Position numbers and translations under genes: made by a program
IMG/VR virus record: IMGVR_UViG_2548876943_000002
Coordinates: 1 to 28,906 of that record
Length of the DNA stretch: 28,906 bases
Source of the DNA: a virus
Taxonomy: Duplodnaviria; Heunggongvirae; Uroviricota; Caudoviricetes
Direction: 5' to 3' (one strand)
Shown here: positions 1 through 28,906 of the stretch, piece after piece
Position numbering within the stretch: the stretch's first letter is position 1
Layout of the letters: each line of letters begins with the position of its first letter
The notes under the pieces: generated by a model
What the model saw: the letters and a program-made list of their open reading frames with translations, nothing else
Database searches by the model: none
What the model was told of the DNA's origin: nothing

Positions 1-1
1 C

Positions 2-145
2 ATCTGCGAAAACTGCAAATACCTTCCAACGAAACGCTCCAGAAATAAACGCAAGCTAATCCCAAAAGAATCTGACGTAAAAACCTTTAATTACACGGCT
101 CACCTGTGGGATATCCGGTGGCTAAGACATCGTGCGAGGAAATGA
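2..145 (+). CDS. ninE: NinE C-terminal portion (5' truncated by window edge)
   Basis: Frame starting at nt 2 translates to [47 protein letters not shown], closely matching lambda NinE as recalled. Stop TGA at 143-145. Confidence 0.75.
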
Positions 146-549
146 CAATGCTTTTAATTCAACCTGGATTTGGACTTAGCATCAAAAAAGGCCACATGTT
201 TGGCGAGAAAGAGTCACAACGAAAAATGGTGTCTATCCAGTTGCCATTTATCAGTATTTGTTGGCTAAACAGGGAGGCAACAAATTATTGGTATACATGC
301 GCCAGAGCAGCATTTAACGACCCTGACTGGTTTGTGAAAAACCACCACGCAGTTCGTCAGGCAAAGAGAAAGGCCAACATGACATACATGAAGGCGTATC
401 AAAAAGCATGGAAAGAACACCGCGATCGATACCAGCAAGACATGGAAAAGCTTGAATCAGAAAACATGGAATTAAGACGAAAGCTTGGTGAAGCAAAACG
501 AGACATTGATGCTTACAAGCGACTTTTTAATGGTGAAAGCCATGCTTAG
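142..549 (+). CDS. Hypothetical nin-region protein, about 135 aa, basic coiled-coil C-terminus
   Basis: ORF in the six-frame track (106..549). The ATG at 142 overlaps the ninE stop (ATGA), suggesting coupling. C-terminal heptad-like charged segment ([27 protein letters not shown]). No family recognised. Confidence 0.5.
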
Positions 550-718
550 CCCATCCCAATCCCTTCAATACCAGAAAGAAAGCGTCGAGCGGGCTTTAAC
601 GTGCGCTAACTGCGGTCAGAAGCTGCATGTGCTGGAAGTTCACGTGTGCTCCGATTGCTGCGCAGAACTGATGAGCGATCCGAATAGCTCAATGTACGAG
701 GAAGAAGACGATGAGTGA
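542..718 (+). CDS. ninF: NinF-like small Cys-rich protein
   Basis: [50 protein letters not shown]... matches lambda NinF almost residue for residue as recalled. Internal ATG at 542 chosen rather than the track start at 485. Confidence 0.75.
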   Translation: MLSPSQSLQYQKESVERALTCANCGQKLHVLEVHVCSDCCAELMSDPNSSMYEEEDDE

Positions 719-980
719 TTTCTCTGAGCTTATTTCCTTCAAAAAAGACAGAGAAGAAATGCGGACTGAATCTGTCTATTACGTTCAACACCGGAATAAA
801 CGCTCGGTGCTTGATCAGGAGCTGGTTATTACCGGAGACCTGGCATTCAGAACATATAAGGCCAGCATGGAAATGAAGGATTTCCCTAAATGTGGTTCTG
901 AAAGAGAAGCCGCGTTAAAGCTGGCTGAGTGGATGCAGAGAATGGCTGCTGCAATTGAGAATTACTGGAGTGAACCATAA
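711..980 (+). CDS. Hypothetical nin-region protein (89 aa)
   Basis: ORF with start overlapping ninF stop (ATGA), and its stop overlapping the next start (TAATG). No recognisable family. Confidence 0.5.
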   Translation: MSDFSELISFKKDREEMRTESVYYVQHRNKRSVLDQELVITGDLAFRTYKASMEMKDFPKCGSEREAALKLAEWMQRMAAAIENYWSEP

Positions 981-1270
981 TGGCTAACCTACGCAAAGAA
1001 GCACGCGGCAGAGAATGCCAGGTACGTATTTACGGCGTATGCAATGGCAATCCTGAAACTACAGTTCTGGCACATTACCGGATGGCTGGAATTTGCGGAA
1101 CGGGAATGAAACCTGACGACCTGATCGGTGCATGGGCTTGTAGCGCGTGTCACGATGAAATCGACCGACGCACCCATAATCTCGACAACAAAGACGCCAG
1201 ACTTTACCACCTCGAAGGCGTGATCAGGACGCAGGCGATACTGCTGAAGGAGGGGAAGATTAAGTCATGA
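980..1270 (+). CDS. YbcO-like (DUF1364) putative phage nuclease, Cys/His-rich
   Basis: Sequence CNGNPETTVLAHYRMAGICGTGMKPDDLIGAWACSACHDEIDRRTH resembles DLP12 YbcO-family proteins found upstream of rusA. Confidence 0.65.
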   Translation: MANLRKEARGRECQVRIYGVCNGNPETTVLAHYRMAGICGTGMKPDDLIGAWACSACHDEIDRRTHNLDNKDARLYHLEGVIRTQAILLKEGKIKS

Positions 1271-1629
1271 ACGAATATCAGTTTGTGCTTCCATACCCGC
1301 CGTCGGTGAACACCTACTGGCGAAGACGGGGAAGCCAATACTACATCAGCGATAAAGGCCAGAAATACCGAAAAGACGTTCAGCAAATCATCCGCCAACT
1401 CAAGTTAGACATTTTCACCAAATCACGACTCCGCATAAAAGTCATCGCAGACGTTCCAGACTCCCGCCGCCGCGACCTCGATAACATCCTGAAAGGTTTA
1501 CTCGACTCCCTTATCCATGCCGGATTTGCGGAAGACGACGAGCAATTCGATGACATTCGCGTAATTCGTGGTGTGAAAGTACCAGGCGGACGGCTTGGAA
1601 TAAAAATCACCGAACTGGAGAACGTATGA
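1267..1629 (+). CDS. rusA: RusA-family Holliday junction resolvase
   Basis: 120 aa. Motifs PPSVNTYW and DSRRRDLDNILKGLLDSL, with an acidic catalytic region, match RusA. Start overlaps the previous stop. Confidence 0.85.
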   Translation: MNEYQFVLPYPPSVNTYWRRRGSQYYISDKGQKYRKDVQQIIRQLKLDIFTKSRLRIKVIADVPDSRRRDLDNILKGLLDSLIHAGFAEDDEQFDDIRVIRGVKVPGGRLGIKITELENV

Positions 1630-1814
1630 ACGCCACAATTCAAACGATACCAGAGCTTCTTATCAAGACACGAGGCAATCAGACCGAAGTGGCGAGGATG
1701 CTTTCCTGCGCAAGAGGAACGGTGCTCAAGTACAACCGAGACAGCAAAGGCGAGCGTCACGTAATAGTTAACGGCGTCCTGATGGTCACGCCAGGCAAAA
1801 AGGGAAGACGATGA
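1626..1814 (+). CDS. ninH: NinH-like small DNA-binding protein
   Basis: 62 aa; TIPELLIKTRGNQTEVARMLSCARGTVLKY...IVNGVLMV aligns with lambda NinH (…YGNQTEVARRLKCSRGTVRKY…IVNDVLMV) as recalled. Confidence 0.7.
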   Translation: MNATIQTIPELLIKTRGNQTEVARMLSCARGTVLKYNRDSKGERHVIVNGVLMVTPGKKGRR

Positions 1815-2329
1815 GCATAAGAGAGCTAAATCTCACCAAAGAACAGCACGAGTGGCTGAATGGCTGGCTTGAACTGTGGGGCGCATGGGTTTATTCAGGT
1901 CGTCTGGAAAAGCGCATGAGCAGCGTAATAGCGAAGTTCATGGAGAGCGTAGAGCCGGGAAGAGTTATGACAAGGCCAATGTGCAATGATGATGATGGAA
2001 TGTTGATTTCTCAGGTCGTCGATTCCGTCATGTACATTGACAAAAAAGCCTTTGGCATCCTCCTCAGCTACTACGCTCATGGTTCATCTAAGCGAGCAAT
2101 TGCATCCTACTATCACGCGACTGCAAAGCCACGCAAGATGTGTGGACGTGGTGGCGAGGGATGGAGAAAACCTTCACTGGCAACCTGTAGAAACGAAATT
2201 GACGACATCCTGAAAGCGTCATTATTTGTTTTATACCAGCCGATGCAAAATGCTTTCAAAATGCGTAAACGTGTTGAGAAAGTTAAGCATGTTGCTGTTA
2301 AAAGCCTTGACATGCAATTAGCCATTTAG
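1811..2329 (+). CDS. Q: Late-gene antiterminator Q (non-lambda Q family, phage 82/21-like)
   Basis: 172 aa in the canonical position just upstream of the late promoter and lysis genes. LELWGAWV and PMCNDDDGMLI motifs resemble Q antiterminators of lambdoid prophages. Start overlaps ninH stop. Confidence 0.7.
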   Translation: MSIRELNLTKEQHEWLNGWLELWGAWVYSGRLEKRMSSVIAKFMESVEPGRVMTRPMCNDDDGMLISQVVDSVMYIDKKAFGILLSYYAHGSSKRAIASYYHATAKPRKMCGRGGEGWRKPSLATCRNEIDDILKASLFVLYQPMQNAFKMRKRVEKVKHVAVKSLDMQLAI

Positions 2330-2336
2330 CCATAAT
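2307..2336 (+). promoter_or_regulatory. Candidate late promoter PR' (-35 TTGACA 2307-2312, 18-nt spacer, -10 CATAAT 2331-2336) overlapping the end of Q
   Basis: Sigma70-like hexamers read directly from the sequence; position at the Q 3' end matches lambdoid late promoter architecture. Confidence 0.45.
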
Positions 2337-2350
2337 TAGAAGGTAAGTTG

Positions 2351-2390
2351 CCGTTAGTGACTCTTAAGTTGCAACGGTGGCTTTTTTATT
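2351..2390 (+). terminator. Candidate tR'-like intrinsic terminator (CCGTT...AACGG stem then GGCTTTTTTATT)
   Basis: Inverted repeat followed by a T-run about 20-50 nt downstream of the candidate PR'. This is the Q-dependent read-through point in lambdoid phages. Confidence 0.4.
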
Positions 2391-2391
2391 T

Positions 2392-2466
2392 GGGTCAGTC
2401 GTATAAAGGTCATTACGGAAGGCTGTTAACCTTCTTATCGTGGTTCGAGTCCACGCTGTCCCGCCA
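2392..2466 (+). tRNA. tRNA-like gene, anticodon loop CUGUUAA (GUU, Asn-like); imperfect acceptor and D stems
   Basis: Manual fold: acceptor GGGTCAG/CTGTCCC (one T-T mismatch), anticodon stem GAAGG/CCTTC, T arm CGTGG-TTCGAGT-CCACG, discriminator G plus CCA. D stem only 3 bp. Confidence 0.45.
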
Positions 2467-2471
2467 AACAT

Positions 2472-2547
2472 GCTGGTTTAGCTCCAATGGTAGAGCAGTC
2501 GCCTTGTAAGCGAATGGGTAGCGGTTCAAGTCCGTTAACCAGCACCA
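2472..2547 (+). tRNA. tRNA, anticodon UGU (Thr) by manual fold
   Basis: Acceptor GCTGGTT/AACCAGC (7 bp), D arm TAGCTC..GAGCA, anticodon loop CTTGTAA, T loop TTCAAGT, 3' ACCA. One G-A mismatch at the base of the anticodon stem. Confidence 0.6.
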
Positions 2548-2790
2548 TAACTGAGCCGTAGCCACTGGCCATCCTGAATTCATCAGTGATAGTTACGCTG
2601 CGGCCTTCTACACATGACCTTCGTGAAAGCGGGTGGCAGGAGGTTGCGCTAACAACCTCACGCCGTTTTGCCCGTGCATATCGGTCACGAACAAATCTGA
2701 TTACTAAACACAGTAGCCTGGATTTGTTCTATCAGTAATCGACCTTATTCCTAATTAAATAGAGCAAATCCCCTTATTGGGGGGTAAGAC

Positions 2791-3114
2791 ATGAAGATGC
2801 CAGAAAAACATGACCTGTTAGCCGCCATTCTCGCGGCAAAGGAACAAGGCATCGGGGCAATCCTTGCGTTTGCAATGGCGTACCTTCGCGGCAGGTATAA
2901 TGGCGGTGCGTTTACAAAAACAGTAATCGACGCAACGATGTGCGCCATTATCGCCTGGTTCATTCGTGACCTTCTCGACTTCGCCGGACTAAGTAGCAAT
3001 CTCGCTTATATAACGAGCGTGTTCATCGGCTACATCGGTACTGACTCGATTGGTTCGCTTATCAAACGCTTCGCTGCTAAAAAAGCCGGAGTAGAAGATG
3101 GTGGAAATCAATAA
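2791..3114 (+). CDS. S: Class I holin S with dual-start motif (Met1-Lys2-Met3)
   Basis: Protein is nearly identical to lambda S as recalled ([39 protein letters not shown]...). Upstream CCCCTTATTGGGGGG hairpin and TAAGACATGAAGATG match the lambda sdi region. Confidence 0.9.
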
Positions 3115-3574
3115 TCAACGTAAGGCGTTCCTCGATATGCTGGCGTGGTCAGAGGGAACTGATAACGGACGGCAGAAAACCAGAAATCATGGTTATGACG
3201 TCATTGTAGGGGGAGAGCTATTCACTGATTACTCCGATCACCCTCGCAAACTTGTCACGCTAAACCCCAAACTCAAATCAACAGCAGCCGGACGTTACCA
3301 GATTCTTTCCCGTTGGTGGGATGCCTACCGCAAGCAACTTGGCCTGAAAGACTTCTCTCCGAAAAGCCAGGACGCTGTGGCACTGCAACAGATTAAAGAG
3401 CGTGGCGCTTTACTGATGATTGATCGCGGTGATATTCGTCAGGCTATCGACCGTTGCAGCAATATCTGGGCTTCACTGCCTGGCGCTGGTTATGGTCAGT
3501 TCGAGCATAAGGCTGACAGCCTGATTGCAAAATTCAAAGAGGCTGGCGGAACGGTCAGAGAGATTGATGTATGA
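3098..3574 (+). CDS. R: Endolysin R (lytic transglycosylase)
   Basis: 158 aa, near-identical to lambda R as recalled ([49 protein letters not shown]...). Confidence 0.9.
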
Positions 3575-4038
3575 GCAGAGTCACCGCGATTATCTCCGCT
3601 CTGGTTATCTGCATCATCGTCTGCCTGTCATGGGCGGTTAATCATTACCGTGATAACGCCATGACCTACAAAGAGCAGCGAGATAAAAAAATCAGTGAGC
3701 TGAAGCAGGCGACCGCCACCATTACTGACATGCAGCAGCGCCAGCGTTCTGCTGATGCACTCGATGCTAAATACACGAAGGAGTTAGCTGATGCGAAAGC
3801 TGAAAATGATGCTCTTCGGCGCAAGCTTGATAATGGTGGTCGGGTGTTCGTCAAAGGAAAATGCCATATGCCATCCTCAGCCGAAACCTCCAGCGCCTCC
3901 GGCATGGGCAATGATGCCACCGTCGAACTCTCTCCAGTTGCTGGACGAAACGTTCTCGGTATCCGGGACGGAATCATCAGCGACCAAACAGCACTGAGAA
4001 CGCTTCAGGAATACATCAGGACGCAATGCCTTCGATGA
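3571..4038 (+). CDS. Rz: Spanin inner-membrane subunit Rz
   Basis: N-terminal TM ([16 protein letters not shown]), coiled-coil middle, lambda-Rz-like N-terminal half, divergent C-terminus. Confidence 0.85.
3791..3997 (+). CDS. Rz1: Spanin outer-membrane lipoprotein Rz1, embedded in the +1 frame of Rz
   Basis: Signal peptide with lipobox (LIMVVGCSS), proline-rich mature region ([16 protein letters not shown]), entirely inside Rz in a different frame. Confidence 0.8.
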
Positions 4039-4212
4039 TAGCGATAATTTTACTCATCATCCTTCACATCTGGCTCTGTAGACAGGGTGGTGATCACTTC
4101 TGGAGTGAATCCAGATTAAACATCTCATTGCTGATGCTTGATATTGAGCATCTTGCGCGCGGTAAGGGGCTGCGTTGAGATAAGAGCCAGTCATCACAAA
4201 CACCAGGATTTA

Positions 4213-4236
4213 GCCTCGCATTCGCGGGGCTTTTTA
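4213..4236 (+). terminator. Intrinsic terminator-like hairpin (GCCTCGC-ATTC-GCGGGGC then TTTTT)
   Basis: GC-rich stem with T-run read from sequence, about 175 nt downstream of Rz. Confidence 0.45.
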
Positions 4237-4256
4237 TTGCAACAAAGGTAAAGACG

Positions 4257-4544
4257 ATGGATGAAGAATATCGTAAAGACCTGCAACTGTGGTTTGGTCT
4301 TACGCATGCGCCGTTCTGCGTGATGCCGCGAGTATTCATGGAGGCTATGCCGCCAGAATGGCAAGAGAAGATGGCTCAGTTGCTTTTTGAGTATAGCGAC
4401 ACAATAAAAACGGATGTCTGCGGAGTTCACAGCTGTTTTGTTACTGCCAAAGACGGCAACAACCGCTTTATGAGGATGCCAGAAGATATTCTGAACTATC
4501 GTCATCCCCGACGTGAATTCATCGAATCATTTCTGAAGAAGTAG
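4257..4544 (+). CDS. Hypothetical phage protein (95 aa)
   Basis: ORF between lysis and packaging modules. Overlapping antisense ORFs rejected. No family recognised. Confidence 0.5.
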   Translation: MDEEYRKDLQLWFGLTHAPFCVMPRVFMEAMPPEWQEKMAQLLFEYSDTIKTDVCGVHSCFVTAKDGNNRFMRMPEDILNYRHPRREFIESFLKK

Positions 4545-4769
4545 CCATGACAAAGCCCATCTACGGGTGGGCTTGATAATGAAACCGGAATTTATTCTTG
4601 GCAACCAGTTACGGCAGTACCACGAAGCAACCCAAGCCAGTAAGTGGGGAAATAACACTGGCAGCCACTGAAAGATGAACCTCCTGCCTTATGGCAAAAA
4701 AGATTCTTTGTGGTGGCGGACTGATGGAAAGACATCCTAATCAAGCAACCACTCCACAGGGTCATAATT

Positions 4770-5126
4770 ATGAACGACCAGCAAATCGAAAAAGAAATCG
4801 TTGAGAAAGGCAAAACCGCTCCGCGAGTTACGCCTCAATATATCGAAAGCATCATTCTTGAAGAGCATTTCTTTACTGCTTATGACGGCATTCGTGCCGC
4901 CAATATGGGCGTTGGCGATTCATGGACAGCGCATAAATCTACAGACCTCCTGACTTTCTGCGTACTGGTGCTGAAGAATGGCTTCACCGTCACCGGAGAG
5001 AGTGCCTGTGCAAGCCCGGAAAACTTTGATGCAGAAATTGGTCGGAAGATTGCCCGGCAGAATGCTGTAAACAAAATCTGGATGCTCGAAGGTTACTTGC
5101 TGAAGCAGAAGCTAAGCGAACAGTAG
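4770..5126 (+). CDS. Hypothetical phage protein (118 aa), possibly N4 Gp49/Sf6 gene 66-family
   Basis: Position immediately upstream of the terminase genes in an Sf6-like module. The family assignment is from memory and not verified. Confidence 0.5.
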   Translation: MNDQQIEKEIVEKGKTAPRVTPQYIESIILEEHFFTAYDGIRAANMGVGDSWTAHKSTDLLTFCVLVLKNGFTVTGESACASPENFDAEIGRKIARQNAVNKIWMLEGYLLKQKLSEQ

Positions 5127-5229
5127 TTATTACAAAAGCCATTCCCTACAGAGTGGCTTTGATAATGGCTTATACCCTACACGGGATAACTTAACTGATA
5201 TCCCTTTTAACGGATAAACGGAGCCAATA

Positions 5230-5472
5230 ATGGCAGAGATTATTCCCATGACTGAAGAACAGAAATTCCAGTTAGAGATTTACAAACTGGTCATGAACCA
5301 GAACGCAGCCGCAGAAGAAGCATTTCAATTCATTGGCACTGACGAGCTGAAGCTTGAGCTATTCAAGATTCACTTCCAGTCAGGTGGCGCTAATTCAGAT
5401 ATCACGACCCGCACTATCGAAGCGGTGCGTAAATCGAAGGAAGCGTTAGACCTGTTCACCACCGGAGCATAA
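5230..5472 (+). CDS. Hypothetical small acidic phage protein (80 aa)
   Basis: ORF with RBS-like AACGGAG upstream, directly preceding terS with a 2-nt gap. Confidence 0.5.
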   Translation: MAEIIPMTEEQKFQLEIYKLVMNQNAAAEEAFQFIGTDELKLELFKIHFQSGGANSDITTRTIEAVRKSKEALDLFTTGA

Positions 5473-5474
5473 AC

Positions 5475-5915
5475 ATGGCGCGCCCAACAAAGTATCAAGA
5501 GGCGTACGCCGAACAGGCACGCAAACTGTGCTTGCTGGGCTACACCGATGCAGAGCTTGCTGATTTCTTCGAAGTCAGTGAGTCAACTATTAACAAGTGG
5601 AAGCTTGATTATCCTGAGTTTTCGGAGTCCATAAAAAAGGGTAAGGCCGTTGCTGATGCAGAAGTTAGTGATCGTCTTTATCAACGCGCTATGGGCTTCG
5701 TGGCTCCAGACATCGATATTCGTGTTATTGAAAACAGAATTGTCGAAACTCCGCTTGAGAAGTATTACCCGCCTGATACAACCGCCGCCATCTTCTGGCT
5801 TAAGAACCGACAGAAGGATAAATGGCGCGACAAGGTTGATCACGAGCTAACAGGCAAAGACGGCGGCGCAATTCAGATTGAAACATCACCGATGAGCACT
5901 CTATTCGGAAAATGA
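5475..5915 (+). CDS. terS: Terminase small subunit
   Basis: 146 aa. N-terminal HTH-like segment (YAEQARKLCLLGYTDAELADFFEVSESTINKW) typical of TerS. Directly upstream of terL with start/stop overlap. Confidence 0.8.
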   Translation: MARPTKYQEAYAEQARKLCLLGYTDAELADFFEVSESTINKWKLDYPEFSESIKKGKAVADAEVSDRLYQRAMGFVAPDIDIRVIENRIVETPLEKYYPPDTTAAIFWLKNRQKDKWRDKVDHELTGKDGGAIQIETSPMSTLFGK

Positions 5916-7324
5916 CCTCGATTAATCCTATCTTTGAACCGTTCATTGAGGCGCATCGCTATAAAGTCGCCAAAGGCGGTCGAGGTAGCGGTAAGTCATG
6001 GGCAATCGCGAGGCTGCTTGTTGAGGCGGCGCGTCGGCAGCCGGTGCGAATCCTCTGTGCTCGTGAACTGCAAAACAGTATCAGCGATTCGGTAATCCGG
6101 TTGCTTGAAGACACCATAGAGCGGGAAGGGTATTCGTCTGAGTTTGAAATTCAGCGTTCCATGATTCGTCATCTCGGAACGAATGCTGAGTTCATGTTCT
6201 ACGGCATCAAAAACAACCCGACGAAGATTAAATCGCTCGAAGGCATTGATATCTGCTGGGTGGAAGAAGCGGAAGCGGTAACGAAGGAATCATGGGATAT
6301 CCTGATACCAACCATCCGCAAGCCGTTTTCCGAAATATGGGTGAGCTTCAACCCTAAGAACATCCTCGACGATACCTATCAGCGATTCGTTGTAAATCCT
6401 CCCGATGATATTTGTCTGCTGACGGTGAACTACACCGACAATCCGCACTTTCCTGAAGTTCTCCGTCTGGAGATGGAAGAGTGTAAACGCAGAAATCCGA
6501 CACTGTATCGTCACATCTGGCTTGGTGAGCCAGTAAGCGCAAGTGATATGGCAATCATCAAACGTGAATGGCTTGAAGCCGCAACCGATGCGCACAAGAA
6601 ACTCGGATGGAAAGCGAAAGGCGCTGTTGTCTCTGCGCATGATCCATCAGATACAGGGCCAGATGCTAAAGGTTATGCATCGCGTCACGGTTCGGTAGTT
6701 AAGCGCATTGCCGAAGGTCTGCTGATGGACATCAACGAGGGGGCTGACTGGGCTACTTCGCTGGCGATTGAAGACGGTGCTGACCACTACTTGTGGGATG
6801 GTGATGGTGTCGGTGCAGGGCTACGCAGACAGACAACGGAAGCGTTCTCCGGTAAGAAAATCACCGCCACGATGTTCAAGGGCAGCGAATCGCCATTTGA
6901 TGAAGATGCACCATATCAGGCTGGAGCATGGGCTGATGAAGTCGTGCAGGGCGACAACGTTCGCACTATTGGCGATGTGTTCCGCAATAAGCGAGCGCAA
7001 TTCTATTACGCGCTGGCTGACAGGTTGTATCTGACATATCGGGCGGTTGTCCACGGTGAGTATGCAGACCCCGACGACATGCTGAGCTTCGACAAAGAAG
7101 CGATAGGCGAGAATATGCTGGAGAAGCTGTTTGCAGAACTGACGCAGATTCAGCGCAAATTCAATAACAACGGGAAGCTGGAGCTTATGACTAAGGTCGA
7201 AATGAAGCAGAAGCTCGGTATTCCATCTCCTAACCTGGCTGATGCGCTGATGATGTGTATGCATTGCCCGGCATTGGTCCGCGAAGAAACTGAAATATAC
7301 GTTCCCTCATCCTCCGGTTGGTAA
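5912..7324 (+). CDS. terL: Terminase large subunit (ATPase/nuclease)
   Basis: 470 aa, the same length as Sf6 gp2 as recalled. Walker A-like KGGRGSGKSWA near the N-terminus and acidic nuclease-domain motifs. Confidence 0.9.
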   Translation: MTSINPIFEPFIEAHRYKVAKGGRGSGKSWAIARLLVEAARRQPVRILCARELQNSISDSVIRLLEDTIEREGYSSEFEIQRSMIRHLGTNAEFMFYGIKNNPTKIKSLEGIDICWVEEAEAVTKESWDILIPTIRKPFSEIWVSFNPKNILDDTYQRFVVNPPDDICLLTVNYTDNPHFPEVLRLEMEECKRRNPTLYRHIWLGEPVSASDMAIIKREWLEAATDAHKKLGWKAKGAVVSAHDPSDTGPDAKGYASRHGSVVKRIAEGLLMDINEGADWATSLAIEDGADHYLWDGDGVGAGLRRQTTEAFSGKKITATMFKGSESPFDEDAPYQAGAWADEVVQGDNVRTIGDVFRNKRAQFYYALADRLYLTYRAVVHGEYADPDDMLSFDKEAIGENMLEKLFAELTQIQRKFNNNGKLELMTKVEMKQKLGIPSPNLADALMMCMHCPALVREETEIYVPSSSGW

Positions 7325-7326
7325 AC

Positions 7327-9453
7327 ATGGCAGAGACATTAGAGAAAAAACATGAGCGGATCATGCTCAGGTTTGACCGCGCCTATTCTCCACAGCAGGA
7401 AGTGCGCGAAAAGTGCATTGAAGCTACGAGGTTTGCTCGTGTCCCCGGAGGTCAATGGGAAGGAGCAACGGCGGCTGGAACTAAGCTTGATGAGCAGTTC
7501 GAGAAGTATCCTAAGTTTGAAATCAATAAGGTAGCAACTGAACTTAACCGCATCATTGCAGAATACCGCAATAACAGAATCACTGTTAAGTTTCGTCCTG
7601 GTGACAGAGAGGCAAGCGAAGAGTTAGCCAATAAATTAAATGGTCTGTTCCGTGCTGACTACGAAGAAACTGATGGCGGTGAGGCTTGCGATAATGCATT
7701 TGACGACGCTGCTACTGGTGGTTTCGGTTGCTTCCGTTTGACGTCGATGCTGGTCAATGAATACGACCCCATGGACGATCGTCAGCGTATTGCTATTGAA
7801 CCAATATACGACCCGTCGCGCTCTGTGTGGTTTGACCCTGACGCTAAGAAGTACGACAAATCTGACGCGTTGTGGGCGTTCTGCATGTATTCGTTGTCAC
7901 CTGAAAAATATGAGGCTGAATACGGAAAGAAACCTCCTGCTTCACTGGATGTAACGTCTATTACCAGTTGGGAATATGACTGGTTTGATGCAGATGTTAT
8001 TTACATAGCGAAGTATTACGAAGTTCGTAAAGAGTCTGTTGACGTCATCAGTTATCGACATCCAATCACTGGAGAGATTGCAACATACGACAGTGATCAG
8101 GTCGAAGATATTGAAGATGAATTGGCAATAGCTGGATTTCAGGAAGTTGCAAGGCGCTCAGTGAAGCGACGTCGTGTGTATGTATCAGTAGTGGATGGTG
8201 ATGGTTTCCTTGAGAAACCTAGACGTATCCCTGGTGAGCATATCCCCCTCATCCCGGTTTATGGAAAACGCTGGTTCATTGATGACATTGAGCGTGTCGA
8301 AGGGCACATTGCAAAAGCAATGGATCCACAGCGTTTGTACAACATTCAGGTTTCAATGCTGGCTGATACTGCAGCGCAAGACCCCGGTCAGATACCTATA
8401 GTTGGCATGGAGCAAATTCGTGGACTTGAGAAGCACTGGGAGGCTCGCAACAAGAAACGCCCAGCGTTCTTGCCGTTGCGCGAAGTGAGAGATAAATCTG
8501 GCAACATTATCGCTGGAGCTACCCCGGCAGGATATACACAGCCTGCGGTTATGAATCAGGCATTGGCTGCATTACTACAGCAAACCAGTGCAGATATTCA
8601 GGAGGTTACAGGCGGCAGTCAGGCCATGCAGCAGATGCCAAGTAATATTGCTCAGGAAACGGTTAACAACTTGATGAACAGAGCAGATATGGCTTCGTTT
8701 ATCTATCTGGACAATATGGCGAAAAGTCTTAAACGCGCTGGTGAAATATGGCTGTCAATGGCGCGTGAAGTGTACGGTTCAGAGCGTGAAGTGCGCATCG
8801 TTAACGAAGATGGAAGTGATGATATCGCTGTCCTGAGCGCACAGGTTGTTGACAGGCAAACAGGGGCTGTTGTTGCGTTAAATGACCTTTCTGTCGGTCG
8901 ATACGATGTGACGGTTGATGTTGGACCAAGCTACACATCACGACGTGATGCAACGGTTTCTGTACTGACAAATGTCCTTAGCTCTATGCTTCCAACAGAC
9001 CCAATGCGCCCGGCAATTCAGGGTATTATTCTGGACAATATCGATGGCGAAGGCCTTGATGACTTCAAAGAGTACAACCGAAACCAACTGTTGATATCTG
9101 GTATTGCAAAACCACGCAATGAGAAAGAGCAGCAGATTGTTCAACAGGCGCAAATGGCAGCACAAAGCCAGCCAAATCCTGAAATGGTTCTCGCTCAGGC
9201 GCAAATGGTAGCAGCGCAGGCAGAAGCGCAAAAAGCAACTAACGAAACTGCTCAAACTCAAATCAAAGCATTTACTGCCCAGCAGGATGCGATGGAGAGT
9301 CAGGCAAACACTGTCTATAAACTGGCTCAAGCAAGAAACATCGATGACAAAGCGGTGATGGAGGCAATACGCCTTCTGAAAGATGTCGCCGAGTCACAAC
9401 AACAGCAATTCCAGTCACCACCACAGTCACCGGCAGACTTAATGCCGAGTTAA
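7327..9453 (+). CDS. Portal protein (P22 gp1/Sf6 gp3-like)
   Basis: About 708 aa after terL. Q/A-rich C-terminal barrel segment typical of P22-like portals. ATG at 7327 chosen over the track's non-ATG start at 7318. Confidence 0.85.
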   Translation: MAETLEKKHERIMLRFDRAYSPQQEVREKCIEATRFARVPGGQWEGATAAGTKLDEQFEKYPKFEINKVATELNRIIAEYRNNRITVKFRPGDREASEELANKLNGLFRADYEETDGGEACDNAFDDAATGGFGCFRLTSMLVNEYDPMDDRQRIAIEPIYDPSRSVWFDPDAKKYDKSDALWAFCMYSLSPEKYEAEYGKKPPASLDVTSITSWEYDWFDADVIYIAKYYEVRKESVDVISYRHPITGEIATYDSDQVEDIEDELAIAGFQEVARRSVKRRRVYVSVVDGDGFLEKPRRIPGEHIPLIPVYGKRWFIDDIERVEGHIAKAMDPQRLYNIQVSMLADTAAQDPGQIPIVGMEQIRGLEKHWEARNKKRPAFLPLREVRDKSGNIIAGATPAGYTQPAVMNQALAALLQQTSADIQEVTGGSQAMQQMPSNIAQETVNNLMNRADMASFIYLDNMAKSLKRAGEIWLSMAREVYGSEREVRIVNEDGSDDIAVLSAQVVDRQTGAVVALNDLSVGRYDVTVDVGPSYTSRRDATVSVLTNVLSSMLPTDPMRPAIQGIILDNIDGEGLDDFKEYNRNQLLISGIAKPRNEKEQQIVQQAQMAAQSQPNPEMVLAQAQMVAAQAEAQKATNETAQTQIKAFTAQQDAMESQANTVYKLAQARNIDDKAVMEAIRLLKDVAESQQQQFQSPPQSPADLMPS

Positions 9454-9466
9454 CCAGGAGTAATCA

Positions 9467-10351
9467 ATGGAAAACGAACTGATCATCGACGGTCAGGTTA
9501 TTGACCTGTCTGAAACACAGGAAAATGCAGAAGAAACCATCATCCAAACAGAGTCACAGCCTGAGAATGAAAGCCAGGATGACAACGGAAAAGAGATGGC
9601 AACTGATCCTGAAAAAACCGAAGAGACACCAGAAGATTACGCCTTGCGTATTGGTGATGAAGAAATTCAGCTTAACGCTGACGATGATGATCACATTGAC
9701 GGGCAACCTGCACCGCAATGGGTGAAAGATCTTCGCAAAGGCTTCAAAGAAACACAGAAAGAAAACCGTGAGTTGCGCCGCCAGCTTGAGGAAGCATTAT
9801 CCAAGCCTGCGGAACATCAGCAACAACAACCAGACGCTATTCCACCAAAACCGACTCTTGAGTCGTGTGATTATGACGAACAGGCGTTTGAACAGGCATT
9901 GACTGATTGGCATGAGAAAAAAGGCCGTGTCGAACAGCAGCAGCAACAAAAACTACGTCAGCAACAGGAATACCAACAGCGTTTCCAGCAAAGGGTAGAA
10001 GCGCATAAACAACGGGCAGCCAAACTTCCTGTGAAAGATTATCAGGAAATGGAGGCCATTGTTCTTAGTGAGCTACCACCAATTCAGCAGGAAATCATCA
10101 TTCACTGTGCAGACGAAGGCTCTGAACTACTCGCCTATGGCTTAGGTAAGAGCCAGCAATTACGCCAGCGTGTAGCCGCTGAGACAGATCCAATTCGCGC
10201 AGCATTCCTCTTGGGGCAGATTAGCAAACAGGTAAGCCTCGCTCCAAAACCAAAGAAAGCCATCAAGCCAGAGCCGGAAGTACGTGGTGGCGGTGCTGAT
10301 GCGAAACAAGACGAATTCAACAAATTATGCCCCGGCGCAAAAATCGAATAA
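9467..10351 (+). CDS. Scaffolding protein
   Basis: 294 aa, highly acidic N-terminus, Q-rich helical middle (QQQQQKLRQQQEYQQRFQQR), between portal and coat genes. Confidence 0.8.
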   Translation: MENELIIDGQVIDLSETQENAEETIIQTESQPENESQDDNGKEMATDPEKTEETPEDYALRIGDEEIQLNADDDDHIDGQPAPQWVKDLRKGFKETQKENRELRRQLEEALSKPAEHQQQQPDAIPPKPTLESCDYDEQAFEQALTDWHEKKGRVEQQQQQKLRQQQEYQQRFQQRVEAHKQRAAKLPVKDYQEMEAIVLSELPPIQQEIIIHCADEGSELLAYGLGKSQQLRQRVAAETDPIRAAFLLGQISKQVSLAPKPKKAIKPEPEVRGGGADAKQDEFNKLCPGAKIE

Positions 10352-10362
10352 GGAAAAGATAA

Positions 10363-11634
10363 ATGCCTAACAATCTCGACAGTAACGTCAGTCAAATCGT
10401 TCTGAAAAAATTCCTTCCGGGTTTTATGTCAGATTTAGTTCTGGCGAAAACCGTAGACCGTCAGTTGCTGGCAGGTGAAATCAACTCCAGCACTGGCGAT
10501 AGCGTTAGCTTTAAACGTCCGCATCAATTCTCATCCCTCCGTACTCCCACTGGTGATATTTCAGGGCAAAATAAAAACAACCTGATCTCAGGTAAAGCTA
10601 CGGGGCGTGTAGGTAACTACATCACTGTTGCTGTTGAATATCAGCAACTGGAGGAAGCGATCAAGCTTAACCAACTGGAAGGAATTCTCGCGCCGGTTCG
10701 CCAGCGAATCGTTACCGACCTTGAAACAGAGCTTGCTCACTTCATGATGAATAACGGTGCGTTGTCACTTGGTAGCCCCAATACTCCAATCACCAAATGG
10801 TCTGATGTTGCGCAGACGGCATCTTTCCTGAAAGACCTCGGCGTTAATGAAGGTGAAAACTATGCTGTAATGGATCCATGGTCTGCACAGCGACTTGCTG
10901 ATGCGCAGACTGGTTTGCACGCTTCAGATCAATTGGTTCGTACTGCATGGGAGAATGCGCAGATCCCAACCAATTTTGGCGGCATTCGCGCACTGATGTC
11001 TAATGGGCTTGCCTCTCGTACGCAGGGGGCATTTGGCGGAACACTGACAGTCAAAACACAGCCAACTGTTACCTATAACGCAGTTAAAGACTCATACCAG
11101 TTCACTGTAACATTGACCGGAGCGACAACCAGCGTTACAGGTTTCCTGAAAGCTGGTGATCAGGTTAAATTCACCAATACCTACTGGCTGCAACAGCAGA
11201 CCAAACAGGCGTTGTATAACGGAGCCACACCAATTAGCTTCACTGCAACGGTTACTGCTGATGCTGATTCAGACGGCAGTGGCGATGTGACGGTTACGCT
11301 TTCTGGTGTTCCGATTTATGACACTACAAACCCGCAGTACAACTCTGTAAGTCGTCAGGTATCGGCAGGCGATGCCGTATCTGTAGTAGGCACTGCTAGC
11401 CAGACAATGAAGCCAAACCTGTTCTATAACAAGTTCTTCTGTGGACTTGGCTCTATCCCACTGCCGAAACTGCACAGTATTGATTCTGCTGTTGCAACAT
11501 ATGAAGGTTTCTCCATCCGCGTACATAAATACGCAGATGGCGATGCCAACGTGCAAAAAATGCGCTTCGACTTACTGCCTGCATATGTGTGCTTTAACCC
11601 TCACATGGGCGGTCAGTTCTTCGGTAATCCGTAA
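10363..11634 (+). CDS. Major capsid (coat) protein, Sf6/P22-type
   Basis: 423 aa, the same length as Sf6 coat protein as recalled. Position after scaffold and followed by a strong terminator hairpin. Confidence 0.85.
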   Translation: MPNNLDSNVSQIVLKKFLPGFMSDLVLAKTVDRQLLAGEINSSTGDSVSFKRPHQFSSLRTPTGDISGQNKNNLISGKATGRVGNYITVAVEYQQLEEAIKLNQLEGILAPVRQRIVTDLETELAHFMMNNGALSLGSPNTPITKWSDVAQTASFLKDLGVNEGENYAVMDPWSAQRLADAQTGLHASDQLVRTAWENAQIPTNFGGIRALMSNGLASRTQGAFGGTLTVKTQPTVTYNAVKDSYQFTVTLTGATTSVTGFLKAGDQVKFTNTYWLQQQTKQALYNGATPISFTATVTADADSDGSGDVTVTLSGVPIYDTTNPQYNSVSRQVSAGDAVSVVGTASQTMKPNLFYNKFFCGLGSIPLPKLHSIDSAVATYEGFSIRVHKYADGDANVQKMRFDLLPAYVCFNPHMGGQFFGNP

Positions 11635-11638
11635 TAAC

Positions 11639-11662
11639 AAGGGGCTTACGCCCCTTTTATGT
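11639..11662 (+). terminator. Intrinsic terminator after the coat gene (AAGGGGC-TTAC-GCCCCTT then TTTAT)
   Basis: Perfect GC-rich hairpin plus T-run read from sequence. Confidence 0.7.
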
Positions 11663-11676
11663 TTTAAGGAAACAAT

Positions 11677-11862
11677 ATGGATCGCATGAGTGTATTCCTT
11701 GCCGCAGATAACGAATCCGGGCATGTACAGGCCGTTATCGCAGAAAAAGACTTCCAGTTTTTCGAAAAGTTGGGCTTTGTTGCCTCAGTTGATGAATTGA
11801 AACCGACCAGTAAGCGAGGTCGTAAGGCGGCAGACAATGGCAACAGTACTGACAAAGGGTGA
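11677..11862 (+). CDS. Small hypothetical protein (61 aa) between coat and gp4-like genes
   Basis: ORF with RBS AAGGA 7 nt upstream of ATG. Overlaps the start of the next gene by 26 nt. Confidence 0.45.
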   Translation: MDRMSVFLAADNESGHVQAVIAEKDFQFFEKLGFVASVDELKPTSKRGRKAADNGNSTDKG

Positions 11863-12319
11863 GATCGTCCTTTTTGCGCTTCGTAAGTTTGCTATTGCTT
11901 CTAACGCATCGCTGACTGATGTTGAGCCGCAATCAATTGAAGATGGTGTAAATGATCTGGAAGATATGATGTCCGAGTGGATGATTAACCCCGGCGACAT
12001 TGGTTACGCTTTCGCAACTGGAGATGATCAGCCATTACCAGATGATGAGTCAGGTCTTCCAAGAAAATACAAACACGCAGTAGGCTATCAGTTATTGCTG
12101 AGAATGCTATCTGATTACAGTCTTGAGCCAACTCCACAAGTTCTCAGTAACGCCCAACGCTCATATGATGCCTTGATGACCGACACTCTGGTTGTTCCTT
12201 CAATGCGACGACGTGGAGATTTTCCTGTAGGACAGGGTAATAAATATGACGTGTTTACATCTGACCGATATTATCCAGGCGATCTCCCTCTGATTGATGG
12301 CGATATCCCAAACGCATAG
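11837..12319 (+). CDS. Head completion / tail adaptor protein (P22 gp4-like)
   Basis: 160 aa; the motif [35 protein letters not shown] parallels P22 gp4 ([36 protein letters not shown]) as recalled. Confidence 0.8.
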   Translation: [160 protein letters not shown]

Positions 12320-12327
12320 GTGAATAA

Positions 12328-13746
12328 ATGCCTATTCAGCAACTTCCGCTTATGAAAGGTGTCGGCAAAGACTTTCGAAACGCCGACTATATCGACTATC
12401 TGCCAGTGAATATGCTGGCTACGCCCAAAGAAATACTCAACAGCAGCGGATATCTTCGCTCATTCCCTGGCATTGCCAAACGCTCTGATGTGAACGGTGT
12501 ATCTCGCGGCGTCGAGTACAACATGGCGCAGAATGCTGTTTATCGCGTATGTGGTGGCAAGTTGTATAAGGGCGAAAGTGAAGTCGGCGATGTCGCCGGA
12601 AGTGGTCGTGTATCAATGGCGCATGGTCGTACATCTCAGGCGGTAGGCGTTAATGGTCAACTGGTCGAGTATCGCTATGATGGCACGGTTAAAACCATCT
12701 CAAACTGGCCTACAGACAGTGGATTTACGCAGTATGAGTTAGGTTCGGTTCGAGACATTACGCGCTTGCGCGGGCGTTATGCGTGGTCAAAAGACGGCAC
12801 TGATTCATGGTTTATCACTGACCTTGAAGACGAATCGCATCCTGACCGCTACAGTGCACAATATCGCGCAGAATCGCAGCCGGACGGCATCATCGGTATC
12901 GGCACATGGCGAGACTTCATCGTCTGCTTTGGTTCATCGACGATTGAGTATTTTTCCCTGACTGGTGCAACCACCGTTGGTGCCGCTTTGTATGTCGCAC
13001 AGCCATCGCTGATGGTGCAGAAAGGTATTGCCGGAACCTACTGTAAAACTCCATTCTCTGATTCTTATGCGTTCATCAGCAATCCGGCAACAGGTGCTCC
13101 GTCTGTATACATCATCGGATCCGGTCAGGTTTCACCAATCGCCAGCGCGAGCATTGAGAAAATTCTCCGCTCCTACACTGCTGATGAACTGGCTGATGGC
13201 GTGATGGAATCGCTGCGATTTGATGCTCATGAGTTGCTGATTATCCACCTCCCGCGCCACGTCCTCGTGTATGACGCATCTTCAAGCGCTAATGGTCCGC
13301 AATGGTGTGTGCTGAAAACAGGCATGTATGACGATGTGTACCGCGCTATCGACTTCATTTACGAAGGCAATCAGATAACGTGCGGCGATAAGCTGGAGTC
13401 CGTGACCGGGAAATTGCAGTTCGATATCAGCAGTCAGTATGGTCTTCAACAGGAACACCTGCTGTTTACTCCGTTGTTCAAAGCGGATAACGCCAGATGC
13501 TTCGATCTGGAGGTGGAATCATCCACTGGCGTAGCTCAGTACGCCGACCGCCTGTTCCTATCGGCAACCACTGACGGCATCAATTACGGGCGTGAGCAGA
13601 TGATTGAGCAGAATGAACCGTTCGTTTATGACAAACGTGTTTTGTGGAAGCGAGTCGGGCGCATCAGGAAAAATGTCGGCTTCAAATTGCGCGTTATCAC
13701 GAAGTCACCTGTCACTCTGTCTGGCTGCCAGATAAGGATTGAGTAA
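12328..13746 (+). CDS. Tail hub protein (P22 gp10-like)
   Basis: 472 aa, the same length as P22 gp10 as recalled; syntenic position. Confidence 0.75.
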
Positions 13747-14594
13747 TGGCGGATTCGAATCTCAATGTGCCGGTAATCATTCAGGCTACACGACTCGACA
13801 CATCAGTCCTTCCGCGTAATATCTTCTCGCAGTCATATCTGCTGTACGTTATTGCACAGGGTACTGATGTTGGTAATGTGGCTAACAAGGCCAACGAGGC
13901 CGGACAGGGCGCTTATGACGCACAAGTCAGGAACGATGAGCAGGATGTGATTCTCGCTGACCATGAGCAGCGAATTTCTGCTGCGGAAGCAACGCTTGTT
14001 AATCATGAGGAGCGAATCAGCCAGGCAGAATCAACTCTTCAGGAACATGAAGCGCGAATCGCTCAGAATGAAAGCGATATTGCGTCGCTTGATACCAGAG
14101 TTCAGTCGCTGGAATCGCAGGTTTCAGACCATGAAACGCGCATCGATGCTCTTGAGTATGCCACTACGCGCAAGAAGTCAGAGGTTGTTTACTCTGGCGT
14201 ATCTGTAACCATCCCGACAGCGCCGACCAACCTTGTTAGCCTGCTGAAAACGCTCACGCCGTCATCCGGCACGTTGGCACCATTCTTCGATACCGTTAAC
14301 AACAAGATGGTTGTGTTCAACGAGAACAAAACCTTGTTCTTCAAGCTGTCGATCGTCGGGACGTGGCCCAGCGGAACCGCCAACAGGTCAATGCAGCTAA
14401 CCTTTTCCGGCTCTGTTCCTGACACACTGGTAAGCAGTCGCAACTCGGCGACAACGACCGATAACATCCTGTTAGCTACGTTCTTCAGCGTGGATAAAGA
14501 CGGCTTTCTTGCCACAAATGGCAGCACGTTAACCATTCAGTCGAATGGTGCGTCGTTTACTGCCACAACCATCAAGATAATCGCGGAGCAGTAA
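13746..14594 (+). CDS. Tail needle (P22 gp26-like) with Sf6-type C-terminal knob
   Basis: N-terminus [43 protein letters not shown] closely matches the P22 gp26 N-terminus as recalled. Heptad-repeat coiled coil, then a 282-aa total length consistent with a knob-bearing needle. Confidence 0.85.
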
Positions 14595-15049
14595 TGATTC
14601 AGTTCAAACCAACGCGAAATATCGACCTGATCGAAGCAGTCGGAAATCACCCTGACATTATTGCCGGAAGCAACAACGGTGATGGATACGACTACAAGCC
14701 TGAATGCCGTTACTTTGAGGTTAACGTGTACGGTCAGTTTGGCGGCATTGTTTACTATCAGGAGATTCAGCCGCTGACATTCGATTGCCACGCCATGTAC
14801 CTGCCAGAGGTTCGTGGCTTCAGCAAGGAAATCGGGCTGGCGTTCTGGCGATACATTCTGACTAACACCACCGTTCAGTGCGTCACATCGTTCGCCGCAC
14901 GCAAATTCCGACACGGGCAGATTTACTGCGCAATGATTGGCCTTAAGCGTGTCGGAACCATCAAGAAATACTTCAAAGGCGTGGATGACGTGACTTTTTA
15001 CAGCGCCACACGCGAAGAACTAATCGACTTCCTGAATCACGGGAGATAG
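14594..15049 (+). CDS. Tail/head completion protein (P22 gp14-like)
   Basis: 151 aa, syntenic position; start overlaps the needle stop (TAATG). Confidence 0.65.
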   Translation: MIQFKPTRNIDLIEAVGNHPDIIAGSNNGDGYDYKPECRYFEVNVYGQFGGIVYYQEIQPLTFDCHAMYLPEVRGFSKEIGLAFWRYILTNTTVQCVTSFAARKFRHGQIYCAMIGLKRVGTIKKYFKGVDDVTFYSATREELIDFLNHGR

Positions 15050-15051
15050 CC

Positions 15052-15744
15052 ATGTTATATGCATTTAAGCTGGGCAGAAAGCTGCGCGGCGAGGAACCTT
15101 ATTGCCCTGAAAAAGGCGGGAAAGGTGGCAGCTCTGATAAAAGCGCAAAGTATGCAGCAGAAGCTCAGAAGTATGCCGCAGACCTGCAAAATCAGCAGTG
15201 GCAGACGATCATGAAAAACCTTGCTCCGTTCACGCCGCTTGCGGAGCAGTATGTTAACCAGCTTCAGAATCTTTCCAGTTTAGAAGGTCAGGGGCAGGCA
15301 CTTAATCAGTATTACAATTCTCAGCAGTATAAAGACCTTGCAGGTCAGGCTCGTTACCAGAGTCTTGCTGCTGCGGAGGCGACTGGCGGACTTGGTTCGA
15401 CAGCTACAAGCAATCAACTGGCCACGATTGCCCCGACTCTCGGTCAGTCGTGGTTGTCGAACCAGATGAGCAACTACAACAATCTGGCAAACATTGGCCT
15501 TGGTGCGCTGCAAGGTCAGGCGAACGCCGGGCAGACATACGCCAACAACATGAGCAGCATTGCGCAGCAAAGCGCAGCACTTGCCGCTGCTAACGCCAAT
15601 AAACCATCAGGCCTTCAGACAGCAATTAGTGGCGGAACGTCTGGTGCGATTGCCGGTGCAGGTCTTGCCAGCCTTTTGGGAACATCAACACCTTGGGGCG
15701 CTGGCATTGGTGCTGGTATCGGATTGCTTGGCTCGTTGTTTTAA
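15052..15744 (+). CDS. Ejection (internal virion) protein, P22 gp7-like
   Basis: 230 aa (P22 gp7 is about 229). Q/A-rich with a Gly/Ala-rich hydrophobic C-terminus (GAIAGAGLASLLG...GAGIGAGIGLLGSLF). Confidence 0.7.
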   Translation: MLYAFKLGRKLRGEEPYCPEKGGKGGSSDKSAKYAAEAQKYAADLQNQQWQTIMKNLAPFTPLAEQYVNQLQNLSSLEGQGQALNQYYNSQQYKDLAGQARYQSLAAAEATGGLGSTATSNQLATIAPTLGQSWLSNQMSNYNNLANIGLGALQGQANAGQTYANNMSSIAQQSAALAAANANKPSGLQTAISGGTSGAIAGAGLASLLGTSTPWGAGIGAGIGLLGSLF

Positions 15745-15753
15745 GGGGTAATC

Positions 15754-17130
15754 ATGGCTACTTGGCAAGGATCAAATGGCGGATTGTTAGCTGGTATCGG
15801 CGGCGTCAACTCAAACGCTCCGAGCGTAAATGACATCGGCAATACGCTTCAGCTTATCAGGCAGAACAATGATATTGAGCGTTCAGGCGCTAACAATGTT
15901 GGGCTGACTGCTTTGCAAGGTCTTTCAGGTATTGCAGGGGTGTTTCAGCAGGAAAAGCAGGCTCAGCGGCAGAAAGAATTTCAGCAGGCATACGCTAATG
16001 CTTATGCGTCTGGTGATCGCGGTGCTTTGCGTCAGTTGGCTACTCAATATCCAGACCAGATTGAATCCGTTCGTAAAGGCATGGGATTCATTGATGAAGA
16101 TCAGCGTAATTCTATCGGCACCTTAGCGGCTGGCGCACGCCTTGCGTCATCGTCTCCAGAAGCAATGCAATCATGGCTGCAAAACAACGCCAAGGAACTG
16201 ACTCGAGTCGGTGTTGACCCTAATAACGTTGCTCAGATGTATCAGCAGAATCCTTCAGGATTTGGTGAGTTTGTTGATCACCTTGGAATGTCAGCGCTTG
16301 GTCCTAATGATTATTTCAATGTTCAGGACAAGATGGCTGGTCGTGAGATTGACCGAGGCAGGCTGGCAGAGACAATCCGCAGCAATCAGGCTGGCGAGGC
16401 ACTTCAGGCGAGAGGGCAAAACCTTTCCTATCAGTCAGCAATGACTGGACACGGACTTGCAGCAGAAAGGCTGGCACTTGATAAGCAGAAATTCGGTTTT
16501 GAAGTACAACAGGCACAAAAGAAGGCCGATGAACTTATTAATGCTGCGCCAAAACTATCTGTGAACATGGAAAAGGCTATAGAAAAATCAGCAGGTGATG
16601 CGGCAGCTAGTCGTAATGCTGCCGATTCAATGACAACGCTTGCTGACACGCTTGAGAAGGAGAAGCCAACTCCTGGTTTGTTCGGTAACGCTGAAAATAT
16701 GTTCACTAAGCTTACGGGGCAAGATAACTACCTCCGAGATATGCGGATTAGATTCAACCAACTAGCCAATGCGCAGGCAACAAAGCTTCTCCCTCCCGGC
16801 CCTGCATCAGATAAGGATGTTGAGTTTGCAAGGAAAGGCATTCCAAGCGAAACGGATAATCCAATGGTCATGGCTCGATGGTTAAGGGGGATGGCAAAAA
16901 TGGAAAGTAATAACGCGAAGTTCAACGAGTTTAGGTCAGAGTGGATGAGTGCAAATGGCAGCCCAGGACAATCTGATCGCAACCGAAACATCATGGGGAT
17001 GGATGTTAAGAAGGGTGAATCATTGAACTCTGCGGCAAAACGTTTTCTTTCCTCAAGTTATGGCGATAGCCAACCTCAACAGCAATTGTCCGATGACGAA
17101 TTAATTAGCAAATATCTCGGAGGGCAGTAA
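15754..17130 (+). CDS. Ejection protein, P22 gp20-like
   Basis: 458 aa, syntenic, low-complexity Q/A-rich composition typical of E-proteins. Confidence 0.7.
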
Positions 17131-18956
17131 TGGCCTATAGTCGTGAACAGTTGATGACGGCGTTAAGGAATGCTGATGCTGCCGGCGATACTGAGGGAGC
17201 ACGTCGCATTGCTCAGATGCTGTCTTCTGGTGATCAATCCACTCAAAACCAATCGCAGCCAGAAGAACAATCTCTGGTGGGAAAAGCTACTGACTGGCTC
17301 ACTGGTGGTCAAAGTGCAGGGCAAATTGCAGAACAGGCTGGTCGTGGTCTGGTAAACATACCATTTGACGTATTGCAGGGTGGCGCAAGTCTGATTAATG
17401 CAATCAGTCAGGGGCTTGGTGGTCCAAAAGTATTGGATGATGTCTATCGTCCAGTCGATCGACCGACAGACCCTTATGCGCAAACTGGAGAAACAATTGG
17501 CGGGTATTTAGTTCCAGGAGTTGGAACGGCAGGAAGCATGGCTATTGGATCACTGGCAGAGGCCGCAAATCAGAAAGGCGATTTCGCACAAAATGCAGCA
17601 AAAAATGCCGGAGTTAACCTTGCCGCTCAGGGGGTTCTTTCCGCAGCAGCAAAGGGAATAGGGCGTGGAATAACGGCTATAAAAGGTGATATTGCGCCAG
17701 AAGTAGCGAAGAAAATTGCCACATCAGAATCGATGGGCGTGACACCAATGACATCTGATGTTATCCCGCCGAAAAATGCTTTCACTCGCGGCCTTACTCA
17801 GGATGCCGAGGGGGCTTTGCTCGGGACAGGCTCAAAGCGAGCGGAGCAATATGCAACGCGTAGTAAGCTGGTAAGCAATTATTTTGACCGTTTTGGTGAG
17901 TACAACCCTGATGATGTGGTGAAATCTCTGACCACCACGTTAAGGGGGCGGAAGGATGCCGCTGGCGCTGTTATCAATGACGTCACCAATAAAATGGGTA
18001 ATGCCGCAGTTGATACCACAAATACCATGAATGCTCTGAATACAGCGATCGCAAGACAGGAACGGCTTGGGACGTCTGCCAATCAAAGCCTGCTTACATC
18101 CTTGCGTAACCTACGTGAAGAATTAGCAAACCCTGCAACTGATTTGGATGTTACGTTTGATCTCTTGCGTCAGCACAGAACAGCATTTAGATCTAATGTT
18201 CAGGGAGATGCTATGGTCTTCCCCAACCAGGCAAAAGCAGCTACCAATATGGTAGAGAATGCAATGTCAAAAGACCTTCGTAACGCAGTTGCAAAAAACC
18301 TCGGTGCGTCAGACGCAGCAAAATACCTTAAAGCAAATTCCGATTATGCAAACGTTTATAATAAGGTGCTTAATAAAAACATTGCCAACAAGCTCAACAA
18401 GGCAAGCAGTGAAGCCAGTCCTGAACTTATAAATACCGTTGTATTAAGCAGAAAACCATCTGACGTGAAACGAATCTGGAGCGCACTGGATGATAAGGGG
18501 AAAGATGCTATGCGTGCAGCTTACGTCAGCAAAATAGCGGAAAAGGCCGGGGACTCTCCAGCCAAGTTCATCACTGAAGTTAATAAGCTGAAATCTCAGT
18601 CAGGCGGTGAAATTTACAACACTATTTTTTCTGGAAAGCACATGAAAGAGCTTGATGCTCTTCATGAAGTTCTACAGCAAACAGCAAGGTCAGACACCGC
18701 AAATGTAGTAACTCAGACGGGGCAATCGCAAGCCAACAGGATAAGGACGATTGGCGCAACTGCGACCCTTGGCGTATCAATGGGGCTTGAGGCTGGTTTT
18801 GGTGCAATGATGCGCTTGTATGAGTCTAAAGCAGCAAGAAACATGCTTCTCCGCCTTGCAAACGTCAAGCCTGGAACTCCGGCATATGAGCGAGCGTTAA
18901 ATCAGGCTGCTAACGCCGTTCGCCCTCTCCTAACTAACGAAGCTACCAGGCAGTAG
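17130..18956 (+). CDS. Ejection protein, P22 gp16-like
   Basis: 608 aa (P22 gp16 is about 609), syntenic; start overlaps gp20-like stop. Confidence 0.7.
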
Positions 18957-18975
18957 AAATGAACGCCAAGGAAGG

Positions 18976-19305
18976 CTATTTAATTCTCTTTTCAATGGCT
19001 GCAATTATTGCTTTTCCTGATGTTTCAGGAGATTTTGTAGCCATATAAGACGAAAAAATCATGTCGGTCATTCTTTCATAACTTACTATTTCCCACTTAG
19101 CCAATGCATGGGACAGTTTGTAGTTGTCATCAGTTAGTGCCCTTATGGAATTTTTTAAGTGTTTATTCTCTTCAGTTAATCGCGCAATTTTTGTATCAAT
19201 TTCATGTGAGCGATCTAATTCCTTAACCTGTTTCTTGAGGGCAGCTAACCCTGCATATAGTACGCAACAGGATATCCCAAGAGCGAGTACTACTATTTCT
19301 AACAC
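18976..19305 (-). CDS. Small membrane-anchored coiled-coil protein (109 aa); candidate superinfection-exclusion or accessory protein
   Basis: Minus-strand ORF convergent with gp16-like. N-terminal hydrophobic segment (LEIVVLALGISCCVLYAGLAAL) then charged heptad-like region. Sits where P22 carries sieA, but shows no recognisable similarity. Confidence 0.5.
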   Translation of the reverse strand: MLEIVVLALGISCCVLYAGLAALKKQVKELDRSHEIDTKIARLTEENKHLKNSIRALTDDNYKLSHALAKWEIVSYERMTDMIFSSYMATKSPETSGKAIIAAIEKRIK

Positions 19306-19679
19306 ACCAACCTCCTTAGTTTTTCGCAGGATACCAGATGATACTTTATTGGTGGAGTGGTGTGTGAAAACGTGTCAACGACAAACCATCCACAACTTGG
19401 ACGAATGATTTAGCAAAAAGTGCTATTTTTGGTGTTTGGTGTCATAGAAAAGTGAATAGCTCACTTTTCAACATTGCATGAAACTTGCAGGAAATGTGAC
19501 ATTACCTTATAGGTAACTTCGGCGAAAATGCAGTAAATGTGAAACGTAATGGTTTAAACATGTCGCTAAAGTGGTTGTAAGTTAGCCTCCGAAGGATTGC
19601 TGATAGCTTTGTTATAGTATTAAATGACATTTGACATAGTTGGATACTTAGCTGTGGCTATCAAGATGGAGGTGTGTTC

Positions 19680-20123
19680 ATGCTTACTTGTTTTGATGTC
19701 GCCGACTACTTCCTGTCGCGGTGTGACGAGGATAGCGGTGACACAATCTCTAATTTAAAATTACAAAAGCTTGTTTACTATGCTCAGGGTTTTTCATTGG
19801 CGTTGCTTGGCGAGCCTCTTTTTCAGAATAAGATGGAAGCTTGGATGCATGGCCCTGTTGTCCCTGAGCTTTATCGCCGTTATAAACAATATGGTAATGG
19901 CGCTATCCCTTCTCCAGAGTCTTTTGATGCTGAAAAATTCAGCGAAGAACAGTTAGAGCTATTAGAAGAAGTCTGGGATGTTTTTGGGCAATTTTCTGCC
20001 TGGAAACTGAGGAACATGACACACGAAGAGTCACCATGGAGATCAAACTATATTGAGGGTGTTGGTGGTTCTGAAATTAGCTCTAAGGAGATGGCAGAGT
20101 ACTTTGCAACTCGGATTAACTAA
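19680..20123 (+). CDS. Panacea/DUF4065 (SocA/GepA-like) domain protein; candidate PanA-type antitoxin
   Basis: Motif NLKLQKLVYYAQGFSLALLGEPLFQNKMEAWMHGPVVPELY resembles the DUF4065 (PF13274) signature as recalled. GGAGG RBS 8 nt upstream of ATG 19680 (track's non-ATG start at 19674 rejected). AT-rich moron context. Confidence 0.6.
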   Translation: MLTCFDVADYFLSRCDEDSGDTISNLKLQKLVYYAQGFSLALLGEPLFQNKMEAWMHGPVVPELYRRYKQYGNGAIPSPESFDAEKFSEEQLELLEEVWDVFGQFSAWKLRNMTHEESPWRSNYIEGVGGSEISSKEMAEYFATRIN

Positions 20124-20127
20124 CGAG

Positions 20128-20547
20128 ATGGCAAGAAAATCTAAAAGGATTATCCCCCCTGCTGAATCTACAGGTAAGTTAAAGTTAGGGCCGCAGTCAG
20201 GGGGGAATTCAGATCAAAAGAAACCGAAATTTTCATTCTGTTACATCCAAAGCTCTCACTGCATAACGAAATGCCAAAAAGATGAGAAAGCTGGCTTAGC
20301 TGATAAATTATACAGATTAAGTCAACTAACATGGGCAGAGATTAAGCAGCAAGGTAGGCATAAGCTTGGATTTGAGAAGATTGCAAGGGGTGCAATTAAA
20401 GCAGGTATCCCCAGTCATATAACGGAAGACGTAGATCATTTCTTGGCTTTTAGATTTGATGATTTGAAAGCCATGGTTGGTTATCGTCTTGGATCGACAT
20501 TTTTTGTTATATGGCTTGATAGAGAGTTCAACCTATACAAGCACTAA
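20128..20547 (+). CDS. Uncharacterised 139-aa protein coupled to the Panacea-domain gene; candidate toxin/effector partner
   Basis: Starts 4 nt after the upstream stop. Basic N-terminus (MARKSKRIIPP...), C-terminus GYRLGSTFFVIWLDREFNLYKH. No family recognised. Followed by a strong hairpin terminator. Confidence 0.5.
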   Translation: MARKSKRIIPPAESTGKLKLGPQSGGNSDQKKPKFSFCYIQSSHCITKCQKDEKAGLADKLYRLSQLTWAEIKQQGRHKLGFEKIARGAIKAGIPSHITEDVDHFLAFRFDDLKAMVGYRLGSTFFVIWLDREFNLYKH

Positions 20548-20549
20548 TA

Positions 20550-20576
20550 AAACCCACCGTCAGGTGGGTTTTTTGT
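20550..20576. terminator. Bidirectional intrinsic terminator (AACCCACC-GTCA-GGTGGGTT flanked by A-run and T-run), overlapping the mnt stop codon
   Basis: Perfect 8-bp hairpin with TTTTTT downstream and AATAAAA upstream, read from sequence. Confidence 0.75.
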
Positions 20577-20811
20577 ACAAATCCTTCAGCGTATCAAACA
20601 CCATCTTCTTAACAAGATCTGACTGCTCATCAGCGAGTCGTTCTGCATCGTCACGATATCCAGTCACAGGCGATGGTTTTGATAGAGCATCTTGGACGAT
20701 TTGTAACAACTCGGAGTTCATTGATCTCCCATTCGCCTCCGCCCTGAATTTTAATTTCTCCCTTACTTCCATAGGCATACGGAAGTTAAAGTGCGGATCA
20801 TCTCTAGCCAT
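20560..20811 (-). CDS. mnt: Mnt repressor (immI maintenance repressor)
   Basis: 83 aa; MARDDPHFNFRMPMEVREKLKFRAEANGRSMNSELLQIVQDAL... is near-identical to P22 Mnt as recalled. Confidence 0.9.
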   Translation of the reverse strand: MARDDPHFNFRMPMEVREKLKFRAEANGRSMNSELLQIVQDALSKPSPVTGYRDDAERLADEQSDLVKKMVFDTLKDLYKKPT

Positions 20812-20838
20812 GCCATCACTCCAAGTTAGTGTATTGGC

Positions 20839-20859
20839 ATGATAGAAGCACTCTACTAT
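20839..20859. promoter_or_regulatory. Arc operator (ATGATAGAAGCACTCTACTAT) within the Pant/Pmnt divergent promoter region
   Basis: 21-bp sequence matches the P22 arc operator as recalled from the literature; located between mnt and arc. Confidence 0.75.
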
Positions 20860-20868
20860 ATTCTCAAT

Positions 20869-20885
20869 AGGTCCACGGTGGACCT
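20869..20885. promoter_or_regulatory. Mnt operator (perfect 17-bp palindrome AGGTCCACGGTGGACCT)
   Basis: Perfect palindrome read from sequence; matches the P22 Omnt as recalled. Confidence 0.8.
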
Positions 20886-20901
20886 ATATTGTGAGGTGAA
20901 T

Positions 20902-21063
20902 ATGAAAGGAATGAGCAAGATGCCGCAGTTCAATTTGCGGTGGCCTAAAGAAGTATTGGATTTGGTACGCAAGGTGGCGGAAGAGAATGGTCGGTCTGTT
21001 AACTCTGAGATTTATCAGAGAGTAATGGAAAGCTTTAAGAAGGAAGGGCGCATTGGCGCGTAA
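20902..21063 (+). CDS. arc: Arc repressor (ribbon-helix-helix)
   Basis: [53 protein letters not shown] is near-identical to P22 Arc (53 aa). The track ORF starting at 20839 is an upstream extension through the operator. Confidence 0.9.
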
Positions 21064-21131
21064 AGTGGAAGCCCCAACTGCGGGAACAGTCAGGGCTTCG
21101 GTTGTCAGTAAATCCGTGGAGAAAAACCAAC
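21064..21131 (-). ncRNA. sar: Expected location of sar-like antisense RNA (arc-ant intercistronic region); inferred by position only
   Basis: In P22 a small antisense RNA (sar) is transcribed leftward across the ant RBS. Here the arc-ant spacer contains an imperfect hairpin (GAAGCCC...GGGCTTC). Exact ends not determinable. Confidence 0.3.
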
Positions 21132-22034
21132 ATGAATAGTATAGCAATTTTAGAAGCAGTGAACACCTCTTACGTACCATTCAACGGTCAGCAAATTATC
21201 ACCGCCATGGCTGCCGGAGTTGCATACGTTGCGATGAAGCCAATCGTTGAAAACCTTGGAATGAGTTGGGGTACTCAGCAACAAAAACTTATGAAACAAC
21301 TAGATAAGTTCAACTGTATTCATATGAATATGGTTGCCGCTGATGGGAAGCTTCGTAAGCTACTCTGCCTTCCTTTGAAGAAGTTAAATGGATGGCTGTT
21401 CAGCATCAACCCTGAGAAAGTTCGAGCTGACATCCGCGATAAACTGATTCAGTACCAGGAAGAATGCTTTACTGTACTGCATGACTACTGGACAAAGGGA
21501 AAGGCAGAAAATGCACGTAAGAAAACATCTGTTGATGACAGGACTCCGCTTCGTGATGCTGTAAATATGCTAGTCAGCAAAAAGCATCTAATGTACCCAG
21601 AAGCTTACGCAATGATTCATCAGCGTTTCAATGTGGAAAGTATTGAAGAGCTTGATGCATCTCAGATACCGCAAGCCGTAGAGTACATCCACAGGGTAGT
21701 GCTTGAAGGTGAGTTCATCGGCAAACAAGAGAAGAAAACCAACGAGCTTTCTGCAAAAGAAGCAAGCAGCCTTGTATGGCTATGGGATTATGCCAACCGC
21801 TCACAGGCATTATTCCGCGAACTGTATCCGGCGCTGAAACAAATTCAATCGAACTATTCCGGCAGATGTCATGACTGCGGTTATGAGTTCTCCCGTATTA
21901 TCGATATAGCGAGAGACGTTTTAATCAATCACTCACGAGATGTTGATATCAATGAGCCAGACGGACCAACGAATCTTTCCGCATGGATGAGACTTAAGAA
22001 TAAAGAATTACCTCCTTCAGTACATAACTACTGA
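21132..22034 (+). CDS. ant: Antirepressor Ant
   Basis: 300 aa; N-terminus [49 protein letters not shown] matches P22 Ant as recalled. ATG 21132 chosen over the track start at 21102. Confidence 0.85.
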
Positions 22035-22052
22035 CAGATAACCAACGCAACG

Positions 22053-22077
22053 ACCCAGCTTCGGCTGGGTTTTTTTA
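22053..22077 (+). terminator. Intrinsic terminator after ant (CCCAGC-TTCG-GCTGGG then TTTTTTT)
   Basis: Hairpin plus T-run read from sequence. Confidence 0.75.
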
Positions 22078-22134
22078 TGCCCAAAATTCACCGTAGCCAT
22101 GCTGCGGCGATTCCTTGTATCTGGAGCAAATTAA

Positions 22135-24165
22135 ATGACAGATTCAATAAATGCCAATGTTGTAGTAAGTATGCCATCGCAACTCTTCACTATGGCTCGT
22201 TCTTTTAAAGCCGTAGCCAATGGTAAAATTTATATTGGTAAAATTGACACTGACCCGGTAAATCCAGAAAACCAGATTCAGGTTTATGTGGAGAACGAAG
22301 ACGGTTCTCACGTTCCTGTTTCGCAACCAATCATCATTAACGCTGCTGGATATCCGGTATATAACGGACAGATTGCCAAGTTTGTAACTGTGCAAGGCCA
22401 TTCTATGGCTGTTTATGATGCGTACGGTGTGCAGCAGTTCTATTTTCCGAATGTGCTGAAGTATGATCCAGATCAGTTCTCCATAGATTTCCCTCAGCAA
22501 CTTTCTCAATTAGGGTTATATGTAAATGATGACAGCAAGGGAGATGCAATGATAGGTGTTAAGCAGCCTATCACTGGGTCAATTCATCGTACACAGCACG
22601 ATGTAAACTATGAAAGAATTAGCGCTTTTGACCTTGGAGTGAAGGGGGATGGAGTTACTGATGATGTAACTGCAATTAGAGAAGCACTAATCACTGCAGC
22701 AACAGCAAGACGTTCCATCCATTTCCCTGATGGCGTCTATTTATGCAGTGACTTTTTTTCAATACCAAGCCACTCAAGGATCTATTGTGACCCCGGTGCA
22801 GTTTTTAAACTTACAGGTAGTACTAGCCTTGGTGGATTCGCTGTAACAGGCCTCAATAATCAGGTGCAGACAGAGCTATGTGAAGATGTTGTTACGTATA
22901 ACATGACGCTTGATTGCAATAAAATATCAGGTGAAAACGGAATGAATGGCGTGACATGTAGGAACATACGTCACTACAACCTTACAGTCATTAATACTCT
23001 TCACAACGCAGAATCAAGAGGAGGAAGGGCCTTTCAATGCGAAGGGGGGATTTCATCTGATGTCCATGTTTTTAACTTTGTAATTAAAAATTGCTCTATA
23101 GGTGTAAATTATCAAGGGCTACCAGATGCATCTCAAAAGGTTGCAGCATTCAGCTTTCACGGTGTAGCAATGGAGAACGTAGATGTTCCGTTCTGTATTT
23201 ATTCACAAATATCTAACCCTGAGTCAAACACACCAGAAATTATGAGTGTAGCTGCGTTTGATGTAAGTTGCCATAACTGCGGAAAAATCACTGGTGGATA
23301 TGGTGATCAACTTGGTGCTGGAATAATATGTGGCGATAGAGGTTATGGGCTATTTATAGATGGTATTCGAGTGGTTAACGAATCATCGTATGGAGGGATT
23401 GGAGCTTTTATAAGGGGGCAAATGTTTGGCGTATCAATAAACAACGCTGACATTTATTGCATTTACGCTGTTTCAGTAATAGATCATAACAAGATAGGGT
23501 TTGATGACGCCGCTGTTAATACAGTTCCTTCAAGCGTTAGAGTTAGAAATTTAAATGTATCAAGTAATTTGGATTTTATAGTTCGAGCCCCTGACTCTTC
23601 GGCTATTGGTAACTCAACAGTTGACGTGTCTGTAAACATAACAAGAGCATCACTAAATCAATTATTTGATTCTGGCGCAGGAGGAAGCGCTTCCGCAGTT
23701 ATTAATATATCTGACTCTTTGACTGGTAAGTCATCAGGATTTAGAACGTTAAAAAATATTTTTGATGCTGGTAATTCTATTGGTTTACTATCTAGATATG
23801 ATGCTGGCGGAAGCTGGGTCCCAATAGACGGTAGTGGTGCAGGAATTGCAATATTATTAACAGGACAGCAAAAATATACAAAAGCAGGTGAGGTTGTTCA
23901 CTTTTATATGAACATCATATACCCAGTGAACGATAACACAAACGACGCTGTTATCTCTGGATTGCCTTTTAACTCTGTACCGTTTGTTTCTCAATTTGCA
24001 GGAGCGGCATCAATAGCGATTAAGTCATCATCAATGTTATCAACTGTAGGGATTCTTCCTGGTGGTGATAAGCTGAAATTCTATGGTACAACTGGTGCCC
24101 CACTAACTAACAGAGACATGTCAGGCGTTAGTGTTGCTGTTTTCGGATCATATATTTCAGAATAG
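22135..24165 (+). CDS. Tailspike protein: P22-like N-terminal head-binding domain fused to a divergent beta-helix (pectate-lyase-like) receptor-binding/depolymerase domain
   Basis: N-terminal about 115 aa (…[39 protein letters not shown]…[10 protein letters not shown]) matches the P22 gp9 head-binding domain as recalled. Downstream [21 protein letters not shown] resembles Pectate_lyase_3-type beta-helix motifs. Lower GC in the 3' two-thirds. Confidence 0.85.
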
Positions 24166-24204
24166 AAGAAAAATATATTTAAATTGGTGCAAAAACTTGG
24201 ACGC

Positions 24205-24236
24205 ACAAAGCTTTGTACTGGATTACAAAGCTTTGT
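24205..24236. repeat. Two perfect 12-bp palindromes ACAAAGCTTTGT with 20-bp centre-to-centre spacing, about 40 bp downstream of the tailspike stop
   Basis: Read directly from sequence at 24205-24216 and 24225-24236. Confidence 0.8.
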
Positions 24237-24896
24237 GTCATTCGATAGTTAAGGTGGTCACTCCACCTTTTCATCAATCCAGTCAGCCCACCATTGCATC
24301 ATTTCTCTGCACTTAATGTAGCGGATGCCTCACTATCACATAGTGATGGTTCATTACTGCTTTGTAGAATGGATAGAGAACTGAGGATAAAAAGATATCC
24401 CAAAACCCCAAAATCTCATCTTTAGGATTGCAGAAAGGGAGGCGTGAACAGATACCTGCGCATGAAGACGGAACCAGTCCAGATGTGATATTTGTGGTGA
24501 TCACATACATCATCAACGATGCTCGTTATGGTGAGTTTGATGACTACCCGCTGAAGTGAAAATAGTGTTGTGTACCAAATTGCGTACCAAACTAAAATCA
24601 CAAATCATGAAACCCTTGTTCATGGCGGTTCTCAGGGGTATTGCGCGTAATCGTGAAACAAAAAGGTAGATTGTTGCTTACCGTCATTCATCATTAGGTT
24701 AAATCCGTTATTTCTGCTGTCTGCCAGAGTATCAAATATCACCGTGCTAATCAGCTTTAGCGCAACAATTTGACAGCGAGTGGCAACAGATCATGTCAGA
24801 TAAAAATGAGAGAGTAGTCACATTTTCTTGCACTTTATTCCAGCCAGTTCATAAGTATTTCCGTAAAAAGAACAGCTATTTGAAACTCCTGAGGGT

Positions 24897-26069
24897 TTGC
24901 TGTTGAAACGCCGTCTTATTATTGCTGCTTCTTTGTTCGTTTTTAACTTATCGTCTGGTTTTGCGGCGGAAAACATTCCTTTTTCACCTCAGCCTCCACA
25001 GATTCATGCCGGGTCCTGGGTACTGATGGATTACACCACCGGTCAGATCCTCACCGCGGGTAATGAGCATCAACAGCGCAATCCCGCCAGCCTGACAAAG
25101 CTGATGACGGGTTATGTCGTGGATCGCGCTATCGATAGTCATCGCATTACGCCAGACGATATTGTCACCGTGGGGCGCGATGCGTGGGCGAAAGATAATC
25201 CGGTGTTTGTCGGTTCTTCACTGATGTTTTTGAAAGAGGGCGATCGCGTATCGGTACGTGATTTAAGCCGTGGTTTAATTGTGGATTCCGGAAATGACGC
25301 TTGTGTTGCTCTGGCTGACTATATTGCCGGTGGGCAACGGCAGTTTGTTGAAATGATGAACAACTATGCCGAGAAGCTGCATCTCAAGGATACGCATTTT
25401 GAAACAGTGCATGGTCTGGATGCACCTGGCCAGCATAGCTCGGCTTATGATTTAGCTGTGCTTTCTCGCGCTATCATCCACGGCGAGCCCGAGTTTTATC
25501 ATATGTACAGTGAGAAAAGTCTCACCTGGAACGGTATCACCCAGCAAAACCGTAACGGGTTGTTGTGGGATAAAACCATGAATGTTGACGGCCTGAAAAC
25601 GGGTCATACTTCTGGTGCCGGGTTTAATCTCATTGCTTCGGCTGTAGATGGGCAGCGTCGTCTCATTGCAGTGGTAATGGGGGCTGACAGTGCAAAAGGT
25701 CGTGAGGAAGAGGCAAGAAAATTACTGCGTTGGGGGCAACAAAACTTTACTACGGTGCAAATTTTGCACCGTGGGAAAAAGGTCGGAACGGAACGCATCT
25801 GGTATGGCGATAAAGAAAATATCGACCTGGGAACGGAACAAGAGTTCTGGATGGTGCTACCGAAAGCCGAAATTCCACATATCAAAGCCAAATATACCCT
25901 TGATGGTAAAGAGCTCACCGCGCCAATTAACGCCCATCAGCGGGTAGGGGAAATTGAACTTTACGACCGTGATAAACAGGTGGCGCACTGGCCGCTGGTT
26001 ACCCTGGAATCTGTCGGGGAAGGCGGCATGTTTTCCCGCCTGAGTGATTATTTCCACCATAAGGCCTGA
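24897..26069 (+). CDS. dacD: D-alanyl-D-alanine carboxypeptidase DacD (PBP6b); TTG start as in the ORF track
   Basis: Protein recognised as E. coli DacD from memory (signal peptide, SxxK motif in NPASLTKLMTGY, SGN motif in DSGNDA). Confidence 0.85.
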   Translation: MLLKRRLIIAASLFVFNLSSGFAAENIPFSPQPPQIHAGSWVLMDYTTGQILTAGNEHQQRNPASLTKLMTGYVVDRAIDSHRITPDDIVTVGRDAWAKDNPVFVGSSLMFLKEGDRVSVRDLSRGLIVDSGNDACVALADYIAGGQRQFVEMMNNYAEKLHLKDTHFETVHGLDAPGQHSSAYDLAVLSRAIIHGEPEFYHMYSEKSLTWNGITQQNRNGLLWDKTMNVDGLKTGHTSGAGFNLIASAVDGQRRLIAVVMGADSAKGREEEARKLLRWGQQNFTTVQILHRGKKVGTERIWYGDKENIDLGTEQEFWMVLPKAEIPHIKAKYTLDGKELTAPINAHQRVGEIELYDRDKQVAHWPLVTLESVGEGGMFSRLSDYFHHKA

Positions 26070-26155
26070 CCTTTCTTTTGCAGCAGACTGGCAGGAGTGC
26101 GAGTCTGCTCGCATAATCAACACTCATTCCTTGTGGTTTTAATTTTGCAACTATA

Positions 26156-26171
26156 CTGTATATAAAAACAG
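26156..26171. promoter_or_regulatory. LexA box (CTGTATATAAAAACAG) upstream of sbmC
   Basis: Perfect CTG-N10-CAG SOS box read from sequence about 17 nt upstream of the sbmC start. sbmC is a known SOS-regulated gene. Confidence 0.8.
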
Positions 26172-26187
26172 TGTTAATGGAGGCGTC

Positions 26188-26661
26188 ATGAACTACGAGA
26201 TTAAGCAGGAAGAGAAACGTACCGTTGCAGGTTTCCATCTCGTTGGTCCGTGGGAACAGACGGTAAAGAAAGGCTTTGAGCAGTTGATGATGTGGGTAGA
26301 TAACAAAAATATTGTGCCGAAGGAGTGGGTTGCTGTCTATTACGACAATCCAGATGAAACACCCGCCGAAAAATTACGCTGCGACACCGTTGTGACGGTA
26401 CCGAATAACTTTACGCTCCCCGAAAACAGTGAGGGCGTTATTCTGACAGAAATTTCAGGTGGTCAGTATGCGGTTGCGGTGGCTCGTGTAGTCGGTGATG
26501 ATTTTGCTAAACCCTGGTATCAGTTCTTTAATAGCCTCTTGCAGGACAGTGCTTATGAAATGTTACCAAAGCCCTGCTTCGAGGTTTATTTGAACAATGG
26601 CGCGGAAGATGGGTACTGGGATATCGAAATGTATGTTGCGGTGCAGCCAAAACATCACTAA
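26188..26661 (+). CDS. sbmC: DNA gyrase inhibitor SbmC (GyrI)
   Basis: 157 aa; recognised as E. coli SbmC from memory ([26 protein letters not shown]...). Confidence 0.85.
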
Positions 26662-26859
26662 TTCATCTCAGGGCGGTGTGTTAACGCGATGACCACTCTT
26701 TTTTTTGAAAGCGAAAAGAGTAAGATGCGCCTTTCAATTTTTTCGCTCCTGCCGGGAAATTACACTGTTCCCGGTATGTCCGTCGGATAACTCAGAGGCG
26801 CGCCTTCTGGCCGACAGATGTGTTATGAGCGCTTTTAATCTTCATTACGGAGTTTCTGC

Positions 26860-27918
26860 GTGCGTGCCGATAAGTCATTAAGCCCGTTTGAAATCCGGGT
26901 ATACCGCCATTACCGCATTGTGCATGGTACTCGGGTCGCGCTGGCATTCCTGCTCACTTTTCTCATTATCCGCCTGTTTACTATCCCGGAAAGCACCTGG
27001 CCGCTGGTCACCATGGTGGTGATTATGGGGCCAATCTCGTTCTGGGGTAACGTTGTCCCTCGCGCCTTTGAGCGTATTGGCGGTACGGTGTTGGGTTCGA
27101 TTTTAGGTCTTATCGCTCTGCAACTGGAGTTAATCTCGTTACCGCTGATGTTAGTCTGGTGCGCGGCGGCCATGTTCCTTTGCGGTTGGCTGGCGCTGGG
27201 CAAGAAACCGTATCAAGGTTTATTGATTGGGGTGACGCTGGCAATTGTTGTTGGTTCCCCGACAGGTGAAATTGATACGGCGTTATGGCGAAGCGGCGAT
27301 GTGATCCTCGGCTCTTTACTGGCAATGTTGTTTACCGGTATCTGGCCACAACGGGCGTTCATCCACTGGCGCATTCAACTGGCGAAAAGTCTGACCGAGT
27401 ATAATCGGGTCTATCAATCTGCATTCTCACCGAACTTACTCGAACGCCCACGTCTGGAAAGCCATCTACAAAAACTCCTGACCGATGCCGTGAAAATGCG
27501 TGGGCTGATTGCGCCCGCCAGCAAAGAAACCCGTATTCCAAAATCGATATATGAAGGTATCCAGACCATTAACCGCAATCTGGTTTGTATGCTGGAGTTG
27601 CAAATCAATGCGTACTGGGCCACGCGCCCCAGCCATTTCGTGTTATTGAACGCGCAAAAACTTCGTGATACCCAGCACATGATGCAGCAAATACTGCTGA
27701 GCCTTGTTCATGCGCTGTACGAAGGTAATCCGCAGCCGGTTTTTGCCAATACGGAAAAATTGAACGATGCTGTGGAAGAGCTGCGTCAGTTGCTCAATAA
27801 CCACCATGACCTGAAGGTAGTGGAAACACCAATCTATGGTTATGTGTGGCTGAACATGGAAACGGCGCATCAGCTTGAGTTGCTATCGAATCTGATTTGC
27901 CGGGCCTTGCGCAAATAA
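26860..27918 (+). CDS. yeeA: Inner-membrane protein YeeA (FUSC-family-like), GTG start
   Basis: 352 aa with multiple TM helices in the N-terminal half; recognised as E. coli YeeA from memory. Confidence 0.8.
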   Translation: MRADKSLSPFEIRVYRHYRIVHGTRVALAFLLTFLIIRLFTIPESTWPLVTMVVIMGPISFWGNVVPRAFERIGGTVLGSILGLIALQLELISLPLMLVWCAAAMFLCGWLALGKKPYQGLLIGVTLAIVVGSPTGEIDTALWRSGDVILGSLLAMLFTGIWPQRAFIHWRIQLAKSLTEYNRVYQSAFSPNLLERPRLESHLQKLLTDAVKMRGLIAPASKETRIPKSIYEGIQTINRNLVCMLELQINAYWATRPSHFVLLNAQKLRDTQHMMQQILLSLVHALYEGNPQPVFANTEKLNDAVEELRQLLNNHHDLKVVETPIYGYVWLNMETAHQLELLSNLICRALRK

Positions 27919-28089
27919 TTCCTGAACTTCAGAATCATCTTGCTGCTGCTTCGATTCAGCAAGGATAAAGGGTATGATAGTGAAAAGGGATAAAAGCATT
28001 GTCATCTGCGGCAGCTATGAGTAATGTTGGCCCTAACGAATAGCGGTTGCTTAAACGAATCCGACTCTCACATTATCAGGGGTATAAAA

Positions 28090-28419
28090 ATGGAAACTAC
28101 CAAGCCTTCATTCCAGGACGTACTGGAATTTGTTCGTCTGTTCCGTCGTAAGAACAAACTGCAACGTGAAATTCAGGACGTTGAGAAAAAGATCCGTGAC
28201 AACCAGAAGCGCGTCCTGTTGCTGGACAACCTGAGCGATTACATCAAGCCAGGGATGAGCGTTGAAGCAATCCAGGGCATCATCGCCAGCATGAAAGGTG
28301 ACTATGAAGATCGCGTTGACGATTACATCATCAAAAATGCCGAGCTCTCCAAAGAACGCCGCGATATCTCCAAAAAGCTGAAAGCTATGGGCGAAATGAA
28401 AAACGGCGAAGCGAAGTAA
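28090..28419 (+). CDS. yeeX: YeeX (UPF0265/DUF496) small coiled-coil protein
   Basis: [48 protein letters not shown]... recognised from memory. ATG at 28090 chosen over the track start at 28024. Confidence 0.8.
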
Positions 28420-28519
28420 TTCCTGTTTTATTCAATGAGGGTTGCCCGGCAACCCTCATTGCTCATTGATTCTTATCTGTGTATCACCGTCATCATTCTC
28501 ATCTGAGAACCTATCGAAA

Positions 28520-28702
28520 TTAGCGGCAGCCTTCTTCTGTATGCAGCAAGGCAAAAAGTTCTGTAACTCCATTGTTATTAACCGCACTGGTTACTAACAC
28601 GTTGTGCGCTCCAGCTTCCCGTAACCAACATTTCACCAAAGATATTTGTTCCATGCTGGCTAAATCTGCTTTGGTTACTACTCCAATGACCGGGTGATTC
28701 AT
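28520..28702 (-). pseudogene. yoeF: EutP/PduV-like GTPase C-terminal fragment (yoeF-like pseudogene)
   Basis: 60-aa ORF with ...GVVTKADLA...VKCWLREAGAHNVLVTSAVNNNGVTEL resembling the C-terminus of EutP/PduV proteins. Too short to be an intact gene; the locus corresponds to yoeF in K-12 by position. Confidence 0.45.
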
Positions 28703-28906
28703 GGCCCGGTAGGGCGTTTTTACCTATAATTCCTGCTTCAGCGCTGAGATTCCTGCTTGTTGCCGGAAAAGCAGGCACCTGCCGTCTGAACGGTATCGAT
28801 CCGGAAGCGTATCTGCGCCATATTCTGAGCATACTGCCGGAATGGCCCTCTAAACGTAACCACAACTGCTGAGGGTATCGGCTTTGCAGGTCAGCCCTTT
28901 TGCATA

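Follow-up and report, generated by a model that had tools for sequence, protein, structure and literature searches.

Between the late antiterminator gene Q and the holin gene of a P22-like phage, two tRNA-like genes stand in tandem, only a few nucleotides apart. Their position at the head of the late operon raises the question of what they do for the phage: whether both are functional tRNA genes, how they are expressed, and whether they supply codons for late proteins, replace host tRNAs destroyed by defence nucleases or are simply carried along. Here, we analyzed this locus in a 28.9-kb stretch of phage DNA (hereafter the window, that is, the whole stretch that was examined).

The window belongs to a P22-like mosaic phage or prophage of the HK620/Sf6-like type. 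Its virion genes were 95-97% identical to those of vB_EcoP-611R6, HK620 and Sf6, and the P22 immI sar RNA could be identified in it by Rfam. No single matched record covered more than 66% of the window, which points to a mosaic structure elsewhere than at the tRNA locus.

Layout of the tRNA locus

The features of the locus are shown in Table 1. The tRNA pair lies between Q, whose homologue is annotated in both Sf6 and phage L, and the holin gene, with which the lysis cassette begins and which is also the first gene in the late operon to encode a protein; the annotation of Sf6 shows the same layout. A first-pass annotation, made by eye, had proposed two tandem tRNA genes between Q and the holin gene, and ARAGORN and Rfam both agreed. 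The coordinates that it gave for the two genes, their anticodons (GUU and UGU) and the 5-nt gap were reproduced exactly by ARAGORN, which found exactly two tRNA genes in the whole 28.9-kb window, both on the + strand. Its remark that tRNA genes are known at this late-transcribed position in lambdoid phages was also borne out, since the identical pair is annotated in phage 21, Sf6 and BTP1. Thus, the pair is already known and annotated, both in the GenBank records of these three phages and in E. coli prophages in RefSeq. The Stx phage 933W presumably has another tRNA cassette, ileZ-argN-argO, at the junction of Q and the lysis genes.

Table 1. Positions of the features at the late leader of the window
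Feature	Position	Strand	Basis or description
Q, late-gene antiterminator (Sf6 gene 59/phage-L type; related to phage 21 Q)	1811..2329	+	PHROG phrog_943 'anti-termination protein Q-like', E 1.8e-93
pR' late promoter	2307..2336	+	-35 TTGACA 2307-2312, 18-nt spacer, -10 CATAAT 2331-2336
tR' late-leader intrinsic terminator	2345..2391	+	Hairpin 2345-2383, U-tract to 2391
tRNA-Asn, anticodon GUU, 75 nt	2392..2466	+	ARAGORN, Rfam, covariation, identity to phage 21 copy
5-nt spacer AACAT	2467..2471	+	AATAT in about half of copies
tRNA-Thr, anticodon UGU, 76 nt	2472..2547	+	ARAGORN, Rfam, covariation, identity to phage 21 and HK446 copies
Imperfect hairpin directly 3' of tRNA-Thr	2555..2604	+	Fold
Holin, lambda S-like	2791..3114	+	ORF; homologues annotated as holin in Sf6 and HK446

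Structure and conservation of the two tRNA genes

Both genes matched the tRNA family of Rfam (RF00005, gathering score 29 bits) over model positions 1-71 of 71, with 55.3 bits (E = 1.5e-9) for tRNA-Asn and 61.5 bits (E = 3.1e-11) for tRNA-Thr, and both encode the 3' CCA. tRNA-Asn has discriminator G, the anticodon arm GAAGG/CUGUUAA/CCUUC and all of the tertiary nucleotides (U8, A14, G18-G19, U33, a purine at 37 and the T-loop). The weakened stems that had been noticed by eye in this gene could be assigned to two mismatches, one in the acceptor stem (U4.U68) and one in the D stem (U13.U22). tRNA-Thr has discriminator A, the pairs G1-C72 and C2-G71 and the anticodon arm GUCGC/CUUGUAA/GCGAA, and its conserved tertiary nucleotides are complete but for C at position 14, where A is expected. 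This second gene had been described as a Thr tRNA with canonical features; the anticodon stood, whereas the description as wholly canonical did not, given C14 and the fact that G27.A43, at the base of the anticodon stem, is a mismatch.

The AsnRS identity set, which we take to be G34-U35-U36 and discriminator G73, is present in the window tRNA-Asn, as in host asnT, and the ThrRS set, presumably G1-C72, C2-G71, G35 and U36, is present in the window tRNA-Thr. With these identity elements of the E. coli enzymes, both tRNAs are predicted to be charged in the host. Decoding of ACA has been reported for phage Thr(UGU) tRNAs (PMC12445682).

Comparison with the host tRNAs showed that the anticodon loops of both phage tRNAs are exactly those of the host, whereas the stems are strongly diverged. 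tRNA-Asn was identical to host asnT at 44 of 75 positions. When tRNA-Thr was compared with host thrU, the anticodon stem was the most diverged part (2 matches in 10 positions), whereas the D stem matched completely (8/8 by alignment count).

We then examined covariation in a sample of about 120 copies. Among the 18 distinct variants of tRNA-Asn, six base pairs had changed on both sides with pairing kept, giving 19 double-change cells against 6.2 in shuffles (0 of 500 as high); for tRNA-Thr (22 distinct variants), eight pairs and 16 cells were found against 2.8 in shuffles, again with none of the 500 as high. Across the tests of the two genes, 0-2 of 500 shuffles were as high as the observed values, and slid controls gave 0-2 pairs. 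The unusual positions were themselves conserved: U13.U22 was found in all 18 variants of tRNA-Asn and U4.U68 in 16 of them, whereas G27.A43 was present in 21 of the 22 variants of tRNA-Thr, which also carried C2-G71 (22/22) and G1-C72 (21/22). The anticodon loop of tRNA-Asn was invariant except for two singleton variants. Because of the E-values and the compensatory substitutions among relatives, chance can be excluded for both tRNA genes.

The first-pass annotation had considered the first gene perhaps degenerate, and a decayed tRNA pseudogene would indeed be expected to show mismatches such as U4.U68 and U13.U22. A single-sequence fold of this gene was also barely better than shuffles (z -1.7), a score that host asnT shares. 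However, the Rfam score lies 26 bits above the threshold, the six covarying pairs and the retention of both mismatches among the 18 variants are not those of a decaying gene, and the CCA, U8, the equivalents of G18-G19, U33, A37 and the T-loop UUCGAGU are all there. Moreover, the gene is 100% identical across phages with differing flanks. We therefore consider a pseudogene very improbable. The stem mismatches of tRNA-Asn are conserved features rather than decay, and both genes are structurally constrained, functional tRNA genes.

The late leader and the expression of the tRNAs

The sequence and order of the elements upstream of the pair fit the lambdoid late-operon leader (pR', qut/QBE, tR'), with a strong sigma-70 promoter just after Q and an intrinsic terminator within ~50 nt. 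In the annotations of Sf6 and phage 21, the order is likewise pR', qut/Q-binding site, tR', tRNA-Asn, tRNA-Thr and lysis genes. The pR' of the window matched the consensus at 11 of 12 positions and was the only strong + strand site within 1800-3200 in a consensus scan. It overlaps the 3' end of Q, and the same stretch is annotated as pR' in Sf6. Where phage 21 has its Q-binding element (as taken from the phage 21 annotation and the phage L paper), the spacer contains the direct repeat AATTAGCC/ATTTAGCC (2316-2331), which may be bound by Q. Alignment to the annotated start site of phage 21 places the start of the transcript near 2343. In the alignment with phage 21, similarity sets in only at the transcription start (~2344 in the window); Q and the repeats located between -35 and -10 differ from those of phage 21 in specificity type, a difference that was also discussed by the phage L authors.

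The tR' hairpin had a predicted energy of -17.7 kcal/mol (z -4.4), and none of 200 shuffles was equally stable in the RNA fold. It is invariant across the window, Sf6, phage 21 and phage L, and the annotations of Sf6 and phage 21 name it tR'. The first base of tRNA-Asn is the next base after the end of the U-tract (2391), and this junction, TTTTTTATTT followed by GGGTCAG, is kept behind the lambda-type tR' of HK446 and in other leader variants.

On the basis of this arrangement, RNA polymerase would start at pR' and normally stop at tR', one base before tRNA-Asn, whereas Q-modified polymerase would read through tR' into the tRNA genes. Both tRNAs would then be cut from the late transcript by RNase P and the host 3' trimming enzymes, and the mature tRNAs would be charged by host AsnRS and ThrRS. 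We infer Q-dependent read-through with such processing as the expression route; the phage L authors considered either excision from the late mRNA or an own promoter and left the choice undecided. In the transcriptomic study of BTP1, the two tRNA genes were set apart in the list of highly expressed prophage genes and the lytic operon was placed directly after them, from which no more can be taken than that the tRNAs are expressed and the lytic operon begins right behind them.

The imperfect hairpin downstream of tRNA-Thr travels with the cassette within a conserved block (2548-2609). Similarity to the window ended at +62 in 22 of 94 loci, and the match to phage 21 ends at window position 2609. 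In phage-21-type copies, a U-run follows the hairpin and makes a terminator-like site, whereas the window copy has no U-run. When this hairpin was submitted to the covariation test, no clean compensatory pairs were found, and substitutions fell mostly in bulges and loops.

Distribution of the cassette in phages and prophages

A 321-bp region around the pair had matches in 96 phage records, many of them with both tRNAs annotated. The 156-bp pair was 100% identical in phage 21 and in the Salmonella phages S135 and P6, and both tRNA genes are present in phage 21, Sf6 and HK446 without a single base difference. Among 5,426 complete E. coli genomes, the pair was present in 369 (~7%), where RefSeq labels the genes tRNA-Asn and tRNA-Thr. 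A scan with a 20-nt pattern from the D arm of tRNA-Asn revealed 126 loci, 100 of which had the Asn-Thr architecture; others were Asn-Gly(UCC) (8 loci) and Klebsiella-type Asn-Phe-Thr-Arg(UCU) sets. It should be noted that the constancy of tRNA-Asn among the 126 loci is partly an ascertainment effect, since the scan pattern lies inside this gene. The 'tRNA-Leu(UAA)' of phage L, at the position of tRNA-Thr, was not called by ARAGORN.

Close relatives at the locus are Sf6, BTP1, HK620-like and other P22-like phages (Lederbergvirus) with an annotated tRNA-Asn/tRNA-Thr pair, in which the region 2300-2620, including Q, pR', tR' and both tRNAs, was 97-98% identical, and we observed no relevant difference at the tRNA locus for Sf6, BTP1 and the HK620-like phages. 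In phage 21, both tRNAs, the tR' hairpin and 62 nt downstream were 100% identical, and the order of promoter, terminator, tRNA-Asn, tRNA-Thr and lysis genes is the same; however, this phage has a 21-type Q, different Q-binding repeats and a pinholin, whereas the window has an Sf6/L-type Q and a lambda-S holin, and phage 21 also keeps the U-run after the downstream hairpin. In HK446, the Asn and Thr genes are identical, as is the region that extends to the holin gene, whereas Q, pR' and tR' upstream are of lambda type. The Klebsiella Asn-Phe-Thr-Arg and the Asn-Gly(UCC) cassettes are found at the equivalent place downstream of Q and tR'; the tRNA-Asn and tRNA-Thr of Klebsiella are homologous to those of the window and differ from them by compensatory changes, and the tRNA set is different. 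The cassette could thus be found across P22-like phages, phage 21, the HK97-like HK446 and Klebsiella phages, which have different modules. It consists of tR', tRNA-Asn(GUU), tRNA-Thr(UGU) and a short hairpin, and is a mobile cassette in the untranslated leader of the late operon.

HK446 has been described as having a 'single' tRNA (bioRxiv 10.64898/2026.07.10.737580), and its GenBank record has no tRNA features. ARAGORN identified the identical tRNA-Asn gene in this phage, which was overlooked both in the annotation and in the account of the preprint.

For HK446, compensation for a host tRNA gene disrupted by integration has also been suggested, as many temperate phages integrate into tRNA genes (bioRxiv 10.64898/2026.07.10.737580). 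In the window, however, the cassette is located in the late leader, ~22 kb from the right-hand end of the late region, and not at an attachment site. An intact thrW is restored when P22-type phages integrate, the host possesses four asn genes, and the same cassette occurs in phage families with different modules. Thus, compensation for integration is hardly conceivable as the reason for this pair.

tRNA-Thr as a nuclease-resistant replacement

Recent work has shown that in P2-lambda interference, P2 OLD, a Toprim nuclease encoded by the prophage, kills infected cells through cleavage of host tRNA-Thr(UGU) (Govande et al., NAR 2025, PMC12445682). In host tRNA-ThrU, the enzyme cuts between positions 28 and 29 and between 40 and 41, and it needs the paired motif C28-N-G30/C40-N-G42 as well as A37 (PMC12445682). 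Rescue by phage Thr(UGU) tRNAs rests on their resistance to cleavage and on their replacement of the lost host tRNA. [quoted passage not shown] The Thr(UGU) tRNA of HK446 likewise brought plaquing of OLD-sensitive phages back to near wild type (bioRxiv 10.64898/2026.07.10.737580).

The window tRNA-Thr is base for base tRNA-Thr21 and is also 100% identical to the tRNA-Thr of HK446. The exact sequence has therefore already been tested in two studies, and is OLD-resistant and rescuing when expressed from a plasmid. The features on which resistance depends are all present in the window copy: the UGU anticodon, the altered CNG motif (UCG/CGA, with C28U and G42A, against CUG/CAG with five pairs in host thrU) and the stem shortened by G27.A43. 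Because U28-A42 replaces C28-G42 and G27.A43 shortens the stem, tRNA-Thr is expected to survive OLD and keep ACA codons readable. In the native phage, it would thus replace the host tRNA-Thr(UGU) cut by OLD, and the ACA codons of the late genes would stay readable. At least one ACA codon occurs in 18 of the 19 late genes counted.

Several points count against this benefit in the native phage. One ACA codon is also found in Q, and a tRNA-Thr that is made only late would be of no help before Q is made. In all functional tests, tRNA-Thr was expressed from plasmids, and rescue by phage tRNAs was partial (small colonies), with neither lambda itself nor OLD toxicity in recB cells being rescued. HK446 also encodes an OLD inhibitor protein, Oad2, and the authors are sceptical that the phage counters OLD chiefly by means of the tRNA (bioRxiv 10.64898/2026.07.10.737580).

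We also searched the ORFs near the right end of the window (24.9-28.4 kb) for an OLD trigger or RecBCD inhibitor and obtained one PHROG 'peptidase' match and three ORFs without a match. The early-left region apparently lies outside the window.

The role of tRNA-Asn

Any role of the neighbouring tRNA-Asn is more tentative, as the published functional tests concern tRNA-Thr. AriB, the nuclease of PARIS, attacks host tRNA-Asn(GUU) as a secondary target that is nevertheless of biological relevance. AriB cuts between nucleotides 40 and 41 beside the motif U36-A-A-U39 (PMC12409363), and a change of U39 abolishes its cleavage of tRNA-Lys. Host tRNA-Asn is cleaved by P2 OLD as well, at a lower rate than ThrU, and Asn is absent from the OLD targets that were depleted more than 2-fold (bioRxiv 10.64898/2026.07.10.737580).

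Both cleavage motifs are present in host tRNA-Asn (CGG/CCG, and UAAUC followed by C at the AriB cut), whereas the phage tRNA-Asn has neither (AAG/CUU, and UAACC followed by U): the C28-G42 pair is gone from the OLD motif, and U39 from the AriB motif. The latter motif is also absent from the window tRNA-Thr, which has UAAGC followed by G where the host has UAAUC followed by A. Altered surroundings of the cut between 40 and 41 and loss of U36-A-A-U39 are what distinguishes tRNAs that evade AriB (PMC12409363), and by sequence both tRNAs of the window are of this kind. Since host tRNA-Asn is a secondary target of both OLD and AriB and the phage copy has neither motif, tRNA-Asn most likely follows the same counter-defence logic as tRNA-Thr. 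On the other hand, the motif losses may be plain divergence, because the whole sequence of tRNA-Asn has diverged from that of the host, and the C28-G42 pair is restored in Klebsiella-type variants of tRNA-Asn, which counts against an anti-OLD role for this tRNA.

AriB targets three isoacceptors, two of which are Thr(UGU) and Asn(GUU), and the window tRNAs differ from those of the host at positions 39 and 41 beside the cut, as does the tRNA-Lys variant of phage T5 (U39A, A41C). However, T5 is a virulent phage with a large tRNA array, and its tRNA-Lys is required for rescue (PMC12409363), whereas tRNA-Lys(UUU), the main target of PARIS, was not found among the two tRNA genes called by ARAGORN in the window, the rest of the phage genome lying outside it. 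In Burman et al. (2024), we found nothing relevant on PARIS activity against lambdoid phages.

Judging from these motif comparisons, the pair could form a two-part cassette against Toprim tRNases, in which tRNA-Asn would be a second cleavage-resistant replacement for a host tRNA and the position behind tR' would deliver both tRNAs at the time when late proteins have to be synthesized while the tRNAs of the host cell are under destruction. We put this forward only tentatively, as one possible reading with somewhat less than an even chance of being right.

Alternatively, tRNA-Asn might be a passenger, functional or half-functional, that is kept by its linkage to tRNA-Thr and to the terminator junction and has no selected role of its own. 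Its two stem mismatches, the fact that it went unnoticed in HK446 and the fact that Asn alone never scored in tRNA rescue screens would all agree with this. However, six of its pairs show compensatory double changes, its anticodon loop is near-invariant, and RefSeq annotates it in E. coli prophages. In addition, tRNA-Asn is kept where its neighbour is Gly(UCC) or Phe or has been replaced (phage L), although these loci were found via the Asn pattern and are biased accordingly. We consider a mere passenger less likely than not, and a share in the counter-defence function of tRNA-Thr remains the reading that we prefer for tRNA-Asn.

A tandem tRNA-Asn/tRNA-Thr(UGU) is also found in P1, a temperate coliphage, with the same isoacceptors in the same order, 2 nt apart, and a tRNA-Thr that is ~80% identical. 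In P1, however, the pair is located between ban and plp and not in a late leader, the CNG pair and all five base pairs of the stem are retained in tRNA-Thr, and tRNA-Asn has the AriB-type motif UAAUCA. A rule that Asn and Thr together always mean an anti-Toprim function was dropped, as the P1 pair does not have the same motif losses.

Codon usage of the late genes

According to the classical view, which is compatible with a role in defence, phage tRNAs top up the host pool. Here, the two tRNAs would supplement the supply for the ACA and AAC/AAU codons of abundant late proteins, independently of any defence system. We counted the codons of 19 late genes (5,775 codons) and compared them with a sample of ordinary K-12 genes and with ribosomal/EF genes. 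Of the Thr codons, ACA accounted for 28% in the late genes, 19% in the ordinary K-12 genes and 7% in the ribosomal/EF genes (16.1, 12.6 and 3.6 per 1000 codons, respectively), which gives the late genes ratios of 1.28 and 4.5 to the two host sets. Asn codons amounted to 52.5 per 1000 in the late genes, against 45.3 in ordinary K-12 and 32.9 in ribosomal/EF genes. These values and the position of the tRNAs at the head of the late operon are in line with supplementation, which was also proposed for Asn by the phage L authors; in phage L, 24 of the 25 Asn codons of the coat gene are AAC.

However, the enrichment of ACA (1.28) and AAC (1.31) is outranked by that of AGA, AGG, AAG, GGA, TCA, CCA and ATA, and AAT is not enriched. 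The coat gene of the window has 17 AAC and 10 AAT codons. The close relative P22, which has no tRNA genes at all, has 53.6 Asn codons per 1000 in the same late genes, against 53.9 in the window, and 13.1 ACA codons per 1000 against 16.1 (70 and 86 codons, respectively). Since usage is similar in a phage without the tRNA genes, codon use does not track carriage of the cassette. Furthermore, additional copies of the host's own tRNA-ThrU protected little or not at all against OLD, which shows that supply alone is not the basis of the activity tested. Codon supply may contribute, but it is weakly supported and insufficient as an explanation, and we think it quite improbable that the pair is there for this purpose.

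Implications for counter-defence in temperate phages

Taken together, the best explanation for this locus, and in our view a highly probable one, is that the late leader carries two functional tRNA genes, with tRNA-Thr serving as a nuclease-resistant stand-in for its host counterpart and tRNA-Asn probably belonging to the same counter-defence logic. As an annotation, the two genes are routine, and it is their recent reinterpretation that gives the locus its value. P2 OLD is the agent behind the 50-year-old puzzle of P2-lambda interference, and the tRNA-Thr of the window is one of the few tRNAs of temperate phages for which counter-defence activity has been demonstrated. With its presence in ~7% of E. 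coli genomes, the cassette may affect prophage induction and superinfection in strains that carry P2-like prophages or PARIS.

Late promoter and the tRNA-Thr to holin stretch

Between the -35 and -10 elements of the late promoter pR', the window carries a direct repeat (see table). The Q-binding elements of phage 21, ATTGAGCA/AATGAGCA, occupy the same position but differ in sequence, which would be consistent with a difference in Q specificity between the two phages. The mosaic joint between the window and phage 21 was located at the transcription start.

On the other side of the tRNA genes, the 243 nt from tRNA-Thr to the holin start (window 2548-2790) had a predicted folding energy of -83.8 kcal/mol and were far more stable than shuffled sequences (z -4.8). 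The first 62 nt 3' of tRNA-Thr, which include a hairpin at 2555-2604, formed a block linked to the cassette, as they were also present at loci with different downstream sequence. In phage-21-type copies, the equivalent hairpin is followed by a U-run, giving a second, terminator-like site, whereas no such run follows it in the window. Clean compensatory changes in this hairpin were looked for among the loci, and none were seen.

Elsewhere in the window, Rfam matched 21064-21131 on the minus strand to sar, an antisense RNA from the immI region of P22 (91.5 bits, E 1.7e-18). 3' of the tailspike gene, the ORF at 24897-26069 matched PHROG 5304 'peptidase' (E 1.6e-194), and three others at 26188-26661, 26860-27918 and 28024-28419 had no PHROG family match. 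The ORFs at 24897-28419 may be cargo or host-flank genes.

Related tRNA genes in other phages

Phage HK446 has both tRNA genes of the cassette, neither of which is annotated in its GenBank entry (JQ086372); the 2026 preprint that tested its tRNA-Thr describes this phage as encoding a single tRNA (10.64898/2026.07.10.737580). A lambda-type Q/pR'/tR' precedes the cassette in HK446, unlike in the window, and despite this leader the junction between TTTTTTATTT and GGGTCAG is unchanged.

Phage L/ST64T-type phages have an Asn gene identical to that of the window, and their second gene diverges from the window tRNA-Thr from the D-loop onward. ARAGORN made no call for this second gene in phage L; the gene may encode a tRNA that is non-canonical, has decayed or has replaced the original one. 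P1 also carries an Asn/Thr tandem, in a genomic context unrelated to that of the window; the OLD-type CNG pair is retained in its Thr gene and an AriB-type UAAUCA is present in its Asn gene.

Coordinates of the promoter repeat and of tRNA genes in the compared phages
Feature	Sequence	Positions	Remark
Direct repeat AATTAGCC/ATTTAGCC	window	2316-2331	between -35 and -10 of pR'
HK446 tRNA-Asn	L136 (JQ086372)	821-895	identical to window tRNA-Asn
HK446 tRNA-Thr	L136 (JQ086372)	901-976	directly 3' of HK446 tRNA-Asn
Phage L second gene	L005	781-852	72 nt, annotated tRNA-Leu(UAA)
P1 tRNA-Asn(GUU)	L007	1425-1500	tandem, 2 nt before P1 tRNA-Thr
P1 tRNA-Thr(UGU)	L007	1503-1578	second of tandem

Variation behind the Asn gene

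Among the retrieved viral loci, the same Asn gene also came first in an Asn-Gly(UCC) cassette (eight loci) and in an Asn-Phe(GAA)-Thr-Arg(UCU) cassette, and one further cassette behind it had Gly(UCC) added. The 2026 preprint names Gly(UCC) as one of the host tRNAs that OLD depletes most strongly (10.64898/2026.07.10.737580). The GGA codon was 1.8-fold over-used in the late genes of the window.

A14 is nearly universal in tRNAs and pairs with U8. Position 14 of the window tRNA-Thr (2472-2547) is C, and U in a few variants; published rescue experiments indicate that tRNA-Thr with C14 is functional (PMC12445682; 10.64898/2026.07.10.737580). One copy among the viral contig loci was a chimeric Thr gene, phage-type in its 5' part to position 26 and matching host thrU in its anticodon arm and 3' part. 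It was the only Thr variant with 27:43 fully paired. Judged from its sequence, this copy suggests that phage and host tRNA genes have recombined.

Follow-up and report, generated by a model that had tools for sequence, protein, structure and literature searches.

A conserved stem-loop family between the lysis and terminase genes of P22-like and related phages

What recurs directly behind two small genes between the lysis and terminase genes of a P22-like prophage, and what might such a repeat do there? The original prediction was of a hairpin-plus-GATAATG motif in three copies, acting as a shared regulatory, terminator or recombination element that bounds small accessory genes. The question touches on a larger one: the origin of mosaic joints in lambdoid genomes is reportedly an old debate, with homologous recombination at conserved linkers on one side and random illegitimate joins followed by selection on the other.

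Two hairpins in the late operon of a P22-like prophage

The window, by which we mean the whole stretch of 28,906 nucleotides that was analyzed, is a P22-like prophage (Lederbergvirus; Sf6/HK620/CUS-3 type). The part studied here is the segment of its late operon that runs from Rz (3571-4038) to the small terminase gene (5475-5915). In between lie, in this order, a gene-65-like ORF (4026-4178), a terminator (4212-4235), a 95-aa ORF (4257-4544, + strand, with its TAG at 4542-4544), hairpin 1, a variable linker (4584-4610), a nearly invariant and apparently non-coding block (4611-4736, + strand), a 118-aa gene of the Phage_gp49_66 family (PF13876, E 1.7e-34; 4770-5126, + strand, TAG at 5124-5126), hairpin 2, a weak hairpin and a DUF2560 gene (5230-5472, + strand, E 1.1e-43), which corresponds to gene 67 of Sf6, hkbM of HK620 and orf80 of P22.

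The variable cassette in front of hairpin 1 consists of the 95-aa ORF, for which a Pfam search returned no match; in front of hairpin 2, the gp49-like gene makes up a cassette (4737-5125) that is either present or absent. Both are insertions that are present or absent between conserved neighbors, as expected of morons. The block that separates hairpin 1 from the gp49-like cassette is common to P22, HK97-like and Stx phages, and the DUF2560 gene, followed by the small terminase gene, is the conserved neighbor downstream of hairpin 2. The complete arrangement is rare: coverage of at least 80% was found in 3 of 5426 complete E. coli genomes, and parts of the region were found in 2737, about half of them.

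The terminator downstream of the gene-65-like ORF is a canonical intrinsic one on the + strand, an 8-bp G+C stem followed by TTTTTATT (dG -14.1, z -3.7). It was flagged by our terminator scan and serves as a contrast case to the hairpins. The homologous site is annotated as "Rho-independent terminator" in epsilon34, and mEpX1 has an annotated terminator at the equivalent relative position, after Rz.

The segments at 4546-4581 and 5126-5169 are paralogous hairpins of ~40 nt that belong to one conserved stem-loop family. Both copies were found where they had been predicted, with CTACGGGTGGGCTTGATAATG at 4561-4581, 17 nt past the TAG of the 95-aa ORF, and CTACAGAGTGGCTTTGATAATGG at 5146-5168, 20 nt past the TAG of the 118-aa ORF. 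Their similarity is longer than first noted, as it starts at the stop codon and extends over ~45 nt (AGTAG..AT.ACAAAGCC...CTAC.G.GTGG.CTTGATAATG). Local alignment of the two copies gave a score of 20, compared with a mean of 8.0 (sd 1.6, maximum 19) for 5000 random 81-nt pairs drawn from the window. Taken by themselves, the short words (GGCTTGATAATG, allowing 2 mismatches at most) occur in the window at chance level (6 found versus 3.2 expected), and the significance of the motif thus derives from the full 45-nt alignment and the hairpin rather than from the words.

Copy 1 (+ strand; dG -18.2 kcal/mol, z -2.9) begins 1 nt past the stop of the 95-aa ORF and is matched by the covariance model of the family with 58.6 bits at 4544-4583. 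Its outer stem pairs C4546-A4550 with T4577-G4581, and its internal loop is CA (4551-4552) opposite GA (4575-4576); the inner stem pairs 4553-4561 with 4566-4574 and is closed by the loop UACG (4562-4565). The outer stem is weakened by G4549, which is mismatched and is T in relatives; this change from T to G creates an ATG and is absent from the other 144 instances. Copy 2 (+ strand; dG -20.6 kcal/mol, z -4.9; 57.9 bits) overlaps the final stop-codon base of the gp49-like gene. It comprises an outer stem of 5126/5127-5132 with 5163-5169, an internal loop of CA (5133-5134) opposite GA (5161-5162), an inner stem of 5135-5144 with 5151-5160, and the loop CCUACA (5145-5150).

Hairpins were therefore present at both copies, as had been proposed, but GATAATG is not a separate part beside them: since both copies fold as an extended hairpin, the word supplies the 3' arm of their outer stem, with CATTA(C)A as its 5' partner. 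The layout is predicted to be 8+2+10 for copy 2, 7+2+9 for copy 1 of Sf6, and three outer pairs, a 4-nt internal loop and nine inner pairs for copy 1 of the window; the inner stems carry 4-6 G-C pairs. We also considered small ORFs that start at the ATG of GATAATG, and rejected them as they are not conserved. The 30-aa ORF at 4579-4671 is shortened to ATGAAACCGTGA in Sf6 and HK620, and the 9-aa ORF at 5165 has lost its ATG in one related locus (L015). The start of P22 orf25 falls in the corresponding hairpin stem.

The third copy did not hold up. Its sequence, which is located at 5175-5185 rather than 5176-5186, is unrecognized by the covariance model, which yields only two matches in the window, of 58.6 and 57.9 bits, and nothing else above 11.6. 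The inverted repeat GGGATA-N10-TATCCC said to follow it is real, although it lies one nucleotide away from the predicted place, at 5183-5204. Together with the TTTT behind it, it makes up a separate, weak, terminator-like hairpin outside the family (5183-5208, + strand; dG -8.3 kcal/mol, z -2.1), which the terminator scan did not flag and which is the only terminator-like feature that the 95-aa and gp49-like genes might have of their own. It accompanies hairpin 2 into Stx phages (the homology of the window to the Stx2a phage ends at ~5218) and is deleted in some relatives (L016 and L025). Its changes among relatives are one-sided only, and mostly wobble-compatible.

A selected, strand-specific stem-loop confined to one interval

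Searching the whole prophage and related genomes for the motif, as the original prediction had proposed, established that copies 1 and 2 represent the same structured element, and that it is conserved in related phages. The covariance model was built from 33 distinct hairpins. Members of the family have an A/U-rich outer stem of 5-8 bp (CAUUA/UAAUG), an invariant or nearly invariant 2x2 internal loop (CA/GA), an inner stem of 9-10 bp that is free in sequence except for a conserved U.G wobble, and a loop of 3-6 nt. Written as a string, this reads CATTA-CA-(9-10 bp stem, loop)-GA-TAATG, with the near-invariant feet (C)ATTACA and GATAATG.

Pairing is retained in 97.8% of 555 cells (37 distinct sequences by 15 pairs), compared with 36-52% in slid-register controls; these cell counts exaggerate the number of independent events, given the close relatedness of many of the sequences, and the sequences used for testing the structure were also those from which it had been derived. 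Changes on both sides, i.e., compensatory ones, were found at 9 of the 15 pairs, and the covariation score was 0.522 versus 0.245 for shuffles, none of 500 of which scored as high. The U.G wobble is present in 35 of the 37 sequences. Neither alignment shows any change at C8, A9 or G36; at A37, one (A3) shows none and the other (A1) is conserved to 97%, so that the internal loop never turns complementary.

The variation of the inner stem is extensive. In phages without the gp49-like gene, hairpin 2 has the allelic form GUUAUUG-CA-GAGACCA...UGGUCUC-GA-CAAUGGC, with four compensatory pair changes relative to the copy in the window. One pair runs through an entire series of alleles, being A-U in epsilon34-like phages, G.U in HK620-like phages (common in the sampled IMG/VR loci) and G-C in P22. 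A pattern scan of viral contigs that excluded the two commonest alleles recovered 64 further loci with new inner stems, including GCAGCCC/GGGCUGC, GCAGGCA/UGCCUGY, GGAGCCA and GGAGCCC.

The structure also has a strand. On the sense strand, 76 of the 555 cells (13.7%) are G.U, which would be A.C if read on the other strand. The covariance model gives the sites of the two copies 58 bits in sense and 9-12 bits in antisense orientation, and the fold energies differ in the same direction (-20.6 versus -13.9 kcal/mol for copy 2, and -18.2 versus -12.2 kcal/mol for copy 1). In every case, the hairpin has the orientation of its flanking genes. This bias is compatible with single-stranded DNA of the sense strand as well, since G.T pairs are also tolerated there. 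Overall, the element is a selected, strand-specific stem-loop.

The carriers comprise P22-like phages, HK97/HK022-like phages and Stx phages, among them P22, Sf6, HK620, epsilon34, HK97 and mEpX1, as well as prophages of many Enterobacterales. Scanning one genome per species returned 13 matches, 11 of which fold as family members: those in Atlantibacter, Citrobacter, Enterobacter, Kluyvera, Raoultella, Pantoea, Serratia, Enterobacillus, Apirhabdus, an unclassified Enterobacteriaceae MAG and a MAG labeled Advenella. Two Xenorhabdus matches did not fold and were dropped as chance. There are two copies in the window, two in the whole Sf6 genome (AF547987, 37833-37872 and 38497-38540) and two in HK97 (NC_002167, 38661-38700 and 38856-38896); one copy was found within the scanned lysis-terminase region of P22 (NC_002371, 40309-40349) and one each in the stretches examined of the Stx2a and Stx2c phages. 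The DLP12 and Qin prophage regions of K-12 (36 kb) contained no copy.

Wherever these genes are recognizable, Rz lies 560-1800 nt upstream of the hairpin and terS/terL lie downstream, on the same strand. The family is thus confined to the lysis-terminase interval, with one or two members per genome. Within the interval, the hairpin hugs the gene before it: in 148 of 203 instances, an ORF of 40 aa or more ends close upstream, at a median gap of 2 nt, and the gap from the hairpin to the next start codon ranges from -3 to 258 nt. In 39 contigs the hairpin stands within the late operon, 21 nt ahead of the start of terS. Some relatives do without the element: one related locus (L025) lacks the hairpin beside DUF2560, and P22 and epsilon34 lack copy 1.

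Cassette edges and mosaic joints

Comparison of 91 related loci with the window revealed where homology begins and ends. Starting points cluster at 4538-4551 (55 loci) and end points at 4581-4589 (27 loci); a restart at 4604-4614 (50 loci) is followed by a second stop at 4736-4741 (55 loci), and homology is then taken up again at either 5129-5132 (11 loci) or 5159-5164 (46 loci). Judged by this breakpoint histogram, both hairpins are conserved islands with mosaic joints at both feet. The suggestion that the copies might mark the boundaries of variable cassettes in related phages was thereby borne out: both coincide with cassette edges and bound small accessory genes.

The sequences joined at these edges are diverse. 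Depending on the phage, hairpin 1 is preceded by the 95-aa gene, Rha, KilA-N together with hkbL, a GIY-YIG gene, an HNH endonuclease, a gene labeled "anti-CRISPR", or nothing. Across 219 instances, the flanks fell into 38 classes upstream and 33 downstream. One and the same 36-nt hairpin, present in 13 loci, was combined with 8 unrelated classes upstream and 9 downstream. Hybrid hairpins, in which a copy-1 stem is followed by sequence found downstream of copy 2, occur in two related loci (L037 and L071) and in the Stx2c phage 2851; they are the product expected from a crossover between copy 1 and copy 2 that deletes the intervening DNA. The clustering of breakpoints at the feet could, however, reflect selection against disrupted hairpins rather than recombination at these places.

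The spot in P22 that is equivalent to the hairpin site is the published insertion site of a moron, pid (PMC3573128), which is inserted ~8 nt downstream of the P22 hairpin copy. The anti-sRNAs AgvB and AsxR are located at the PR' moron site, not at the hairpin site.

Candidate explanations and known systems

Taken together, the evidence favors an element that would work on the sense strand, at the RNA level, and would also act as a recombination linker. The explanation that we consider probable, by no means assured, is that of an intercistronic RNA stem-loop of the late transcript that doubles as such a linker. The hairpin would fold in the late polycistronic mRNA and act post-transcriptionally, as intercistronic punctuation. 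In BTP1, a P22-like prophage, the lysis and structural genes form one large polycistronic operon (PMC7067206). The position of the hairpin, immediately behind the upstream stop codon, suggests a control of the 3' end of the upstream cistron. By analogy with RNase III substrates, of which an irregular duplex of ~20 bp with an internal loop is characteristic and to which the predicted layouts conform, the ~20-position duplex with its invariant internal loop suggests an RNase III-type processing site. Alternatively, the hairpin might hold back 3' exonucleases and ribosomes, and in this way determine what becomes of the upstream accessory cistron as compared with the packaging genes. The same ~40-nt island is nearly identical between otherwise unrelated sequences, and it may for this reason provide a short homology ("linker" or boundary sequence) for the exchange or deletion of accessory cassettes. 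It is our inference that RNA is the molecule that folds, that it is recognized by some factor, and that the hairpin is used in recombination instead of merely being spared by it.

Other explanations have to be weighed against this one. A functionless repeat, whether a neutral remnant of a local duplication or a chance similarity, would accord with the chance-level frequency of the short motif words and with the many near-repeats of 12-17 nt and like quality in the window; it is contradicted by the alignment score far above random pairs, by the compensatory changes at nine pairs and by conservation across at least 10 host genera (11 folding matches) and several phage families amid unrelated flanks, and we regard it as exceedingly improbable. 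A site read in duplex DNA would be either an operator for a dimeric regulator (e.g., the nearby Rha or KilA-N) or an unusual promoter with ATTACA and GATAAT in place of the -35 and -10 hexamers, and the inverted-repeat layout, the (near-)invariance of the two words and the regulator-like genes that often adjoin would suit it. Yet the hexamers stand 22-26 nt apart, beyond the 16-19 nt spacer required by sigma-70, which rules out a sigma-70 promoter made of them; the half-sites are invariantly asymmetric, with CA never complementary to GA; adjoining regulators are variable or missing; and an inner stem that varies freely and still pairs, along with 13.7% G.U cells, is unexpected for protein-DNA recognition. 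We accordingly give very little credence to a duplex-DNA site. A minus-strand promoter-like match at 4604-4576 was set aside as well, being within chance expectation and having its -35 in the variable linker. The terminator part of the original prediction fared poorly too, while the shared element at cassette boundaries stood. Terminators closing independently transcribed accessory units (morons) and shielding the packaging genes from read-through in the lysogen would be expected directly behind moron-like accessory genes, which is where the hairpins lie (PMC3573128). The stem-loops are, moreover, stable and G+C-rich (dG -18.2 and -20.6), and a second hairpin with TTTT follows 14 nt after hairpin 2. 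The sequence directly 3' of the stem is, however, GAUAAUGAAACC or GAUAAUGGCUUAUACC (GAUAAUGGCUUAUA) instead of a U-run, and the scan that flags 4212-4235 flags neither hairpin, leaving a terminator role unsupported. We detected no promoter-like site for separate units on the + strand between 3000 and 6500, and the 39 contigs with a hairpin just before terS place it within the late operon. That the hairpins are terminators thus seems to us quite unlikely.

The folded molecule may instead be DNA. A structure-dependent recombination site, extruded as a hairpin in single-stranded DNA while the phage replicates or recombines and serving as substrate for a nuclease or recombinase or as a cause of template switching, with an attC-like exchange of cassettes, would account for the conserved feet, the free but covarying stem, the position just past the stop codon of each cassette, the joints exactly at both feet, the identical hairpins between unrelated flanks and the hybrids. 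Against such a site, no recombinase is consistently linked to the hairpins and the neighboring genes vary widely; the feet are CATTACA/GATAATG rather than attC R''/R' boxes, and the 2x2 loop is symmetric, without extrahelical bases; joints fall at either foot, with no single fixed crossover point; and there are only one or two copies per genome, in one interval, with an orientation fixed relative to transcription. Furthermore, the loop of copy 1 is usually UACG closed by C-G, an RNA-specific type of stable tetraloop. We consider a DNA-level site unlikely. Its strongest form, in which the hairpins would be the phage counterpart of integron attC, folded single strands read by a phage or host enzyme that actively shuffles cassettes, appears to us distinctly improbable. 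If it were true, the hairpins would drive accessory-cassette shuffling between the lysis and terminase genes of enterobacterial temperate phages and would not be passive RNA elements spared by selection.

Returning to the RNA stem-loop with a linker role, the hairpin offers a concrete and widespread test case for how mosaic joints arise, as it is present in P22, Sf6, HK620, HK97 and Stx phages. Structural selection acts on this island of ~40 nt, which recurs between unrelated accessory genes, at times without a single base difference, and such adjoining ("moron") genes often matter for the phenotype of the host. The hairpin is, in addition, a candidate for a cis-acting RNA of the late operon and lies shortly before the packaging genes. 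A search of Rfam release 15 with both strands of 3500-6000 gave no match at E <= 1, and the element is unannotated in the phage records that we examined. It is likewise undescribed in the literature that we consulted on boundary sequences, P22-like mosaicism, DUF2560, prophage anti-sRNAs, lambda late-operon sRNAs, and the P22 and BTP1 transcriptomes.

How does the family compare with systems already known? Boundary ("bsq") or linker sequences of lambdoid phages were reportedly described for HK620 (attributed to Clark et al. 2001) and Sf6 (attributed to Casjens et al. 2004), and are said to have been proposed to guide module exchange by homology. Like them, the hairpins are short conserved islands between non-homologous segments of related phages. 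Unlike plain conserved DNA, however, they are structured, covarying and strand-specific, and the six boundary sequences annotated in Sf6 (bsq2-bsq7, misc_features in the GenBank record) overlap neither 37833-37872 nor 38497-38540. Moron units of lambdoid phages are another parallel, reportedly going back to Juhala et al. 2000. Like morons, the accessory genes delimited by the hairpins are inserted in the late operon of some phages and missing from that of others, as at the pid locus of P22 (PMC3573128), whereas the hairpin is neither a moron promoter nor a canonical moron terminator. Integron attC sites share with the hairpins conserved feet, a variable pairing interior and a place at the 3' end of each mobile cassette. 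Neither R'' (RYYYAAC) nor R' (GTTRRRY) was found at the feet, which are (C)ATTACA and GATAATG; the hairpins differ further in having no extrahelical bases and in having joints at both feet, and their identified neighbors are Rz, Rha, KilA-N, terS and unknowns, with no integron integrase among them.

Among RNA elements, the REP sequences of E. coli and Salmonella are similar in size, in imperfect palindromy, and in their post-stop or intercistronic place. REP elements are imperfect palindromes of ~35-40 nt that lie past stop codons or between cistrons and fold in mRNA; they stabilize the upstream mRNA and, when less than ~15 nt from the stop codon, depress translation of the upstream gene. They are dispersed in hundreds of copies, in contrast to the one or two hairpins per phage genome in a single interval, and no dispersed copies of the hairpin were seen in the window, the Sf6 genome or the 36 kb of K-12 DLP12/Qin. 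By eye, the hairpins also differ from the REP consensus in sequence, and they are not known to be linked to a RAYT-type transposase. The RNase III sites of T7 (R1.1 type) resemble the predicted fold of the hairpins as intercistronic irregular hairpins of about two helical turns with an internal loop in a long phage transcript. These sites are longer and have asymmetric loops, and the two are not known to be related in sequence. What is new here is thus a stem-loop family that was previously unannotated, and the kinds of element to which it belongs, intercistronic stem-loops and boundary sequences, are familiar ones.

Mosaicism of the lysis-to-terminase interval

Among 5426 complete E. coli genomes, only 3 matched the whole gene order of window 4040-5480 at 80% coverage or more, whereas parts of it were present in 2737. 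The rarity of the full arrangement against the commonness of its parts illustrates extreme mosaicism. In phage SEN22, the interval following Rz holds an inserted, disrupted transposase element (L010 285-1432) flanked by a duplicated piece of the gene-65 region, with two matches to window 4049-4055. The record of phage Huey (L004 1421-1921 and 2156-2536) gives the label “anti-CRISPR protein” both to the gp49-like gene and to the cassette that precedes hairpin 1; for the window homologue of the former (4770-5126), Pfam gives Phage_gp49_66 only.

A near-invariant block and the annotated small ORFs

Between hairpin 1 (window 4546-4581) and the gp49-like gene lies a near-invariant block of about 125 nt (4611-4736). 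It was nearly unchanged in a set of 50 distinct sequences drawn from P22-like, HK97-like and Stx phages, with one indel, located within an A-run, and no codon periodicity among its few variable sites. The block looks non-coding, and it could belong, with the hairpins, to a longer structured RNA.

Several small annotated ORFs overlap these elements. P22 orf25 (L092 1830-1907) and Dewey CDS0073 (L009 1542-1634) each start at an ATG within the 3' arm of a hairpin, while Dewey CDS0074 (L009 1654-1761) starts in the conserved block and its frame runs through the second hairpin. None of these three reading frames was kept in relatives, and for this reason all three look like over-annotation.

Variant and divergent hairpins

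Among 145 hairpin instances, a T-to-G change at window 4549 was seen in the window alone; in hairpin 1 it disrupts a single outer-stem pair, and it also gives rise to an ATG, followed by a 9-codon ORF. A further AAGCC...GGCTT palindrome, at window 21069-21098, did not match the covariance model of the hairpin family.

An inner-stem variant, GCAGCCC/GGGCTGC, was found in L095 (at 3541-3578) and in 38 other IMG/VR loci. The distance from this variant to the start codon of the downstream terS (phrog_370) is exactly 21 nt, and this hints at a link to packaging-gene expression. In HK97, two inner-stem pairs of hairpin 1 are broken (L173 1362-1401, corresponding to HK97 38661-38700) and the score is 41.6 bits, compared with about 60; this may be a decaying copy.

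Follow-up and report, generated by a model that had tools for sequence, protein, structure and literature searches.

The segment between gene 16 and mnt in a P22-like prophage raises the question of whether the three small genes that it holds form one cassette, whether the two that lie in tandem are an undescribed toxin–antitoxin or abortive-infection module, and what role these genes could have in the prophage. The window (the whole stretch of DNA that was analysed, 28,906 nt) is a P22-like (Lederbergvirus) prophage of Escherichia coli with two accessory modules between gene 16 and the immI region. These comprise a 109-aa gene on the minus strand and a plus-strand pair, here called panA and panT (Table 1).

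Gene content of the gene 16–mnt slot

Each of the three ORFs has its own PHROG family (E about 1e-60 or below), and exact copies of each of the three proteins are on record from hundreds to more than 1000 contigs; these are real genes, not chance ORFs. A first-pass annotation, made from the letters of the sequence, had described the ORFs, a 374-bp spacer, a 4-nt gap between the tandem genes and a bidirectional terminator, and all of these are present where it had placed them. It had also taken the slot to be the one in which P22 carries sieA and hkcC. This is correct for sieA, which lies in this accessory slot (PMC10461980), but not for hkcC: both hkcB and hkcC belong to HK620, and the P22 slot contains sieA and orf59a. 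The description of the cassette as AT-rich is accurate with regard to composition, with a GC content of 0.37–0.44 compared with 0.47–0.55 in the upstream structural genes. However, the immI region and the downstream tailspike gene are equally low in GC, and the cassette is therefore not an isolated AT-rich island.

Table 1. Positions of genes and other features from gene 16 to ant (numbering of the window).
Feature	Positions	Strand	Remarks
gp16-like gene (ejection-protein gene 16)	17130-18956		left neighbour
109-aa ORF	18976-19305	minus	GTG start
intergenic spacer	19306-19679		374 bp
conserved leader / mosaic junction	19297-19336	minus	
noncoding region specific to the panAT module	19337-19679	plus	presumed promoter and 5' leader
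panA	19680-20123	plus	147 aa; stand-alone Panacea (DUF4065); presumed antitoxin or regulator
panT	20128-20547	plus	139 aa; Kurata cluster T1; ATG start
bidirectional intrinsic terminator	20549-20577	both	common to panAT (+) and mnt (-)
mnt (Arc/Mnt repressor)	20560-20811	minus	Pfam Arc and Repressor_Mnt; right neighbour, opens immI
arc	20902-21063		immI region, outside the panAT module
sar RNA	21064-21131		Rfam sar at 91.5 bits
ant	21132-22034		immI region; tailspike gene further on

Domains and pairing of PanA and PanT

The assignment of the 147-aa protein to the Panacea (DUF4065) family was confirmed by a profile search, in which PF13274 matched with E=1.8e-24 and 87.3 bits (cutoff 25.7) over profile positions 1–112 of 113. 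PanA also belongs to phrog_1281 (E=6e-60) and is labelled ‘Panacea domain-containing protein’ by PGAP (WP_000954425.1); its gene is preceded by the Shine–Dalgarno sequence GGAGG (19668–19672), 7 nt upstream of the start. The same Panacea domain is found in SocA of the type VI toxin–antitoxin system SocAB of Caulobacter. However, PanA scores only 71.4 bits against the NCBIfam SocA equivalog NF047745, far under its cutoff of 190, and is thus not SocA itself; moreover, the partner of SocA is SocB, whereas that of PanA has a RelE fold. Stand-alone Panacea proteins neutralise toxins directly, and Panacea has been proposed as a sensor (PMC10440598); most PanAs neutralise via direct binding, independent of ClpXP (PMC8832971).

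The panT gene starts 4 nt past the TAA stop of panA. Its product has a RelE/YoeB/YafQ-like (BECR) alpha/beta fold, preceded by ~30 N-terminal residues that are basic and disordered (pLDDT 54–70) and that are additional to the RelE-type toxins. PanT shares 4–14% identity with the ribosome-dependent mRNA endonuclease toxins RelE, YoeB, YafQ and HigB, and its partner is a Panacea protein, whereas RelE-type toxins pair with RelB, YefM, DinJ and HigA antitoxins. The first-pass annotation had recognised no family for the 139-aa protein. This is true of Pfam, in which neither PanT nor any of 39 relatives has a match (RelE, ParE, YoeB, HigB and YafQ families included), but the RelE/ParE (BECR) fold and the homology to NsnC described below do place the protein. 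NCBIfam gave a sub-threshold match to MAG6450 only, PDB sequences gave no match in single-protein or profile searches, and the PanT family profile gave no significant alignment with E. coli YoeB or YafQ. Given that no sequence match to the RelE-type families was obtained, the link between PanT and RelE is drawn from the fold and the NsnC profile only. The PanT family exceeds 1500 clusters at 50% identity, most of them uncharacterised.

[quoted passage not shown] This domain was matched by 39 of 39 PanT-family members (best E=1.7e-10), with residues 31–135 of PanT aligned to positions 178–279 of the 284-position NsnC profile; on this profile comparison, PanT is homologous to the C-terminal effector domain of NsnC. 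Across 39 diverse PanT-family sequences, E83 and R109 are invariant, and H78, R120, Y137 and H139 are kept in at least 90%, which makes these six the candidate catalytic residues of PanT; the set fits the H-R-H triad reported for NsnC. NsnC itself has an inactive-PIN N-terminal domain ahead of the effector, whereas PanT matches the C-terminal domain only and stands alone. Neither NsnA (ParB/DUF262) nor NsnB (ABC ATPase) is encoded beside panT, the neighbours being panA, mnt and the 109-aa gene, and PADLOC profiles other than NsnC gave no matches. In place of NsnA and NsnB, PanT would be controlled by PanA.

The tandem genes had been described as a tight two-gene unit, and their adjacency is indeed held in seven other loci, from at least five genera and three phyla, with a gap of −8 to +35 nt (−8 to +6 in six of the seven). 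Adjacent panA and panT genes were found in Acidobacteria, Solidesulfovibrio, Aeromonas, Morganella, Pantoea and phage E212, and the two proteins co-diverge across the paired loci. The Acidobacteria copy lies outside phages, in housekeeping-gene surroundings. Prophages of several types carry the pair. In E. coli, panAT occurs in ~2% of complete genomes, and plasmids account for 4 of 117 matches. Among P22-like prophages the site is constant, always the gene 16–mnt slot. Phages obtained as free particles (Emek, phiv205-1 and E212) likewise carry the module. E212 differs from the window in both proteins (71% identity for PanA, 52% for PanT) between flanks that are 98–100% identical, which represents allele replacement between near-identical flanks.

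Earlier cataloguing and possible roles of panAT

The suggestion that the pairing is undescribed has to be withdrawn, because Kurata et al. (2022, PNAS, PMC8832971) already had a near-identical pair, from Salmonella phage vB_SemP_Emek, in their Dataset S1 as PanAT cluster T1 (pT1/T1, reciprocity score 4|5, predicted ‘mRNase’), with the Emek PanA entered as a ‘noNTD’ PanA (PMC8832971). The panAT module is 99.5% identical to that of Emek at the DNA level, and the Emek proteins (YP_006560565.1/YP_006560566.1) differ from those of the window by T22A and R66H in PanA and E71D in PanT. As in the window, the antitoxin gene of Emek comes first and the pair lies between gene 16 and mnt; the left neighbour in Emek is gp14 (129 aa), to which the 109-aa protein of the window is unrelated. 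With a Panacea domain above the Pfam gathering score and a near-identical pair in the founding dataset, the window pair is a PanAT system that is already known, catalogued and tested in 2022 and annotated by PGAP, and it carries little weight as a discovery. The window pair does not appear in the available supplement text of the 2023 NetFlax paper.

In the published assays, the Emek toxin YP_006560566.1 was ‘not toxic’ upon arabinose induction from pBAD33 in E. coli BW25113, and its neutralisation/complex entry in Table S1 is ‘n/a’ since the toxin was scored not toxic; the T1 toxin of E. coli MOD1, WP_077635758.1, was likewise ‘not toxic’ from pBAD33 in BW25113 (PMC8832971). The MOD1 toxin is probably the same protein as the window PanT. 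Toxicity was seen for one T1 member, that of C. cadaveris, which its own PanA failed to neutralise (PMC8832971). A mismatch of host would be a poor explanation of the non-toxicity, since the module naturally resides in E. coli. These results count against the expectation that the 139-aa partner is toxic alone, although the constructs were longer forms and not the 139-aa ATG-start form. In Emek, the toxin that was annotated and tested (orf161) begins at a TTG and is 161 aa long, as against 139 aa from the conserved ATG; this TTG (20062 in the numbering of the window) lies 66 nt upstream, and the resulting 62-nt overlap with panA equals the ‘gap -62’ of Dataset S1. For MOD1, ‘gap -20’ fits a TTG at 20104 and probably a 147-aa construct. 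The added N-terminal residues, 22 in the Emek form (LVVLKLVLRRWQSTLQLGLTNE) and probably 8 in the MOD1 form, are encoded by the 3'-terminal stretch of panA, read in a frame other than its own.

On balance, although with modest confidence, we interpret panAT as a PanA-controlled, RelE-like RNase module of the prophage, plausibly for defence, with the 109-aa gene as a separate module. PanT would most likely be an RNase with mRNA as its substrate, cleaved probably at the ribosome, and PanA would most likely bind PanT directly, holding it inactive. With its own terminator and a presumed promoter in the 374-bp region, panAT is laid out as a self-contained accessory unit (‘moron’). Its expression would take place in the prophage state, to the advantage of the lysogen. 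This advantage would most plausibly be defence, whereby a superinfecting phage disturbs PanA and PanT then shuts off translation. A defensive role is suggested by the homology of the T1 family to the effector domain of Menshen, a predicted RNase, and by the presence of sieA in the same slot. The reading as a whole is favoured by the Panacea domain of PanA, the direct neutralisation by stand-alone Panacea proteins, the conservation of residues and pairing, the earlier listing as ‘mRNase’, the toxic T1 member, the allele replacement in E212 and the module having its own terminator. Against it stand the published non-toxicity, the failure of the toxic T1 member to be neutralised by its own PanA, the negative searches of PanT against RelE-type Pfam families and PDB sequences, and the promoter scan without a hit. 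In their available texts, the papers on Panacea and on Menshen do not refer to each other's systems.

It is possible, and we propose this only tentatively, that PanA–PanT(T1) is not a classical toxin–antitoxin pair but a phage-triggered defence system, in which PanT remains inactive, over-expression included, as long as PanA has sensed no component of an invading phage. Such trigger dependence would account for the negative outcome of the published assays. In fused CapRel, the antitoxin domain need not dissociate from the toxin for activation, and a trigger-dependent PanA–PanT would by analogy resemble CapRel in this respect. If true, the proposal would connect Menshen NsnC, through its homologous effector domain, with the toxin cluster that is the largest of those associated with Panacea.

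It seems rather unlikely that the negative assays instead reflect the constructs, with the upstream-TTG extensions having impaired the tested proteins and the native 139-aa PanT being an ordinary RelE-like toxin, constitutively toxic and neutralised by PanA. The gap values of Dataset S1, which agree with the extended starts, are consistent with such an artefact, as are the panT gene calls in the seven other loci and 39 homologues, which begin at an equivalent position (122–145 aa), and the current PGAP call, which is the 139-aa form. However, the N-terminal ~30 residues of native PanT are already disordered, such that an added tail need not disturb the fold, and two different extensions both gave no toxicity (the MOD1 form on the basis of probable identity).

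The ‘not toxic’ outcome for two differently extended constructs would also be expected if PanT were a non-toxic RNA-binding protein or a narrow-specificity RNase that, with PanA as its partner, serves the phage's own biology, for example in the processing or control of certain transcripts, of phage or host, in the lysogenic or the lytic state. Retention of the module in Emek, phiv205-1 and E212, and the large and mostly uncharacterised family to which PanT belongs, accord with such a role. We nevertheless regard it as unlikely, as one T1 homologue is toxic, the presumed catalytic residues recur in different phyla, the homologous domain is the predicted effector of a defence system, and the module occurs outside phages as well.

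An addiction or stabilisation pair, in which a stable PanT outlasts the labile PanA and so kills or arrests any cell that has lost the prophage, without a role in defence, is improbable despite the TA-like two-gene architecture with the antitoxin first, the RelE fold of PanT and the carriage on mobile elements (several prophage types, and plasmids in the few cases given above): it needs a toxin that is toxic alone, which the published tests of PanT did not see, an integrated prophage gains little by post-segregational killing, and the Acidobacteria copy sits amid housekeeping genes.

The 109-aa gene and the flanks of panAT

The minus-strand gene had been described as part of the same cassette as panAT, which is contradicted by its distribution: the two occur together in only 1 of 111 matching E. 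coli genomes and in 0 of 20 matching phage records, and the 109-aa gene is present at ~91% DNA identity in Salmonella phages ST160 and SE1, both of which are without panAT. It is a separate, independently assorting mosaic module. The encoded protein (phrog_8100, E=1.4e-69, with weak matches to Rz-like spanins) belongs to a small family, with 14 clusters, of enterobacteria. Its N-terminus is a hydrophobic anchor (Kyte–Doolittle 2.3 over residues 1–19), followed by a coiled coil, leucine-zipper-like with weak matches to DivIC/bZIP/ZapB and GCN4, and by an invariant C-terminal portion of ~45 residues; its PDB profile matches were discarded as generic leucine zippers.

The leader of this gene comprises the Shine–Dalgarno sequence AAGGAGG, the GTG start and ~25 nt upstream. 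In a four-way alignment, the same leader precedes otherwise unrelated genes, namely P22 sieA, HK620 hkcB and Emek gp14; the match to HK620 extends over 40 bp at 97.5%. The left edge of the panAT module falls at this leader in ~110 E. coli genomes (query positions 340–347). The 109-aa gene thus resembles P22 sieA and HK620 hkcB in its slot, its strand and its ~35-nt leader with Shine–Dalgarno sequence and GTG start, and also in encoding a small protein with a hydrophobic anchor at the N-terminus. HkcB is additionally 109 aa long; by eye, its N-terminus is hydrophobic, although below the hydrophobicity threshold used, and its middle is heptad-like. The 109-aa protein was rejected as a homologue of HkcB, SieA or Emek gp14, given that no sequence similarity was found; BLASTP against P22 SieA (type A, the sole SieA compared) gave E=0.31. 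Whereas SieA is a polytopic inner-membrane protein of 164 aa, the 109-aa protein has a single anchor.

In P22, sieA is a prophage-expressed exclusion gene housed in the same slot (PMC10461980). Based on slot position, the 109-aa protein may be another prophage-expressed envelope protein, and more tentatively it could exclude phages in a new way, with the conduit for DNA ejection as its target. In P22-like prophages, the gene 16–mnt slot swaps unrelated small membrane proteins behind one leader, and these are candidates for exclusion functions.

Between this leader and panA, the upstream region of panAT contains the motif GCAAAAAGTGCTAT at 19411–19424, a perfect palindrome (GAAAAGTGA-n5-TCACTTTTC, 19447–19469) and a direct repeat, TGCAG(G/T)AAATGTGA, at 19486 and 19529 (TGCAGnAAATGTGA repeats). 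A sigma-70 consensus scan of the 374-bp region found no promoter; nor did the scan pick up the evident terminator, in which the A/T flanks can pair to lengthen the stem and probably left no T-run to be recognised. Positions 19328–19577 are identical to phage E212 at 98–100%. This block was considered as a conserved regulatory RNA and rejected, as it has no Rfam match and is not conserved in Morganella or in Pantoea, the upstream region of which has the 14-mer GCAAAAAGTGCTAT in common and is otherwise not conserved. Recombination of the phage backbone is therefore a simpler explanation of the identity to E212. The Morganella PanT is closer to the window PanT than is that of E212, yet the upstream block is not conserved there.

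At the other end, the right edge of the shared panAT module lies at query positions 1618–1624. The terminator hairpin (20549–20572) lies between A- and T-runs and is predicted by folding to have a stability of -15.8 kcal/mol (z = -4.0), with 0 of 200 shuffles as stable. The stop codon of mnt falls within the hairpin loop, and a terminator is annotated at the same place in the record of phage Emek.

Prophage setting and layout of the locus

In the window, E. coli chromosome follows the late half of a prophage of the P22 type (Lederbergvirus), with the junction shortly 3' of the tailspike gene (within window 24166-28906). The gene order to the right of the studied region is mnt, arc, sar, ant, and tailspike, and the immI regulatory circuit looks intact because a full-length sar antisense RNA sits between arc and ant. 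In the E. coli chicken isolate GPEC859 the studied region is matched at 99.9% identity over 100% of its length. The ORFs, spacer, gap, and hairpin of the first-pass annotation were all found at its coordinates. GC drops to 0.37-0.44 in the cassette, but the cassette is no isolated AT-rich island, since GC is equally low in the downstream immI region and tailspike.

Features of the prophage late half and the adjoining chromosome
Feature	Position	Strand	Remarks
Q antiterminator homolog	1811-2329
tRNA-Asn(GTT) and tRNA-Thr(TGT)	2392-2547		Phage tRNAs, directly 3' of Q homolog
Virion genes			Between tRNA genes and gene 16
Ejection-protein gene 16	17130-18956
109-aa gene	18976-19305	-
Intergenic spacer			374 bp, between 109-aa gene and panA
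panA (147 aa)	19680-20123	+	GGAGG upstream
panT (139 aa)	20128-20547	+	Starts 4 nt past panA stop
Terminator hairpin	20549-20572	both	A-/T-run flanks; -15.8 kcal/mol, z = -4.0
sar antisense RNA, full length	21064-21131	-	Rfam RF00262, 91.5 bits
Tailspike	22135-24165
dacD-like (PBP) gene	24897-26069		Chromosomal side
sbmC/GyrI-like gene	26188-26661		Chromosomal side
FUSC-family yeeA-like gene	26860-27918		Chromosomal side
DUF496 gene, yeeX-like	28024-28419		Chromosomal side

A FUSC_2-family gene also follows panAT in a Morganella locus. The mnt stop codon (TGA, minus strand; 20560-20562) lies within the loop of the bidirectional terminator, one arm of which is made of the final mnt codons (KKPT); P22 orf59a, located between mnt and its terminator in P22, is absent from the window.

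Gene exchange in the sieA slot

The site was rightly read as an accessory slot, as P22 has sieA in this position; the P22 genes are sieA and orf59a, however, and hkcC, which had been attributed to P22, is together with hkcB a gene of HK620. The 109-aa gene and panAT had been treated as one cassette, but similarity searches split the region at ~19297-19336 into two modules. In phages of Salmonella that lack panAT (ST160, SE1, and their relatives) the 109-aa gene is ~91% identical, and positions 19296-20577 (upstream region, panA, panT, and terminator) show 99.5% identity in Salmonella phage vB_SemP_Emek (Emek) and phiv205-1. Matches occur in 111 of 5426 complete E. coli genomes, mostly to the panAT part; the left-hand gene beside panAT is usually different or missing, and both modules are found together in one of the 111. 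The right-hand neighbor is likewise variable: some related prophages, including that of E. coli APEC IMT5155 (3804-4340 of the compared locus), have panAT and mnt separated by a gene with a ClpP-like protease subunit annotation, and another has a LexA-family protein in place of mnt.

The 40-bp junction between the modules coincides with the leader (AAGGAGG and GTG start) from which the minus-strand gene is read. This leader, conserved over ~35 nt (TGGTATCCTGC..AAAACTAAGGAGGTTGGTGTG; window 19270-19336, minus strand), precedes four slot genes after gene 16, encoding P22 SieA (164 aa), HK620 HkcB (109 aa), Emek gp14 (129 aa), and the 109-aa protein of the window, all four unrelated to one another. 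Three of the four reach the N-terminal Kyte-Doolittle hydrophobicity threshold; HkcB is below it, though its N-terminus looks hydrophobic. This gene swapping is one of three points of residual interest. The 109-aa protein belongs to a small enterobacterial family (14 clusters). Its N-terminal anchor is variable, its middle part resembles a leucine zipper, and its C-terminal ~45 residues are invariant; its sole distant likenesses are weak matches to i-spanins of the Rz type, whose architecture is the same. Position and leader, rather than homology, suggest an envelope function analogous to that of SieA.

The PanA-PanT pair and its published record

The Panacea (DUF4065) assignment of the 147-aa protein was confirmed by PF13274 (87.3 bits vs a cutoff of 25.7, full profile covered). 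PanA is a stand-alone Panacea protein, far under the SocA equivalog threshold (71 vs 190 bits). Its partner had been described as of no recognizable family, and indeed no Pfam family was found for PanT or 39 relatives, nor a PDB sequence match for PanT; yet PanT matches the C-terminal part of the PADLOC model of NsnC, a Menshen defense-system protein (E=5.9e-6), as do all 39 aligned relatives (best E=1.7e-10), and has a RelE/BECR fold. A 2025 analysis (PMC12065111) terms the Menshen NsnC domain 'PB-BECR1' and describes it as an RNase effector that is YafQ-like and bears an H-R-H triad; this homology is a second point of interest. With 39 diverse sequences as input, AlphaFold gave a confident model of PanT (pLDDT 87), except for the first ~30 residues, which are disordered and basic. 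The family is large and uniform, with 182 clusters at 90% identity (indexed search) or 1516 at 50% identity (exhaustive search, E<=1e-3), and homologs are nearly always 130-146 aa among the matches listed. Two residues, E83 and R109, never vary, and four others (H78, R120, Y137, and H139) are kept in at least 90% of sequences; the set is consistent with an active RelE-type RNase of putative active-site geometry.

A Panacea gene lies directly 5' of a panT homolog in phage E212, a P2-like prophage of Aeromonas, the end of a prophage in Morganella, a phage region of Solidesulfovibrio, a mobile element of Pantoea, and, amid housekeeping genes, the chromosome of an acidobacterium. Six of seven comparison loci have a panA-panT gap between -8 and +6 nt, and PanA (55-80% identity) and PanT (46-73%) diverge together. 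The locus is very probably a PanAT module of cluster T1 whose partner has the RelE/BECR fold. The pair is already catalogued as such: Dataset S1 of Kurata et al. (2022; PMC8832971) places the near-identical Emek pair (YP_006560565.1/YP_006560566.1) in PanAT toxin cluster T1, first in the cluster list, spread across many phyla, its toxins predicted as 'mRNase'. Emek PanT differs from that of the window solely by E71D, and PanA by two residues. The first-pass annotation was thus wrong on novelty; any function of the pair is putative.

A partner harmless on its own, which that annotation had counted against its reading, is in print for the natural host species: the Emek and E. coli MOD1 T1 toxins were 'not toxic' on induction (pBAD33, E. 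coli BW25113; Table S1 of PMC8832971). The Clostridium cadaveris T1 toxin was toxic, yet its own PanA gave no neutralization (PMC8832971). The Emek ORF tested was a 161-aa gene call with a TTG start 66 nt upstream, overlapping panA by 62 nt ('-62' in the PMC8832971 table) and adding 22 residues from another panA frame, and the '-20' gap of the MOD1 toxin (WP_077635758.1, probably the PanT of the window) fits a gene call of 147 aa that begins with the TTG at 20104. Gene calls for homologs begin at the equivalent of the ATG at 20128, the start that PGAP now calls here. This start-codon problem is the third point of interest, and one rival reading is that a construct artifact masks an ordinary toxin.

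Candidate function and upstream elements

On fold, conserved residues, NsnC homology, and published work in which stand-alone Panacea proteins neutralize toxins directly (PMC10440598), PanT would be an RNase kept in check by direct PanA binding. The module may further serve the lysogen as a phage-defense device, given its place in the sieA slot, its self-contained layout with its own terminator, the homology of PanT to a defense effector, and putative allele replacement relative to E212. We lean slightly toward this reading of a PanA-held RNase in lysogen defense. The published 'not toxic' result speaks against it, as does the fact that no promoter was assigned upstream of panA; a plain addiction module, a non-toxic, RNA-directed function for the phage itself, and the construct artifact are the alternatives.

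The noncoding region 5' of panA (window 19328-19577) is 98-100% identical to E212 and identity returns to 94% at the terminator, whereas PanA and PanT are 71% and 52% identical; on these comparisons, divergent panAT alleles lie between near-identical flanks, a pattern read as allele replacement. An exact 14-mer, GCAAAAAGTGCTAT (window 19411-19424), lies ~250 bp 5' of panA both here and in the otherwise unalignable Pantoea locus (chance about 4e-4, a rough estimate), and is a candidate promoter or operator element. Two further elements, a perfect palindrome of 9 bp, GAAAAGTGA-n5-TCACTTTTC (19447-19469), and a 14-nt direct repeat, TGCAG(G/T)AAATGTGA (19486-19499 and 19529-19542, 43 bp spacing), are candidate operator sites. 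The upstream spacer of Morganella panAT (2679-3052 of that locus) is also exactly 374 bp, its sequence unrelated to that of the window spacer.

Follow-up and report, generated by a model that had tools for sequence, protein, structure and literature searches.

A modular spacer in the accessory-gene slot of a P22-like prophage as a candidate bidirectional regulatory leader

We propose, with moderate confidence, that the 374-bp spacer at 19306-19679 of the viral DNA analysed here (the window, 28,906 nucleotides) is a conserved modular bidirectional regulatory leader, which a host regulator would bind and control. It lies in an accessory-gene ('moron') slot, from gene 16 to immI, of a P22-like prophage. 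The gene order around it is P22-like, with sar RNA, and the P22 Arc and Mnt operators can be read from the sequence at 20840-20885; these share nothing with the spacer, so an action of Arc or Mnt on it was rejected. An earlier, sequence-only reading had called the spacer AT-rich, and its GC content is indeed 38.5% against 47.0% window-wide. The flanking genes also match that description:

18976-19305, minus strand: leftward 109-aa gene, with an N-terminal transmembrane segment and a coiled coil (phrog_8100, function unassigned)
19680-20123, plus strand: panA, Panacea (SocA/DUF4065) antitoxin, 147 aa (Pfam PF13274, E = 1.8e-24, residues 28-120)
20128-20547, plus strand: putative cognate toxin, 139 aa (phrog_8366, no Pfam or NCBIfam family)
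20552-20575: terminator-like hairpin ACCCACC-GTCA-GGTGGGT with a T-run, read from the sequence and abutting the mnt 3' end

PanA matches PF13274 alone (its NCBIfam SocA_antitoxin match falls below its cutoff), and neither the toxin nor the 109-aa protein matches a DNA-binding family, which bears out the earlier remark that the three cassette proteins lack such a domain; PanA proteins are known both with and without HTH domains. The PanA start is most likely ATG 19680, preceded by GGAGG at 19668-19672, and not GTG 19674. The toxin is 53-57% identical among sister cassettes. The terminator-like hairpin was not listed by a simple terminator scan; a rho-independent terminator is annotated at the equivalent site in phage Emek. 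The label 'hkcB-like' for the 109-aa gene was rejected, as it shares slot and length with HK620 HkcB without sequence homology.

The locus resembles phage morons in its small, variable, lower-GC genes with promoter-like sequences and a terminator of their own, and in that their presence differs among otherwise similar phages. Variable cargo at one slot, the terminator at 20552-20575 and atypical GC (38.5% versus 47%) were all found here. The slot is identical to the sieA-hkc slot (sieA in P22; hkcB and hkcC in HK620). Unlike that slot, the present locus has one conserved intergenic leader for interchangeable cargo in both directions, and cargo is swapped precisely at the leftward start codon.

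In 37 viral contigs and 82 E. coli genomes the spacer is kept at 94-100% identity, and its bases 1-37 or 1-53 recur without the remainder in approximately 137 further E. coli genomes. At least nine unrelated small proteins start at one leftward GTG (19305) in related loci, the 109-aa protein of the window being one of them. The recurring segments are the following:

19306-19358, minus strand: shared 5' leader of the leftward cargo, from its recurrence and a PWM promoter scan
19358-19679, plus strand: portable leader travelling with the panA-toxin cassette, from L005 and distant homologues

The lambdoid prophage L005 carries exactly 19358-19679 together with panA, downstream of tail-fibre genes. 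A leader 94-98% identical precedes a second PanA allele, with PanA 71% and toxin 57% identical; the divergence of this sister leader is confined to 19545-19679, and 19358-19545 is ~99-100% identical. In prophage L004, 19306-19534 is kept and the PanA-toxin cassette is absent; the mosaic breakpoint lies at 19534, beyond which a 52-aa ORF continues. Homologous leaders (~61% mean column identity) occur in lambdoid tail regions, including that of the cultured phage HK639, where the leader precedes a YafO cassette. Their cargo comprises PanA(147 aa)/140-aa, PanA-like(190 aa)/150-aa, YafO-type, Doc-type and other pairs. As read from these comparisons, the spacer is a mobile two-way hub with swappable small accessory cargo on both sides in P22-like prophages. 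The high identity among these prophages may partly reflect recent common descent rather than selection.

The earlier claim of a divergent promoter region is supported by a leftward RBS, GTG, -10 and -35 and by a sigma-70-like promoter facing right, all of them predicted:

19315-19320, minus strand: leftward RBS AGGAGG
19343-19348 or 19339-19344, minus strand: leftward -10 candidates TAAAGT or TATCAT, respectively, from the PWM scan
just past 19358, minus strand: leftward -35 candidates, TTTTCA at 19365-19370 (for TAAAGT) and TTCACA (for TATCAT)
19597-19625, plus strand: predicted rightward cargo promoter, -35 TTGCTG (19597-19602), 17-nt spacer, -10 TTAAAT (19620-19625)
19649-19672, plus strand: conserved 5'-UTR block of PanA-type cassettes
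19649-19660, plus strand: small hairpin or palindrome TAGC-TGTG-GCTA (ATAGC-TGCG-GCTAT in other alleles)
19668-19672, plus strand: Shine-Dalgarno GGAGG for PanA

The predicted leftward -10/-35 elements span 19339-19370, and rightward transcription is expected to start near 19632. All promoters in the spacer are weak consensus matches in the PWM scan, and a general scan found no strong consensus promoter there; the candidates for a promoter of the morons' own are these weak predictions. That at 19597-19625 is the sole one to keep its alignment columns (314-315), in 13 of 14 aligned leaders, the sequence of L139 ending before there. An extended -10, TGTTATAGT (19610-19618), was rejected: it is TATGGT in the sister allele and absent from distant leaders. 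Four PanA lineages with proteins 67-71% identical share the block 19649-19672 almost unchanged, apart from positions 19655 and 19674. Small conserved ORFs of the leaders, with 15-27 aa on the plus and 20 aa on the minus strand, lack a Shine-Dalgarno, amount to 1-2 codons in the window and were judged unproven.

Judged by its sequence conservation, the best-conserved upstream element of the spacer is an exact marbox:

19408-19426, minus strand: mar/sox/rob box ATAGCACTTTTTGCTAAAT, A-box GCAC, B-box TAAA, from a consensus match

The box matches AYnGCACnnWnnRYYAAAY with 0 mismatches and is the sole match in the 28.9-kb window, where 0.04 are expected; its A-box GCAC and B-box YAAA have 7 bp between them. 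Every position specified for canonical mar/sox/rob sites, in the 1999 definition as relayed in PMC10268841, is matched here. The box shares 17 of 21 positions with the mar promoter site GATGCCACGTTTTGCTAAATC that was crystallised with MarA, and wholly matches the B-box half of that site, TTTTGCTAAATC; its A-box AGCAC is that of micF. The near-identical cores GCACTTTTTGCAAAA and GCATTTTTTGCTAAA are bound in Salmonella by RamA and/or SoxS in ChIP-seq. The marRAB site has the same orientation relative to rightward transcription (reverse). Unlike canonical sites, the spacer box lies in a prophage accessory locus, not at a chromosomal stress gene, and is a predicted site of MarA, SoxS or Rob (RamA in Salmonella). 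The sequence-only reading had named no regulator, on the ground that the cassette proteins lack a DNA-binding domain; that ground holds, and a consensus site for host MarA/SoxS/Rob now provides candidates.

No substitution falls inside the box in any of 21 spacer variants (0/21). Among the 14 aligned leaders, 11 were retrieved through a 15-mer of the box itself, and the invariance of this 15-mer in alignment A2 is partly an ascertainment artefact. An independent search through a different block, which is free of that bias, corrected this estimate: the box core is kept in 19-21 of the 23 leaders so found. Most distant leaders have a displaced B-box (GCACAAAA); conserved there are the A-box half and a T-tract, which could have another function, e.g. 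as a -35-like TTGCAC.

In class II the site is in forward orientation with its centre near -41, at 18-19 bp from the -10; in class I it is reversed, with its centre near -62 or -72. The spacer marbox is in neither geometry for any predicted promoter. At 19 bp past the box, where class II would have its -10, the sequence reads TGGTTT, and no -35/-10 pair lies at class I distance from it on the plus strand. It lies ~215 bp from the predicted cargo start and, in forward orientation, ~81-85 bp from the predicted leftward start. About half of ChIP-defined targets fit neither class, and SoxS binds 294 bp upstream of csgD P1 in Salmonella, where both binding and repression have been shown experimentally (PMC10268841). 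The spacer is like csgD in having a good marbox far upstream of the nearest promoter, here known from sequence alone.

The motifs and inverted repeats of the sequence-only reading could all be read back from the spacer, some of them as parts of longer elements:

19447-19469: perfect 9+9 palindrome GAAAAGTGA-ATAGC-TCACTTTTC
19452-19464: inverted repeat GTGA-ATAGC-TCAC, inside the 9+9 palindrome
19486-19499, plus strand: direct repeat copy 1, TGCAGGAAATGTGA
19492-19503: motif 1 of the earlier reading, AAATGTGACATT, overlapping direct repeat copy 1
19493-19503: palindrome AATGT-G-ACATT, overlapping direct repeat copy 1
19502-19516: inverted repeat TTACC-TTATA-GGTAA, which extends the previously listed TACC-TTATA-GGTA (19503-19515)
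19529-19542, plus strand: direct repeat copy 2, TGCAGTAAATGTGA
19535-19545: motif 2 of the earlier reading, AAATGTGAAAC, overlapping direct repeat copy 2
19622-19637, plus strand: motif 3 of the earlier reading, AAATGACATTTGACAT, including the palindrome AAATG-A-CATTT (19622-19632)

The first two AAATGTGA copies are embedded in a longer direct repeat, TGCAG[G/T]AAATGTGA (TGCAGKAAATGTGA twice), whose copies are identical at 13 of 14 positions and lie 43 bp apart. A direct repeat of such length was obtained in 14 of 500 dinucleotide shuffles of 374 bp, and a perfect stem of at least 9 bp in 9 of 500; the 9+9 palindrome is expected 0.03 times per window. Both the direct repeat and this palindrome modestly exceed chance. 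Three AAATG(TGA/ACA) copies were found in 0 of 2000 shuffles, for a motif defined post hoc, and AAATGTGA occurs 3 times in the whole window versus 2.2 expected, two of the three within the spacer.

The AAATGTGA of copies 1 and 2 is not conserved in distantly homologous leaders, which have the palindromes AATAGT-TT-ACTATT and GTGATT-CTGC-AATCAC at the position of copy 1 and another palindrome, ATAGGC-N3-GCCTAT, where the window has the 9+9 palindrome. Variants L026 and L032 carry two non-compensatory changes in the latter. TTACC/GGTAA is present in 11 of 14 leaders and is a position-conserved element of the leader family. Copy 2 begins one base after the ATG start of a two-codon mini-ORF, ATG-CAG-TAA (19528-19536). 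Motif 3, which overlaps the predicted -10 and transcription start, is allele-specific; the sister allele has AAATGCAACTTGACAC there, with a different inverted repeat, CAACT-N6-AGTTG. We take the AAATGTGA repeats to be a lineage-specific local duplication and not conserved operators of the PanA-toxin pair. The locus carries a caution here: without comparative data, lineage-specific repeats can be misread as operators.

Type II toxin-antitoxin systems are as a rule autoregulated, and the sequence-only reading had seen clustered autoregulatory operators here, with the AAATGTGA/AAATGACA copies and two inverted repeats as sites for the PanA-toxin complex or the 109-aa protein. We consider this rather improbable. 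Copies 1 and 2 and the inverted repeats do not track the cargo, because 19358-19545 is ~99-100% identical where the cargo has diverged and is also present where it is absent: they are unchanged with PanA at 71% and toxin at 57% identity, with both absent (L004), and with unrelated genes in place of the left gene. The loss of AAATGTGA conservation in distant leaders, and PanA being a bare Panacea domain beside two proteins that match no DNA-binding family, weigh in the same direction. Speaking for autoregulation are the modest excess of repeats and palindromes over chance, the overlap of copy 3 and its palindrome with the predicted -10/start, where they change together with the PanA allele, and a conserved small palindrome, ATAGC-N4-GCTAT, which every PanA(147 aa)-type cassette has in its 5' UTR and no other cassette shares. 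In a few lineages, this palindrome and motif 3 track cargo type. The earlier claim is not supported for copies 1 and 2 and both inverted repeats; copy 3 (19622-19637), which is replaced in the sister allele, is a possible cargo-specific operator. As in type II operators, short palindromes lie at or just downstream of the -10/start (19622-19632; 19649-19660) and change or persist with the cargo; unlike in those systems, the antitoxin lacks HTH, RHH and AbrB modules and the larger upstream repeats do not covary.

It is also possible, though on balance unlikely, that the upstream 200 bp have no regulatory role and are a conserved recombination linker or decayed remnant, maintained because it serves as a flank when cargo is exchanged by homologous recombination, and in which the marbox and palindromes are relics of an ancestral promoter. 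Against this, the box core persists in those 19-21 of 23 independent leaders while the flanks have diverged to ~60% identity, palindromes persist at fixed positions with different sequences, and an exact consensus match is unlikely by chance. A linker or remnant would account for the mosaic breakpoints within the spacer or at its margins (19358, 19534, ~19545 and both start codons) and for a marbox that has no partner -10 here and belongs to intact class II promoters elsewhere. It would also fit the reduction of small ORFs, intact in distant leaders, to 'MQ*' and 'MV*' in the window, and the tolerance of two changes in the 9+9 palindrome by L026 and L032.

Catabolite control, with AAATGTGA as CRP half-sites and the 9+9 palindrome as a CRP/FNR-type site, is hardly credible. 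AAATGTGA equals the left half of the CRP consensus AAATGTGATCTAGATCACATTT, and the palindrome contains GTGA...TCAC. However, neither AAATGTGA copy is partnered by a recognisable half-site at a distance of 6 bp (copy 1 agrees with the consensus at 9 of 22 positions), the GTGA/TCAC spacing is 5 bp and not the 6 of a TGTGA-N6-TCACA dyad, and the motifs are not conserved in homologous leaders. Both CRP and Cra sites were rejected, as half-sites without partners or with wrong spacing.

We further consider it very unlikely that the spacer is a structured RNA (a small RNA or a long regulatory 5' leader) with the inverted repeats as hairpins. Several short stem-loops do occur at fixed positions across leaders with differing sequences, and the minus strand folds with z = -1.96. 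For the plus strand, however, z is -1.16, and the RNAalifold consensus reaches ~-4 kcal/mol with almost no covariation. The TTACC/GGTAA helix shows 0 compensatory pairs in a formal pair count, and no Rfam match, at gathering or permissive thresholds (E up to 10), was found in the spacer or a homologous leader. Shuffled sequences fold at least as well as candidate leftward RNAs from the homologous leaders, and such an RNA is flanked by neither a conserved promoter nor a conserved terminator. A leftward small RNA running from the box to a terminator-like GGGGGCG...TTTTAACC in distant leaders was likewise rejected, as its folds do not surpass those of shuffles and the window lacks the terminator-like block.

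Returning to the bidirectional leader, we suggest the following arrangement. The left edge (19306 to ~19370) would supply the RBS, the GTG and probably a weak sigma-70 promoter for the leftward cargo, whatever small gene, in most cases for a membrane protein, occupies that side. The right part, 19358-19679, would be a portable leader moving with toxin-antitoxin cargo, whose weak sigma-70 promoter (TTGCTG/TTAAAT, start near 19632) would drive panA and the toxin as far as the terminator at 20552-20575. A small hairpin and a strong Shine-Dalgarno lie in its conserved 5' UTR, ahead of panA. Upstream, a platform of ~200 bp would present a marbox of predicted high affinity and three short palindromes. 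Host Rob (constitutive) or stress-induced MarA/SoxS may bind the box and modulate the leader promoters from a non-canonical distal position. Through such binding, expression of the morons would respond to envelope, oxidative or antibiotic stress in the host.

The same box recurs in T1-like and other phages as part of class II-type promoters, with a -10 hexamer 18-20 bp behind it; T1-like phages carry arrays of canonical class II marbox promoters. An 18-mer of the box is strongly enriched in Enterobacterales genomes (28 of 100 hits). A phage-encoded MarA-like activator was rejected: tblastn with MarA found none in T1-like or P22-like phages among the matches listed. For phage biology, the T1-like arrays may prove more important than the spacer.

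A broader and quite doubtful extension is that the leader family (~300 bp) might be a mobile 'stress-wiring' module, connecting prophage toxin-antitoxin or defence cassettes and leftward membrane-protein morons to the host Mar/Sox/Rob regulon, with the optimised marbox serving also as an activator site of the early promoters of virulent T1-like phages. On the regulation of prophage toxin-antitoxin and defence cassettes without a DNA-binding antitoxin, this locus makes two questions directly testable: whether MarA, SoxS or Rob control a Panacea-type cassette and the neighbouring exclusion-like gene, and whether a shared portable leader explains how unrelated cargo is exchanged and expressed at one phage slot. 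If the stress-wiring idea holds true, the prophage leader and an invading phage would compete for, or jointly respond to, one host factor, and toxin-antitoxin activation could be linked to infection or antibiotic stress.

The window belongs to a P22-like (Lederbergvirus) phage or prophage, and the features around the spacer studied here are as follows.

15754-17130: gene 20
17130-18956: gene 16
18976-19305, leftward: 109-aa gene
19306-19679: spacer of 374 bp, between the 109-aa gene and panA
19680-20123: panA, Panacea/SocA-domain antitoxin gene (Pfam PF13274, E = 1.8e-24)
20128-20547: putative partner (toxin) gene, 139 aa, no family match
20552-20575: terminator-like hairpin closing the cassette, read from the sequence
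21064-21131, minus strand: sar antisense RNA (Rfam, 91.5 bits)

Beyond the partner gene the order is mnt, arc, sar antisense RNA, ant and the tailspike gene. We recognised ATGATAGAAGCACTCTACTAT at 20840-20860 and GGTCCACGGTGGACC at 20871-20885, which we take to be the Arc and Mnt operators of P22; together with the sar RNA, these apparent matches to P22 indicate that the immI module is intact beside the cassette. A terminator is annotated in phage Emek at the site equivalent to the closing hairpin. Gene order therefore places the spacer in the accessory-gene slot that corresponds to the sieA position in P22 and the hkcB/hkcC position in HK620. The early-to-late region of the phage also holds two tandem tRNA genes (2392-2463 and 2472-2544).

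Phages Emek, phiv205-1, E212 and EC.P3 carry the spacer at 94-100% identity, and it also occurs in 37 contigs of IMG/VR and, among 5426 complete E. coli genomes, in 82. It is still 94-98% identical at loci where PanA is only 71% and the toxin only 57% identical, the differences of this sister allele being nearly all confined to 19545-19679. In a lambdoid prophage (L005), precisely 19358-19679 and panA lie 3' of the tail-fibre genes, and a prophage of ETEC6334 (L004) keeps 19306-19534, with the PanA-toxin cassette absent. In the latter, the ATG equivalent to 19528 opens an unannotated putative 52-codon coiled-coil ORF (L004:3223-3381), where the window gives only 'MQ*'. Putative ORFs of 15-27 codons without a Shine-Dalgarno sequence were seen at the equivalent position in more distant leaders.

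On the left side, cargo exchange has a hotspot whose breakpoint coincides precisely with the start codon. Behind an identical RBS and leader (window 19303-19320; equivalents in the related contigs L001-L037), the identical GTG serves in different prophages as the start of at least nine unrelated small proteins of 62-164 aa. Most left-hand cargo proteins have an N-terminal hydrophobic segment, and among the cargo proteins are true HkcB and a secreted Sf6 gp38-like protein; the 109-aa protein of the window showed no homology to HkcB. About 137 more E. coli genomes have these left-hand genes together with no more of the spacer than its first 37-53 nt. From these comparisons, the spacer tracks neither its right nor its left cargo and is a conserved two-sided hub, in which a short leader for the left side (19306-19358) adjoins a portable one for the right (19358-19679).

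Upstream regions are still alignable with the window at two loci (L067 and L038) with PanA 67-68% identical, and further leaders were gathered by searching with the longest invariant block and then with a second, unrelated block. These distant leaders, 300-400 bp long and homologous to 19358-19679 (L067, L038, L099-L188, L207-L234 and, in HK639, L206:2416-2891), sit 5' of varied two-gene toxin-antitoxin-like cassettes between lambdoid tail genes (insertion points: K/I; tape-measure/lipoprotein and M). Their cargo comprises the following.

PanA (147 aa) and a 140-aa partner
a PanA-like 190-aa protein and a 150-aa partner
a 199-aa protein and a YafO-type toxin, so annotated in cultured phage HK639
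a Doc-like pair, and others besides

A position-weight promoter scan of both strands of 14 aligned leaders (mean column identity 61%) gave a sole prediction that keeps its position, with a -35 of TTGCT(G/C/T) separated by 17-18 nt from a -10 of TAAAAT, TAGAAT, TACAAT, TAAGAT or TTAAAT. Thirteen of the 14 leaders have it, the remaining one (L139) being truncated before that position, and the window copy is the weakest member of the set. Its predicted start near 19632 would give a leader of ~48 nt.

19597-19602, plus strand: -35 (TTGCTG) of the predicted rightward promoter
19620-19625, plus strand: -10 (TTAAAT) of the same promoter
19649-19660: small conserved hairpin or palindrome within the ~48-nt leader
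19668-19672: GGAGG within the ~48-nt leader

The best leftward candidates, TTTTCA-16-TAAAGT and TTCACA-19-TATCAT, lie at 19339-19370. A generic consensus scan of the spacer found no strong promoter, and all promoter assignments are therefore ones that we infer; with this qualification, the description of the spacer as a divergent promoter region in the sequence-only reading is reasonable.

Direct reading recovered every motif listed in that earlier reading, each at the position given there. The inverted repeat GTGA-ATAGC-TCAC extends to a perfect 9+9 palindrome, GAAAAGTGA-ATAGC-TCACTTTTC (19447-19469), and each of the two AAATGTGA copies terminates one unit of a 14-nt direct repeat, TGCAG[G/T]AAATGTGA (19486-19499 and 19529-19542, 13/14 identical). 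A direct repeat of this length arose in 14 of 500 dinucleotide shuffles of the spacer (GC 38.5% vs 47% for the window) and a perfect stem of at least 9 bp in 9 of 500, so the repeats and palindrome are genuine and exceed chance modestly. The AAATGTGA motifs showed no conservation in the alignment of 14 leaders. In distant leaders, copy 1 (in the motif at 19492-19503) aligns to other small palindromes (AATAGT-TT-ACTATT; GTGATT-CTGC-AATCAC) and copy 2 (in the motif at 19535-19545) to TAACTTGCAAAG, and ATAGGC-N3-GCCTAT occupies the position of the 9+9 palindrome; a TTACC-N5-GGTAA repeat occurs in 11 of the 14.

These elements had been proposed as clustered operators for autoregulation of the divergent gene pair. 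For most of them this is not supported: the upstream repeats do not covary with cargo, and family searches found no DNA-binding domain in the cassette proteins, in line with the earlier remark that none is obvious and consistent with the presence of HTH domains in only some PanA proteins (PMC8832971). The only remaining operator candidates are the 5'-UTR palindrome and motif 3 (19622-19637), whose palindrome AAATG-A-CATTT (19622-19632) overlaps the predicted -10 and start site and which is replaced by a different inverted repeat in the sister allele. Searches of the spacer for an RNA element gave no Rfam match, consensus fold or compensatory pairs, and weak z-scores. CRP control was rejected, the matches being half-sites only or wrongly spaced.

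The most constrained upstream element of the leader is, by prediction, a consensus MarA/SoxS/Rob site. The longest block invariant across leaders, GCAAAAAGTGCTATT (19413-19427), reads with its flank ATAGCACTTTTTGCTAAAT on the minus strand and fits AYnGCACnnWnnRYYAAAY at every specified position, the one exact match to the mar/sox/rob consensus in the window vs 0.04 expected. It is identical at 17 of 21 positions to the marRAB promoter site GATGCCACGTTTTGCTAAATC, sharing the whole TTTTGCTAAATC half, and its A-box AGCAC is that of micF (marRAB and micF sites as quoted in PMC8279559). In Salmonella ChIP-seq, GCACTTTTTGCAAAA is bound by RamA and SoxS, with the phage-named gpP and cIIa among its table neighbours, and GCATTTTTTGCTAAA by SoxS (PMC10268841). 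Because 11 aligned leaders had been retrieved via the box 15-mer itself, an ascertainment bias, leaders were re-ascertained through a different block; 19 of the 23 new unique leaders carry the exact 15-mer, two have ATCGCAC...TTTTTGC and two lack the region. The box has no substitutions among 21 close spacer variants. In most of the distant leaders the B-box is displaced by one base (GCACAAAA), and the conserved part there could also serve as a -35-like TTGCAC of a leftward promoter that is strong in L124 and L130 alone.

In the window, the predicted marbox is an orphan. The hexamer 19 bp 3' of it is TGGTTT, not a class II partner -10, and the plus strand has no -35/-10 pair spaced as class I requires. 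From the centre of the box to the predicted cargo start is ~215 bp; to the predicted leftward start it is ~81-85 bp, in forward orientation. About half of ChIP-defined MarA/SoxS/RamA targets fall outside both classes, and csgD has a distal SoxS site with a repressing effect (PMC10268841), which makes a non-canonical role plausible but unproven.

Among 38 unique contexts in which the same box occurs elsewhere with a complete B-box, a -10-like hexamer lies 18-20 bp 3' in 25 and at exactly 19 bp in 16, over a background of at most ~1 per offset, except at AT-rich positions beside the box and far downstream. Each context with such a -10 lacks a -35 and has a ~30-nt UTR before a small ORF, and they come from T1-like phages and Pantoea phage AAM37 / Xanthomonas phage DIBBI; the arrangement is the geometry that defines class II MarA/SoxS/Rob promoters. 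Many copies of AATAGCACTTTTTGCTAAA(A/C) were observed in virulent T1-like/Drexlerviridae contigs (L194, L145, L166, L102, L090, L093, L201 and others), in AAM37 (L096:1683, 6518, 12704) and in DIBBI-type phages, each followed after 18-20 bp by a -10 hexamer (TATAGT, CATAAT or TAATAT) that has no -35, and then by a short conserved UTR leading to a small early ORF, again in canonical class II geometry. No phage-encoded MarA-like activator was among the tblastn matches listed, and we found no paper containing the T1-like box sequence. Early transcription in T1-like and AAM37/DIBBI-type phages may draw on host Rob, MarA or SoxS.

The 18-mer TTTAGCAAAAAGTGCTAT is strongly over-represented in Enterobacterales, which account for 28 of its 100 matches in a one-genome-per-species bacterial collection (L235-L334), in varied contexts with class II geometry in only 7 of the 28. 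In Gifsy-1 and Gifsy-2 (NC_010392 36930-37630), the box 15-mer (CTTTTGCAAAAAGTGCTATTC) lies just 5' of the LexA-box promoter that serves the prophage dinI homologue, a setting also seen in 25 contigs (including L106, L148 and L087), which suggests a possible Mar/Sox/Rob input to this SOS-controlled gene. Separately, 25 nt identical to window 19405-19429 form the 3' end of an unrelated ~103-aa CDS (...DDLAKSAIFSK*) in L128, L110, L132, L101, L164 and E. coli L261, followed by a Fur-box-like sequence.

Taken together, the best description of the region is a moron leader that is conserved, portable and bidirectional; it belongs to two known kinds, the marbox and the moron promoter region. The main value of this analysis is a concrete candidate regulator for a Panacea-type cassette; it also brings to light a recurrent leader module and, in passing, predicted marbox-type early promoters in T1-like phages.

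Follow-up and report, generated by a model that had tools for sequence, protein, structure and literature searches.

A mosaic P22-type tailspike with an O145-associated receptor-binding module in a prophage of Escherichia coli

Background

The characterised tailspikes of the P22 family (P22, Sf6 and HK620) are, to our knowledge, all endoglycosidases. A receptor-binding protein (RBP) of a P22-like prophage, FHI58_Prophage_RBP (LM995999.1, Lederbergvirus), has been listed under serogroup O145 of E. coli and grouped with the RBPs of phages Ro145c2YLVW and P818 (Virol J 2023; PMC10408124). In the same paper CFSAN004176 appears as one of the O145 strains that have a prophage of this kind, and its RBP is likewise placed under O145. 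Pas et al. (2023) define an O145 RBP subtype by a minimum of 30% identity to an RBP validated on O145, covering 60% or more of the receptor-binding domain (RBD). The RBD of FHI58 was later fused to an R2 tailocin anchor (Antibiotics 2025; PMC11762384), and the product, R2-O145-b, cleared and killed the O145 strain A11-1581 with a 4.6-log reduction; killing by R2-O145 was reported for one O145 strain only, and in the growth-curve assay of R2-O145-b the tailocin-scaffold control had an effect as well (PMC11762384).

Lytic phages provide a further point of comparison, as Ro145clw, the sister phage of Ro145c2YLVW, has a narrow, O145-specific host range (PMC6627115). The O145 O-antigen contains Neu5Ac and an L-FucNAm-(alpha1->3)-GlcNAc linkage (PMC7685785). 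In Salmonella, O48 is the only serogroup with sialic acid in the O-antigen, the C-4 of Neu5Ac being substituted by GlcNAc (PMC9631793).

Results

The tailspike gene and its prophage

The window, by which we mean the whole stretch of 28,906 nucleotides that was analysed, encodes at 22135-24165 a mosaic P22-type tailspike of a P22-like (Lederbergvirus-type) prophage in E. coli. The gene, its expression signals and its neighbours in the P22-type immI region are as follows.

22135..24165, plus strand: tailspike gene, 676 codons plus stop (ORF list)
22123..22126, plus strand: GGAG ribosome-binding site, 8 nt 5' of the tailspike ATG, read from the sequence
22052..22071, plus strand: hairpin with a T-run, resembling a terminator, in the gap that separates ant from the tailspike gene, a consensus match only
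21102..22034, plus strand: antirepressor (Ant) gene, the immediate upstream neighbour (Pfam P22_AR_N E=8e-45, P22_AR_C E=2e-27)
21064..21131, minus strand: sar antisense RNA of the immI region, just upstream of the tailspike (Rfam RF00262, 91.5 bits vs a gathering score of 43)
19680..20547, plus strand: two-gene cassette in the immI region (Pfam, PADLOC)

The open reading frame is uninterrupted from its ATG start over 676 amino acids, and 15 draft E. coli contigs encode exactly this 676-residue protein, there too next to dacD. The hairpin has an 8-pair stem with 5 GC pairs, followed by TTTTTTAT. An antisense frame of 121 amino acids at 22144-22509 (minus strand) was dismissed as spurious, lying wholly within the head-binding coding region.

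Upstream of the tailspike gene lie the P22-type immI neighbours sar RNA, Mnt, Arc and Ant, so that the gene stands at the end of the late region, 3' of mnt, arc, ant and sar, which is the tailspike position of P22-like phages. It is preceded in the window by long ORFs on the same strand that make up a full late-operon set, among them one for a gp20-like injection protein (Pfam Inj_translocase) further upstream. We take the order and sizes of these ORFs to be those of a P22-like late operon, gp20 being the only one verified with Pfam. The same gene layout was found in the prophages of strains LR-24 and CFSAN004176.

The tailspike gene is followed by 730 non-coding bases and then by dacD, sbmC and yeeA. 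E. coli LR-24 has the same prophage, flanked by sbcB on the integrase side and by dacD on the other, and we read the prophage of the window as inserted between these two genes as well. Both the end of the prophage (attR) and the promoter of dacD must lie in the non-coding stretch (24166-24896, 40% GC, from the tailspike stop to dacD). When an att repeat was sought by comparing the sbcB-int region of LR-24 with 24166-24896 of the window, only a 13-mer was found in common, possibly by chance.

Several other elements of the prophage were recorded. In the two-gene cassette, gene 1 encodes a SocA/Panacea antitoxin-domain protein of 147 amino acids (Pfam E=1.9e-24) and gene 2 is a 139-aa ORF matching no Pfam family, with a weak PADLOC match to NsnC (E=5.9e-6); the cassette may represent a moron of the toxin-antitoxin or defence type. 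The phage also carries two tRNA genes, tRNA-Asn(GTT) and tRNA-Thr(TGT), which lie 5 nt apart at 2392-2547 (plus strand), inside the prophage and upstream of the lysis and packaging genes. A 109-aa ORF on the opposite strand (18976-19305, minus) separates the gp16-like gene from the immI genes; its annotation in related prophages is hypothetical protein, and it belongs to no Pfam family and gave only an insignificant PADLOC match (E=0.0014).

A common head-binding domain and the position of the junction

The protein is a mosaic of more than two pieces, namely an anchor, an Sf6-like neck, a beta-helix and a C-terminal module, with a recombination junction between the first two.

22144..22476, plus strand: head-binding (virion-anchor) domain, residues 4-114 (PF09008)
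22450..22485, no strand: recombination junction where the YDPDQF motif (residues 110-115) ends, nt ~316-351 of the gene
22480..22635, plus strand: neck/linker, residues 116-167 (Sf6 tailspike homology)
22636..23799, plus strand: receptor-binding and presumably catalytic module, residues 168-555, predicted to fold as a right-handed parallel beta-helix
23800..24162, plus strand: C-terminal domain, residues ~556-676, modelled as all-beta and distributed as a module of its own

As in other P22-like tailspikes, the N-terminus consists of the Pfam Head_binding domain (PF09008, residues 4-114, E=5.1e-65, 217 bits), and its matches in the PDB are the N-terminal domains of the Sf6 and P22 tailspikes. 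The P22 tailspike chains align only up to residues ~122-126 (2xc1_A, E=2.8e-49). The sequence-only reading, which had taken the first ~115 residues for the head-binding domain of P22 gp9 and the remainder for something unrelated to the P22 endorhamnosidase, was thus correct on both counts, the sequence match in the PDB search having ended by residue ~122. The likeness to P22 gp9 and HK620 consists in this domain (P22, E=3e-49; HK620, 92% nucleotide identity over nt 1-345) and in the overall tailspike fold class, whereas past residue ~122 there is no sequence similarity and the O-antigen substrates differ.

The first ~344 nt of the gene are present at 90-96% identity in 1,128 of 5,426 complete E. 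coli genomes and are common to many phages, including HK620, CUS-3 and Sf6. Past this point only four of the 5,426 genomes match, and megablast matches to other tailspikes stop at nt 342-351. Polymorphism is distributed in the same manner. The differences to the LR-24 gene fall in nt 10-315 in 19 of 21 cases (binomial p=6e-14) and those to the CFSAN004176 gene in 30 of 33 (p=2e-21); the anchor differs by 6-9%, and the remaining 1,716 nt are 99.8-99.9% identical to both. Finally, the tailspike of E. coli NC22 is identical at 113 of 114 positions over residues 1-114 and unrelated after YDPDQ. This strain (NZ_CP109953.1; locus L010, 3001-5007) is O145-wzy-positive and has its P22-like prophage at argW. 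The junction is therefore placed at about nt 316-351 of the gene by three independent lines of sequence comparison.

Base composition does not mark this position. The sequence was said to become visibly AT-rich from about 22500, and this was not borne out, as GC is 41.4% in nt 1-345 of the gene and 39.9% in the rest (Fisher p=0.63) and the best single change point within the gene was equalled in 337 of 500 codon shuffles. Third-position GC alone drops across the boundary (38% to 28%, p=0.033). GC stands at 40.2% in the whole gene (GC3 30%) and at 42.9% in the preceding immI region (18.5-22.1 kb), both AT-richer than the virion genes (48.5%), so that the drop in composition begins about 3.5 kb before the gene and not at the domain boundary; the low-GC stretch starts at ~18.5 kb, where the immI region begins. 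A GC step, significant neither at the domain boundary nor elsewhere in the gene, was accordingly rejected as evidence for the junction. Of the proposal that a recombination junction lies at the domain boundary, the location stands, on homology, polymorphism and NC22, and the compositional argument falls. It is the distribution of homology and of polymorphism that makes the junction real.

Neck, beta-helix and C-terminal module

Beyond the anchor, the relationship to Sf6 continues for some distance and then fades. A phmmer match to Sf6 gp14 (7sg7_A) spans residues 1-190 (E=1e-88), an hhalign alignment reaches residue ~254 (Sf6 residue 259), and the nucleotide identity to Sf6 in the neck declines from 67% to 55% over nt 361-540. 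The neck motif is shared by RBD relatives with other anchors (PF18668, PF03906 and PF08400).

The body of the protein matches PF12708 (Pect-lyase_RHGA_epim, formerly pectate lyase 3) over residues 163-328 with E=4.9e-10 and 40 bits, above the gathering cut-off of 27; the motif region earlier described as pectate-lyase-3-like lies within this match, which bears the description out. An AlphaFold2 (AF2) monomer model was confident over residues 160-676, with block-mean pLDDT mostly above 90, and shows a long beta-helix that leads into a C-terminal domain rich in beta structure, so that a C-terminal beta-helix RBD, as expected of a P22-like tailspike, is predicted. Owing to a shallow alignment in that region, the model of the N-terminal part was poor. 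With the whole model, the best Foldseek match was the Sf6 tailspike gp14 (PDB 7sg7, 2vbk), and the beta-helix resembled tailspike depolymerases and glycosidases in fold searches. The likeness to gp14, an endorhamnosidase, lies in the head-binding domain and neck; the beta-helix body, in contrast, is 14-15% identical with a TM of about 0.5, and the substrate is another one. From their spacing, several conserved Asn and Cys residues appear to form a structural ladder of the beta-helix turns.

At residues 551-560 pLDDT falls to 67 and then returns mostly above 90 in a region of beta strands. This is also where two homologs (P0034 and P0036) diverge, from the start of the C-terminal domain at about residue 556. 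In an exhaustive HMMER search a very large number of proteins with no other relationship to the tailspike, many of them of just 130-300 amino acids, matched only residues ~545-675, and the C-terminal ~120 residues account for most of the 1,417 library matches at E<=1e-3. No Pfam model matched these ~120 residues in the Pfam search of the tailspike. They are a widely shuffled tail-fibre tip domain.

Association of the receptor-binding module with O145

Even with sensitive blastn, the RBD DNA was found in only four of the 5,426 complete E. coli genomes. The O145 wzy gene is present in 4/4 of these against 38/5,426 overall (hypergeometric 2e-9), two of the four being near-duplicates. The window itself contains no O-antigen cluster, so that the association with O145 is that of these four RBD-carrying genomes. 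In LR-24 the O-antigen cluster is annotated with O145 wzx/wzy and carries neuB/neuC (sialic acid) and fnlA (FucNAc pathway). The prophages with this RBD occupy two integration sites: that of CFSAN004176 lies at argW/intS, and the rest are found at sbcB-dacD. The match between prophage RBD and host O-type is not absolute, since NC22 is O145-wzy-positive and has an unrelated RBD.

In the phage collection, the only full-length relatives of the RBD were the tail proteins of Ro145c2YLVW, Ro145clw and P818, all isolated on O145. The RBP of Ro145c2YLVW (Kagunavirus) is 36% identical over 527 aa, or 91% of the RBD (E=2e-102), and on the sequence definition of the O145 RBP subtype the protein belongs to it both by this comparison and by that with FHI58. 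In these lytic phages (Ro145c2YLVW and Ro145clw, Kagunavirus; P818, Nouzillyvirus) homology extends from residue 168 to the C-terminus. They differ from the prophage protein in having unrelated N-terminal anchors and siphovirus-type tails, with identity of only 36%.

Residues 119-676 of the window protein were aligned with the R2-O145 RBD as printed in Supplementary Table S1 of PMC11762384, and 0 mismatches were found over 556 aligned residues. The printed sequence lacks V351 (23185-23187) and G531 (23725-23727) in both printed copies. As every homolog has a residue between D350 and P352, the absence of V351 is probably a text-extraction loss, and V351 and G531 together were probably lost in the conversion from PDF to text. 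The FHI58 prophage RBP has the same genus-type anchor, and its published serogroup is that given by our genome survey. The glycan specificity had initially been called unknown; given that this RBD is identical to one assigned to O145 in print, that statement no longer applies. The expectation that the RBD sets the O-antigen recognised has fared better, with O145 wzy in all four genomes and an O145 strain killed by the grafted module.

Among the Salmonella relatives of the RBD, all those with a serovar name are O48. The tailspike of S. enterica houtenae 48:g,z51:- is 82% identical in the RBD and 83% over the full length, and that of S. enterica salamae 48:d:z6 62% and 68%, respectively. These tailspikes of P22-like prophages share the full-length architecture; at the nucleotide level they are most alike in the neck and the first rungs (91-95% identity), with a fall to 69-75% in the distal RBD. 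The O145 and Salmonella O48 O-antigens are reportedly closely related (Feng et al. 2005). Our literature search found no paper linking the O145 and Salmonella O48 structures.

The Salmonella O48 tailspike gene is directly followed by an Acyl_transf_3 gene (7180-8121 of loci L011-L013), which the window lacks. By analogy with Sf6, it is likely to encode an O-antigen acetyltransferase. A decayed acyltransferase gene 3' of the window tailspike was considered and rejected, as there was no protein-level remnant. A 51-nt stretch at about 24265-24315 of the window is 88% identical to DNA lying 3' of the Salmonella acyltransferase gene.

Candidate catalytic residues

In 41 homologs with 22-62% identity, E303, N268 and R402 were invariant, and D260, E267 and D401 were at least 90% conserved. 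The acidic residues put forward on the basis of this conservation, all on the plus strand, are:

23041..23043: E303
23335..23337: D401
22912..22914: D260
22933..22935: E267

The RBPs of the lytic O145 phages retain D260, E267, E303 and D401; D512 is not conserved. By analogy with P22, Sf6 and HK620, the protein would be an endoglycosidase with E303 as the key carboxylate, together with D401, D260 or E267. Candidate bonds for the cleavage are Neu5Ac-FucNAm, FucNAm-GlcNAc and GlcNAc-Neu5Ac.

Known enzyme families were compared with the module and none was adopted. As the profile alignment with Sf6 ends at residue ~254, the Sf6 catalytic residues cannot be mapped, and an endorhamnosidase of the Sf6 type was rejected, the E366/D399 region being unalignable; a P22 gp9-type endorhamnosidase domain was rejected because the P22 alignments stop close behind the anchor. 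A polygalacturonase of the GH28 type was set aside since the NTD, GHG and RIK motifs are absent and no PF00295 match was obtained at E<=1; the sole G.DD match in the tailspike, GFDD at residues 455-458, stands apart from any other GH28 motif. For the phage endosialidases (GH58), there was only a sub-threshold End_N_terminal match of 22 residues (13 bits vs 26), and the fold is a beta-helix and not a beta-propeller. The fold neighbours were no guide to mechanism either, the top matches being a generic mix of hydrolases, lyases, epimerases and adhesins; in the fold searches the beta-helix was common to hydrolases, lyases, epimerases and non-enzymatic adhesins.

Discussion

The domain architecture, the position of the junction, the O145 association and the O145 targeting by the tailocin graft are documented here or in print. 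Taken together, the protein is very probably a mosaic tailspike with the O145 O-antigen as its receptor, which it binds and most probably cleaves. By analogy with P22 and Sf6, the N-terminal head-binding domain would dock the spike on the tail hub and the tailspike would work as a homotrimer. The beta-helix module would bind the O145 O-antigen and most probably cleave it, and such cleavage would clear the virion's path to the outer membrane. The widely shared head-binding domain would have been joined just after YDPDQF to an O145-type receptor-binding cassette that moves between phages as one unit. An RBD 99.8-99.9% identical at two integration sites, next to an anchor that differs by 6-9%, points to recent transfer of a working cassette.

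It could be argued that the module recognises O145 without being an endoglycosidase, either by binding only or by altering the polysaccharide in another manner, as in taking O-acetyl groups off the sialic acid. The tailocin result is compatible with this, as killing requires binding only. We nevertheless regard such a protein as unlikely, since domain searches of the tailspike detected no SGNH-type esterase or other non-glycosidase domain, the characterised members of the family (P22, Sf6 and HK620) are endoglycosidases, and an invariant Glu with near-invariant Asp/Glu residues in the 41 homologs fits a conserved active site. That the receptor is some other surface structure, the O145 association merely reflecting shared ancestry of the host strains, is hardly credible: the prophages are integrated at two separate places, an RBD of the same type recurs in unrelated lytic phages isolated on O145, the Salmonella relatives track the chemically related O48 serogroup, and an O145 strain was killed by the grafted RBD.

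Another possibility is that the prophage is defective and the gene, intact though it looks, a mere leftover with no current role for cell or virion. The 730 non-coding nucleotides 3' of the gene and the failure to identify an att repeat agree with this. The reading frame is, however, uninterrupted and preceded by a full set of late-operon ORFs, the RBD has remained 99.8-99.9% identical at two sites despite the divergence of 6-9% in the anchor, and it is functional when expressed as a tailocin. A leftover gene therefore seems rather unlikely, and this question bears on the prophage and not on what the tailspike protein does. For the O145-binding tailspike that we favour, one more specific activity may be named, although it is improbable: the module could be a beta-helix endo-sialidase cutting the internal Neu5Ac-(2->3)-L-FucNAm bond of the O145/O48 polysaccharide. 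If this were true, its fold would be unlike that of the known beta-propeller phage endosialidases.

The tailspike is a real feature but an ordinary one, and its receptor-binding module is already known in print; as modular tailspikes are textbook matter and this module has been both catalogued and engineered, little is new. Given the close relatives in Salmonella O48 prophages, the cassette might act across genera on both sialylated O-antigens. A paper of December 2025 still reported that no satisfactory O145 tailspike candidate had been found (PMC12737597). The practical value of the module lies in its use as an O145-targeting part for the detection or biocontrol of O145 Shiga-toxin-producing E. 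coli.

Follow-up and report, generated by a model that had tools for sequence, protein, structure and literature searches.

The interval 24166-24896 of the window (the whole stretch of DNA analysed, 28,906 nucleotides of the IMG/VR virus record IMGVR_UViG_2548876943_000002) very likely contains the attR of a P22-like (Lederbergvirus-type) prophage that a lambda-type tyrosine integrase inserted at the 'type 2851' site of sbcB, the host gene for exonuclease I; to this reading we assign a probability of about 0.93. The crossover core of this attR, CGTAATCGTGAAA (24646-24658, plus strand), was located by alignment of attB, attP, attL and attR sequences, and homology breaks sharply at the core on the host side as well as on the phage side. 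Judged from the prophage of XJW9B263, attL and the integrase gene (int) should lie about 13 kb beyond the left edge of the window, and by analogy with its relatives the prophage studied here should possess a matching int and attL at that end. For annotation, 24658 serves as the prophage end, with the boundary resolved to 13 bp.

The junction and its 13-bp core

The core is identical in all six sequences aligned, i.e. the window, the attB of K-12, the attP of mEp234 and of Sf101, the attL represented by the sbcB/int junction of strain Z1323HEC0422, and the attR of phage 1717, and in this alignment the flanks around it swap partners as site-specific recombination predicts. It is present as a single copy in the window, and 100 shuffles yielded no match. 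A 13-bp att or duplication is annotated at the core in the mEp234 and 1717 records, and several records label the homologous phage stretch 'prophage attachment site (type 2851)' or 'duplication due to insertion'. The match to mEp234 extends to 24675 and creates an apparent 30-bp overlap with the host homology, which arises because attP, past the core, goes on to repeat the sbcB 5' end imperfectly.

Host DNA begins at 24646. In a pairwise blastn comparison, 24646-24910 is 98.9% identical to K-12, and a megablast search of 5426 complete E. coli genomes found 24646-24896 in 5416 of them, with sbcB annotated beneath the match; for the phage arm (24192-24645) no similarity to K-12 was detected. Read on the minus strand, the core comprises sbcB codons F13-H14-D15-Y16 and the first base of E17, located 34 bp downstream of the sbcB ATG, and the junction lies 238-250 bp upstream of dacD. 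The codon of the metal ligand Asp15 falls within the core, the target being the region of the conserved DxE (Asp15/Glu17) motif. This position of the core plausibly accounts for the near invariance of the target in E. coli.

A tRNA or another RNA gene as att target was ruled out by ARAGORN, which found no tRNA in 24166-24896, and by an Rfam search of the interval (E ≤ 1), which gave no match below E = 0.76. The only tRNA genes of the window, tRNA-Asn(GTT) and tRNA-Thr(TGT) (2392-2547, plus strand), are located between Q (1811-2329) and the holin gene (2791-3114); as the same pair occupies the same position in the XJW9B263 prophage, they are considered phage cargo and not an att target.

The earlier note on this DNA had reported an interval free of tRNA genes and had placed attR somewhere within it, and both statements are confirmed by the searches and by the core at 24646-24658. 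Its opinion that the phage/host boundary could not be fixed from the window alone is qualified by the attB and attP references, which place the boundary within the 13-bp core. It had also considered that the interval might be continuous phage sequence, or that the insertion might lie in a tRNA elsewhere; host DNA is present from 24646 onwards, and no tRNA is involved.

The prophage end and the phage arm of attR

The last phage gene before the junction (22135-24165, plus strand) encodes a P22-type tailspike of 676 aa with a Pfam Head_binding match (E 5.1e-65) and a pectate-lyase-like domain. The prophage was assigned to the P22-like phages since P22-type head, injection and immI genes precede the tailspike gene and P22 antirepressor domains were found. 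Its late region is continuous and apparently intact from the nin genes to the tailspike gene, and the window is collinear with HK620, Sf6 and the XJW9B263 prophage; the best match covered 71% of the phage part among complete E. coli genomes and 64% among phages.

A two-gene moron (19674-20547, plus strand) follows the injection-protein genes, the last of which is 17130-18956, and precedes the immunity-I genes mnt/arc/ant; in relatives this slot holds other genes. The first ORF encodes a protein of 149 aa with a SocA/Panacea antitoxin domain (PF13274, E 1.9e-24), and the second (20128-20547) a protein of 139 aa with no Pfam match and a weak match to PADLOC NsnC (E 5.9e-6); by these domain matches the two look like a Panacea-type toxin-antitoxin or defence pair. 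Also downstream of the injection genes, a 109-aa coiled-coil-like ORF (18976-19305, minus strand) gave sub-threshold matches only (DivIC, E 0.004; LmuB, E 0.0014), and ET151 has a 109-aa hypothetical gene at the equivalent position.

The tailspike stop is separated from the att module, where the phage matches begin at 24192, by a spacer of 26 bp (24166-24191), which represents an empty cargo slot. No O-antigen conversion gene (gtr or oac) was found between tailspike and att, as the earlier note had stated, and the longest ORFs of the interval comprise 61 and 67 aa; this slot of the prophage brings the strain neither gtr nor oac. The corresponding slot of the XJW9B263 prophage holds two small hypothetical ORFs, and that of the ET151 prophage, which has the same right end, a gene for a 636-aa acyltransferase and an intact S24/HumD gene.

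The phage arm of attR, i.e. the P arm of the 'type 2851' attP module, was defined by phage homology and spans 24192-24645 (plus strand). Matches in the phage collection run from 24192 to about 24675 and include mEp234, HK544, HK140, Sf101, the Stx2c phage 2851 and many Stx1a, Stx2a and Stx2c phages, among them 1717. Over 24192-24658 the identity to phages is 90-95%, with values of 94.9% for mEp234 (24192-24675), 93.8% for the Stx2 phage 1717 and 90.0% for Sf101, and on these sequence comparisons the att module is a portable element common to lambdoid siphoviruses and Stx phages.

Several elements can be distinguished within the arm. Behind the spacer, the 12-bp palindrome ACAAAGCTTTGT occurs in two perfect copies (24205-24216 and 24225-24236) that form a hairpin with a 15-bp stem (24203-24238, plus strand), the arms of which are imperfect in mEp234, Sf101 and 1717; the predicted folding energy of 24160-24290 is -39.3 kcal/mol (z = -5.0), and the element is possibly an RNA hairpin following the tailspike gene or a site at which a dimeric protein binds. 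It is followed by a GC-containing hairpin of 7 bp (AAGGTGG/CCACCTT) and TTTTC (24251-24269, plus strand), which is conserved in relatives and in its sequence resembles a weak intrinsic terminator. Both post-tailspike hairpins were detected by folding alone, and neither passes a strict scan for intrinsic terminators. A scan for consensus promoters gave a sole promoter-like match, which is located inside dacD. Further along the arm, the direct repeats TGTGTACCAAA (24569-24579) and TGCGTACCAAA (24581-24591), both on the plus strand, are candidate arm-type sites of the integrase. Their motif TG(T/C)GTACCAAA is present in two copies on the arm in the window, and the attP of mEp234 has two copies on the corresponding arm and three on the opposite arm, directly preceding int; the repeats are conserved in Sf101, 1717 and GPEC1292. 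Since they are found on both arms of the mEp234 attP, the layout expected for a lambda-like integrase, they are probably the arm sites of such an enzyme.

With an identity of 94-95% to siphoviral lambdoids, the module 24192-24658 might be thought to have been left behind by an older lambdoid or Stx-type prophage to which the P22-like DNA was later joined by recombination. Remnants do occur at the site, as illustrated by Z1323HEC0422 with its truncated int, an IS3 element and late genes only, and the left end of the prophage under study lies beyond the window. Against such a hybrid or remnant stand the inducible P22/Sf6-like phage Sf101, which bears the same int-att cassette straight after the tailspike gene and oacB, the XJW9B263 prophage at this site, whose P22-like gene order is complete between int and the tailspike gene, and the late region of the window itself, which is unbroken from the nin genes to the tailspike gene. 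We therefore regard this origin of the junction as improbable. An exchange of the int-att cassette between phages at some time in the past is likely, and it is compatible with integration of the P22-like prophage as a unit, the reading preferred here.

The central part of the arm (about 24306-24559, plus strand) is a decayed humD/umuD'-like pseudogene of the S24 peptidase family that was recognized by tblastn. It lacks the N-terminus and contains an in-frame stop and a frameshift, so that the homology is split over two frames; the two pieces gave E values of 6e-13 and 1e-10 with HK140 gp28 and of about 3e-10 each with the S24 peptidase of ET151. Pfam searches with the two fragments gave no match, the homology being detectable only by tblastn with the intact HK140 and ET151 proteins. 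The homologous stretch of GPEC1292 is annotated by PGAP as a HumD-family pseudogene, and indels in this region vary among relatives.

On the opposite strand of this region, the 67-aa ORF 24313-24516 (minus strand) was considered as a gene and rejected, as its frame and length are not conserved among five homologues. The idea that it encodes a real small protein draws on the annotation of ORFs under the homologous stretch in Sf101 (ORF17, 82 aa) and in PT109 ('hypothetical protein'), and on the paper on Sf101, in which ORF17 is listed as similar to uncharacterised E. coli proteins (PMC4159516). The minus-strand frames of the window, mEp234, Sf101, 1717 and GPEC1292, however, vary in frame and, through indels, in stop-to-stop length from 48 to 101 aa, the region of the ORF has no Pfam match, and the plus strand beneath it shows clear S24/HumD homology in two frames, which marks a pseudogene; a functional minus-strand gene is hence scarcely credible. 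The view of the earlier note that the interval holds no credible ORF is correct in that no intact gene is present, but it passed over the humD/umuD'-like pseudogene and the 5' stub of sbcB described below, both of which should be annotated as fragments.

Consequences of integration for sbcB

The host part of the interval beyond the core (24659-24896), assigned by its identity to K-12, consists of the remaining 5' end of sbcB and the native intergenic and promoter region between the divergent genes sbcB and dacD. The ORF list and its translation reveal an orphaned sbcB stub of 20 codons (24632-24694, minus strand) with the ATG at 24694-24692 and the stop codon at 24634-24632. It encodes MMNDGKQQSTFLFHDY from the host (16 sbcB codons), to which the phage arm adds AQYP and a stop codon, the N-terminus of K-12 SbcB being MMNDGKQQSTFLFHDYETFG. 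The first intact host gene is dacD, encoding PBP6b (24897-26069, plus strand), which was identified from the ORF list and homologous records; its start is either 24897 (the first TTG) or 24903 (the PGAP start in the homologous records). The order dacD, sbmC, yeeA downstream of the interval is that of K-12.

Recombination between attP and attB at CGTAATCGTGAAA interrupted sbcB within codons 13-17. Its own promoter and its first 16 codons remained beside dacD, where the stub reads into phage DNA, and at attL the body of sbcB would be joined to a look-alike 5' end supplied by the phage, giving an intact ORF of 474 aa beside int. Two occupied genomes, Z1323HEC0422 with its remnant and XJW9B263, indeed have an intact sbcB (474 aa, PGAP) annotated next to int. 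In these lysogens the SbcB N-terminus reads MTDTDKQPTFLFHDYE and is encoded by the phage P' arm, the host version being MMNDGKQQSTFLFHDYE; the P' arm/attL junctions are located at 7450-7675 of the XJW9B263 locus (L006) and at 31860-32095 of the Z1323HEC0422 locus (L001). The P' arm bears a diverged sbcB 5' end, of which about 30 bp past the core are imperfectly homologous to the host. For the attL of the prophage studied here, the predicted start of the chimeric sbcB is ATGACAGACACAGATAAACAACCTACCTTCCTCTTTCACGATTACG.

The chimeric sbcB is presumably expressed in lysogens. A scan of the 181-bp spacer between sbcB and int in the phage P' arm revealed no consensus sigma-70 promoter for the chimeric gene, and sbcB may be down-regulated in lysogens. 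Integration exchanges the native promoter and the first eight to nine residues of exonuclease I (ExoI) for those of the phage, and this exchange could conceivably retune ExoI levels to the benefit of the phage, with the orphaned native promoter transcribing antisense into the phage arm; taken together, we consider this proposal doubtful. If it were true, ssDNA metabolism, recombination and the thresholds of ssDNA- or cDNA-based defence could shift in about one tenth of E. coli genomes.

The sbcB site and comparison with known systems

Among 5426 complete E. coli genomes, 466-582 (approximately 9-11%) carry an occupied sbcB site. The lower figure refers to genomes that share at least 80% of the interval in the megablast search, i.e. 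the same kind of right junction, and the higher one (582 of 5426) to genomes with an attL-type junction. XJW9B263 contains a full-length P22-like prophage at the site with the order sbcB-int-...-tailspike-attR-dacD, and the integrases of this prophage, mEp234, Sf101 and HK140 are 98.7-99.5% identical. In Z1323HEC0422 (NZ_CP148339.1, O145), a degraded P22-like prophage was found at the site (32093-33526 of L001), in which an IS3 element has cut int short and the genes kept are only those from gp4 to the tailspike gene; its tailspike gene and attR are approximately 98-99.6% identical to the window, and the O-antigen (O145) gene cluster of that genome lies about 15 kb away from the sbcB site.

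The core sequence has been described before. It is the attP core published for Sf101, whose integration at the 5' end of sbcB was confirmed experimentally (PMC4159516), and the published attP of the Stx2c phage 2851 (Strauch et al. 2008, cited in PMC4159516); Int-dependent integration and excision across the core are reported for Sf101 and 2851 (PMC4159516). Moreover, sbcB is one of four standard Stx-prophage sites typed in O157 (PMC8309913; PMC3519850). A previously undescribed att site in intergenic DNA upstream of dacD, which the missing tRNA and the distance of 238-250 bp to dacD might suggest, therefore deserves practically no weight, because the core falls within codons 13-17 of sbcB (34 bp past the ATG), the mEp234 and 1717 records annotate it, it has been published for 2851 and Sf101 (PMC4159516), and the site is already occupied in the 466-582 genomes mentioned above. 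The earlier note was right in assigning the insertion to a non-tRNA locus beside dacD, but the target is the coding region of sbcB and not intergenic DNA; nor is the site unusual, since the published 'type 2851' site is used by the P22/Sf6-like phage Sf101 (PMC4159516) and occupied in up to 582 genomes. The att site is thus a common and documented hotspot that implies no new biology.

P22 integrates at thrW and Sf6 at argW, both of which are tRNA genes, and the two phages carry gtrABC or oac near attP; their prophages have the tailspike gene at the right end beside attR and use a lambda-type integrase mechanism. The window shares with them the layout of tailspike and attR and the general integrase mechanism, but differs in its target, which is the 5' end of a protein-coding gene instead of the 3' end of a tRNA gene, and in having no conversion gene. 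In the paper on Sf101, the sbcB site was likewise explicitly set against thrW and argW, at which other serotype-converting phages integrate (PMC4159516).

Sf101 itself, a serotype-converting Sf6/P22-like phage of Shigella, resembles the window in its P22-like virion module, in the core and in a P arm of 90% identity that includes the humD remnant. It differs by the presence of oacB (O-acyltransferase B) between the tailspike gene and the att module, where the window has 26 bp, and the tailspikes of the two diverge beyond the head-binding domain.

The Stx phages 2851 and 1717 have the identical core CGTAATCGTGAAA, the same flanks formed by the sbcB 5' end and dacD, and a P arm of 91-94% identity over about 470 bp. 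They are, however, long- or short-tailed lambdoids in which the module is preceded by tail-fibre genes and other cargo; in the window a P22-type tailspike gene takes this position, and no stx is present. The phages mEp234, HK544 and HK140 are siphoviruses (Hendrixvirinae) that share only the int-att cassette with the window; they carry the annotated 'type 2851' attP, and their integrases are approximately 99% identical to those of P22-like prophages at the site. The P arm of mEp234 is the closest to that of the window (94.9%), and HK140, like the ET151 prophage, has an intact gene for a 129-aa UmuD'-like protein where the window has the pseudogene. Stx, lambdoid and P22-like phages thus use the sbcB hotspot by means of a common int-att cassette.

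Follow-up and report, generated by a model that had tools for sequence, protein, structure and literature searches.

The right end of the prophage

The stretch of DNA analysed here (28.9 kb in its whole length, hereafter the window) carries a prophage integrated at the sbcB-dacD locus, with host sequence starting at 24646 and dacD at 24897-26069. The tailspike gene is identical to one that RefSeq labels as encoding a phage head-binding domain protein. The element of interest begins 38 nt past its stop codon (24163-24165) and contains two identical, perfect 12-bp palindromes spaced 20 bp from centre to centre; both the pair itself and its location 3' of the tailspike gene are as a preliminary description of this DNA had reported. 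The features of this region are as follows.

22135-24165, plus strand: tailspike gene (676 aa), with which the rightward late operon ends; its 3' untranslated region contains the element
24191-24203: left flank, AAAAACTTGGACG, a degenerate (GAG)ACAAAACTGAGACA; P22 counterpart GGGACAAAAATGGGACA (arm-type Int sites P1/P2)
24205-24216: palindrome 1, ACAAAGCTTTGT; with C24204 it is the 5' arm of a long inverted repeat; relatives read ...CTTTGC
24217-24224: spacer or 'loop', ACTGGATT; its final TT and the next bases are the middle TTGC/TTAC repeat
24225-24236: palindrome 2, ACAAAGCTTTGT; with G24237 it is the 3' arm; relatives read GCAAGGCTTTGT
24241-24249: conserved block TTCGATAGT, which accompanies the element in E. 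coli-type copies; P22 form TTTCGAAGAT
24251-24275 (stem 24251-24269), plus strand: second hairpin, AAGGTGG-TCACT-CCACCTT and then TTCATC, enclosing the stop codon of a dead integrase gene
24258-24329, minus strand: fossil of an IntS/KplE1-type tyrosine integrase gene, last 23 codons and stop, ...GIRYIKCREMMQWWADWIDEKVE
24497-24559, plus strand: 3' end of an HK544_025-like gene, ...NDARYGEFDDYPLK and stop; also in HK544 and mEp234
24572-24579 and 24584-24591, plus strand: direct repeats GTACCAAA, 12 bp apart, candidate arm-type sites
24646-24658: att core, 13 bp, 'type 2851', sbcB locus

The palindrome ACAAAGCTTTGT has exactly two exact copies in the 28.9-kb window, the two described; allowing up to two mismatches there are four sites, compared with 2.0 expected from shuffled sequences, and the two extra sites are unrelated. 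So close a pair of identical palindromes is not due to chance. Two identical palindromes necessarily also constitute one long inverted repeat, here with 13-bp arms, CACAAAGCTTTGT (24204-24216) and ACAAAGCTTTGTG (24225-24237), on either side of the 8-nt spacer ACTGGATT. Relative to the consensus of related copies, the window carries C24216T and G24225A, which turn the loop-closing C-G pair into T-A and make both halves perfect palindromes; pairing within the long hairpin is retained, while the TTGC-N6-TTGC boxes of the relatives are destroyed. This perfect form was found in 2 of 122 IMG/VR loci. The 151-nt block of the window that surrounds it is covered to at least 80% somewhere in 915 of 5426 complete E. 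coli genomes, and 3 of the 2375 matching E. coli records reach at least 99% identity to it. Judged from these alignments, the perfection of the palindromes is a lineage-specific, rare variant of a conserved lambdoid element of about 45 bp.

Of note, E. coli strain Z1323HEC0422 (NZ_CP148339.1, 160092-174170) has a prophage right end that is 100% identical over 24185-24335; this prophage is a remnant in which int is truncated, an IS3 element abuts the gp4 gene, and the early and head genes are deleted. Near the left end of the window, genes for tRNA-Asn(GTT) (2392-2466) and tRNA-Thr(TGT) (2472-2547) lie just 3' of a Q-antiterminator-like gene, as in Stx-type lambdoid phages.

Copies of the element in other phages and prophages

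Similarity to other phages begins at 24192, 13 nt left of palindrome 1, and from there to 24646 the sequence is common, at 91-96% identity, to mosaic phages with different tails and left neighbours (mEp234, Sf101, E212, phage 2851, Stx phages 1717 and others); the gene to the left of the element may be a tail fibre gene, oac, an esterase gene or gtrA. The consensus of 74 distinct copies is AAAACTGAGACA CACAAAGCTTTGC ACTGGATT GCAAGGCTTTGTG CTCTTCGATAGTGG, with TTCGATAGT further right. In almost all 74 the individual 12-bp palindromes are imperfect, and the spacer, with a conservation of 0.92-1.0, is at the same level as the arms. TTG at element positions 10-12, 20-22 and 30-32 is almost invariant, and the element also permits division into three units of 10 bp (CAAAGCTTTG, CACTGGATTG and CAAGGCTTTG) of the pattern CAnnnnTTTG; the P22 copy has four (CAAATCTTTG, CATCGGTTTG, CAAGGCTTTG and CATGTCTTTC).

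The K-12 copy, in prophage KplE1/CPS-53, lies between intS and yfdG/gtrA, directly downstream of intS, which is also its position in HK620/Sf6-type phages. The lambda copy is at 27475-27508 (NC_001416; 676-709 of our stretch L260), approximately 35 nt beyond the tI/sib hairpin; counted from the att centre it spans -256 to -223, which is not within the mapped attP, and the lambda RefSeq record has no annotated feature at 27475-27508. In P22 (NC_002371, about 21187-21219) the copy is located inside the P arm of attP, 80-115 bp from the core, between the TGGGACA-type Int arm repeats TGGGACAAAAATGGGACA and ATGGGACG and with its TTTG motifs in 10-bp phase. Further copies are present in genomes representing species of Citrobacter, Scandinavium, Kosakonia and Erwinia as well as E. 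albertii; what adjoins them is either a P22-type arm with a different tRNA core, an IntS-like gene, sequence of the lambda sib/P1 type, or something else. As assessed by sequence comparison, the homology to the lambda, P22 and K-12 copies and the genomic context are secure. A pattern search of IMG/VR with TGGGACANNNNTGGGACA mostly returned P' arm sites in P22-type int genes and unrelated DNA, and only two loci, L247 and L209, were gained as extra P-arm variants.

The element has already been noticed in phage annotations, there in the form of putative sites. The GenBank record of epsilon34 (EU570103, 21499-21525) lists a 'possible rho-independent terminator for transcription from int' and two 'putative CII-binding sites', and that of phage L (MW013502, 19748-19796) annotates the copy as a terminator, an in-silico prediction. 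In the epsilon34 paper, TTGCN6TTGC sites are described ahead of gtrA, with a possible role in activating the gtr cassette (PMC2629481).

Two side observations concern the related loci. In the Scandinavium, Erwinia and Citrobacter loci, the element has on its left a gene that encodes a C-terminus, ...GEFDDRPVM, similar to NDARYGEFDDYPLK of the HK544_025-like gene, and neighbouring genes are labelled UmuD/HumD-like S24 peptidases in some records. A 2.5-kb contig from a 'Bacillota' metagenome-assembled genome (JAEWTL010000008.1) is identical over the examined stretch to an E. coli lambda-type arm (L251), and its Bacillota label is probably the result of binning contamination.

Nucleotide diversity of the 34-nt element is 0.097, in contexts with an intact integrase gene and in fossil contexts alike, and is close to that of integrase third codon positions (0.105), so that strong purifying selection is not demonstrated. 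Diversity rises to 0.4 in the 8 nt left of the element, on account of the mosaic breakpoints located there. The relatives include single-copy deletion variants and also loci in which the element is replaced. Its retention beside at least five unrelated integration modules, together with its replacement by other hairpins, argues for some stem-loop function at the border.

Integrase remnant and attachment site

It had been stated that nothing in the annotated genes explains the palindromes. This does not hold: a dead IntS-type integrase gene has its 3' end in the flank of the element, with a stop codon complementary to 24258-24260. Among 123 related loci (119 IMG/VR stretches retrieved by sequence pattern, other retrieved loci and the window), 81 have the corresponding frame at full length (385 aa, MLTVKQIEAAKPKEKPYRLLDGNGLYLYVP...), and the full-length integrase was identified as IntS of the E. 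coli K-12 prophage KplE1/CPS-53; two short fossil peptides, too short for Pfam, gave no match there. The palindromes of the window hold the position that, in intact phages, follows the 3' end of intS. Published work places the att site used by IntS before the gene, overlapping the intS promoter (PMC2951348), so that the element is outside that site and is ruled out as the attP of IntS. JEP4 carries a longer IntS fossil, of approximately 385 nt, beside yet another integrase gene, and by comparison of the two sequences this is an independent replacement event. The window and JEP4 fossils thus suggest that integration modules are replaced by insertion into older modules.

The suggestion that the palindromes are protein-binding sites near att stands in part. 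The element does lie in the att/int neighbourhood, at the left edge of the block common to type-2851 (sbcB) right ends, and its P22 homologue is inside attP; what finds no support is a role as sites at which the prophage's own machinery integrates. A distance of 410 bp separates the element from the core. In HK544, which shares the core and an arm of about 150 bp, there is no copy of the element in 2.6 kb, and none is present within 1.2 kb leftward; for HK140 and APC_JM3.2 the common sequence is limited to roughly the last 170-190 bp, and 24497-24559 marks the start of the arm portion common to all type-2851 attP sites. Nor does the palindrome recur on both arms near the core: its only location in the window is 24205-24236, and Sf101 has no further copy. 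The octamer GTACCAAA, on the other hand, is present on both sides of the core in mEp234 (four found compared with 0.2 expected, two of them between core and int), and these repeats are probably the arm-type sites of the type-2851 integrase. Because HK544 lacks the element and the GTACCAAA repeats flank the core instead, the comparison places the element outside the attP that this phage itself uses. The int gene of type-2851 phages is found on the right of the core, with its transcription directed away from the core. A lambda sib-type retroregulator was also considered and rejected, given this position and direction of int and the fact that only the dead fragment is upstream of the element on the minus strand.

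Folding of the repeat and terminator tests

On either strand the long repeat folds as a hairpin of 14-15 bp with a 6-nt loop, at -22.6 kcal/mol on the plus strand and -20.8 kcal/mol on the minus strand (z about -6). The window copy thereby has the stable stem and the loop of 3-8 nt that characterize an intrinsic terminator; directly after the stem, however, there is no U-rich tract, the tails being TCATTCGA (plus) and CGTCCAAG (minus), and a terminator scan of 23800-25200 called none, with four T in the 8 nt after the stem. In E. coli-type and lambda copies, neither strand has more than a weak or displaced U-tract past the stem. The phage L copy is called as a plus-strand terminator by the scan. 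In the window the second hairpin (24251-24269), with TTTT, follows 13 nt after the long stem, and its GGTGG/CCACC stem and UUUU are terminator-like.

Among 76 distinct sequences, 92.3% of the cells of the long hairpin are paired. Changes on both sides that keep pairing occur in locus L067 (ACAAGTCTTTGC/GCAAAGACTTGT), in L019, in SfV (C-G to T-A) and in the window (C-G to T-A), and a diverged type, L005, also keeps pairing (GCAAGGCCTG/CAGGCCTTGC, then a T-run). It should be noted that the covariation score of the long hairpin was 0.078 compared with 0.070 in shuffled alignments, a value reached by 25 of 500 shuffles, and that the percentage of paired cells was no better than in shuffles. As an indication of the strand on which the element might function, G-U and A-C cells were counted, with 83 and 22, respectively, but the distinct kinds were similarly many on both sides. 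By fold energy, the better strand differs from one homologue to another. ES18 (AY736146, about 26217-26307) has a P22-type Int and arm sites and, instead of the element, an unrelated spacer with a hairpin; this spacer has the same 47-nt length and its T-tracts keep the 10-bp phase, which hints, at the level of sequence, that spacing and bending may matter in P22-type P arms.

The supplementary tables of E. coli K-12 Term-seq have no entry for intS, yfdG or gtrA. Rfam returned six matches to the element, the best with 21 bits against a gathering score of 45 and all with E of at least 0.89. No sigma-70 promoter was found at the element on either strand, and small ORFs across it (e.g. 24131-24316, plus strand) were rejected, the flanks not being conserved between contexts.

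What the element may be

The best explanation, to which we give about an even chance, is a terminator-like stem-loop at a module border, inherited here as a fossil; its function is what we infer from the folds and contexts described above. The palindromes are this prophage's copy of a conserved lambdoid border element, made of a 13-bp inverted repeat, an 8-nt spacer and three 10-bp-phased CAnnnnTTTG units, with the rightward late, tail and conversion genes on one side and the integration module on the other. The copy was inherited with the 23-codon IntS-type fossil, that integrase gene having been replaced by the sbcB 'type 2851' module. In the transcript, the stem-loop and the adjacent GGTGG/CCACC-UUUU hairpin would act as a weak intrinsic terminator or 3'-end stabilizer, such that transcription of the tailspike gene and the late operon would end there and be kept from the att/int region and, in the prophage, from the host flank (sbcB'-dacD). 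C24216T and G24225A amount to one compensatory exchange, C-G to U-A, at the loop-closing pair.

The stem-loop part of this explanation is favoured by folding on both strands, by the high proportion of paired cells with several variants that keep pairing, and by ES18, where the unrelated sequence that replaces the element again holds a hairpin. Termination as such is favoured by the scan call on the L copy, by the GenBank labels and by the second hairpin with its T-run. Against termination stand the failure of the window copy in the scan, the weak or displaced U-tracts of the E. coli-type and lambda copies, the weak covariation, the inconsistency of the better strand and the lack of intS 3'-end entries in the Term-seq tables. 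A plain terminator is further disfavoured because the loop is as conserved as the arms, which a terminator does not require. In lambda biology, Q-antiterminated late transcription would ignore an intrinsic terminator, and this too counts against termination. With an element diversity about that of third codon positions, strong constraint is not demonstrated, and the window copy may be a functionless fossil; it is probably a fossil whose role, if any, goes no further than termination.

A doubtful but tenable alternative is that the element is a relic with no function at all, namely what was once the outer portion of the P arm in an ancestral P22-type attP, in which case the perfect palindromes would reflect two neutral substitutions. 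P1/P2 and a phased, bendable or Xis-binding spacer would have been left behind as first IntS-type and then sbcB modules inserted to the right. The copies in P22, epsilon34, L, Citrobacter, Scandinavium and Erwinia do lie between TGGGACA-type repeats and within about 115 bp of a tRNA core, and the E. coli copies retain a decaying GAGACAAAACTGAGACA at the left; T-tracts in 10-bp phase are common to P22 and the unrelated 47-nt ES18 spacer, and there are two independent IntS fossils of unequal length (the window type and JEP4). The diversity of the element, about that of synonymous sites, and the existence of single-copy deletion variants and replacements are likewise in keeping with a relic. It is harder to reconcile with a relic that the element persists beside at least five unrelated integration modules, including that of lambda, where it is outside the mapped attP, that it is more uniform than the adjacent P1/P2-like relic, and that a lost element is usually replaced by another hairpin, which suggests that the position needs a stem-loop.

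It is unlikely, in our estimate, that the element is a binding site of the lysogeny activator CII (C1 in P22), placed at the border of conversion and integration genes so as to activate or block transcription. Lambda CII and P22 C1 recognize TTGC-N6-TTGC(/T), and the consensus element, TTGC-ACTGGA-TTGC-AAGGCT-TTGT, amounts to two overlapping plus-strand boxes, with three TTGC in P22-type copies; in Sf101 the motif marks pRE, paQ and the element, although with so short a motif about six occurrences per Sf101 genome are expected by chance. The phage of the window probably encodes a CII of this specificity, as the paQ-like motif in its Q-like gene would imply, but its own element reads TTGT-N6-TTAC-N6-TTGT with both boxes broken, and the only three exact motif matches in the window are elsewhere. 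Conservation of the boxes is also incomplete in relatives, since SfV and 2G7b keep one TTGC, the 75/02 Stx phage is without the middle one, and TTGT comes first in 13 of 74 E. coli copies. There is no acceptable -10 hexamer 13 nt past the boxes (the hexamers at pRE-like distance are CTTCGA or ATTCGA), and the gap to the next conserved block varies by indels. The epsilon34 record and paper, as mentioned, call the sites putatively CII-binding and suggest activation of the gtr cassette (PMC2629481); the boxes, however, point away from gtrA and are antisense to int.

Two motif occurrences in the window deserve mention in their own right. TTGCGTGGCTTTGC, at 2123-2136 on the minus strand, is antisense within the ORF at 1811-2329, which encodes the Q-antiterminator-like protein of 172 aa, and resembles the CII-dependent paQ promoter. 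A second exact TTGC-N6-TTGC, TTGCGTGGTTTTGC, at 9106-9119 (minus strand) in the structural gene region, is probably fortuitous, with approximately 2.7 expected per window.

More generally, it seems improbable that the ~45-bp element is a sequence-specific protein site across lambda, P22, KplE1, Stx and other lambdoid phages. The candidates would be a CII/C1 site, TTGC-N6-TTGC-N6-TTGY, or a host architectural site, and the window copy would be a mutated and inactive version. A CII/C1 site would couple the lysogeny decision to transcription across att, int or conversion genes, and a protein site of any kind would mean an uncharacterized regulatory site in the lambda b region beside sib. The element was also compared by eye with the consensus sequences of other regulators (LexA, CRP, OxyR, PurR/LacI-type, TyrR, NtrC, sigma-54, Fis and CytR), and all were rejected for misfits in spacing or critical bases. 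The OxyR/Dam phase-variation region of gtr was likewise discarded: the element has no GATC, and the minimal region in P22 ends 115 bp upstream of the start site, which excludes the element (PMC2909390).

The model proposed in the preliminary description, two operators bound cooperatively by a dimeric regulator, or by integrase, excisionase or IHF as part of attR, is largely refuted by the comparison with relatives and appears very improbable: although the copies are exact and 20 bp apart, the conserved spacer is compatible with protein recognition, and CAA-N4-TTG resembles part of the IHF consensus, the palindromes are mostly imperfect in 76 relatives, with helix 1 paired to 81% and the outer pair of palindrome 1 standard in 14 of the 76 distinct sequences. 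As separate palindromes they do worse than the long hairpin (87.9% of cells paired, covariation no better than in shuffles), and no further copies are present in the window, which excludes the left part of the prophage, or in the complete related phage Sf101. The element is moreover common to phages with unrelated integrases and excisionases, and it is missing next to the same att core in HK544, quite apart from its distance of 410 bp from the core here. As to IHF, the best matches of the element to the consensus WATCAANNNNTTR have two mismatches, whereas the real sites H1, H2 and H' of lambda and H' of P22 have none.

Implications

For the window itself the finding is of little import, as no new regulator or att component is indicated. 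Of modest wider use is the observation that a single short element marks the edge of integration modules of at least five unrelated kinds (P22-type at tRNA sites, IntS/KplE1, lambda, sbcB 'type 2851' and JEP4-type). It survives integrase swaps as a nested fossil and could serve as a landmark of prophage right ends and of module exchange. Its presence in lambda and K-12 makes its function cheaply testable, the candidates being a terminator, a CII site and bent DNA.

Comparison with known systems

With intrinsic terminators the element shares a stable stem, a loop of 6-8 nt and a 3' untranslated position after the last late gene; unlike them, it has an AT-rich stem (5 G-C of 13 pairs), a conserved loop and, in the window, no adjacent U-tract. 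In the P arm of P22 attP the copy has TGGGACA repeats on either side, is some 80-115 bp away from the core and shows TTTG in 10-bp phase. In the window, by contrast, the integrase is of another type with GTACCAAA as arm repeats, and the element, 410 bp from the core, is dispensable for type-2851 att, as HK544 illustrates.

The copies of epsilon34 and L are homologous to that of the window (CACAAAGCTTTGCATCGGTTTGCAAGGCTTTGCATG versus CACAAAGCTTTGTACTGGATTACAAAGCTTTGTG), with the same inverted repeat at the same outer edge of the integration module. They differ in being situated in a P22-type P arm beside gtrA, with a stem that is followed by a T5 run and with unbroken TTGC boxes, whereas the window copy has neither of these and lies beside an integrase fossil, after the tailspike gene. 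The lambda copy, CACAAAGCTTTGC ACTGGATT GCGAGGCTTTGTG, is near-identical to the E. coli consensus and is located downstream of int, on the far side of attP; the characterized tI/sib hairpin of lambda (27546-27575) is a separate stem-loop. In the window no int gene is upstream of the element on the minus strand, and sib-like retroregulation is therefore inapplicable. The KplE1 prophage of K-12 differs in that its intS is intact, with att upstream of it (PMC2951348), compared with the 23 codons left in the window; its intS-yfdG region nevertheless matches the window both in the element and in what follows it, the integrase 3' end and the stop-codon hairpin.
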